A stretch of DNA of 50,453 nucleotides, counting the filler, from Jimgerdemannia flammicorona (taxonomy: Eukaryota), in assembly GCA_003990765.1 (NCBI GenBank). It is 2 parts of 2 records of this genome, joined end to end, with 100 filler letters (N's around TTAATTAATTAA, not from the genome) between each part and the next. Parts side by side here need not be neighbours in the genome. Positions count along the whole stretch, not along the records: positions 1 to 25,184 come from RBNJ01000870.1; 1 more part is not named here. One strand, written 5' to 3'. Each line of letters starts with the position of its first letter. Positions within the stretch are counted from its first letter, which is position 1. The notes beneath the pieces are model-generated. The model was not told where the DNA came from, ran no database searches, and saw only the letters and a program-made list of their open reading frames with translations. This document shows, piece by piece, positions 1 to 50,453 of this stretch. The position numbers and the translations under genes are program-made.

Positions 1-2734
1 AAAAAAAAAGAGAAGGGGATTAGAGATTGATATAAATGAAGCTAGAGATCACTGATTCTAACTAGTATTGAGAGAGAAGGAGGAGACTCTGGTGAGAAAA
101 ATGGTAGTGTACTGTATTGGCAGAGACTTGAGGAGGGAGAGAGGCCTTCTAAATATCTCTCATGGCTTCTTTAGATAAGGAGGGTGAGGCAGAGGTGAGA
201 GGGGGTCCTGAACTCTGAAGGTCTGCTTATACATATATAGCTCACAAGATATTTTAGGCTCTCTGAAGGAGAGGCAGAGCAGTCTATAGAGTGAGGAGGA
301 GGGTGGAACCAATGTGGCTAATATTGAATATACTTTGGAGAATTGGAACTCTCTATAAGTTGATAGGCTTAAGGATTTAGTACTGTTAGTGCAGAAGGAG
401 GAGATTAATCAGGTTTCTTACCATGACTAAGCTGGGCACTTCCCTGGGATTGGATGGTCTGCCCTGAGACTTCTGGAAGAGGATGATGAATGTCCCTATT
501 ATACTGAAAGAGATGACAGTACTGTATAACTTATTACTATAGTCAGAGAAGTGGGTGAGATGGCAGGATCTGGGTCTAGTGGTATTGTTATATAAGGACA
601 AGGACAGGAGAGAGGTTTGGAATAACTGGTAACTAATTATGCTCCTGGATATAGTTAGGAAGATAGTTCTCAAGATAATTGTTGTAAGGCTACAGAGAGT
701 AGTTTAGTAAGTACTAGGTGAGAAGCAATGGGGTTTTGTTAGGGGCCAACTTATTTGGGATAGTATAGCTTGACTTTACAGTATCATTGAAGGGGCTCAA
801 GCCTGTAGACTAGATGGGAGATTAGAATTCCTGGATCAGGAGAAGGCCTATGATTATGTCTGATAGATATAATTGGTAAAAGTACTGAATAAGATTAAAG
901 TCCATCAGCAGTTTAGAATATTAATGATCAATCTGCTATAAGGGAGTAGGGCTGCAATTATGTGCAATAGCTATCAGAGAGTGATATTCTCTCTAGGTAG
1001 AGGTGTTTCTCAGGATAACTCACTGTCTTTTATTTTGTATACTCTATCTTTGAAGCTATTGATGAATAGAATTTGGTGCAAGATAGTTGAGCTCTCTGTA
1101 TTTAGAATTGTCTAGAAGGTGGGAGTCTTTGCAGATAATATAGTAGTTGACCTCAGATCAATTATAGTTGTAAAGGAACTTAAGAAAACAGTAGAGTAAT
1201 ATAAAGTATACATAGGGGTAAAACTCAACTAGTATAAGTGTGAAATAATGATATTGAGCAATGAGCTGATAGGAGGGGATATCATTGGGAAATTGTTTCT
1301 GCTGGAGATACTGTAAGATACTTGGGTATTTTTCTTTCAGTCTATAGGTCAGTCCTCTCTAGAGTCTAATGGAAGCAGTAGGTAACTATTTTGGAGAGTA
1401 GTCCTACAAATCTAGAGCAGCCATTACATTTCTTTAGCAGGCCACATTTCTATCCTGAATGTCTACTGGCTTCTGAAGCTATGATATTTGGCTTATTATT
1501 TGGACTTTCTAGTCTGAGTAGTGAAGAGGCTTTTGAAGCTAGCCAAAGACTGGATCTGGACTGGGAGGCAGAGTCAGATTAGCTGGGAAATTCTTTTATT
1601 ACCAGTAGATAGAGGAGGTTTTGGACTGGTTGACTTCTCAAAAAGGCTATATTGTCTGAGAGCATGATAACTGAAGAGAGCTGTGGAACTGAGAGGTGAC
1701 AGCTGGGTTCCTCTGATGAAAAAGGTCTCAGAGATGAGGTTTTTACCAAGAGACTCTTTAGGAGATCTACTGTCTTTAGTTGAAATTAGTAGTAGTGGGT
1801 ATATGTGATATAAGAACTTCTGGTAGAGAGTAGTTGATGGGGCACACTATATTGGTTTTTACTGGCAGGAAGCAGAAAGAGAGTTACTATAGAGCCCAGT
1901 GATATAGCAATAGGATTGAGTATTATTAGAGAGTACTCTACTGATTGGCTTCAACATTAGTAATGGAGTAGAATACCAAAGAGGGTTAGAACAGAATATA
2001 TGACCTAGTGGCTGACAGGTAGCTGAAATTAGAAAGATATAAGACTAGAATAATGTCTAATCCTAGAGTACTGAGATATAGCAATAGCTATCACCTAAGT
2101 TCTGAGTAATATGATAGTACTTTCTGAGGAGGAACATTATGCTCATCTTTTATTCAGACTACTTATAGAGGGTGAACAGTTTGATTGTGATGAGTATTAT
2201 AATATAAGATAGAAAGAGGAATTTGTGTAGATATCAGAACATTGGCTGGAGGAGTGTGAGATACTTGGAGATTTTTGGTTTATAGTTGGAGATAGATTGG
2301 GTATTATAAGGAGAGATAATGGTAAGAGTGATTAATGGCAGGATTTGAGAGACAGATTGGTGGGGGGGGTTGGCAATAAGTAACTCACTATTGGATTGGT
2401 GTTAGCTATATAGATAGAGTTGACTAGATACTATTTATTTATTTTTGAGAAGGAGAGATAACTGAGTTTTAGAGTGCAGTTGGTAAGGTGGGAGGGGTTG
2501 ATGGTAGATATCTTGATATAGTGGTGACTGGGATGTGGCCTGCTGAGGAGGTATTAGTAATACTTAGTAGAGAAGATTTATAGGCAAAGTAGAGGTAGGA
2601 TTATAGTAATGGATAGTAAGATAGTCTTCAAGTATGAGAGTATAAAGGGGGGTCCCCCTAGGGGGATTGGGTGGTGGATTGGAGTACTGTATTTATATTG
2701 GATAAACTAGTAATAAATTGTAAAGTCTAAGAGA

Positions 2735-2775
<41 letters not shown>
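1..2775 (+). mobile_element. Degenerate non-LTR retrotransposon (L1/Tx1-like LINE), ORF2 RT region to poly(A) tail; 5' part lies outside the window or is truncated
   Basis: Decayed RT motifs: 'FLDQEKAYD' ~829, 'RGVSQDNSLSFILY' ~1000, 'GVFADN' ~1121. Same 3' end as the other copies (GGGGG..CCCCCTAGGGGGATTGG), then poly(A) 2736-2775. Many stops; almost no CpG. Confidence 0.9.
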
Positions 2776-2777
<2 letters not shown>

Positions 2778-3074
2778 ATAATTATACCTATTGAAGTACA
2801 AGAGTACTTTGATATAGTTAAGTCAGATGAAAGCTGAGACTTAGACAATATATCAGCAAATGTTCAAATTGAAATATATGATTTAAGTAATAGAACTTAA
2901 GAAGTTTAATTACCTTCAAAAGTTTGAGTATATATAATAACTAACTATACTAAACTTTAATAAAGTCTTCAGAGAGGGTATTTATATATAAAGAATAGAA
3001 AGAAAATGAAACAGATAAAATATTACTAAGTTAGATACTAAGTAATAAGTATAAGAGAGTATTTTATTAGAATA

Positions 3075-4440
3075 TTGTTATATAGTTCTAGAGGATTTTT
3101 CCAGAAGTTCTGGATATTCTAGAAGATGGTTATCTTAGGGTCAAGATCAATTTTGCATAGAGTATATCTTCTATACTTATTAATTTCAATATTGAGTTAA
3201 TATCTCAACCAAAGTCTATTTTTGGATTTATTTTAGATATTCAGGATTTTTTATATTTCTAGAAGTTCAAGAAATCAAAATCAGATTAGTTGAATTGACA
3301 TATTGCTGCAGACAATATCCAATTAGGAAATTTCAGAATCTAGTTAAGAGTGGGATCTAACATAGTTCAGTTTTACTTAAGAGTAGTATGTAGATTATTA
3401 TATAGGTTTTCACTATTCATGATATTGCTATTAGCTAATAATAGAAGTAAAATGTGAAGGAATATTTATGAGAAGAAGTGTTCTTAGCTATCTGTCTGTT
3501 TAAGTCTAAGTTTCTGAAATATGAAAGAGTAGTTATTTATACTAATAGAAGGCTATCTGAACTATAACAAATATGGGGTGAGCATTTAGTACTTTGATGA
3601 GTCAGAAGGCAGTTACATATTATACAAGTGTGAACTGATATATCAAGAAATTAACTAACTACTGAGTCAGTATATAGTTATATAGTATAAGGCTAATTTA
3701 ACAATACTAATGACTTCTATGCTACATATTTATAGATTTTAGATATAATCTGGATATTCTTTGATGAGGTCACCATTGATAATATCATTTCTGATAAAGT
3801 AGTTATCTAAGAAAAGTTGTCCTTAGATTATGTCTCCATGTTCATTTATAGAGTAATATGTCAGAACTATTTCACTATTCTACAGAATAGAATCATCTAT
3901 CTCATATGCTGAATATAGTATTGGTGAATAGAGAAGAAGTATATCATTAGATTCACTATCAGTATATCTTTGGTAGGTAATAATACTATGAGTTGCAAGT
4001 TTGTAATAGGCTAGTGGCTATTCTTTATTTCATTCATACTTAGGAGAGAGAGTCATTGGCTCTATCTTAAGAATTGTTTGAAGATATAGGTTATGTTCTC
4101 TGGTATCTTTATTTTAGTTAAAGTAGTCAGATATTAATGCAGGTTGATACTTGTACCTGTGGTCATTATCTCAATATATCTTATATGTAGTTATAAACTA
4201 TTATAAGTTCATTAACAAGATTGGCAGAGTGATCAGTATTGGTAGAGATCCTTAGCTGGGGGTCATATTAGTATTGGAGGGATTAATGTCTTCTGCTTTA
4301 TCATTATTGAACTAGATTATATTATAGACATCCTTTATAGTATACCCATCTTGTGATATTTTCAGAATTTGATCATCAGAATGTGAGAAGGGTCAGTCTG
4401 TAGTTTGAGTATGCTCAATATGGTCTCGATGGTGACGTCA
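3075..4440 (-). mobile_element. Solo-LTR-like relic related to the LTR of the chromovirus at 25738-36969 (boundaries approximate)
   Basis: 3100-3800 aligns by eye with 35705-36395 (e.g. ccagaagttctggatattctagaaga...ggtcaagatcaatt...atatctcaaccaaagt). The distal part diverges. Confidence 0.65.
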
Positions 4441-5383
4441 GACTAGGTCAACCTATTGAAGTACAAACCAGGGCTGACAGTCAAGTGCATACAACCGCTC
4501 GTCGATATTTGAGTTGTGAAAAACTTCTTTCAGTATGTATTTTGATATTTTCGAGGTTATCGGTCTGCCCAGGGCAAAGTCGGCGATAAGCACCGTTCCC
4601 GCTAGAAAGTACCGCTCAACCGAATTGTTCATCAAGATATGACGCAGGACATTTGAAATATACAAATTCAGCGCACTGGGGAGAGATTTCGGAAAAAAAT
4701 ATTGCCGGTTACGTTTCTGCGTATATTTTTTCAAGCGCCGCGGAATTATGATTCCTGTTCTTTAGTCTGTTAGTTCAAATTAGCTACCCTGCGTTTCTGT
4801 TAAGGTGATCTGGAGGGGAGCCAGCTCAACATGTTTGTTTTCAATAATAAAGTAGTTTGTCCTGGAGGTTTACGCACTGTTTAATAAAGTTGGTTGGCTG
4901 TTTCGAGTTATGCGGCTTCAGATAAGCAAGCCGCTGGAGGGCCATTGTGGTATTTACTGTATTGTATACCATGAGCAGTACGGAATCAACGGAACCCAAG
5001 CCAAAGTCAATAAGGACGTCGGCAGTGGTAATGGGCCACCGGAGCAAGTTGCTTGACCTAACTCACAATTGCCACCGCGGAGAGGAGATAAGTGCTTCAG
5101 ATTTATTAACTGCGGCGATATTTCCTCTGTGGGTGATGTCGTCGAACATTTTTTATGTTATGACTTCAATGATGACGAGGTCGAGCATTCATCTTTGTAC
5201 CAGCTCTTTCAAAAATAATTTTATATGCATTACATTACAATATCACATTGTTCTTAGTGATCTGGGGGAAAACGATGCCAAGCTGTAGCTCTGTCTTTTA
5301 ATATTGAACCCATTTAAAATTTCCTAAAGTTTACATGAAGCCGAAAGTTGACTTCAAAAGGGTTTCGTAGCAGCTTCCAGTCA

Positions 5384-7664
5384 TCACGGTCTCCATGGCG
5401 GGGGAAACGCGTTGCTCACGGGACTTCGAGGAGGAACCCCGTTGCCCATTGAGTATCGGTGAAGACCCCCGTTGGCCACGGGGCTCAGTTGGAGAGATCC
5501 AAATCTTTGTCGTCCTTGCTGACTGATCGGGGATCTCCTTTGCGCCACACCTTCTAGCGTAGGAATTTCGAATTTAGTATGAAAACAGGCGATCATATAA
5601 ATTAATTTTTTGTACATAGTAATTTTGGTACAAAACTTGCCTGACAACATGTGTTTTTGCGAAGCCTTTGTGGAACAGATACTGGGAGAACCTTCTGCAA
5701 GCCAGAACCCGGACCTACTGGGGGTGGCCTCAGCTTGGAGTTTTTTACGATGTCGCAAGGCTTCCGGGATTCCGTCTAGCCAAACTTCATCAGCGATCTC
5801 CTCCTCTACACCCTCAAGATCATCCAACACTTCGTTAACGGTCGGTCGGCTTTCGGGGTCCGGGTTCCAGCATCTCTTGTAGATATCTGAATATTCGGAT
5901 GGTGTGCCGGGGATGAGTTCTTCGCGCAATCCAGCTGGAGCAGCATCTGGAGGATGCTTTGCATTTCTCCGAGGGCAGTGTCTCGCAGTAAGTTGCCATA
6001 ACAGTGTTCCAAGGCAGTATACGTCAGATTTTTGCGTAAAAGGCATAATTGTCCCATTGGATTCAAATGCTTCAGGAGGGAGATATTCTATCCGCCCATA
6101 GATGTGACCATCATAATTGCTGAAGTGTTCTACTGTATTGCTTATACCAACATCAATGATCATAGGATTATAATTATCTGTACCAAGAAATACAATATTT
6201 CCTGGGTGTAAGTCATGATGGATCAAGCCTGCATTATGGATCACTTTCAACCTGCGGGTGATCTCTGTAGCAATATTCCACACATTTAACCAAGAATTTG
6301 GTGGAGACTTAGTGAGTAGTCGTGAAAGATCACCGCCAGCAGCATATTTCATGATCAGAATATAACAGCCAGATATATCATCCTTTGATAGCCCAATGAC
6401 TTTTGGTGTTGCTACTCGACGGGAATTGTTGCAGAGTTGAAGATAGATATTGACTAGTAGCTATTTGTAATTATAAATAAAAGTATAATATAAATAAATT
6501 GTAAGATTAAATCATTTTACCTTTAACTTAATAATCAACTACTTACCTCATTTCGCAGTTGATTTTTTACAATGTGACCACTCTCTTTCAATATCTTTAA
6601 AGCGACAGGTTTATCATTCACTACTGCTTTGTATACAGTGGCAAATCCACCTTCGCCCAACTTATTCATCAAAGTAAATTGGTTATAAGGTATCCAAACT
6701 ATGCAAGGTGCAACCTCAACTACTTGTAGCATATTGAGGCCCTCCAAGAGCCTATTTTCGTCGCTAGGAAACTTGGATTTAAGCTTTATCAGAGTACGGC
6801 GATCGATATTTTTAAGGGTATCTTGAATCCGATCAAAGGTGTTTATGGCTTTTGAGGGAATGCCGATTTGAGCGAGAAGCGGAAGGCTTGAATCTGTCCA
6901 TTGAAACCCAGCAAATATATAAATAAATTGAGTTATATCCCATCGCACAGCTGGAAACAATAAATTACACATGGTACTAACATACCATGGATGTTCAACT
7001 TGATGGTTGCATTTCGCTTCAGAGTTGCGTTGAGTAATCTTCTATTGTTATTACAGATATTGTTCCCTATAAATGAAAAATGAACGAATACACAGACCTT
7101 GAGCTGGAGCCCAGCAGGTAGCTAAAAACAACGGGCCTTATATTTATAATATACCAATAATATCAAGCGTTGCTAGAGTTAAGTTCCATATCAGAGCTTC
7201 AATCAGTGCATGTGCTCCCTCATCACTGATGTTGGTGTCTAAGGAAGAATAATAGATGGTTAAACGAACAAGCTCATATTGTGAGCTGGAATTCGGCATG
7301 CAGCGATATATAAAAAATTTTACCCGGTAATAACTTATAACTTACAATTGAGATTCAGCATGGTCAGAGTTATGTTCGACTTCAGAGACATGGCCAGAGT
7401 GCATACTCCCATATTGCCGATTTTGTTGACTAAAGTTGAATAGGAGATAGATTAGTTAAAAAACATGACATTGGCTAAAATGCGTTATGTAGCCGAAAAC
7501 AGAACAGACATACAATTGAGATTTAGCATAGATAGTGTCTTATTTTGCTTCAAAGATTCTGCCAGTGAGTATACTCCCTCTTCACCAATGTTATTTGCTG
7601 AATACAAAAAGGGAATAGATAATAAAAAAATATACAAATTGTAAATTGAGATATATGAAACAGC

Positions 7665-7706
<42 letters not shown>

Positions 7707-10700
7707 ACAGTTCAAACTTACATTCAAGGTTAAGCACAGTCAGAGTCTTACTCGACTCAAGAGATTTGGCAAGAGCACATACTCCCACATCGCCGATATT
7801 GTTGACTGGGGATGAATGAGAGTCAGATAAGTTAAAAACATGATGTCAGAGAAACTCATGATGTAGCTGAAAACAATGGTTCAAAAATCTCTTGCATACA
7901 ATTGAGATTTAATATAGACAAGGTCGTATTTCGTTTCAGGGATTCGGCCATCGCGCATGCTCCCTCTGCACCAATGTTATTGGCTGGACACAAACAATGA
8001 TAGATAATAAAAAATAAATAGGTTGTGAGTTGGAATGGACGAAACAGCTGCAAAATTTTTTCGCACAGTCCAAACGTACATTCAAGATTAAGCATGGTCA
8101 GAGTCTTGCTCGACTCAAGAGATTTGGCCAGGGAACATACTCCCATATCGCCGATATTGTTGACTGACGAATAATGGGGATGGAAGAGTTAAAACCACAA
8201 CATCGGCTGAAACTCATTATGCAGCTGAAAACAATAGTTCAAACAATTCTTGCATACGATTGAGATTTAGCATAGACAAGGTCGTATTTTGATTCAGAGA
8301 TTCGGCCAGTGCGCATGTTCCCTCTGCACCGATGTTATTGGCTGAAAACGAACGGGTGATAGACATAAAAAATGAGCAGGTTGTGAGCAGGAATGCATGA
8401 AAAAGCTGAAAATAACTTTTCCCAAAATTCAAGCATACATTCAAGATTAAGCATAGTCAGGGTCGTATTCGCCTTCAGAGACTCGGCCAATGCCCGTGCT
8501 CCCTCAACGGCAACGTTGTTTCCTGAAGTTAGACAGGGGATGGATGCAATGATAATGAGCTGAAATTCATTCGACAGTGGTAATCAACAGTTTATATAGT
8601 TATAACATACCAATGAGTTCCAAGGTCGACAGCGTCCTGTTTTGCTTCAGCGATTCAGACAGTGCGCGTGCTCCCTCATCGCTGATTTCAGTGTCTAAGA
8701 ATAAGTGATGGATCAGCAAACATTACCATGCATGAATTGGAACATTTCATACAGCTGCACAAAAAATTCATACAACACTAACTTACAATTGAGATTCAGC
8801 ATTATCAGGGACGTATTTGATCTCAGTGAGTTTGCCAGAGTGCATACTCCCACATCGCCGATTTTGTTGACTGAAGGATGGATAAGTTAGAAATATAATA
8901 TCAGCTGGAACTCATCACGCAGCTGAAACAGTAGTTCACACAGTTCCAGCATACAATTGAGATTCAGCATAGATAGGGTTGTATTTTGCTTCAGAGATTC
9001 GGCCAGTGCATAAGCTCCTTCTACACCAATGCCATTGGCTAAAGCCAATGAGAGGATAAATAATCGAAATAAAATAAAATAAAATAAAATAAAATAAAAT
9101 TCAAAAATCTTTCACATAGTTCAGACATACATTCGAGATTAAGCTTGATCAGGGTTGTATTCGTCCTCAGAGACTCAGCCAGTTTACCTACTCCCTCAAC
9201 AACAATGTTATTTCCTGAAAATGGAGAGGAGATGGATGAATACAATACAAATGTTCCAAGTTGTAATTCGTAATAGAGCTGTAATCAACAGGCCACATAG
9301 TTAAAACATACCAATAAGTTCCAATGTGGCCAGGGTCCTGTTATGCTTCAGCAAATTAGCTAGTGCGTATGCTCCCTTCGCACCAATATTATTAGCTGAA
9401 AATGAACAAGAGTTTAATAACGAATCACCAGAGGTGGTGAGTATAACATCTGCATTCAACAGTTTTGCCGGCTCTAACGTACAATTGAGATTCAATGTAG
9501 TTAAAGTCGTGTTCTGCATCAGAAGCTCGGCAAGTATACAAGCTCCTTGGACGCCGATATTTTTGGCTAGATCACAACAGAAGATAGTATATTAAACATA
9601 TATTGGCTGTTATCTAGAATATAAATAGAGCAACAAACAAAAGTTCACATACTTCTAACATACCTTGGAGATCAAGAGCGTTTTGAGTCATATTGTTCTT
9701 CAGAGATGCTACCAGTTCATACATTTTCTCATCATCAATGCCTTTATCTAAACATAATGTAAAGTAGAGAGTTAACTCCGTTTTGATATAAAATATATCC
9801 CCAAAATATTAAAAAATGACTTCTTCTCATTTTTAAAAGATAATATTAGCTTTTATCACATGGTTCAAAAGAGAAGTTCATATAATCACTTTTTAACCAT
9901 ATCTCAACATAAATGACTATGACAGTACGCACCTGCGGCCTCCCCGAACTCCAAATAGAAATTGGGGTTTGGCTCGACCCCCGAATTAGGAGCCAGCTTG
10001 TCGATAGGAACGCCCCCAGAGGTCAGCGACATCAAGTACATCAACGGGATACTGGTTTCATCCGTGGTCGAAGTTTTCGACGAAGTTGAGGAAGCTCCGA
10101 TTTCGGAGGCCTCGCTATTGGAAAAGAACCCTAATGATGTTTGGTCTAAATCTGGTGACCACGCGTTCAATTGCTTGCAATCGGAAGCAATCGAAGAGGA
10201 CATTTCGGGAGTGTTGGGCGTCAACGCTTCTGTCTGCGCGGAGGGGGTTCGGGGGATGTTGGCAGGCAATTCTTCCGGCTGCGGGGAGGGCGTTTGGGGG
10301 ATGTTGACTGTCAACACTTCCGGCGGGGTGATATTGGCGGTCAACGCTTCCAGCTGCGGTGAGGGCGCTTGGGAGACGCTGTCGGTCAACGCTTCGGGTT
10401 GCGGGGAATGAGTTCGGGGGGCGTTGGTGGTTAATTCTTCCAGTTGCGGAGAGGGAATTTGGGGAGTGTTGGCGATCGAAGTTTCGGCCAGCGGGGAGGG
10501 TTGCTTACGAAGCCGTGGCGGAAATAGGGGTTCTTCAGCACAAGACAGGAGGCAGTGCTGGTTCGATGAACAATAATAGAGGCCAACTGTTAGAATGTGT
10601 CAGCATCATACATCTGCCCCGGATTGGAATTGCTGCTGAAAAATTAGTCATTGCAAAGGATGAAAATAACGTACTTTAAGCAGGTCGCCGGCGGAAGCGC

Positions 10701-11953
10701 GCTGCTCAGGATCTCGTATAAAGCATTGATCCATGAAATCTACAAGCTCGCTATGCAAATTTTCAGGATAGTTTGGAGGACCTTGCTCGATAATTTTTTG
10801 CATAATCTAATATTAAATTTAATGACAATATGTATGTAAATAGTCAAAGGATATATAAGAACAAGACAATGTTTAGATAAGGGAATTTGAAAATAATAAC
10901 CTCTTCGTTATGTGATAGTTTGGTAATAAATGGCAAAGTCCAAGTGACTTTAAAAAAAAAAAAAATAATAACCTCTTCGTCTTCTAGTTGATCGTCGTAG
11001 GGACCCTTGCCGCCGTTGAGAATCTCGAGAACTACAATGCCTAATGCCCAAATATCGGCCTTTTGGTTGATGACCTTTCTTTCACAGACTTCAGGGGCCC
11101 AAAAGAATATGATGCCAGCCTCTTCGACTGACGAGTCCACAGTAGGCATTAAGGAGATAACCCCGAAGTCACCTGAATGTGAGATTTCGTAAGTGGGGTT
11201 GGGGGTAAGAGGATATATAGGAATTAGGATTAGAATGTGCGAGGTCTGGCTAATGTGCTGACCAACTTAATAAATAGGTAAGATATTTACCGATCACGAT
11301 TGTGTTGTCTTTTCCAAGGAAGACGTTTTCGCATCTGATATCGCGATGTATGTAGCCGTGCTCGTGAATTTTCACGAGGCCTGACACGAGCTGCGGTATT
11401 TGTGGGCCGAATGATAGGAATGATGGACGAGGAACAAATTATTTGAGGTAGCCTTAAAACACTACGCATCACGCACAACATACCAACTATCCCAAGGAGT
11501 ACAAAGCACTATACTAACCCTTTTGAGAATGAAGACAATTTGCGACAAAGTGACGCAGTTTTAGAAACAGTACCGTTGCAGTGTCCCGCCGTCGCAGTAC
11601 GGTGTTACGAGGAAGACACAGTTATCTAAGATGTGGATGCTGTGCAGTCGTAGAATATTTGGGTGTGGTGCGCATTTTATCATGGTGTATACTTCGTTTT
11701 CGACAAGCTCCGTGGGCATTCCAAACGTTTCCGGATCGTCGTCCTGCTCGATGACCCGGTACTTTTTGATAACCACGTTCTGACGCTCCCCGCGGGCCTC
11801 GTGGCAGAGGTACACGCCACCCTGTTGCGAGGGCCATGTGGGGCTTTTGGCGTCAAGGCCGTCATAAGAGAGCCGCGGGTTAGAGGGGAGTATGAGCACG
11901 CGGTCTTCCCAATGTTCCAACTTGGGGACAGGCAATGGTGCAGGCGCGGACAT
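5384..11953 (-). CDS. Multi-exon dual-kinase LRR gene: PAK/STE20-like kinase - Pro/Thr linker - 16 RI-like LRRs - TKL kinase. One in-frame TAA at 11561-11563, so it may be a recent pseudogene or null allele
   Basis: Manually spliced exons: 11953-11519, 11390-11291, 11172-10973, 10806-10675, 10557-9933, fifteen 84-nt exons (from 9747-9664 to 7238-7155), 7066-6986, 6950-6547, 6460-5384 (possible GC-AG intron 5640-5554). All have GT..AG ends and consistent phases; total 4314 nt, or 4227 nt if the GC intron is removed. Confidence 0.85.
5800..6700 (-). CDS. C-terminal tyrosine-kinase-like (TKL) kinase domain, exons 6950-6547 and 6460-5384
   Basis: WIPYNQF..LGEGGFATVYKA..VALKIL; IMKYAAGGDL; HHDLHPGN; IIDVG; YLPPE; KSDVYCLG; CWNPDPESRP. 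Intron 6461-6546 is phase 0 and restores the frame. Confidence 0.9.
6986..9747 (-). repeat. Array of 16 single-repeat LRR exons (28-aa RI/NLRC3-like LRRs)
   Basis: 84-nt exons 9664-9747, 9483-9566, 9312-9395, 9131-9214, 8955-9038, 8787-8870, 8611-8694, 8439-8522, 8258-8341, 8080-8163, 7900-7983, 7722-7805, 7514-7597, 7346-7429, 7155-7238, plus 81-nt 6986-7066. Consensus xNxIGxEGAxALAESLKxNxTLxxLNLx; all phase 1-1; no stops. Confidence 0.95.
10200..10500 (-). repeat. ~45-nt (15-aa) Pro/Thr/Ser-rich coding tandem repeat in the linker between kinase 1 and the LRRs, about 5-6 units
   Basis: IPSPQLEELTTNAPR / THSPQPEALTDSVSQ / APSPQLEALTANITP / TPSPQPEELPANIPR / TPSAQTEALTPNTPE. Confidence 0.8.
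10540..11953 (-). CDS. N-terminal kinase domain (PAK/STE20-like), exons 1-4 plus the start of exon 5
   Basis: VVIKKY; ELVENEVYTM..HPNILRL; TPYCDGGTL; exon 2 'LVSGLVKIHEHGYIHRDIRCENVFL'; exon 3 'GDFG...FFWAPEV...KADIWALGI'; exon 4 'DFMDQCFIRDPEQRASAGDLLK' spliced to 'HCLL' (the HPFL-type kinase end). Confidence 0.85.
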
Positions 11954-13130
11954 GTGTTATATGGTGTTTTTCGGATGGGTTTCGTTCTTATTAAATGGGT
12001 GATCAAATTCGGTCATTTGTGGCTTGGGGGTGACGTTTCACAAACTACAAAGGACGAGCTAAGTGCGAAATTAAAATGTTAGGCGAAGTGCACTTTGCAT
12101 AATAGAATTAATAACTCCTTAATATCGCTAATATTAAACCAGGATATTTTTAAACCATAAATATTTATTATAACAGTGGTTATTTTGCTCTAATTAAAAA
12201 TATAAATTTGGTTAATTTAGTAACTCAATAATCAGAATAATATTTATATAATTAAATATCTAAATTTAATATATTATTTTATCCGTTTAAATTTAATATA
12301 TTACAGTTTATTTAATTAAATATTATAATAAGTCTTCAATATGAAAATCAGATAATTAAATATATTAAAAACAATCTTATTTAATTTTATTTAATTGCTT
12401 TAATATTAAATATTTTTTTTTCACTTAATAATACATATATAAAATAATACAAATATTAATGAAGCTAAAACACATTATTGTTTATATAATAAATATGTGG
12501 AATTATGATATTACGATATACATCTGTACTAAGGTTTATTACAATTTCGGTCTTTAAATTTATAGCCTATATTTTGATTTCTCAGTCCAAATTCCAAAAT
12601 GTTTAATGAACTGAATTCTATAGTTAATATAGTTTCAATAAGCTAGGTATGTTAATAAAATGCCAGATTAAGAAATGAAATGTCTAAAGGCTTACAGTTA
12701 GAGTATTTAGTGATACCTTAATTTGCCTTTTGGCCTTTTTAGTGACAGCAAGGTAGTATTTTTGATTTCCTGGTAGAATCATTCTCCCATTCATAGCATG
12801 ATGTACTGCCAATGACAGTTCAAAATCGCACATTAGCACAAAATCCACTAACTCTATTCCCAAATCTGTCTCTGGTAATTATATATATTGTAATAGTGGC
12901 CCCAGAATGATGACATCAGCACAGGAGACAGTCTTTTCTTACAAGCTATCAGATCAGAGCACAAGAAGATCATATGACATATGAGATGAGCAATGATAAC
13001 CAACTGTGAGTCATTGTGACCACAGTTCAGATATCTTGAGGAATATAAAAGAAGGATTAAGGAACCATAGTAGCAGCAATCAACAAGACTCATTAATCCC
13101 AAAATAGCTCAAAGACTTACCATAAATGAA

Positions 13131-13937
13131 ATGTCTGCTGCTTGCCAAACCTCAAGATCAAGAAACTACCAAGGCATCTCAGTCAAAGAAAGAATGTTCC
13201 AAGACATCAGAAGTGCCATGAGGACCTGCTCAAGAAAGACTCCTAGTGTCAACCTAGGTACTAGTGACTCTTATCATTATATCCTCTATTACTATAAAAT
13301 GGAAACAAGGATCACTATTGCTACTAAATATCTCCAAATGTAGCAGGAGTATGAAATAGAAAACCTCCTCTACCAGGAGTTCCCACAGGCTAGCCACCAA
13401 GAGTTACAAGATACCACTCTCATGGATATATGTAAAGTAAGGATAGCTAAGAAGATCCATCAGATCTTCAGGCATGCACCATAGTTGATCCCCAACTTGG
13501 AGTATGTTAGAGTCTCAGATTTCAGAGACCTGTTAGCCCACCATATCAATGTACTAGAAACCAGAGTAGCTACAGAAGCCCAGTCCACTATCACCCTCAA
13601 TAGTGATGAAGTGGAAGACTTCTAGCATCCTATCCTTCAGGACAACCCAGACCAATTTCTGTAAGGATTGATCTCAGTATTCTAAGGCCCAAGCATCCAG
13701 ATTAGACCTCTCCAAGACCCCACATTTGTCCCCTATTTTGTGGAAGAGAACCTCATAGACTGGAGAGCTCCAGACCTCCTTCCTACTACTGCTGAATATA
13801 ATGATATCATTAGTGATAATGTCATCCCATGTGATATTGAAGCATGCAAAACATGTGATGATAATGAATTTATAGATCTCATCTCCTTCAGTGACAATGA
13901 GAATGAAGCCCCTATGGTCTTAAATATTCTGCTCTAA
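13131..13937 (+). pseudogene. Degenerate ~268-codon ORF inside the LTR (U3); second copy at 20477-21283
   Basis: ORF-track fragments 13131-13343 and 13740-13937 are in the same frame. Several stops differ between the two LTR copies (e.g. CAA ATG TAG vs TAA ATA TGG), so the consensus is more open than either copy. Confidence 0.7.
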
Positions 13938-13950
13938 AGTTCTTTGGTTA

Positions 13951-14196
13951 TATTGAGTTATATTAGTACTGATATTTTGATGTAATACTGAGTTATGCCA
14001 GCACTGGTATTCTGATATAATACTGAGTTATACCAGCACTGGCATTCTGAGTTAACACTGAGTTATGTCAGCACCAGTATTCTGATATAATACTGAGTTA
14101 TGCCAGTACTGACATTCTGATGTAATACTGATGTAACACTGAGTTATACCAGTACCAGCATTCTGACATTATACTGAATTATACCAGCATCCTGAA
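13951..14196 (+). repeat. 35-nt tandem repeat in the LTR (~6.5 units; ~7.5 units at 21297-21570)
   Basis: Unit consensus tactgagttatgccagcactggcattctgatataa, head-to-tail with no spacers. Confidence 0.9.
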
Positions 14197-16751
14197 TCTG
14201 TACAACCATTAGTGCCAACCCTGGAACTTAGTAGTTTTTCCTGTTCTGGTATTTCATTTTAGTTATTAGAATTTATATTTAGCTTTATATCTTAACAACC
14301 ATTGAATTATATTTTGTATAAATACTTCTCTTATTTTCTCTGAAATAAAGTCAGTCAAGTTCACTTATACACACTTCCTTGTAAGCAATCTAAGAGATAA
14401 TAAGATAGTTAAAGATAAGAAGTTTGAGGACTATAAGACCTTGGGAAGGTACTCCAATAAGAACTTGCTTATTACAAACTTGAGTTAGTCTAAGAGATAT
14501 ATCTTGAAGAAAATCTGACATATTTGAAGGACTCAGCAATCACTATATAACAACTTGATGCCCATTGACTGGTGATTTAAGACAAATCTCTCACTTTCAA
14601 GCTGAAAAATGAATAATCCCCACAATAACTACCCTGAATACAAGAGTCACTCTTGTAAGAATTTAAGATAAGATGGAAATACATCCCCTTATATTCTATG
14701 GATATATTACTGAAGAGTTAATCCTAACCTTCATTGAAGACTTTGAACAATTTGCCACTATATGAGTCCTTAGTATGGATGCACAATTGGCCCTTCTATC
14801 AGTCAGCCTCAGAGGACCTGCCAGAGATAAGTTCAATGCAGCCACTATTACTGATAATGGTGCAGCCAAACTTATCAACATGAAGGCCTTCCTCAGAACA
14901 ACATACTATACTGAAGAGATCAAGCAAGCTCTCAAGGATCAACTCAATACTATCTGCCAGAGACTTAGTGAAGATCTTAACTCATTTTATACCCAAATCT
15001 GCCACCAGATTGTCTTGGCTGACTATGATGATGCCCTCAAGGAACAAATAGTGGATTCAATCTTCCTCAAAGGAGTTCACTCTGAAATTGCCCTAGCAAT
15101 CTGGTCTACCCCAGCTGTACTGACTCTTGATCAGAAAGTGGTCTTTGGAAAGAGATATTGAACTGCCAGACACCCTGCTGAATACTCAATAGAGAAAATA
15201 ACTGACATCAAGATGGAGCCATCAAGGCCAACAAGTATCATACCTACTTTAGTTGTAAACAGATAACCAACCCCACCTACCCCCAAGGCAGCTAAAGCTG
15301 ACCCAGTGGAGGAACTTGCCAAGCAGTTTACTGAGATGACTGCACACCTTGGTGATGTTGTTAGAGAAGTCTGAAGTGCCAACAGGAGACCAGTGTAGAG
15401 ATTTGCAGCTGCTACAGAAGAATGCAATATCACATACTTCAGATGTGGAAAAGAAGGCCACTATACAAAGAATTGCATGACCAAAACAAGATACAAAGCC
15501 CAACCAAGTAATGCTAGTAGAACCAGAAAACAAACTAATATAGTAGTCATCAAGGATATTAGTAATACTGATGATGAAAAATACTATGAGGAGCTTGAAT
15601 TCTACTCTGCTACTGAAGATACCAGAACCCGGTCCAAGCTCTATGACAAGAAGAGCAACAGTAAGCCAGTTGGAAGGCCAAAGAAGACCCCAGCCCAGCT
15701 ATTACTATTCAAAGCAAGACTCAACCTGAGGAGATTGATCAAGACATAGAGTTAGATGAAGCTGCCCACCAAATCATTAAAGGCACTACTCCAGTTTTAG
15801 GAGAAAGTGAAAGCAAGAAGGAATAGAAGCTACACAAGACCAAGATCCACCAGTATGATATCTATAAGGATCTCAAGAAACAGAAGGTCAATGCTACTTT
15901 TGGACAGCTAGCCAAAGTCCCTACCTTCAGATAGCAGTTGAGAGTAGGACTTACAACTACTGCCAAGAATCAAGAGTACAAGATTGTAGAAGCTCACAAT
16001 GCACAAAAAGAATCTGAAAACTCAGATGAAGAATCCAAAGACCAGCACAAGACATCAGCCTATATCCCATATCAGATTGAAGACTATATCTTTGATGCCA
16101 TCATTGATACCAGTACTGGAGAATACCTCATGAGCAAGAAGGCAATTAACTGCCTAGGCTGGGACATTGAAGAGTCCACCAAGATTGTTTATGTTACAGC
16201 AGATGGTATACAAGATATTCTCCTTTGCAAAATCTGAGAAGTCTTCATCAAGATAGGAGGAGCTACCATCCCAGTGGATGTGATTATTACAAGTGCCACC
16301 AACTATGACATCCTTATTGGCAATCAATGGCTTCACAAGGCCAAGGCCATCATTGACCTCAATGCAGATCAACTATAGAGGAAAAAAGGTACATGTCTCT
16401 ATCAATGTCTACAAAGAAGTCCTACCAGACATAGAGGAAGGAGATGAAGAGGATACAGAGGACTTCATACACTCAGTGAACAATAATAAGAACAAGACAC
16501 CCAAGCTCACAGATGAGCAGTGGTACAACAAGATTATTGATAGCTATGCCCCTCAAGAAAGATGCTCCCATGGTACTAGGATGTACTGCTCTGAATACCT
16601 GAATGACTACTGGTTCTGTATCAGTGAAGTCAGGAAAATCTGCCAACAGAAACATGAGCAAGAAGCCACTGAAGCAAAAAGGAAAGCTGAAGAAGATGAC
16701 CAGCCCCCAGAGGTTCAAGCTGACAGTGATAATGAGGAGGAACAAAAACCA

Positions 16752-17172
16752 GATATCACCCTCAAGGTCAAGAAGTTCTACCCCAAAGCCAAGATCCCAG
16801 AATATAAGACTGAAAGAGCCATAGAAATGGACCTTGCCAGCATTCAAGATGCTATCCTCAAACCACAGACCACTACCCTACTTGGTACTGGAATTGGAGT
16901 TAAGCTGCCAGAGAACTATGCCGGAATTATCAAGACCAGGAGTAGTTTGGCCAAAAGTGAAATCTCAGTTGAAGGAGGAGTAATTGACCCTAATTATACT
17001 GGTGAGATCTTCCTCATAGTCAGGAATCACAACTCCACCACTCCATTTGAAGTCAAGAAGTATAATAGGATTGGTCAGATACTGATCTATGAAATCAAGA
17101 AACCCAAGATCACTGAAGCCATCAAACTCATCAAGATCAAGAGAGGAGAACAAGGCTTTGGATCCACTGGAA
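16752..17172 (+). CDS. dut: dUTPase domain in pol of Gypsy element 1, between PR and RT
   Basis: ORF 16293-17270: 'AIEMDL', 'IKTRSSLA', 'VEGGVIDPNYTGEI', 'NRIGQIL', 'RGEQGFGSTG' correspond to trimeric dUTPase motifs I-V. Confidence 0.92.
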
Positions 17173-20100
17173 GAAGAACCTATACCACTATCAAGATTAC
17201 TGAACTTGAACACAAGAAGGACAAGGACCAGAACAAGCACATATATACTATTAGAGAAACTTTCCCCTAGAAGACCAACTTCTCAAGATCCTGTATCAGA
17301 ATGAAGGAGTACTTGCTACAGACTTCAGGAATATTCACAATCAAGAACCCAAGTACTACCATGGAGTTGACACTAGTGATACCAAGCCCATTTACCAGAA
17401 AGTCAGACCCATACCACCTGTCTACAGAGAATGACTGTGAGCAGAACTCAAGGAAATGGAAGAAGCTGGAATCATCAAGCAAGCTACCAGTCCCTGGGCT
17501 TCACCCATTGTCCTCACCCCAAAGAAAGGAAGCAAGTCTGGAGAGTTTGTACCAAAACTCTGCATTGACTACAGGAAGCTTAATGTCATTACCAAGAAGG
17601 ATAGGCAACCCTTGCCAAATATTCAAAAAATCCTCACCACTCTTGAAAGCAAAGCCAAATACTACACTACCTTGGATCTGTTCTCAGGCTTTCATCAGAT
17701 TGGTCTCACTCAAGATGCTAGTGAGAAATCAGCCTTCATCATACCTGATGCCACATATATCTACCTGCAAATCCCATTTGGAATGTACAATGTACCAGTA
17801 AGTTTCCAGTGAATGATGAACAGAGTCTTTAGCAATGAGATTGGAAAATGGCTCTTTGTCTATATTGATGATGTGATCATCTTCAGCAACACTATATAGG
17901 AATATGTTAATCACATACAGCTAGCTCTCAAGAAGCTCAAGGAGCATGGCCTTTATATCAAGCCCAAGAAATACAAGTTTGCAGCTCAAGAAAAGGACAC
18001 CTCATCAACCAGACCAGAATCCACACAGACTCCATGAAGATTGAGGCTGTTGCAGCCTACCTGAGACCCAGAATGACCACAGAAGTCCATATCTTCCTTG
18101 GACTGTCCAGCTACTATAGAAGATTTATCAAATAATACTCCAATATTGCAGCACCTATCTATAAGCTACTGAAGAAGAAAACCAAATTCGAATGGACCAA
18201 GGAATACCAAGAAACCTTCAATGAACTCAAGACCAGATTGACCCAAGCACCTATCCTCAGAAGACCAGATTGGAACCTAGAATTCATCCTGCAGACAGAT
18301 GTGAGTACTATAGGACTTGGAGCAGTCTTAGCTCAGAAGAAAGATGGACATAAATATATTATCTCCTATACAAGCCGAGATATCTATGGAGTAGAACAGA
18401 ACTACAAGTTATGCAAACTCAAATACTTAGCAGTAGTTTGAGCAGTAGACAAGTTCTACTACTACCTAGCTGGAAAACACTTCACTATTCAAACAGACCA
18501 TTGCACTCTTGCCTGGCTATTCCACACTCTGAACCCTAAAGGAATATATGCCAGATAGATCTACAGACTGCAAGAGTATGACTGTACTATCAAGCACCAC
18601 TCAGAAAGAACCAACACCAATGCTGATACACTCTCAAGGGCACCCCAAAACACTCCCATCAAGATTACTCAATATGAATAAGGAGTTATACTATGGATTA
18701 ATCAGCTATCTTAGGCAGTGGAAGATGCCCAACCATTTTGAACCCTGGACAATCACCATCATCAACTGGACTTGGAAACAGTTTGAACTAGGCAACACTA
18801 TACTCAGAAAAAGAGGAAAGCTAGTAATACCTGAATATAAGAAGTATCAAGTAATGAAGGAAGTACATGAGCAAGGACACCTAGGAGGAACCAATATATA
18901 TGACAAGGCAAGAAGAACCATGTGGTGGCTCCAAGATAGAAGAAAACCTATACCAATTTGTCAAAGAGTGTGATAAGTACCAAAAACAGAAACAAGATCA
19001 GCAAGACCAGGCACTCAGGTCATTAAGAATTGAGCCTATCCCCTTCCACCACATTACAATGGATATCATTGGACCACTACCAGTAATACTATCAGGAAAC
19101 TGCTATATTATAGTTATTGTAGACCTCTTTACTAAATGGATAGAAGCAGAAGTATTACAAGAAGCCAATGCCTACTCTATAGATGATTCCTGCACTGAGA
19201 AATCATCTGCTACTATAAGACACTGAAGCAAATCACAACAGACAGTGATACAGAATTTGTCAATGGATTCCATGAGACAATATATCAGAAATACAAGATC
19301 CATTACATCAAGAATACCACATACCACCCTCAAGGAAATGGACAGACAGAGAGAACCAACAAGACCCTCAAGAATATTCTGGTAAAGATCTCAGAGACAT
19401 ATGAGAATTGGGATAATTGTCTCCCAACTGTCCTCTCTGTCCTATGAGACATATGATCACAGAGCACACACTTTACCTCAAGGAAACTGCTCTTTAGAGA
19501 AGAAGATTCTGATGGAACCTCAGCCATAAATCTAAACCTAACTTGGAGATAGGTCACTGCAGAAATTGGGAGACTATATCAAATTAGGAAAAAGGCCAAA
19601 GATTATATTATTAAGTCACAAGCACTAATAAGGAAGAATGCAGAAAAGAATCACAAGACCCTAGAACTCATCCAAATCAGAGAAAAGGTCCTACTATATC
19701 GAAATATAGTAGAAGCCTCATAGTCACAAAAACTGGAGCTCAAATGGAAAGGACCTTTCTATATACAAGATATAAAGGGAACTATCTTCTGGCTTAGAAA
19801 ACTCTCAGAGACCATACTGCCTACCACAGTACATAGAAACAGACTCAAGAAGTATCATGAATCTATATAAGAGAAGCAAAACATGATGACTGTCCACAAG
19901 GTTCTAGTCTGTGAATTATAACAGTATGTCCCATAACCAGAAGGCTATCTGTCTGGACCATTCTCTAAGGGATATGATACTAGCAACTATTTATCTGTAA
20001 GACTTTCAAAGTCAGAGGATTTTGAACTATCAACTGATTGGTCAAGATCAGAATCAGGTCCTTGCTCTATATGAAGGGAATAACCCTTCACCATCATGCC

Positions 20101-20234
20101 AAAATATATAGAGAAGACACTAGCTCATAAATACCACTTTTCGACCCCTTACCAGAGGTTATGGGATTAGTAAATTTTTCAGAACTGGACCAATAAATAA
20201 GGATGCTTGAGAAGATTCTTATTCAGGAGGAAGA

Positions 20235-21916
20235 TGTAATGGTGACCCCAGAATAATGACATCAGCACAGAAGATAGCCTTTCCTTACAAGCCACCAGAT
20301 CGGAGTACAAGAAGATCATACAGTATATGAGATGAGCAATAATGACCAACTATAAGTCATTGTGACCATAGTTCAGATATCTTGAGAAATATAATAGAAG
20401 AATCAAAGAACTGCAGTAGCAGTAACCAATAAGACCCACCAATCCCAAAATAACTCAAAGACTTACTATAAATGAAATGCCTGCTACTCACCAAACCTCA
20501 AGATCAAGAAACCACCAAGCCATCTCAGTCAAAGAAAGGATGTTCCAAGACATCAGAAGAGTCATGAGGACCCACTCAAGAAGGACTCCTAGTGTCAACC
20601 TGAGTACTAGTGACCCTTATCATTATATTCTCTACTGCTGTGAAACGGAAACAAGGATCACTATTGCTACTAAATGTCTCTAAATATGGCAGGAGTATAA
20701 AATAGGAAACCTCCTCTGCCAGGAGTTCCCACAGGCCAGCCTCCAAGAGTTACAAGATGCCACTCCCATGGATATATGTGAAGTAAGAATAGCTAAGAAG
20801 ATTCATCAGTTCTTCAGACATAGACCATGGTCAATCCCCAACTTAGAGTATATTAGGGTCTCAGATTTCAGAGATCTGTCATCCCACTATATCAATGCAC
20901 TAGAAACCAGGGTAGCTACAGAAGCCTAGTCCACTATTACCCTCAATAGTGATGAAGTAGAAGACTTCTGGCATCCTATCCTTCAGGATAACTCAGACCA
21001 ATTCCTGCAAGGATTGATCTCAGTATTCTAAGACCCAAGAATCTAGGTTAGACCCCTCCAAGACCCCACATTTGTCTCCTATTTTGTGGAAGAGAACCTC
21101 ATAGACTAGAGAGCCCCAGACCTCCTTCCTGCTACTGCTGAATGTGATGATGTCATCAGCAATGATGTCATCTCATATGATATTAAAGTATGTGAAATAC
21201 ATAATAATGATGAATTCATAGATCTCAGCTCCTTCAGTAATGATAAGGATGAAGCCCTTATGGTCTTGAACATTCTGCTCTAAAGTTCTTTAGTTATACT
21301 AAGTTATGCTAGCACTGGCATTCTGATGTAACATTGAGTTATGCTAGCATCAGTATTCTGATGTAATACTGAGTTATGCCAGTACTGATACATATTCTGA
21401 TATAACACTGAGTCATGCCAGCACTGGTATTCTGATATAATACTGAGTTATGTCAGCATCAGTATTCTGATATAATACTGAGTTATACCAATACTGGTAT
21501 TTTGATATAATACTGAGTTATGCCAGCACTGGCATTCTGATATAACACTGAATTATACAAGCATCCTGAACCTATATAACCAACAGTACCAATCCTGGAA
21601 CTTAGCAGTTTTTCCTGTTCTGGTATTTCATTTTAGTTATTGGAATTTTTATATAGCTTTATATCTTAGCAACTATTGAATTATATTTTATATAAATACT
21701 GCTCTTATTTCCTCTGAAATAAAGTCAGTCAAGTTTACTTATATACACTTCCTTACAAGCAATCTAAGAGATAACAAGATAGTTAAAGATAAGAAGTTTG
21801 AGGACTATAAGACATTGGAAAGGCACTCCAATAAGAACTTGCTTATAACAAGTCTAAGAGATATACCTTGAAGAGAATCTGACATATTTGAAGAACTTAG
21901 TGACCACTATATGACA
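20235..21916 (+). repeat. 3' LTR of Gypsy element 1 (1682 bp)
   Basis: Preceded by the PPT; direct repeat of the 5' LTR. Confidence 0.95.
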
Positions 21917-22719
21917 ATATATAATATACTTCTAGTGTCAAATTTTATTTATGTTTGACTAGTTCCATCTGTAATACATATATACTTGAAATTGTTTCCC
22001 TCTCTTATGGATCTATATGTAGTTGGTATAGATACATAGTAATGGTATTTGTAGAAAATGACATAACAGTATTGTTATTCCCAAAGTATAATATCATGTC
22101 ACATACATCTCTGTAACCTGTAATTTGAGCCAGCAAAATACACTCACCCCTTGTATTGAACTTTGCAGAATACCAATTCCAGTAGCCATACTGTTACAGT
22201 GCCACAGTTAACAGCTTCATCCATATCAGCACAAAGTTGTGGTTAAGATAGCTAATTATGGTATCATTTATTCATATGTGATTTTGTTTGAGTGCTTTGT
22301 CAGATATGGTTAGATAGTAATTGGAGTAAAGATACTCTCTGGGTTGAAAGAGTAGAAATAACAACCTTCAATTGCCTCATATCAATCTGATTCCAAGACA
22401 TGCTTGACAACATGAGTATATTTAATTTTACTTGATATATAGGCTGTATGTTTTTGCAGACAAATATGCCTGCAAATTTTTTAATTTTTTTTTAACTATA
22501 TTTATTATAAATTTTATGTAAATTTTTATTTTGAAAATTAATTTTTTAATATTTTAATTTTTTTTTTTTTGATCCTATATTAATTAATAAAAGTAAAAAA
22601 TAAAAATTGTAAAAAAAATTTTAACTTTATATTTATTAGTTTTTTAAATAAAAATTATATATTATTTGTTTTTACAAATAATTTGCCAGTATTACAGCCT
22701 AAGGGGTAATTATATACTA

Positions 22720-23161
22720 TCTGAAATAATAAACAATACTCTTCTCTCTCCTCTACTCTCTACTCTACTAAGTTATATTAATATTATATCCTATAATACA
22801 TATCTATTAAATATATAAGTCTAACAATCAAGCTCTTACTAGAATATTATAGCTACTTCTGATACTTACCAAAAATAAAATTATATTAGAATAGACTTCT
22901 TTATTCAGCTATTAAAAATCAAGTAGAGAAGAGATGTAATTATTTAATTTATAATTATCTCAGCAATTAAGCTGACTTTATTATAACAACTACTATAGTA
23001 GTGATACTGGAAATAAAATAACTTATTATTAATAATATATTCTATCTCTATAAACTATTATTAGTAATTATCTCAGATAGAGATAAAAAGGTTATAAGTA
23101 ATTTCTGATAAGTACTCTTTAGTAGATTAGAAGTATGGCTCAAGTTATCTACTATATATAT
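22720..23161 (+). pseudogene. Extremely AT-eroded Ty3/Gypsy integrase fragment
   Basis: 'VIISDRDKKVISNF**VLFSRLEVWLKLST' at ~23065-23155 matches the ISDRD..FTSxFW...LKLSTAYHP region of integrase. Confidence 0.65.
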
Positions 23162-24950
23162 TGTAATAATATCTTAGAAACTAATAACATCAAAAGTCAG
23201 AAGATGACTCAGTCTTCATAAGCCTCTGGTTATAAATTGTGACTTAACTATGACTTATCTTGTTCAGAAGATGATTTGTATTCAAACTCATTGTAACTTA
23301 CAGTGATCTCAGTAGTATACTACTCTAAATCAGGTAACTCTACCTCTAGACTAAAGTAGAAAATCTCTTTAGGATATAAAAGAAGTATCAAAAAGGAGTA
23401 CAAGATATTATCTATAAATAAGAAACTCACTATAAAACAAAATGTCTGCAATCTGCCAAATAGCAAGGTCAAGAAACCACCCAGGTCTATTGGTCTAAAA
23501 TCAGATATTCTCTGATATCAAAACAGCTATAGAAATATATATAAGAAGGACTCTAAGCCTGAACCTCTTTACAAGAGATCTATATCACTATAATCTCAAC
23601 TGCTGTAAAATAGAAATAAGAATCTCTACTACTACTAAGTATCTCTGGATGTAACAAGAATATGAGTTGAGACATCACCTCTGCTAAGATCTCCCATAGA
23701 CCAGCTCTTAAGAAATTATATACACTATATATCTGGATAGGTATGAATAGAAGTTAACTAAGAGAGTCTACCAGATCTTCAGACATACACCTTGGACCAT
23801 TCTCAACTTGAAATATGTCAAGCTTTCAGATATCTAAGAACTGATAAGTTACTCTATAGACCATCTTAAAGAAATAGTTATAGAAGAAGTCTAGTCTACT
23901 ATTATAGTCAAGAGTAATAAGGTTCAAGACCTTTGAAACTCTATCTTAGAAGATAATCCAGATCAGTTTCTTCAAGGTCTGATTGTATTATTTCAAGGCT
24001 CTCCTCTGAGAGTCTGCTATTCTCAGAGTTTCATAGATATACTCTACTTTGTAGATGATAATACTATTAATTGGAGATCTCAAGAATCGGAACAGAGTGA
24101 ACTATTTATCTCATAGGAAGAAGTCTTTAACAACCTCCTAGAGAAGTATATAAGCCCTCTATCAGTATCTACAGAGCTCTTTACTAACCTCAGTATAACT
24201 GTGAAGAATGCAGAAAATGATTTGGCCAGACTTCCTGAAGAAAATAAGAATGATATAATTTCAGTTATATTGAACTTCTAGTTGTATGAGAATAGCTCTA
24301 TTAGTCAAATTTGAGTAAGTTAGTTAGTTGTACAAACAGAGACTATCTAACTAGTCAAATTTGAGTAAATTAGTTAGTTGCACAAATAGTGACTACCTAT
24401 TAACTAGCCAAATTTGTCATAAATATAAAATTAACCTTTCTAGCTAGTTAGTAACTTGATTTCCAAAGCTTATTAAATAGTATCATCTAGTAATTGTGAG
24501 TTGTAACCAATTATATATGTAGCCTCATATATAGCCTGAAATTTGTATAAATATCTCCTTAACTTATAGTGAATAAATCTCAGCTAGTTGAAGTTTGAAG
24601 TAAAAAGAAGTTTTATAAAGAAATATACTACCTCCAAGAGATAAAAATAAATCTAAGAAATAAGATAACTAGAGCAACGATCACTTGAGATTAGAGTTTG
24701 AAGAATTTCTCTTATCATGAACTAGCCAAGAATATCAGAATAATCACTAACCTACCAGAAAACTCAGAAAACCTGTGAAAACACTAGTTAGAAACCTAAG
24801 AACAAGTCTGTTAAAATTACTCTCAGAATACCACTAGAAAACATAAGAAACTTGCCAGAAAACTTAGCCAAAAAATACCAGGATAATAGCCATTTTAAGA
24901 CCACCAGAAGCTACATAAAAAGATCTGCTATTCCAAACATCTAGTCACGT
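23162..24950 (+). mobile_element. Solo LTR of a family related to element 1 (3' boundary approximate)
   Basis: Starts tgtaataatatc... Contains a homolog of the LTR ORF from 23442 (MSAICQIARSRNH...), a ~51-nt tandem repeat at 24300-24416, and TATA (ttgtataaata) and AATAAA at ~24545-24577, in the same order as the element 1 LTR. Confidence 0.7.
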
Positions 24951-25184
24951 GACCAATAGCTTGCAATATGTAAACTTTAATATAAATTTCCACTTGATAT
25001 AAACAGGAAGTATGAACAAATTGAACAGCAGTTGAACTGAATATTGAGCCAGAATATTGTTAGAGATAAAGAGATATATAGTATATAAATAACCAGTGAT
25101 ATATTGAGCTGTACAATTCAGCAAATAATCTATACATTGCATACCAAAATATACTATCTATTTTTTTTTTTTTTTTTTTTTTTT

Positions 25185-25284
25185 NNNNNNNNNNNNNNNN
25201 NNNNNNNNNNNNNNNNNNNNNNNNNNNNTTAATTAATTAANNNNNNNNNNNNNNNNNNNNNNNNNNNNNNNNNNNNNNNNNNNN
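25185..25284. other. Artificial assembly spacer (44 N + TTAATTAATTAA + 44 N)
   Basis: Exactly 100 nt, with a six-frame-stop linker in the middle. Confidence 0.95.
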
Positions 25285-25737
25285 CTCTTTTGACGATCAT
25301 TGCAGGGTGAAAAATGAGTAGACTGGACCAACGTACGAATTTAGGGCTGCTGTTTTGTTTGCTCGTGATGCGGCAGGAAAGAACAAAGAAAAAGAACAAA
25401 GAAAAGAGAGGGAACAAAGGATAGGGTGATGTCACCAAAGTGTGGCAGAAAAAAAAACAAGAGCGAAATGAACAAAAGAAAGGGTGACGTCACCAAAGAT
25501 TTCAATCCGAATGGATCAATCCGGATGGGTCAATCCGGATGGATCATCCGGATGGATCATCCGGATGGATCATCTGGATGGATCAATCCGGATGGATCAA
25601 TCCAGATGGATCAATCTGGATCAATCCGGATCAATCCGGATCAGATCACGAGACCAATCCGAGTTGATTCGAATCTATCACATGACGAATCTGAATCGAA
25701 TCTCACCCGGATCAACTCCATTCGTTCGGAGCACTAA
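25285..25737. mobile_element. Terminus of a young DNA transposon/MITE (hAT-like) with subterminal ATCCGGAT/GGATCAATCC repeats, inserted in the chromovirus 3' LTR
   Basis: CpG-rich 13-14-nt quasi-palindromic repeats at 25503-25645. Ends ...TCGGAGCACTA (reverse complement TAGTGCTCCGA...). LTR homology to ~36348 resumes right after 25737. Confidence 0.5.
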
Positions 25738-26724
25738 TCTGGGTAGTCTTTGATGACATCACCATCAATGACATCATCTGGCAAAGTCTGAGCAGTTTTC
25801 TGACTTTTGACATCATCAGTTTCAAAGGTGTTGTCACTTCTATCTCTTGCAAGATTAAGGCTATCTTTGGTAGTGGTGGTTGTATAAGGATAACAGGTCT
25901 TAGTTATCTATTTTTTTGGTCTGCTGGTGTATTTGTGAGGACTGGCCATCCTTATCTAGGGCAAGGGCTCCCAATGTTGTAGCTGGGGGTTCGAACCTCT
26001 CAGAAATGATATTTTCTATAATCTTAGATAATTTCTAGTAGTAATATCTGTTACATAGATAGCTTGAGATTGGTTTTGACAATGTTGGCTTTCTTGAGTT
26101 CAGATGAAGCATCTGTCACTCTCCAACAGGAATGACACTGATAGAGCAAACAGAGTTGTTCAAATGCATTTTGCTTCTGCTAAGTAATGAGGTCTTGTAT
26201 AGTCATGGTGTATCTTGGTCTTGAGTTGATAAGTATAGTTTATGATCCTTAGATAGATGAGATAGGGTTCTTCTTGTCTTGGTTTAATATTAGTACTTTC
26301 ACTTTCCTTTTGTAATAGTACAGTATACCAAACTAGTTATAGAGGTTCAGAGTTGGTCTTATAGTTGTAATACTTCTTCTGGTATTCTTGTATCTTGGTG
26401 GTGGGTTCTCATACTTGCTGGTATATTTTGTGTAACCAGATGATCTCTTCAGTAACTTGTTTTGTAGTCTGCATGTGGTTTCCAAATTGGTTCTGAGAAT
26501 GATATGTGATTTTGGTGGCTTGGAGGTTGTACACTTACAACTCTCTCCTTCTTAGCTTTCAACATCCTCATCAGGACCTTCTAATTTGTTCTAGTATTGT
26601 TACATCATTTGGAAGGTCAAAAGTCCAGTGAAGTCCATTTTTTCAGAAAGTGGCATGCTCATAGTACAGTTGCCTAATGAATTAGATTCACACATTAAAG
26701 GGTCATATGTTCAATACTGTATAC

Positions 26725-29341
26725 CTAGGCTACGGTAGCAGGGGCTTGAGGAGGGTGAGCGGCCAACTAGATATTTATTCTGTCTGCTCAATGCTAGGAG
26801 GGTGAGACATCAGTTGGATGGAGTCCTCAATGCTGATGGGGATATAGTACATGGTATGTAACAAATCCAAGGGGTTTTGAGAGAGAGATGGCAGAGTTTG
26901 TGGAGTGAGGATGAAGGGGGTGCTGATGAGACAGCTATTGAAGACACATTAGGGGAATGGAGCCCACTGCAAGTGGCTGGACTGGAGGACTTGGCCTTGC
27001 CAGTGCGAGGTGAGGAGGTCCAGAGTGTCCTTGCGGCAACTAAAACTGATACAGCACCAGGGGAGGATGGACTACCGTGGGACTTCTGGGAGAAGATGGT
27101 CAAGGTCTCCAGCATTCTGGGGGAGATGACTGCTCTCTGTGATCATATTCTTCAGAGCGGTGAGTGGGTTGAAGGGCAGGACCTTGGGCTGGTGGCTTTA
27201 TTGTACAAAGACAAGGGGAGGAGAGATGACTGAAAGAACTGGCAACCGATCATGCTTTTGGACATGGACAGGAAGATGGTAACTAAGGTGGTTGTCACAA
27301 GGCTGTAGAAGATTGCCCAACAGGTACTGGGGGAGGAGCAGCGGAGCTTTGTTGGAGGCAGACTTATTAGAGATGGGACTGCTTGGGTGCATGGTGTCAT
27401 TGAAGGGGCCCGGGCTTGCAGACTGGATGGAAGGCTGGTTTTTTTGTATCAGAAGAAGGCCTATGACTGGGTCTGGTGGGTCTGGCTGGACAAGGTGTTG
27501 GATCATATTGGTGTTCCTCCTGGATTTCGGGCTTCTATGGTAAATCTGCTTGAGGGCAGTTGGGCGGCACTGATGTGAAATAGTCACCATGGTCAGACGT
27601 TTGCCTTGAGAAGAGGGGTTCCTCAGGGGGATCCCTTGTCCCCTATACTTTATGCCTTTCATTGGAACCATTAATGGATAGGATTTGCCAGAAGGTGGTG
27701 TGGCTCTCTATCTATGGCATAGTGTTGAAGGTGGGGGCCTTTGCAGATGATATGGTGGTTGGCCTTGGGTCTGTGGCAGATGTCAAGGTGCTTAAGGAGA
27801 TGGTAGAATGGTATGAGGTCCACTCTGGGGCAAAGCTCAACTGGCATAAGTGTGAGACTATGGTGCTAGGGAATGGACTGGTGAGGTGGTACAGTATCTG
27901 GGTATCTTCCTCTCTGTGTATGGTTCTGTCTTGCCGTGAGTGTGGTGGGAGAGCAGGGTGGCTATTTGGGGGGAGGCCCTTCGAGGTTGGGGAGGCCACC
28001 ATATCTCTCTAGCAGGGTGGGTGTCAATTCTGAATACATACTGGTTCCCCAAGCTATGGTATGTGGCATACTACTTAGACTTCCCAGCTTGGGTGGTGAA
28101 GAGGCTGACAAAGGTGGCTAGGGATTGGATTTGGGCAGGGAGGAGGTCCCAGATCAGTTGGGATACTCTTGCGACACTGGTGGACAGGGGAGGTCTTGGC
28201 CTTGTGGATTTTCCTTAGAGGTTGCACTGCCTGCATACCTGGTGGCTGAAGAGAGCAGCTGAACTACAGGGAGGGGGTTGGGTTCTTCTGATGCAGAAGG
28301 TGTGGGAGATGAGAACCTCCCCCCGAGAGTCCTCAGGAGATCTACTTTCCTTGGTAGGGCTCAATGGAATTCGGCGGCTGTGATTTAGGGGCTTTTGGTG
28401 GGGAGTGGTCAATGGAGCACACCGAATTGGTCTGCACTAGCAGGGTAATGAGGGAGAGGTATTGTGGGGTCCTTGTATGTGGCGATGGGATAGACTGCTT
28501 CTGGGGGGTGCTCCACTTGTTACCTTTGATATTGGGGATGGAGTGGAGTGTCAGCAGGGTCTTGGCCAGGACCTTTGGCTGAGCAGTTGGCAGGTAGTCG
28601 AGATTGGCTAGGAGTGGAACTGGGCAGATATCTGGTCTTAGAGTGCTGAGGTGTGGCGGTGGCTTCCCCCCAAGTTCTGAGCAGTGTGGTGGCAAATGCT
28701 GTAGAGGAATGTCATGTTGAATTTCTGCACCAGGCATCTGGTGGATGGTGGCTGTTATGACTGTGAGGAGTGTTATAATATAGGGTAAGCTGGGGGCTTG
28801 GTGCAGATGCCAGAACATTGGCTGGGGGAGTGTTAGGTTTTGGGGGACTTTGGGTTGAAATAGGGAATAGACTGGGTGTGGAGCACAGACCAGCGGGGGA
28901 AGGGGATCGCTGGGAGGATTTGAGATCTCGGTTGGTGGGGGGGATGGGTGATAGTTGGCTCACTGTCAGGTGGGTGTTAGCTGTTTGGGTGGGGCTGGCA
29001 GGATATTGGCTATTTGTGTTTGAGGAGGGGTGGCAGTTGAGCCTGCAGGAGAAGGTTGTAAGGTGGGAGGAGCTGCTGGGGGATCTGTTGATGGGATAGT
29101 GGATTGGTTGGAGTCCTTCAGGGGGGCGGTGGCACAGGTTGGTGGCAAGGATATGCAAACAGAGCAGTGGGAGGGTGGGAATTGTACTCGATAGAGTGGT
29201 ATTCCATCGTGAAGGAGTAGGGGGGAGGGGCCCCCCTAGGGGGATTGGATAGAGGGTGGGTTCATTGTATTTATATAGGATAGATGGGTGTAATAAAGGA
29301 TGAGTCCAAGTGACTATAAATAAAAAAAAAAAAAAAAAAAA
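26725..29341 (+). mobile_element. 5'-truncated LINE inserted between the chromodomain and the PPT of element 2
   Basis: RT motifs 'APGEDGLP', 'RGVPQGDPLSP', 'AFADDM'; poly(A) 29322-29341; TSD tcaatactgta(t/c)ac at 26711-26724 and 29342-29355. Confidence 0.93.
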
Positions 29342-29619
29342 TCAATACTGTACACTGGAAGTAATTCTGATGTCATTTACTGCTGGAGAATTTTCTCTAA
29401 GAAATCTTCTTAAATGTTTATGCCTCGTTTCCCACTAGTGGTATGGGGAGAATAGGCTTGCTTTCAGTTTTGCTATTTTTCCAGAGGGTTGGTATTCTTT
29501 TGTCTTGGCTTGCTGAGTTCTTGATTTTTGTTTGTGATAATTTTAATGTTCAGAAGGGTAATATATAGTATGTACAGATAGATGCAGAGTATTTGGTTTT
29601 AGTTATTCATGGAGTCATA

Positions 29620-29775
29620 CTCCTGAAGTAAGTCAGTAGCATTCTGGAGGTTGGTCTTTGGTTCCCAGGTTATATTGTGGATTGAGTAACCTTTCTATTT
29701 GACAAGGTACTCAGGGTGGTTCTTGTGACCATGTTTGTTGAGAATTTGTTCAACTTCATATTCTTCTTGATCATT
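29620..29775 (-). pseudogene. Chromodomain at the end of the element 2 integrase
   Basis: EEYEVEQILNKHGHKNHPEYLVK*KGYSIHNITWEPKTNLQNATDLLQEY. Confidence 0.9.
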
Positions 29776-32700
29776 AATAATGACAGGTGCAGGTGGTTCT
29801 GTGGTTCAGTTTGGAAATAGCTCATCATCATTTTCATTATATCACTTGAGATGTTAGATATTAAAGACTGGGTGAATTCTAATGGTATCTAGTAGCACCA
29901 ATTTGTAGGAAGTAGGAGAGACTTGTGCAATGACTTTGAATGGTCCAATAAACTTGCTGTTTAGTTTTGTAGATAGTCTGTGCTTCAGATTATCAACTCG
30001 GTATCCTCAGATGTCCAATTGGACTTTTTCTTCAATATCAAAAGTTTTTTCTCAGCAGTGTTGGTTGATATATCATGACTGTTGTTCTTGAGCTTGTGAT
30101 AAGTTCTCAATTGTGATCTAGCTTAGATTACATATTCAGAGTAGGAATTCTTCAACAGCTTCCAGTGGAGGGTTCATCAGTAGTTCGGATAAGTGTCAGA
30201 GGAGTGTTTGGGTTTTGTCCTGTATTGGCAAAGAATGGGGTCATTCCAAGAGAGGCTTGCTTGCTGTTGTTGTAAGTAAACTCAACTACAGTAAGGTGTT
30301 TGTGCCAGTCATCTTATCTGTAGAAAATATTGTTCCTTAGTATTTATTCCAGAGTTCAGTTCATTCTTTCATTTTGGCCATCAGTTTCTAGGTGAAAGGC
30401 TGTCGATAGTACCAGTTTTGTCCCAAGGTATACATGGAGGGCTTTCCAAAAATAGCTGGTGAATTTCAGGTCTCAGTCACTAACAATGATCTTAGGAAGA
30501 CCATGATAGCAGAAGATATTGTCAAACAAGAGTATGGCTATATCTGGTGCTGTTGCAGTAGTAGTAGTTAGCACAAAGTGGACTTGTTTGCTGAGATAGT
30601 CTATAAAGACAACAATTGCATCTTTCTCATTCTTAGTTCAGAGTAGCTGTACAATGAAGTTCATAGATATTTATTTCCAAATAGCAGATGGTACTGGGAT
30701 GGGGTGAAGAAGACCAGGTTTTGCTAGTGTTGAGGATTTGTTCCATTGCAGGCATCACAGGAAGTGATGTAGGTCTTTAGCTGATCTGCCATACAGGGCC
30801 AATAGAAGTTTCAGGAGATAACTTCATAGTATTTATCAAATCCTTAATGTCCAGCTATAGGGACATTATGACATTCAAATAGGATAGTCCTTCAGAGGTC
30901 TCAGTTGTTTGGAACATACAATCTGTCCTTGTAGTAGATTGCATTATCCTTTAGTTGGTATTGATGATACCAGATATACTTATCAGCATTGTCACTGTTT
31001 AGAATTTCTCAGAGTGCTTGAGCTTCTTTATCATCAGCACATGCTGTGATGATTTGTTCCATGATAGAGTTGGTGACCAAGGTGAGAGTTTGGATAACTT
31101 CTTCAATTGGTGGTCTGGAGATTGCATTGGTAATAATATTTTCCTTACCAGGGTGATACTGGATTTCATAGTTGAAGTTGGTAAGGACTTTCATCCATCT
31201 GGCTTGCTTTTGAGAAAGGATAGCCTGAGTCTTGATATTGACTAATGACTTGTGGTCAGTCAATACAGTGAAGTATACTCTTTCTAGGTAGGATCGCTAT
31301 TTGATCAGGGTGTCTATGATGGCTAACATTTCCTTCTCATGAGTTGCATAGTTAATTTCAGCATCATTGAACTTTTGAGAGTGATAGGCCATAGGGTGTC
31401 CTTCTTGTATAAGTACTACTCTAAGGGCTAGGTCAGAGATATCAGTAGTATCTTTATATAGTAGGGCAGGGTTTGCTGCTTAAAGTACTGGGGTGGTTAT
31501 CAAGGTATTTTTTAGTGCTTGAAAGACTGTATCTTATTCAGGTCTCCAATTTGTAAGATTGTTGAAGTCTTTTTCTTATTTCATGGTCCAGGGCTGTTGT
31601 TCTTTCTTGTTGTGCTTGGTCATTTGAATAAGAGCAGTAGCAATTTTGGCAAAGTTGGCAACAAATTGCCTATAATAGTTTGCTAATCCCAGAAATGACT
31701 GGAGGTCTTTCAGCTTCTTGGGTTTGGGCCAATCCTTGATTGCAGAGATTTTGCTGGGGTCTCCTTTGATTCCATTCAGTATGATAATGTGTCCAAGTAA
31801 TTAAATCTCTTTCAGGAGAAATTCGTATTTGCTGAGTTTTACAAAGAGTCAGTTTTCTCAGAGTTTCAGTAGTACTAGTTCAAGATGTTCAAGGTGTTCC
31901 TCCAGGGTTTTGCTGAAGACTAGGATGTCATTGATATAGACAACAATGAATTTGTCTAGGTATGGGTGCAGGATGGTATTCATCAGAGTCTGGAAGATTG
32001 CAGGAGCATTAGTTAAGCCAAAGGGCATAACTAGGAATTCAAAATATCCATATGGCAATTTGTCAGTAACTATTTCACAGGTCAAAAGAGCTCATAAATT
32101 GTGGGTTGGTAAGCCTGTTGAATATTTTATCGATTCTGGGTAATGGGCAACAGTTCTTGATGGTCTGTTCATTGAGGTCTTGGTAATTAATACACATTCA
32201 TAGATCTTCTCCTTTCTTGACAACAAAGACAACTGGTGCACCATAGGGTGATACACTGGGTCTGATGAATCCTTATTCTAGGAGTTCATCAATTTCCTTC
32301 TTGAGTACATTGATTTCTCTTAGAGATATGTGGTAGATTGACTTGAAGGCTGGCTTGGCATCTGGAATAGTCTTGATGGCATGATCTACTGCTCATTTAG
32401 GAGGTAGACCTTTTAGAAGTTTCTTTGGAAATATATCTTGAAATTTCTGGAGTAGGGGTCTGATATAACTGTTAACTTTAGAAAAGTCTTCTTCAGAGTT
32501 CTCAAGTTCTCCTTTAGATAGGCAGATGGAGATGGCAAAGAGAAGACATTTCTTGGCCAATTTCTTAAGCTGTAACTTGTTGATGTGAGTAATCTTTGGT
32601 CCAGAGTCCTGGAGCTGAGTGGGTCCTTTTCACCTTACAGTTTGAAGTTGTGGCATCCTTTCTTGATGATTAGGGAATAGTTTACCCAATCAATTATAGG

Positions 32701-33209
32701 GTTCTCTTATTTCAGCCATAGAGTCCCAAGGATGATTTCATTGTCAGGAAGTGGTACAATCTGGTAGGTAACATGTACTCGGAAGTCACCAATTTGGATG
32801 GGTAGATTGCAGACTTCCTTGCTAATGATATGGGAGGTTCCATCAGCTGTAGTAACCGCTTGAGTTTGTTGTACCAGAGAGGTGAAGACCTTGAGTCAGT
32901 TGGCTATTTCTTCATTTATGAAGTTGCCTGAGGCATGACTGTCTATCATAATCTTGACAGGTGCTCAGTTGACAAAAGCTTGAAGTATAAGCAGTTTGTC
33001 TGATCCAATGGTGGTGATTTCAGTTATAGGAGCTTTTCTTCTATTGGTTCTTCTTTGAGCCAATTTATTAACACAAGAGAAGCAATCATTGATCATTCAG
33101 GAAGAGTACATTCCAATGCCATGAGGGCATCAGCCACTAGGTATATATCCATCTTCAATTTTCTTATAGAATTATTCTTCTTTGCTCATGATAGGTTGGA
33201 CTGGGGCCT

Positions 33210-33625
33210 AGTTTGATGAGCCAAATCCTTTGGATCCTCGGATGATAGGTAGTAGTTCAGGGACTTCCTTGACTATCAGAGTTGACTCAATTTTTTCAAA
33301 TAGAATCTGGGCAATACAGAAACCAATGGAAATCTTGAATGGCATCCAACTATGGTTTCAGATGAGGACAATAATTTTGCCTGTGTAATCTTCATCAATG
33401 ACTCCTCCTTCTACTGAGAGTCCTTTCAATGCTAAGCTACTGCAATACATATTCTTCCAACATATCCTTCAGGAATTTGGATACTAATTCCTGTATAGAC
33501 TTGCTTGACTTCTCGGTTGGAAACTGTAGCTTCTTTGGCTGCATATAGATCATATCCAACTGCCTTTTGACTTCCTTTGGTTGGGGCCTTAGCAGTTTGT
33601 CTTAACTTGACAAAGTCCAGTATCC
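33210..33625 (-). pseudogene. dut: dUTPase domain of element 2, between the Gag Zn knuckle and PR
   Basis: 'AKAPTKGSQKAVGYDLYAA', 'TGISIQIPEGY', 'GLSVEGGVIDEDYTGKI', 'CIAQILF', 'GSKGFGSSN'; frameshifted. Confidence 0.9.
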
Positions 33626-36600
33626 TGATAGTCAGGTTATTGAGGTGGTGCAGAGTAGTAACAGTTGCTCATATTACTATTTGGAGTTTTTGGTTGAGGC
33701 AGGCACTGGCCATGTGTTCTGTCTTTCAGCAATAGAAGTATGCTCCACTTCTTTGAAGTTCATTCCTTTCTCCTTCAGTGAGTTTCTTAGAGGTACTCAG
33801 CTGAGTTGGTTCATGATTTCTGGGTGTCCATAAAGTGGATGTTGAGGGAGCTTGGGATGCTTTATGCTTGGGTTCTTCTTTCTTGGTCTAAGTCTTTTTC
33901 TTGTTGTTGAATTGTCTTTGGGGCAGGATTGGTCCAGCTCTTAGGATTCGCTTGTACATGGTCTTGATTCTTGCCAGGCACTATTGTTGATGGTCACAAC
34001 CAACTGGGCAGCCTTGTTCTTGGTTTTTTCTGGTAAGCCATTCAGGTAGTGTATCGAATAGATGGTCTGCTCTTGTACCATTTTGTGCTTCATCATTGGC
34101 AATATATCCTAGGCTAACAGTGTTCAGAAGCGACCCAAGTTTTGTACAGAAGGTTTCAAATTCTTCCTTGCCATATATATCAAATTTGAGGTTGCAGAGT
34201 TTTACTCGAGATTTGGCAATCATGGTTTTGCTGCAGTATTGGATAATCATGAGTTATTTCAGTCCAGGGGCTGCAGGATGGGCTCCATATCCTGGGACAT
34301 TATTTGCTGTATTCTGGGCAACTACTGCAGGTCAGGTGTCCCATGTGAGGGGTTTTTCAGGAAGGATTTACCACTATTCTTTGGTGGGTCCTCAGAAGAA
34401 TGTAACAACTCAGTAGACATAGGCTGTGGTGGTAGCAAAGAGTTATTCCAGAGTGTGGTCTTGATTATTTGTCAGAAGGTAATCAGCAACTCGCTCATTA
34501 GTCCATTGATTGGTCTCAATGTTAGTGTCAAATACAATAATGAAGCTTTGGACTTCTTGTTCAGTACCATTGAAGGTAGGTAGGCTCAGATTTTTAGTAG
34601 GTCAGGTCTGTTCAGCTAAGGCAGTAATAGTTGCTGCCATTATGGCTACCTGGGCTGTGAGGTCTAGAATCTGTTGATTTGCCATATTGTTTACTGAAGA
34701 TGGTTGGACTACTAGTAGTGGTGTTACTGGTACTACTTGAGGTACTGGTGCAGAGTGTGATGGAGTTCTTTGAGTCTGTGTAAGTTGCTAAAGTAGTAGT
34801 TGTAGGTCTGGAGTGAGGGCTCAATAGATAGTTATCTGTTGCTGTATAGGTGTATTCTGTCCTGATGGAGGTGTATCTCCTTCAGTGGTGTATCTGGGAT
34901 CAAATTTACTGAGATACTCCTTCTCCTCTTCAGTTTGGTCCCCATGTAGTTGGGTTTGCTTGATGTCGAAGTAGACAGAATCAGTTGTATATCTGATTTC
35001 AAATAGACTTAATTCAATGTCAAATTCTGGTTCAGTATTGGTTTCAGGTTCAGGTAGAGCTATAGCAGTACCTGCTTCAGGTTCAGAGTCAGGTTGTAGG
35101 TGGAGAGTTTCTCTTGCTTCTTTCTTAAGAATATGGTGGATCTTGCTGTTCTAGAATTAGTAGTATAATGCAGTCTTGGTCCTGGTATGGTGAAAGTCAG
35201 TAGAGTTGAGCCACTTGGCTACAGAGGCTTGGGCTTCATGAGGAACTAAGGCTAGAAAGACTGCTGCTGGTTGTCCTAGGTCACTCAGATTTGTAGAGCT
35301 AATAAAACTCTTATTGAGAAGAGTAAAAAAGGCTTCTATGTATAAGACCTTCTTCATCTTGACTTGCAGGGTGTAGAGCAAGGAGTTCAGTGAATAGAGT
35401 TTCACCTATCTGCTGATTCAATCAGAGTACTTCTTTCTTTGAATGAAGTTTGTCCCACTTGTTGCAGGTGCAAAGATCAAATTGTCCTTGTACATTAGGT
35501 TCAATTCTCTCCAGATTGTCAGATGGTTCAGGATAAATTCCAGTTCAGAGGTTGGGCTTTATACCAACTTGTAGGAATTCTCAGAGGAGTTTGCAGCAGA
35601 GTGAGGAAGCATCTTAAAGCAGAATTGGATTGTAAACTGCTGCTACTAAGTTGTAAGAGGGTTACTTTTTAGAGTAACCATTACATGATTCTGAAAGGGT
35701 TCTCTGGAAGTTCTGGTTATTCTGGAAGACCATTTTCTTAAGGTCAAGATCAATTTCATATAGAGTACATCCTCTATGCTTATTGATTTCAAGATTAGGT
35801 TGATATCTCAACCAAAGTACTTTTTTAGACTAGTTCTAGATATTCAGGATTTTCCATATTTCAGAAAGTTCAAGAAACTAAGATCAGCTTAGTTGAATTG
35901 GCATATCACTACAGACAATACCAAATTAGGAAATTTCATAATGGGGTTAGGAGTGGGACCTAATGGGGAGCAGATTTACTTAAGAGTGATTTATGGATTA
36001 TTAAATAGGTTTATTTGCTATTCATGATATTGCTATACTAGGAATAGTTGTGTAAAGGGATATTTGTGAGGAAGTGCTCAGGAGTTGTGTTTGGATTGTT
36101 CAAGTGTTCAAGTCTGAGATTCTGAGGTCTGGGGGAGGGGGTATTTATACTAGTGAGGGGCTATCTGGGTTATGCTAAATATGGATGTAGCACTTAGTGC
36201 CTTACTGAGTCAGAATGTAGTCACATAGTACAAGTGTGATCTGACATATCAAGAGATTGTCTGACTGCTGAGTCAGTTCACAGTCATGTCATACAAGGCT
36301 AATCTAACTATACTATGACTGCTAAGCTATTTATAGGTTTAGACACTGTCTGGGTAGTCTTCAATGACATCACCATTGATGATATCATCTGGCAAAGTCT
36401 GAGCAGTTTTCTGACTTCTGATATCATTAGTTTGAAAGGTGTCATCACTTCTATCTCTTGCAAGATTAAGGCTGTCCTTGGTAGTAGTGGTTGTACAAGA
36501 ATAACAGATCTTAGTTATCTTTTTTTTTTGGTCTGCTGGTGTATTTGCAAGGACTGGCCATCCTTATCTAAGACAAGGGCTCTCAATGTCACAGCTGGGG

Positions 36601-36969
36601 GTTTGAATCTCTTGGAAATAATATTTTCTGTAATCTGAGGCAATTTCTAGTAGTAATATCAGTCACACAGATGGCTTGAGATTGGTTTCGACAATGTCGG
36701 CTTTCTTGAGTTCAGATGAAGCATCTGTCACTCTCTAATGGATATGACACAGATAGAGCAAACAGAGTTGTTCAAATGTATTTTGCTTCTGCTAAGTAAT
36801 GAGGTCTTATATAGTCATGGTGTATCTTGGTCTTGAGTTAATAAGTACAGTTCATGACCCTTTGATGGATGAGATAGGGTTCTTCTTGTCTTGGTTTGAT
36901 TTTGGTACTTTTAGTTTTCTTTTGTAATAGTACAGTATATCAAATGAGTTATAGAGGTTCAGAGTTGGT

Positions 36970-37750
36970 TGAAGAGAGCTGCTGAACTGTAAGGAGGGGG
37001 TTGGGTGCCTCTGCTACAGAAGGTGTGGGAGATGAGAACCTCTCCCCAAGAGTCCTCAGGTGATCTGCTCTCTCTGGTCAGGTTGAATAGAATTCGGCAG
37101 CTGTGGTTTAAGGGCTTTTGGTGGGGAGTGGTGGATGGAGCACACCAGATTGGCCTGTGCTGGTGAGGTGATGAGAGGGAGATGATGTGGGGGCCTAGTA
37201 TGTGGCAATGGGAGAGTCTGCTCCTGGGGAGTGTTCTACTGGTTTTGTTTGATATTGGGGATGGAGTAGAGTGTCAGCAGGGTCTTAGCCAGGATCTTTG
37301 GCCAAGTGGCTGGCAGGTGGCAGAGATCGGTGAGGAGTGGGACTGGGCAGGTATCTGGACATGGAGTGCAGAGGTGCGGAGGTGGCTTCCTCCCAAGTTC
37401 TGGGTGGTATGGTGGAGAATGCTGTAGAGGAATGTCATGTTGAATTTCTGCACTGGGCATCTGGTGGATGGTGGCTGTTTCGATTGTGAGGAGTGCTATG
37501 ATGTTGGGCAAGCTGAGGGTTATGTGCAGATGCCAGAACATTGGTTGGGAGAGTGTGAGGTTTTGGGGGAATTTTGGATAGAAATAGAGAATAGACTGGG
37601 TGTGGGGCATAGACCGGTGGGGGAGGGGGGCCACTGGGAGGACTTGAGATCTTGGCTTATAGGTGGGGTAGGTGATAGCTGGCTCACTGTAGGGTGGGTG
37701 TTAGCAGTGTGGGTGGGACTGGTGGGATATTGGCTTTTTGTATTTGAGGA
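36970..37750 (+). mobile_element. Short 5'-truncated LINE A, left part; its 3' end and poly(A) are inverted at 40716-41070
   Basis: Homologous to 28246-29025. TSD gaggttcagagttggt at 36954-36969 reappears inverted at 40700-40715, next to the poly(T) run. Confidence 0.85.
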
Positions 37751-40516
37751 ATAATGTGGTAGATAGGACCAATAGTGGTAGAGAAATGAGGAGCCAAAGT
37801 GGTGGGTTGGTGGATTGGATGGAGATGGAGAGGTTGAGTTCTTTGGTTGATTTGGGGAGACAGTTTTGGGAGGATCATCGAATTTACACTCACTGGGCAG
37901 CAGGGCTGGGCTCTAGGATTGACTGGATATTAATAGCAGAGTGCTGGAGAGCAGATGTCTGGACTGTACTGGAGGTGGTTTGGTTCACATGGTCAGATTA
38001 CTGGAGTCTGTTAGAGGGGGGGAGGTTTGGGGGAAGTGGGGATGGGCCTGGACATTGGTGACTGAACTCCTCTTTATTGAAGGATGGTGTTTTATAGGCT
38101 AACTGGGAGAAGGAGGTTATTGGGAAAATCGGTAGGTGGAGGGAGAAGGGCCTGGAGATTGGGGATTACTGGCAGAGGCTAAAATCAAGTGCTCAGGGGT
38201 ACAGGAGGGAGGCAGGGAAAGGGAGAAGTGTCCAGCAGCAACAGAGAGTACTATGGGCTTCACAGCGATTGGCGGTACTCCTGGGGAGATGGGCTGGGCA
38301 TTAGAGGATTGCGAGGCAGCTGACTGGCATATGTGCAGATTCAAAAGGAAATCAAGAAGCTTAAGGAAGTGATATAAATGGAGAAAGAGGTTGAGCTGAA
38401 GGAGATGGTGACAAGACTGAGGTGGCAAGGGTTGGAGGAGGGTTAGAGACCCACTAGGTTTTTATCATAGTTGTTACAAGTGCAAAGAACTAAACAGTAG
38501 TGGGATGGTCTTTTGAATGAGGATGGGGAGAGAGTGGTGGGGACTCTGCCAATTCTGGGGTTGCTAAGGACCTACTGGGAGGATCTATGGAGTGAGGAAG
38601 AAGGGGGTGAGGATGCTTTGAACATTGAAAGACAATTGGAGGATTGGTATCTGGACCCAGCAATGGGCCTGGGGACTCTGGGGGACCTGGTGAGGGGGGA
38701 GGAAATTTGCAAGGTTTTGGCTTCAACAAGTAAGGGGATGGCACTAAGAGAGGATGGGCTTTCCTGGAATTTTTGGAAAAAGATGGTGGGGGTGGAGGTG
38801 GTATTAGAGGAGATGACAGTGATGTGTGGCGAGGTTCTTCAGTCTGGAACTTAGATTGGAGGCCAGCACCTAGGGCTGGTCTCCTTGCTTTATAAGGATA
38901 AGGGGAGAAGAGAAGATTGGAAGAACTGGAGACTAATCATGCTCCTTGATATGGACTGCAAGCTGGTGACAAAGGTTTTAGTGACTAGACTGCATGGGAT
39001 TACTCAGCAAGTACTAGGAGAAGAGCAAAGAGGGTTTGTTGGTGGTCAGTTAATCTGAGATGAGATGGCCTGGGTCCATGGAGTGATTGAGGTGGCTTGG
39101 GCTGCTGGGGTTGATGGCAGATTAGTGTTTCTGGATCAGGAGAAGACATATGACAGAGTGAGGAAGATCTGGCTGGAGGGAGTACTGAGATGAGTGGGTG
39201 TTCTCCCAGGGTTCAGAAGGTTACTTATCAGTCTTTTGGAGAACAGTCAGGCCACATTGGTAGTTAATAGACACAGGGGTGTAACTTTTCTGCTTGGTCA
39301 TGGGGTGCCACAAGGGGACCATTTGTCACCCATCTTATATACCCTTTCCCTGGAGCCTCTATTGGATAGGATAAAACATCAAATTGGGGGTTTGGACATT
39401 CTGGAGATTAATTGAAAAGTGGGGGCCTTTGTGGATGATATAGTGGTTGGACTGGGTTCATTAGAGAATGTAGAGAAATTGTGGAGGTCTGTAGAATGGT
39501 ATGAGAGTGGCTCAGATACTAAACTCAACTGGTATAAATACAAGACTCTGGTACTAGGCAGTGGAATAGTAGGCAGTGACATGATTGGAATGATAGTGCC
39601 TGCAGAAGACCCAGTTCACTATCTGGAGATCTACTTCTTAGTGTATAGGTCTCTCCTACTCCATGCTTGGTAGGAATAGCAACTTCTAGTATAGAGAAAT
39701 GTGCTCCTACAGTGGGGGGGTTGGCATATATCCTTGGCAGGAAGGGTGATAGTACTGAATATATATTGATTGCCAAAGCTGTAGTATGTGGAGTATCATC
39801 TGAACTTTCCAGCATAGGGGGTCAGGTGACTTCTGAAGATAGTGAGATCATAGATCTGGGCTGGACAGCGAAGTTAGATAGGAAGGAAGGTTCTGACCCT
39901 AACTGTGGACAAAGGCAGGCTAGGCTTGGTGGACTTTACCAAATACCTTCATTGCTTGTGAGTGTGGTGGCTAAAGAGGGCAAGTGAGTTGAAGGGCCAG
40001 AAGTGGGTATCACTCATACAGAGGGTGTGGGAGGCCCAGTATTCCCCCCATGGAGTATCTGGCAATCTGCTAGCAATGGTAGCCCTGGATGGAAGCAAGA
40101 GGATGCAGTATAAGGGCTTTTGGTGGGGGGTGGTGGATGGTTTAAGGAGAATTGGACTTTGGTGGCAGGGTGGTGAGAGAGAGGAAGATTGGGGACTACA
40201 GATGTGGAGATGGGACTGGCTACTGCTGGGGGGTACTTTGGTGGAGGAGTTCCAGCTTGGCAATAGAATGGATTATATGTGGGGCTTAGTGGGGGACCTT
40301 TGGCCTTGAGCAAGCAGGTGATGCAGTGGCTTCCTCCCAAGTTTTGTGTAGTATGGTGGCAGTTTCTCCAGTGGAATGTAATGTTGAACTATCAGTCTGG
40401 CCCCTTGGTGGCAGATGGCACATTTGAGTGTAAGGAATATATGGGTATTGGACAGGAGGGGGGAGTGGTTCAAATACCTGAACATTGGCTTGGTGAGTGT
40501 GACATCCTAGGGGTAT
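37751..40516 (+). mobile_element. LINE B ORF2 (C-terminal half of EN, then RT), inside the inverted segment
   Basis: 'SRIDWILI','WSDYWSL' (EN C-terminus), 'GVPQGDHLSP','AFVDDI'; ends abruptly at the chromovirus LTR start tgtaagtgcac (40517). Confidence 0.85.
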
Positions 40517-40711
40517 TGTAAGTGCACAACCTCTAAGCAATCAAAATCGCATATCATTCTCAGAACCAATTTGGAAACCACAAGCAAGACTACAAAACAA
40601 GTTACTGAAGAGATCATCTGGTTATACAAAATATACCAGCAAGCATGAGAACTCACCACCAAGATACAAGAATACCAGAAGAAGTACTACAACCATAAGA
40701 CCAACTCTGAA

Positions 40712-40784
<73 letters not shown>

Positions 40785-41070
40785 TCACTTGGACTTCCTT
40801 CCTTTATTATGCCCATCTATTCCATATAAATACAGTGATCCCACCCCCTATCTGATCCCCCTAGGGGCCCCCCCCCCTTCTACCCCTTCCCAACAAAAGA
40901 CTACTTTGTCTAACATAATCTCCACTCTTCCACCACTCTGCTCACAGATCCTTACCACCAAACTGCACCATTGCCCCCCCTGAGGACTCCAACCCACCCA
41001 CCATCCCATCAGCAGATCCCCCAACAGCTCCTCCTACCTTGATACCTTCTCCTGCAGCCCCAAATGCTTC
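40517..41070. mobile_element. Inverted block: first ~200 bp of the chromovirus 5' LTR (+ strand), then LINE A poly(A) and 3' end (- strand)
   Basis: 40517-40715 matches the reverse complement of ~26342-26539; poly(T) 40716-40782; 40783-41070 matches the reverse complement of the LINE 3' end at 29030-29320. Confidence 0.85.
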
Positions 41071-43450
41071 ATATTATGTTAAAATCACCCCCCAGACAGT
41101 CAATCCCTGCCTCATCCATAATACCAGCCTTCCTCAGATTTCTAATCCAATCAATCTGCTCCCCCCTCTCTGTTGGGCAATAACATGACCCAACAGTCAA
41201 AGGACTCCATCCAGGCCTCTTCCATACTCCCTACACAAATCAACTCCCCCAATATCCAATATCACCAATGTCCTCTATTCCCTTTCATACTAGGATACCC
41301 ACTCATCTGGTCTACACTGCTGCCTGCCCCCATTCTCTAGTCCAATCCTGTAAGTCTACATCTACCTCATAACATGCATTCTGCAGTAAGAAAATATCTG
41401 CATCCTATCCCCTGAGCCAACCAAATATATACCTTCACTGAGTTGCCCCCCTCAATCCATTCATATTCAAAGAGAATATTCTAGTTATACTGTTCATATT
41501 GAATAATGTTTGAATTTGAGAACCCAGCCTAGTATTACATGCTCATCTCATCCCCAGCCAGATTCAAGCATCTCTCTGCTTCCAGGTCACCTTCCACTAT
41601 AACCTGAGCATCCAATGCCTAAAAGATTTCTTGACATTCCACCCCATCCACCACTTCCATCTCTATCTGATAATCCACACAGACTACTCTCCACTTCTCC
41701 AACTCCTTCTGTGATCCCTATAAGAATGCTGCATATTTATTTGCTATCACCCAAAGTTCCTCCTCTCTCCCATCATCTACTTGATATTCAACTGATTCCA
41801 AGAGTACTGCCAGAATCCATTCCTAACCTTCCTTGGTACCTCCTCACTACAAAGAATTTCCTCCCAATACCTCTCTTCCATAACCTAGAAGTCCTCTCCC
41901 TCCAGCTCCTCCACTGCCACCCCCTCCAGAGTCTTCCACAGCTACTTCTCCTCATCCACCACCTCTGCTACACCCTGGGCAACCCATTTAACTCCCACCA
42001 CAGGGTCCACCAAATCACTCCTCCTCACTAACTCATCCCACTCCTCTTCTAGTATATCTAGTAGTTCCTACTCACCCCCTGCCCGACCTGAGACACCATA
42101 CTGAGGGTATACTTTCTTGCTCATTTCTGCATCCATCTCAATGCCACCCTGTCCCTCCTCCCTTGATCCACCCTGGGCCCCACCTGACCATCCCATGTTC
42201 CCCCACCCAGGCACTTGCTTGCAATCCTGCTCTCTCTTCCACTGCACTGCTGTCAGTCCCACCACCACCCAACTTCTCCAGCAGCTCCTTCTGGATTTGC
42301 CTCCCCTGCATCTTCTCCTAGGCCACCTGATCTATCCTGACCCTCTTTCCATCTACCATTTCCACCACTATCTTGGCTTCATACTTCTTCTAAGCCAATC
42401 TCCTCCTCTCAACCACTCTTGCCAGATTCTTGAGAGCCTCCAGCAAATCCTCCTCCTCTTCCAGAGTCCCTTTCACCCTCAAGACCTTGCACTCCACCTG
42501 TCCCCACTTCAGAGTTGCCAGCCAGTCCCTTGTCTTCCCTGTGATCTCCTTTCCAGCCAACCTTATCCTGATGTTGACATCACCAGTCCGGAGCTCCATG
42601 CCCTCCCAGACTTTGAACCTGATGTCTATAATCTCCCCATACTCCTTGACCATCTCCACAATCAACTCCCTGGCCCTCTCCCTTGACACTGTAGGAAGAT
42701 CCACTGTACTACTCAAGGGTCCCAGCACTTGCATCTGGCCATAAGGACCACTACCCCACCCACTGTTACCCCCTTCTCCATGGCCACCAACAATGTCTCC
42801 TCTTTCTTGAACCCAACTTCAATCCCTTCTTTCCCTTTCAAGAACTTCACTGAAGCCACCTCCTTTACCTCCTGCACCACCAGCCCCAAGATCATCCTTA
42901 CATTCACTACTAAGCCCTGAAAACACAATGTGATGGTGAATTCTGAATTTCTTGCTAATACTATGCCTGTCACACCATCTGCCAGATCCCCAGGCCTCAT
43001 GCTCACCCCCTGTCCTGAACCACCAACTACTGTCACATCTGGATTTTTTTGCCAGATCCCCAGTCACAGCTCCATCAGCAGTCATATCTCCAGCCCCTAC
43101 TCCCCCCCCTCCCCTAATGCCTGACCCTCCCATGGGAGCCCCTCCCTATCCCTCAACAGTAGCTGCTGGTACCTTCTCCAGGCCCAGCCAACTATCTAGA
43201 CCAGAAGTCATTCTTCTCATCTTGACTTTGTCTGCAAAGATCATCCTCTCCACTCTGCATTGCCTCAATCTGCCTCTCTCCACCAGTGCCACAGCCAGTC
43301 ATAGAAGGCCCTGGCATTCCCAAACCATCTTGTCTCCTCCTCCCTACATACTGCTAGTTGATGACACTGCTGCCCCCCTGGCTGATATACTCTCTAGTAT
43401 GTTTATTGCTGTCCATTTTACTAGTTGCCTTTCACCAAAAACACTGTAGA
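41071..43450 (-). mobile_element. LINE B 5' part: ORF1 and N-terminal half of the endonuclease
   Basis: ORF1-like fragments (42713-43036, 42390-42734). EN 'IFGWLRG*DADIFLLQ' ~41400 and 'GGDFNI' ending at ~41071. Confidence 0.75.
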
Positions 43451-43509
43451 AAGTGTTGTCTGAGTCTTGTGTCACCTGAATGTTACTAGTGAAAGGTGCT
43501 GAACCTCCT

Positions 43510-43580
43510 GCCTTCGAAACTCTCACCTCCAAAAATCTCACCTCTAAAACTCTCACCTTCAAAACTCTCACCTCCAAAAT
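43510..43580 (+). repeat. 15-nt minisatellite (aaaactctcacctcc), about 4.5 copies
   Basis: Directly visible tandem units. Confidence 0.8.
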
Positions 43581-44304
43581 TTAGCCCATCCACTACCCAA
43601 ATTGTGGGGAGTATGAAGGGGTATACATTACCAGAAATTATTGAAGAAAATGAATCCTCATACCTTCTGATATCTGGGCCCTTTCTGTTGTCCTCTACAT
43701 GATGATCTTCTACTCCAAATCTGTCCAATAGAGGAACACCAAGAGGGATGATAATGCATTTTTTGCATACATACAGGATCACAATTCCATTTTTGCAAAA
43801 GATGCCAAACATTACCATCAAGGCTAAGAAGGTCATCTGGGCTGGCTTGAAGCTTGCTCCCTACAAACAGGACTATATTTTGGCACCCTAAGACAGTTAT
43901 GGCAAAGCCTGCCAGTTTTTGTGTCTTACCTACCACATCTACCCCTCTCTTCTATTTTCCACCCTACTAGGGTGTGGGATCTGAAGGGAGGAAACAAAAG
44001 AAGAGGAGAGTAGGGGAGGTGAAGGAGTAGAAAAGATACATATACAGACTGAAGAGACTTTGTTTTTGAATGATATAGATGAATTTTGAATGTATTTGAC
44101 ATTATAACCATATAACAAATTTTGCTCTCATATATTATAGCTGTTATTGCATTTATTTAATATTCTTATAATTTACACTTTACTTGAACAGATTATCCTG
44201 AAAGTTGGGTTCATTGATCTGCTCAAAACCATCAACAAATGTATGGACAACAATTAATAAATAAAATAAAAATGTTACCTAACAAAACCAATTCCATGCC
44301 AGTG

Positions 44305-44560
44305 AGTCTGCCAAGGAATCCAACTGTGTGGTTTTTAGTTTTGAGAGAGTTAATGATACCAAGCTTCTGAATCGGCTTCAGCTTCATAAACAGGGTACAC
44401 TACTCGAAGGTTTCATAGAATTTCTCAGAGGAGTGCATATCGAGCTGTGGCCCCATGGTAATGTGTTAATACATTGGATGTTGAATACTGACATCATGGC
44501 AGACACCCCTGGCAATGGGGAGGTTGTTGCCTGTGAAAAAATATATTGATTTTTGACACA
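44305..44560 (-). pseudogene. P-type ATPase (MgtA/P3B Mg2+-ATPase-like) P-domain remnant
   Basis: 'FTGNNLPIARGVCHDVSI' (TGDN motif), then after a frameshift 'GPQLDMHSSEKFYETFE*CTLFMKLKPIQKLGIINSLKTKNHTVGFLG' (the FAKLTPxQK..GHxVGFLGDG region). Confidence 0.6.
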
Positions 44561-46187
44561 ACCTTTAATGAAGTGGTGCGCCCTTGTTCAAATACTTCCA
44601 GCAAAGGACTGCATGGTGACACATGCTCATAGCGCAGTCGAGGTCCAGCATTGACATTATCATTACCTGCGATGCTCTGGCGAATATAAAAAGAGAGAGG
44701 AAGGGGTTTCGGCCCCCCTGTACAAGGTGGTGGTCTTTCACCTTTAACCCTTTGGATCCTCATCGAGACTACGATTGCATTCTCCCTGGAGGTTCCCTTT
44801 ACATGACATTCAGTGTGACGATCTAACCTACTGGATATTAATCCACAGTCAGAATTTGGTGCACATACATTTTCTATGATTTTCATGCACCAACAGAATA
44901 AGCGCTGATACTGATAAATTAATCTGTTCTAAATATTATATTTCAGACATTTTGATGTCATGGCATTTACTGGGACATGAGTGCTAATTACCATACAATC
45001 GTGTCTCTGTATAATATGCCGATGATCTCCAAGCAAAGCTTCCTTTCATTTTGACCAAGCTAAAAATCATGAGAAATATTCTCTAGAGGTCTTTCATAAA
45101 AAGGCCAAACCTGTGGGCCAATTGCTAAAAAGGTATGGCCGAACAAGAATCATGACTTTTTCTTCTTGAACGCTGCTCTAATCAAATCTCAAATTGTATA
45201 AAGAACCTTCGAGTAAGGTAGTCTTCTTTATGAGCTGCTGCAGAAAATCCTGCAGCTCATACGGACCAGCAGATCATTCTATTCTGTTCGAGATCAACGG
45301 ATGTTGACCTCGACCTCATTCCATTGCAGTATGCATGGGTTGGCACTAAATATCTTATTTGCTAATATGTGTTCTCACAAATTCATAACAGAGAAGTACT
45401 GACCCTTTGGATTCTCATATTTTGGGAATGATTGATTTGTATCTCAGCAACCAGCTTTAGAACTTTATCAAGAAATTCCAACTGCCGGCTGCTGTTGAAA
45501 CATTGGGTTTGCTACCCTCTGACAAGCAAGCTCAGATGACTACGGTGCTTCATTTCGTAGGACACTGTGACAACCCGAATGACGGTTCGGGGGCCCTCGT
45601 CTCGACACAATGCGGCTTTGGAAAGATGGAATGCCTCCTCAATGAACCCAAGTAACTATGCATGGCCTTCCAATCTGCCTGTAACATTAGACTACCACTG
45701 ATCAAATTGCCTGCATGGCTACAGATATCAATTGCTGGTGCTGTATCAAGTTCTTCATCACCTATAAATTGAGTTTTACGGGAACACAGAAGCAATTGTA
45801 TGGCGAGCATCCAAATGTACATGTACCTTGTTTATTTTAGATTTTTTCAAAGTAATGCATGTAATGCCGTATATGGCTGCGCAAATTGGCAATCACTATC
45901 CATGTGAATCGCCCTTGTTACCCCTCATGTCAGAATATCAAATATCATTTCAATAAAGCAATTATAATTATCACAGAAAGCAGAAAACAAAAAGCACGAA
46001 AGAAGATGTGGAAAAGAGAAAAAGATATAAAATTCAAGAGAAAATGAATACAACAATGAAAATTTACTTTGGTTGCATGCCTACTATTCGGGCTACAAGC
46101 TCATCGATATTCCCATCTTGTTTTTTCCTTAAAATGTATACACACTGTGCGTTTTCATGGTAACCGATGGTGGTGCCTCCCCTATCC

Positions 46188-49100
46188 TCACCATCCATTG
46201 CGCAATACATTTCGTGATAGATTGCCTCGATGCCATGTGGAATCTCCTTTGAGAAAATTTAGGCAAGGCAGATTTCCCCGCCAGTGCGAACTGCCTCGTA
46301 AAGGCTCCCTGGCGCCGCTTCCCAGAGTTTTTTGGTGACGGTTAGCCCGATCGGCATGACGGAACCCGGAAGAAATATTTCGCACAATGTGTCAATGGAC
46401 GATTTGGCCTCGGGGTCGGGAGCACGAGTGGCAGAGCCAACCCCAAATCGGCCCAACAGGCGCGAATTCGGCCGTTAGAATCCCGAGAATACAGGCAGTT
46501 TTTGGACTTGATGTCACGATGTGCAATTCCGTTGGAATGACCGCGTCCAGCATCTGCCCGAAAACTTCCCGAGCGACTTCCTCAAGTTGGGCTCCCCTAA
46601 GGTTGGCAAGCGACCCGCGAACGTCTCCATCGTCCTTCTTCATCAAAATATAGGCAAGCTTCCCCCCTTCGCCTGTTCCGAAAGTGGCAATGTTTGAGAT
46701 TCATCGAGATTCCCATATCCCGACGGAACTTAGTGAGCTTGTTCTCGGACGCCCCCTGCTTGAAGAACTCCTTGACCGCGATGGTGGATTCTTGAGGGCG
46801 ACGTGCTTCTACAACCAGGCCGAACCTCCCGACCCCAGCTCCCTGAGATAGGTCACGTTCACGTTGATGCGAGAATCCTCAGATTCAGTGAGGTCCTGTT
46901 GGGCGTCAGTATCGGCGGCGTTGGGTTGCGTAGGGTTGGTTTCGACGAGGTTGTCGACGTCGCGTCATGCTCGAAGTCGTTCGACGTGCTTTAAGGATTC
47001 CAAAGAGAGAACAAATACTCTGTCGTAAACTGTTTCGTCGACTTGCTCCTCAAGGAACTCAATCATCAGCAAAATGAGTATACATATGCAGCATGACATT
47101 CCCTTTGGTTGTTCTGCGAATCGTTCATGCTGTCGGGGTCGTTGTTGTGGTTCATGTTCGCGTACGCTTTAAGCTGGTAGGTTAAAAAAAAAAATTTCAA
47201 CTTTTGCAATTTTACAATCATTATGGTGCACAAGCAGAAATCCGTAACTGACATAATGAACCAACAAAAAGGGTACCTTGTCGGACGCGGTAACTATGTT
47301 TACCCAAGGGTTCTTAGATGTAGACGCTTTTGCCACCCTCCAGGGGACAGTCAACTTCCAGAAGGATTTGATAGCAAATGTGTCGCCTCCAGATCGTGTC
47401 GCCCCTAGGTCGGGCTTTGGTTTGGTCAACTTGCCTTTGGGACAATGAAAAAGAGGAATAATACGTCAGTCAAATACTATGCGTCGAGGGCCGTTAATCA
47501 TTAGTCTTGCACAAAACAATCTCGTCGCCAACAACTGAGATGCTTCGGATTAAACAAACTATGTATTTATGGGAAGCACAGCGCACCTTCCAGTTGTTTA
47601 CATACATATGTATTGTCATTGCCCGTTGTTGACAGGAGTCGGTGACAGAAAGGCTGGGAAAAGTGTTGGAAATCGTCTTGGAGAGGATGTCGAAATGAAA
47701 AATCATCCGGGAATGCAAATAGGCCACACCATCTAGCATCTTCCTGAACGCCTCCCGGGGGCCTCCCCAAGGTTGGCAAGCAACTCTGGCAGGTTGCCGT
47801 TGCACTTCTCCATCCGGATTAAGGCGACGTTGCCGAATTCGCCAACATTGATGGACTTGACGATGTTGGCGTGTTTTGCCCTTAAAGATATTCAAGTGAG
47901 CTGGTTTCAACCACTTCGAAAAGAATTTGACCGCCGCTGTACGACCTCAGTGTGTCTGGCTTCGTGGACTAAACTAAAGATCCTGCCCCCAGCTTCCTGA
48001 TAATAGGGATATCTGCATTAATACAGGAACCTATATGGAAGAGGGTAAGGGTAGGTTCATCAACGAGATCGGATCCGACGAGGTCAGTCGACTCGCTGGG
48101 GTTGGCCTTCGACACCGTCCAGATATGACTGAAAATCTCCCGAGCGATCTCCTCAAGTTGGGCTTCCCCTAAAACCCTCGAACATCTCCATCGTGCTTCT
48201 CCATCACAATGTAGAAAATATTTCCCTCTTCGCCTGTTCCGACAGTGGCAACAACATTGCCATGTTTGACGTTCGTTGAGATCTCTATCTCCCGACGGCA
48301 TTTCTTGAGCTTGCGCTAGGACGCCCCCTGCTTGGAGAACCCTTGGCTGCGGTGGTTGAGCATTGGGGGGGGTGACGTGCTTCTACAACCACGCCGAACG
48401 TTCCAGACCTCAGCTCTAGGTCAGGTTCTCGTTGATGTGAGAATCCTGGGATTCGGTGAGGTCCCGTAAGGCGCTAATATCGACGGCGACGTATTGGGCA
48501 GGGTTAGTTTCGGCGAGGTCGTCGACGTCGCGTGAGGTGAGGTCAGGTCCGAAGTCGTTCGACGTGGTTGGGTTCACCTTTAGGGATAATAAAAGAGGGA
48601 AAAAATACTCTGTCATAAACTGTCACGTCGGACTTGCATCTCAAGAATATCAAACATCAGCGAAATGGATATACATATGCAGCATGACATACCGCTTGGT
48701 TGTTCTGCGAATCGCTCAGGATGTTGGGATCGTTGTTGTGATTTTTGTTCATGTTCACGTTAAGCTGGTAGGTAAAACAATTTTGGCAATTTATAATTGT
48801 TATGACCAGTCATATATGCACAAGCTGAATTCCAAATCTGACATAATGAATTACATCTCCATGATTACCCTAGAGTTCTTAGACGTAGACGCTTTTGCTG
48901 CCTTCCAGGGGCCGGAGTCTGGGATCATCATATAAATGACGATAGAGAGAGCCCAAATATCCGAGGAGAACGAACCGTATACCAATCGTGTTCCAGTAAA
49001 ACGTTCCGGTGATATATAGCCTGGGGCGCCATCCTCTGACTAGAGTTTGTCATTGAAATGGAAATACACGACACGTCCAGCATCGATCTGAATCCTGTGT

Positions 49101-50453
49101 TGGTGCCGACGACGTCCGCCTGGATTAACATTTTGGACAGCAAAATAGAAGGAATAAATATATCAGTGAAATTCTTTGGGCGAGTGCTGTTAATGGAGGT
49201 CTTCATAAAACGAACTCGTCGCCAACAACGATGTGACAACATACCATTTGGTTGTCCGGCATATTGACGTTGCACGTCATTGACACAAGGGAGGGTAGGG
49301 ACGTTGTTGAGATGCAGCTCGGTCGCCGTCAGCTTCCAGAAGGGTTATAAAGCCGAGGTATTGTCCCCTGAACATGCCGCTCCGGTTCGGCTGACTTCCC
49401 TTTGAGACTATAAAAGAAGAGGAGTAAATACGTTAGTCAAATATTACTGTACCTAGTATTGTTAATTGTATGCCTTGGATAAACCGAACTCATGGTGTGA
49501 CCGCACAGCATACCTTGTTTTGTAGAGTTGCATGTCGTTGATAAGAGTTATTGACAGGAAGGTTGGAGAAGGTCGGAAAACTGGGAGAGGGTAGGCTGAG
49601 GGGGTGGGGGGGTCAGGAAGGCTAAGGTGGAGAAGGTCAGAAAGACTGGGAGGGGGGGGGGGAGGGTGTCCAGGACGGTTTCGCGCTGCCAGCCAGCCGC
49701 CGTAGATCTCTGCGAAGCGCCTGAGGTGGACTAGATGCTTCATTTTGGTTTCCTTAGAATTGAAGGCGATTCACTGCAGGAATCGCCGGCAATTAACGAG
49801 GAGGGCGGAGTAGAGGACCTTGTTGTGGGCGAGGAACTGGAAGCCTCGCACAGGCCAGAATTTGACATTGCAATGGCATATGTCTGAATGCCTATTTCAA
49901 TCCTGTGTTGGTGACAGCGACAACGGCCTGGGTCAACCTTTGGGAACGAAATCGGAGAAATAAATACGACAGTCTAATATTATCGCTTCGAGCGTTGTTA
50001 ATCAATAGGTCTAGAAATAAAACGAACTAGTCACCAACACCTGGGTGGCAACGCAGAATACCTTTAGGGTGTTCTGTATATTGACATTGAACGTCATTGA
50101 CTAGAGTAGGTGGCAGGAACGCTGTTGATGTCGCTTGGTCACCTGCCAGAAAAGTTTGTTAGCTGAGGTGTCGCCTCCAGATCTTGTCGCCCCGAGTTCG
50201 GGCTTCGGTTTGGCAAAATTGCCTTTGGGATAATAAAAGTGAAGAAGCAATACGTCAGTCGTCGAGGGACTTAATTGTCAATCCTGCACAAAACGATCTC
50301 GTCGCCAACAACTGGGATGCTTCGGATAAACAAGCGATGTATTGATGGGAAGCACAGCGCACCTTCCGGATATTTGCATATTGTCATTGCCCGTCGTTGA
50401 CAGGAGTTGGTGACAGGAAGGCTAGGGAAAGTGTTGGAAATTATCTTGAACAG
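46188..50453 (-). pseudogene. Tandem array of decayed, partly duplicated Ser/Thr kinase gene segments (CAMK/RAN1-like)
   Basis: N-lobe 'YLRELGSG..FGLVVEARRPQESTIAVKEFFK..AREVFGQMLDAV' (46530-46870, paralog 48130-48430); 'FRKMLDGVAYLHSRMIFHFDI' ~47690-47750; 'GAPGYISPE..SSDIWALSIVIYMM..PWKAAK' ~48890-49030. Internal duplications at offsets of ~1.57, ~0.81 and ~2.79 kb; stops and frameshifts. Confidence 0.7.

Follow-up and report, generated by a model that had tools for sequence, protein, structure and literature searches.

Several described systems share part of the layout reported here. The ROCO/LRRK proteins (Dictyostelium ROCO, metazoan LRRK1/2) combine a cytosolic LRR array with a kinase of the TKL group, according to the available part of PMC1420674; what defines them is a Roc GTPase with a COR domain, placed between array and kinase. 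Plant tandem kinase proteins (RPG1, WTK and Pm57-type) hold two kinase folds, of which one is often degenerate, within a single cytosolic protein, and the portions of the literature at hand consider them intracellular immune receptors. As for fungi, the accessible portion of PMC10197012 reports NLR-like proteins with WD40, TPR or ankyrin repeats, not LRRs, and when 49 fungal genomes were surveyed in 2010 (PMC2939053, likewise available in part), proteins with both LRRs and a kinase turned up only in a single chytrid and a few ascomycetes.

The window, that is the whole stretch of 50,453 nucleotides (filler included) from Jimgerdemannia flammicorona, contains a locus in which 23 exons on the minus strand (11953-5384) join into one frame of 4257 nt or 1418 codons. 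The encoded order is a STE20/PAK-like kinase, a linker rich in Pro and Ser, then 16 LRRs of the RI/NOD type and finally a non-RD TKL kinase. GT..AG ends are found at 22 of 22 introns, and phase 1 is shared by the end of exon 5, the start of exon 22 and both ends of all 16 LRR exons. An earlier note on this DNA had described a single spliced reading frame: the exon pattern, phases and GT..AG ends bear this out, whereas the frame itself is interrupted by a TAA at 11563-11561 that the note does not mention. A second copy was not found by tblastn of the model against the remaining window (0 of 75 HSPs outside 5300-12000). Around the gene the window holds an AT-rich spacer and a retroelement, the latter with dUTPase and RT ORFs approximately 3-6 kb upstream. 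The features of the model, in the direction of transcription, are:

11519..11953, minus strand: exon 1; ATG 11953-11951, kinase-1 N-lobe to hinge (VVIKK, ELVENE), Pkinase positions 12-88 (E 2.7e-6)
11561..11563, minus strand: in-frame TAA at codon 131, kinase subdomain V/VIa, context GGTLQRYCF-stop-NCVTLSQ
11291..11390, minus strand: exon 2; catalytic loop HRDIRCEN, with R where the kinase-1 family has K
10973..11172, minus strand: exon 3; DFG to APE, subdomains VIII-IX, Pfam profile positions 141-198
10675..10806, minus strand: exon 4; subdomains X-XI, last residues ...AGDLLK
9933..10557, minus strand: exon 5 (625 nt); kinase-1 end (HCLLSCAEEPLFPPR), Pro/Ser-rich linker, end motif PNFYLEFGEAA, phase-1 donor CAG/GTGCGT
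9748..9932, minus strand: putative intron 5 (185 nt), GC 0.26, TTAAC 27 nt before AG; candidate kinase-1-to-LRR junction
6986..9747, minus strand: 16 LRR exons of 28 aa each, the last 27 aa; introns of 84-124 nt
6547..6893, minus strand: exon 22; pre-kinase region common to Endogonales TKLs and TKL N-lobe (GEGGFATV, VALK)
5384..6460, minus strand: exon 23; TKL C-lobe (HHDLHPGN, DVG, PPE), tail, stop TGA 5386-5384
5554..5631, minus strand: uncertain candidate for an extra in-frame intron (78 nt, GTACCA..CTAG, AT-rich tail); a paralogue contig alignment ends at 5552

We lean towards reading these features as one lineage-specific multi-exon gene of J. flammicorona (Endogonales), encoding a STE20/PAK-like kinase, a Pro/Ser linker, 16 LRRs and a non-RD TKL kinase. 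Its architecture is probably new, the layout being undescribed for fungi. The earlier note knew of no such family, and this agrees with our searches: no fused kinase-LRR-kinase relative is annotated among the database relatives of kinase 1 or the TKL kinase, and nothing relevant was found in the literature on this layout in Jimgerdemannia, Glomeromycotina, Rhizophagus or Mucoromycota (in PMC12574304 metabolic kinases are the only ones mentioned).

The LRR exons measure 84 nt in 15 cases and 81 nt in one, and their products align as 15 repeats of 28 aa and one of 27 aa with the consensus xNNIGxEGaxaLAEsLKxNtTLxxLNLx. Pfam scans were run on separate pieces of the window (exons or ORFs); LRR_6 matches in single exons or exon-intron-exon ORFs were weak, their 12.4-16 bits falling short of the cut-off of 23.4 (E 0.013-0.18). 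An ORF spanning two repeats matches solved structures of NOD-type and RI-like LRR chains, namely 5irl (best, 8.9e-7), 5irm (1.9e-6), LRRC34 and RI-like chains, in accordance with the RI-type assignment made before. We take 5irl and 5irm to be rabbit NOD2. Duplication of exons probably built the array.

The C-terminal kinase likewise falls where the earlier note had placed it: PF07714 matches with E 3.5e-21, and the nearest solved structure is MLK1 (1.3e-16), then RIPK4, RIPK1 and TAK1. In place of canonical HRD and DFG it has HHDLHPGN and DVG, but it keeps the catalytic Lys, Asp and Asn as well as the Mg-binding Asp. Since the catalytic Asp, Asn and Mg-binding Asp are present, the domain is non-RD and not clearly dead. 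DUF3866 in exon 22 remains under its cut-off (E 0.088), the other matches there being kinase. The gene end at 5384 is uncertain, because the 3' tail possibly holds another intron. Annotated proteins of 196-2000 aa leave the TKL exon uncovered, and the locus has no annotation for its LRR-TKL part.

For kinase 1, four pieces tile the Pkinase profile from 12 to 258 (12-88, 108-137, 141-198 and 224-258). The fold is of the STE20 group: when the 68% identical paralogue P0005 was used as query, PAK1 (E 1.9e-28), SLK and MST3 were closest among solved structures, which supports the STE20/PAK-like label given earlier. The CRIB/PBD of PAK proper is absent, the kinase beginning about 40 residues after the first Met and the Pfam matches of exon 1 being kinase only. 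The VAIK-type Lys (VVIKK), HRD, DFG and APE are kept. The intact motifs and open frame of a STE20 kinase are broken at two points, the HRDIRCEN loop (K in 13 of 13 relatives, R here) and the TAA at codon 131, whose equivalent is E (7), D (6) or R (1) in all 14 relatives compared. A change from GAA to TAA takes one base. As assembled, translation from ATG 11953 stops after 130 residues, so the gene cannot yield the 1418-aa protein; this, together with the catalytic-loop R, counts against the one-gene reading. Beyond the TAA the 1287 remaining codons are undamaged, as is every splice site. Given a lone nonsense codon in an otherwise intact frame, either the copy has become null very recently, as an allele or a pseudogene, or the TAA is an artefact at the base or allele level.

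The public 407-aa model at this locus, P0001, drops the TAA, 90 nt of exon 1 and exon 3. Its short alternative intron from 11608 to 11390, which bypasses the TAA, was rejected since 30 conserved core residues would be lost and a contig joint uses donor 11519. Proteins related to kinase 1 carry no LRR or TKL domain in any of the five from a first search or of the 13 family members scanned. The latter include P0187 (1353 aa), the sole long close match to P0005, which consists of a kinase and a Ser-rich tail. A metagenome scan with the kinase-1 family profile returned 79 loci, none of which exceeds 36% identity or belongs to the family.

Junctions were compared with contigs of a single sequencing run, the kind of which is guessed as RNA (0.17 of sampled words matched). 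Here the exon 1/2 junction is seen as a joint at 11390/11519 and exon 2/3 as one at 11170/11289, both in intron-less contigs and with CT..AC ends. At exon 4/5 an intron-less contig joins 10557 and 10675, skipping 117 nt with CT..AC ends; this is one of the two junctions for which the earlier note had suggested a check, and the predicted reading holds (...AGDLLK/GTACGT at 10675, then HCLLSCAEE at 10557). A paralogue contig of about 91% likeness is spliced at 6454/6547, 6892/6996, 7065/7154 and 7236/7346, which are LRR and LRR-to-TKL intron sites, and a contig joint also falls at the LRR intron site 8163/8259. Exact-match pieces cover 11773-11936 (exon 1), 10982-11170 (exon 3), 10062-10339 (exon 5) and 5982-6411 (exon 23), at a low contig depth of about 2.5-4.6. 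One piece on exon 2 shows 6 differences from the assembly over 102 bases, and therefore the junction evidence may partly derive from an allele or paralogue. No contig of the run lies over 9626-9879 or the 3' end of exon 5.

The join between kinase 1 and the LRR array (9933/9747) is where the one-gene reading is decided. Exon 5 has no match to any Pfam family. As noted before, its linker frame lacks an early ATG, opening after the stop at 10602-10600 with the first Met in ...PEMSSS, and its length of 625 nt leads to a phase-1 donor at 9933 that fits the 16 LRR exons and TKL exon 22. The end motif PNFYLEFGEAA is common to four of five paralogues. On the other side, the acceptor of exon 6 matches the other 15 LRR exons in repeat position and phase, its first eight codons (DKGIDDEK) are still compatible with the LRR repeat, and its frame has no upstream ATG inside the 185-nt gap. 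The gap itself has an intron-like composition, the GTGCGT donor and a branch-like TTAAC. From phase, exon homology, the missing upstream ATG and the conserved exon-end motif we infer that the two exons are joined. Public models of the paralogues that share the end motif terminate 0-18 residues past it; the read-through residues of P0173 (GK..) and P0196 (GM..) can be back-translated to G/GTAAGT and G/GTATGT, depending on the codon choices assumed.

The strongest rival, which we consider possible though clearly less probable, divides the locus into two adjacent genes: kinase 1 plus linker would end by 9906-9904, and an LRR-TKL transcript would start in the 185-nt gap, with its ATG at 9724-9722. 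P0001 indeed continues through the exon-5 donor into putative intron 5 and terminates at 9906-9904, an end that counts against the fusion; however, this model is mis-spliced elsewhere (exon 3, 90 nt of exon 1) and therefore carries little weight. Also counted against the fusion are the in-frame ATG in exon 6, a possible start of a separate LRR-TKL protein, and the peptide past exon 5, which partly resembles that of P0173 (G.YC.HS); because of this likeness the stretch after exon 5 is possibly coding in a short isoform. Moreover, all annotated members of the kinase-1 family are kinase and tail only. Nonetheless, two genes would need a 3' end and a promoter to fit into 185 nt, with AT-rich spacer and a retroelement as the nearby DNA, and would leave the LRR-type acceptor and LRR-like codons of exon 6 retained upstream of the ATG, as well as the matching phase of the exon-5 donor.

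A second alternative concerns the stop: the gene might be intact and functional, the TAA being either a mistake of assembly or base calling or one of the alleles in a multinucleate sample that is heterogeneous. We judge this rather unlikely. It fits with a single stop per 1418 codons (splice sites and 1287 codons being intact), with a TAA one base from the family's GAA, with exact-match intron-less contigs from the locus, and with the 6 of 102 differences on the exon 2 contig, which imply that a second variant exists. Conversely, the public annotation is modelled around the stop, so that the TAA base is in the deposited assembly; the K-to-R change of kinase 1 fits relaxed constraint; and three of the aligned J. 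flammicorona paralogues have GFG for DFG. Least convincing is the view that the whole locus, set among repeats, is the functionless, decaying remnant of a duplicated family: the premature stop, the neighbouring dUTPase/RT retroelement and the low depth of the exact contig pieces agree with it, but just one disabling change across a 4.3 kb CDS and 44 splice sites, and spliced contigs that represent the locus, make it improbable.

If the one-gene reading is correct, the N-terminal kinase stems from a family that otherwise consists of kinase and disordered tail and has expanded in J. flammicorona, and the LRR array stands ahead of a kinase of a TKL subfamily that bears other N-terminal modules in relatives. 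The product would be cytosolic: hydropathy reveals neither the signal peptide nor the TM helix that precedes the kinase in LRR receptor kinases, the maximum Kyte-Doolittle mean over 19-residue windows being 1.67 with its peak in a kinase-core helix, as the earlier note had anticipated for TM helices. The LRR solenoid might bind a ligand or partner and so control the C-terminal TKL kinase, and the degenerate N-terminal kinase might act in regulation, as a scaffold or as a decoy. By analogy, such a protein could serve in immune or partner recognition. Much more speculative, and in our view improbable as a whole, is an Endogonales family of cytosolic receptors with a NOD/RI-type LRR sensor and a non-RD TKL output, in some of which an integrated, catalytically degenerate STE20-like kinase serves as bait or regulator. 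These would be the NTPase-free fungal equivalent of NLRs and of the tandem-kinase receptors of plants, recognising bacteria, other fungi or the plant partner. The present copy makes a weak flagship, its frame being cut by an early stop and its complete fusion being putative. Should an expressed RI-type LRR-TKL family prove true, fungi would gain a class of cytosolic sensors based on LRRs, and this in a plant-symbiotic lineage that diverged early; it would also imply that automated annotation overlooks such genes, here one of many small exons.

Compared with its nearest relatives, kinase 1 resembles the N-terminal STE20-like kinases of Mucoromycota (P0177, P0178, P0180-P0183; 49-55% identity), which also have the kinase at the extreme N-terminus. 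These differ in their full catalytic motifs and are proteins of 511-699 aa with long disordered tails and no LRR or second kinase. The C-terminal part resembles the Endogonales HxDLHPGN TKL subfamily (P0006, P0007, P0009, P0126, P0129, P0133, P0142), with 32-51% identity over kinase and pre-kinase region in six of seven; the alignment of P0129 begins at model position 981, inside the pre-kinase region. In all six members read (P0009 not among them) the HRD Arg is absent and D[VIL]G replaces DFG. Unlike the model, the relatives carry a caspase domain, a second TKL, ATG13 or nothing at the N-terminus (Peptidase_C14, a second kinase or ATG13 among the close ones); they have no LRRs (0 matches to model residues 497-945), and PF13516 is in none of the precomputed Pfam domains of the TKL relatives found.

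With ROCO/LRRK the model shares the LRR array and TKL-group kinase, but its LRRs are 28-aa RI/NOD-type repeats and a second kinase stands at the N-terminus. Roc and COR have no counterpart: no Pfam family matches in the linker, exon 22 matches kinase and weakly DUF3866, and the kinase follows within at most about 70 residues of the last LRR. Plant tandem kinase proteins are alike in their two kinase folds; theirs have no intervening LRR array, and the kinase lineages are plant-specific. Finally, the 28-aa RI-type repeats are those of animal NLRC/NOD and ribonuclease-inhibitor LRR domains. Here the model departs from NLRC/NOD in having no NACHT or other NTPase domain (neither NACHT nor NB-ARC was matched by Pfam in any exon piece scanned, as would mark an NLR), and its output module would be a kinase.

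Reading and translating the minus strand from 12500 to 5000 in three frames gave a 23-exon model of 4257 nt (1418 codons), in which 22 of 22 introns carry GT..AG ends.

Exons of the 23-exon model
11953-11519, minus strand: exon 1
11390-11291, minus strand: exon 2
11172-10973, minus strand: exon 3, holds DFG to APE
10806-10675, minus strand: exon 4
10557-9933, minus strand: exon 5, 625 nt, phase-1 end
9747-6986, minus strand: exons 6-21, the LRR exons
6893-6547, minus strand: exon 22, begins in phase 1
5384-6460, minus strand: exon 23

The earlier note had placed the two kinases and the LRRs correctly, and translation confirmed both its exon 4/5 splice (LLK followed by GTACGT, then HCLLSCAEE) and its exon-5 frame (stop at 10602-10600, first Met in ...PEMSSS). 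The single spliced reading frame it described was real but incompletely seen: the exons do join into 1418 codons, but codon 131 is an in-frame TAA (11563-11561, within GGTLQRYCF*NCVTLSQIVFILKR) that had gone unreported. The surrounding stretch is core kinase sequence: the flanking pieces match the Pfam profile up to position 88 and again from 108, and it covers the part in between. Of the 14 aligned relatives, 7 have E at the TAA column, 6 have D and 1 has R; a single base change turns GAA into TAA. The rest of the gene is intact (open over the remaining 1287 codons, with canonical splice sites throughout); as assembled, this copy is disabled. The public 407-aa model of the kinase-1 part, P0001, is encoded exactly by 11953-11609, 11390-11298, 10806-10675 and 10557-9907. 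It therefore splices out 90 nt holding the TAA, lacks exon 3 (DFG to APE) and runs past the exon-5 donor to a stop 9 codons on.

Splicing was examined with contigs of one sequencing run, X1 (type guessed as RNA), aligned to the window: 75 records, with 5 at least 99% alike, 1 at 95-99% and 69 at 90-95%. Exact pieces cover 5982-6411, 10062-10339, 10982-11170 and 11773-11936. Three joints (11390/11519, 11170/11289 and 10557/10675), all with CT..AC ends, excise introns 1, 2 and 4; the last is the exon 4/5 junction proposed earlier. These joints back the exon layout of kinase 1 as well as the splice from exon 4 to exon 5, with which subdomain XI is complete. Where the kinase-1 contig covers exon 2, 6 of 102 bases differ from the window, so it includes sequence from an allele or paralogue. 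Splices at 6454/6547, 6892/6996, 7065/7154 and 7236/7346 occur in a 732-nt contig whose exon 22 is about 91% alike, from which it follows that a paralogue expresses an LRR-LRR-LRR-TKL unit with the same splice sites. LRR exon borders also carry the joints 8163/8259 and 7597/8080 (two exons skipped). Two tracts on the gene strand, a long poly-A in intron 17 (7658-7712) and a poly-T in intron 3 (10947-10981), were skipped as repeats in the contig alignment. The AT-rich C-terminal tail contains a candidate further in-frame intron of 78 nt (5554-5631, minus strand); the alignment of a paralogue contig stops at 5552.

The 16 repeats follow the consensus xNNIGxEGaxaLAEsLKxNtTLxxLNLx, on 15 exons of 84 nt and a last one of 81 nt, all entered and left in phase 1. 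DNA identity is 88% for repeats 9/11 and 90% for repeats 10/12, and their flanking introns are 75-77% alike, which indicates a recent two-exon duplication. Pfam LRR_6 scores of the repeat-bearing pieces stayed under the cut-off; a natural two-repeat ORF matched the solved structures 5irl/5irm, which we take to be NOD2 (E 8.9e-7 and 1.9e-6), LRRC34, DRC5 and RI-like chains. Summed X1 contig depth over the LRR exons in 8102-9117 reaches 4334, and several joints connect non-adjacent LRR exons; the run appears to hold similar RI-type LRR transcripts from a large family.

Pfam Pkinase positions 12-258 are tiled across exons 1-4, and no CRIB/PBD domain was found ahead of them. The complete kinase-1 paralogue P0005 is 68% identical, with PAK1 (E 1.9e-28), NEK1, SLK and MST3 as closest solved structures. 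Kinase 1 retains VVIKK, HRD, DFG and APE; its loop reads HRDIRCEN, and K stands in place of the second R in 13 of 13 relatives. Within the family, GFG replaces DFG in three aligned J. flammicorona paralogues and R replaces the VAIK Lys in one; the six members of other origin have every motif intact. To judge from these motifs, the losses in J. flammicorona would fit a drift of kinase 1 toward a non-catalytic role. The 208-aa linker (Pro 14%, Ser 13%) matched no Pfam family. At its Pro-rich repeats (10301-10335) one contig (depth 15.3) omits 33 nt, either a length variant or a linker paralogue. No TM-like segment was found in the protein.

The C-terminal kinase (PF07714, E 3.5e-21) has MLK1, RIPK4, RIPK1 and TAK1 as nearest solved structures and the motifs GEGGFATV, VALK, HHDLHPGN, DVG and PPE; HxDLHPGN and D[VIL]G are common to all six relatives read. 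No database protein of 196-2000 aa covers this TKL exon (best match 59% identical). The subfamily is modular, with four architectures among its relatives.

Architectures among TKL relatives
P0006: caspase domain (Peptidase_C14) + TKL; Endogone sp., 719 aa
P0007: TKL + TKL tandem; J. flammicorona, 719 aa, annotated
P0008: TKL + ricin-B lectin
P0009: ATG13 + TKL

P0006 is 49% identical to the window TKL and has its catalytic Asp replaced (IHSNLHPGN); P0007 carries an RD-type TKL at residues 34-295, then an HxDLHPGN-subfamily member with a degenerate G-loop. Overall, the closest database proteins come from J. flammicorona, then Endogone sp. The gene's surroundings are repeat-rich and AT-rich, with retroelement ORFs upstream (14775-17812, plus strand; dUTPase domain, E 1.6e-25; reverse transcriptase RVT_1, E 4.7e-12). 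Two N runs of 44 each (25185-25228 and 25241-25284) lie between the two parts of the window.

Whether kinase 1 and the LRRs form one gene depends on junction 9933/9747, and here we lean modestly towards fusion. Exon 5 and exon 6 match in phase, and the exon 6 acceptor sits where those of the other LRR exons do. LRR-like codons precede exon 6's sole ATG (9724-9722), and translation of the 185-nt gap gave no ATG in the exon-6 frame. The gap itself resembles the gene's other introns (GC 0.26, GTGCGT donor, TTAAC branch-like site). The end motif of the variable linker is common to the window and four of five paralogues, and public paralogue models with it terminate 0-18 residues after it, as expected from read-through of a conserved donor. 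Against fusion, no database relative carries a fused annotation, and kinase-1 family members outside Jimgerdemannia consist of a kinase and a disordered tail. Exon 6 could also start a separate protein, and the read-through peptide past exon 5 is partly common to the kinase-1 paralogue P0173. One hidden gene is a plausible reading, backed in part by spliced contigs; the copy in the window is disabled as assembled.

Among known systems, ROCO/LRRK proteins likewise have a cytosolic LRR + TKL layout and, according to passages of two papers (PMC1420674; PMC4053784), require Roc-COR; Pfam found no Roc-COR domains on the gene pieces. Plant tandem kinases, as portrayed in abstracts, share the two kinase folds but are without LRR. 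NLRs have the same LRR type but require an NTPase, which is absent here; parts of one report describe fungal NLRs with repeats other than LRRs (PMC10197012), and portions of a 2010 survey describe fungal LRR-kinase proteins as rare (PMC2939053). Literature searches outside supplements yielded no published description of a kinase-LRR-kinase layout in Mucoromycota. A sensor or immune role may be suggested by analogy only. The gene is a variation on LRR-kinase and tandem-kinase themes already known.
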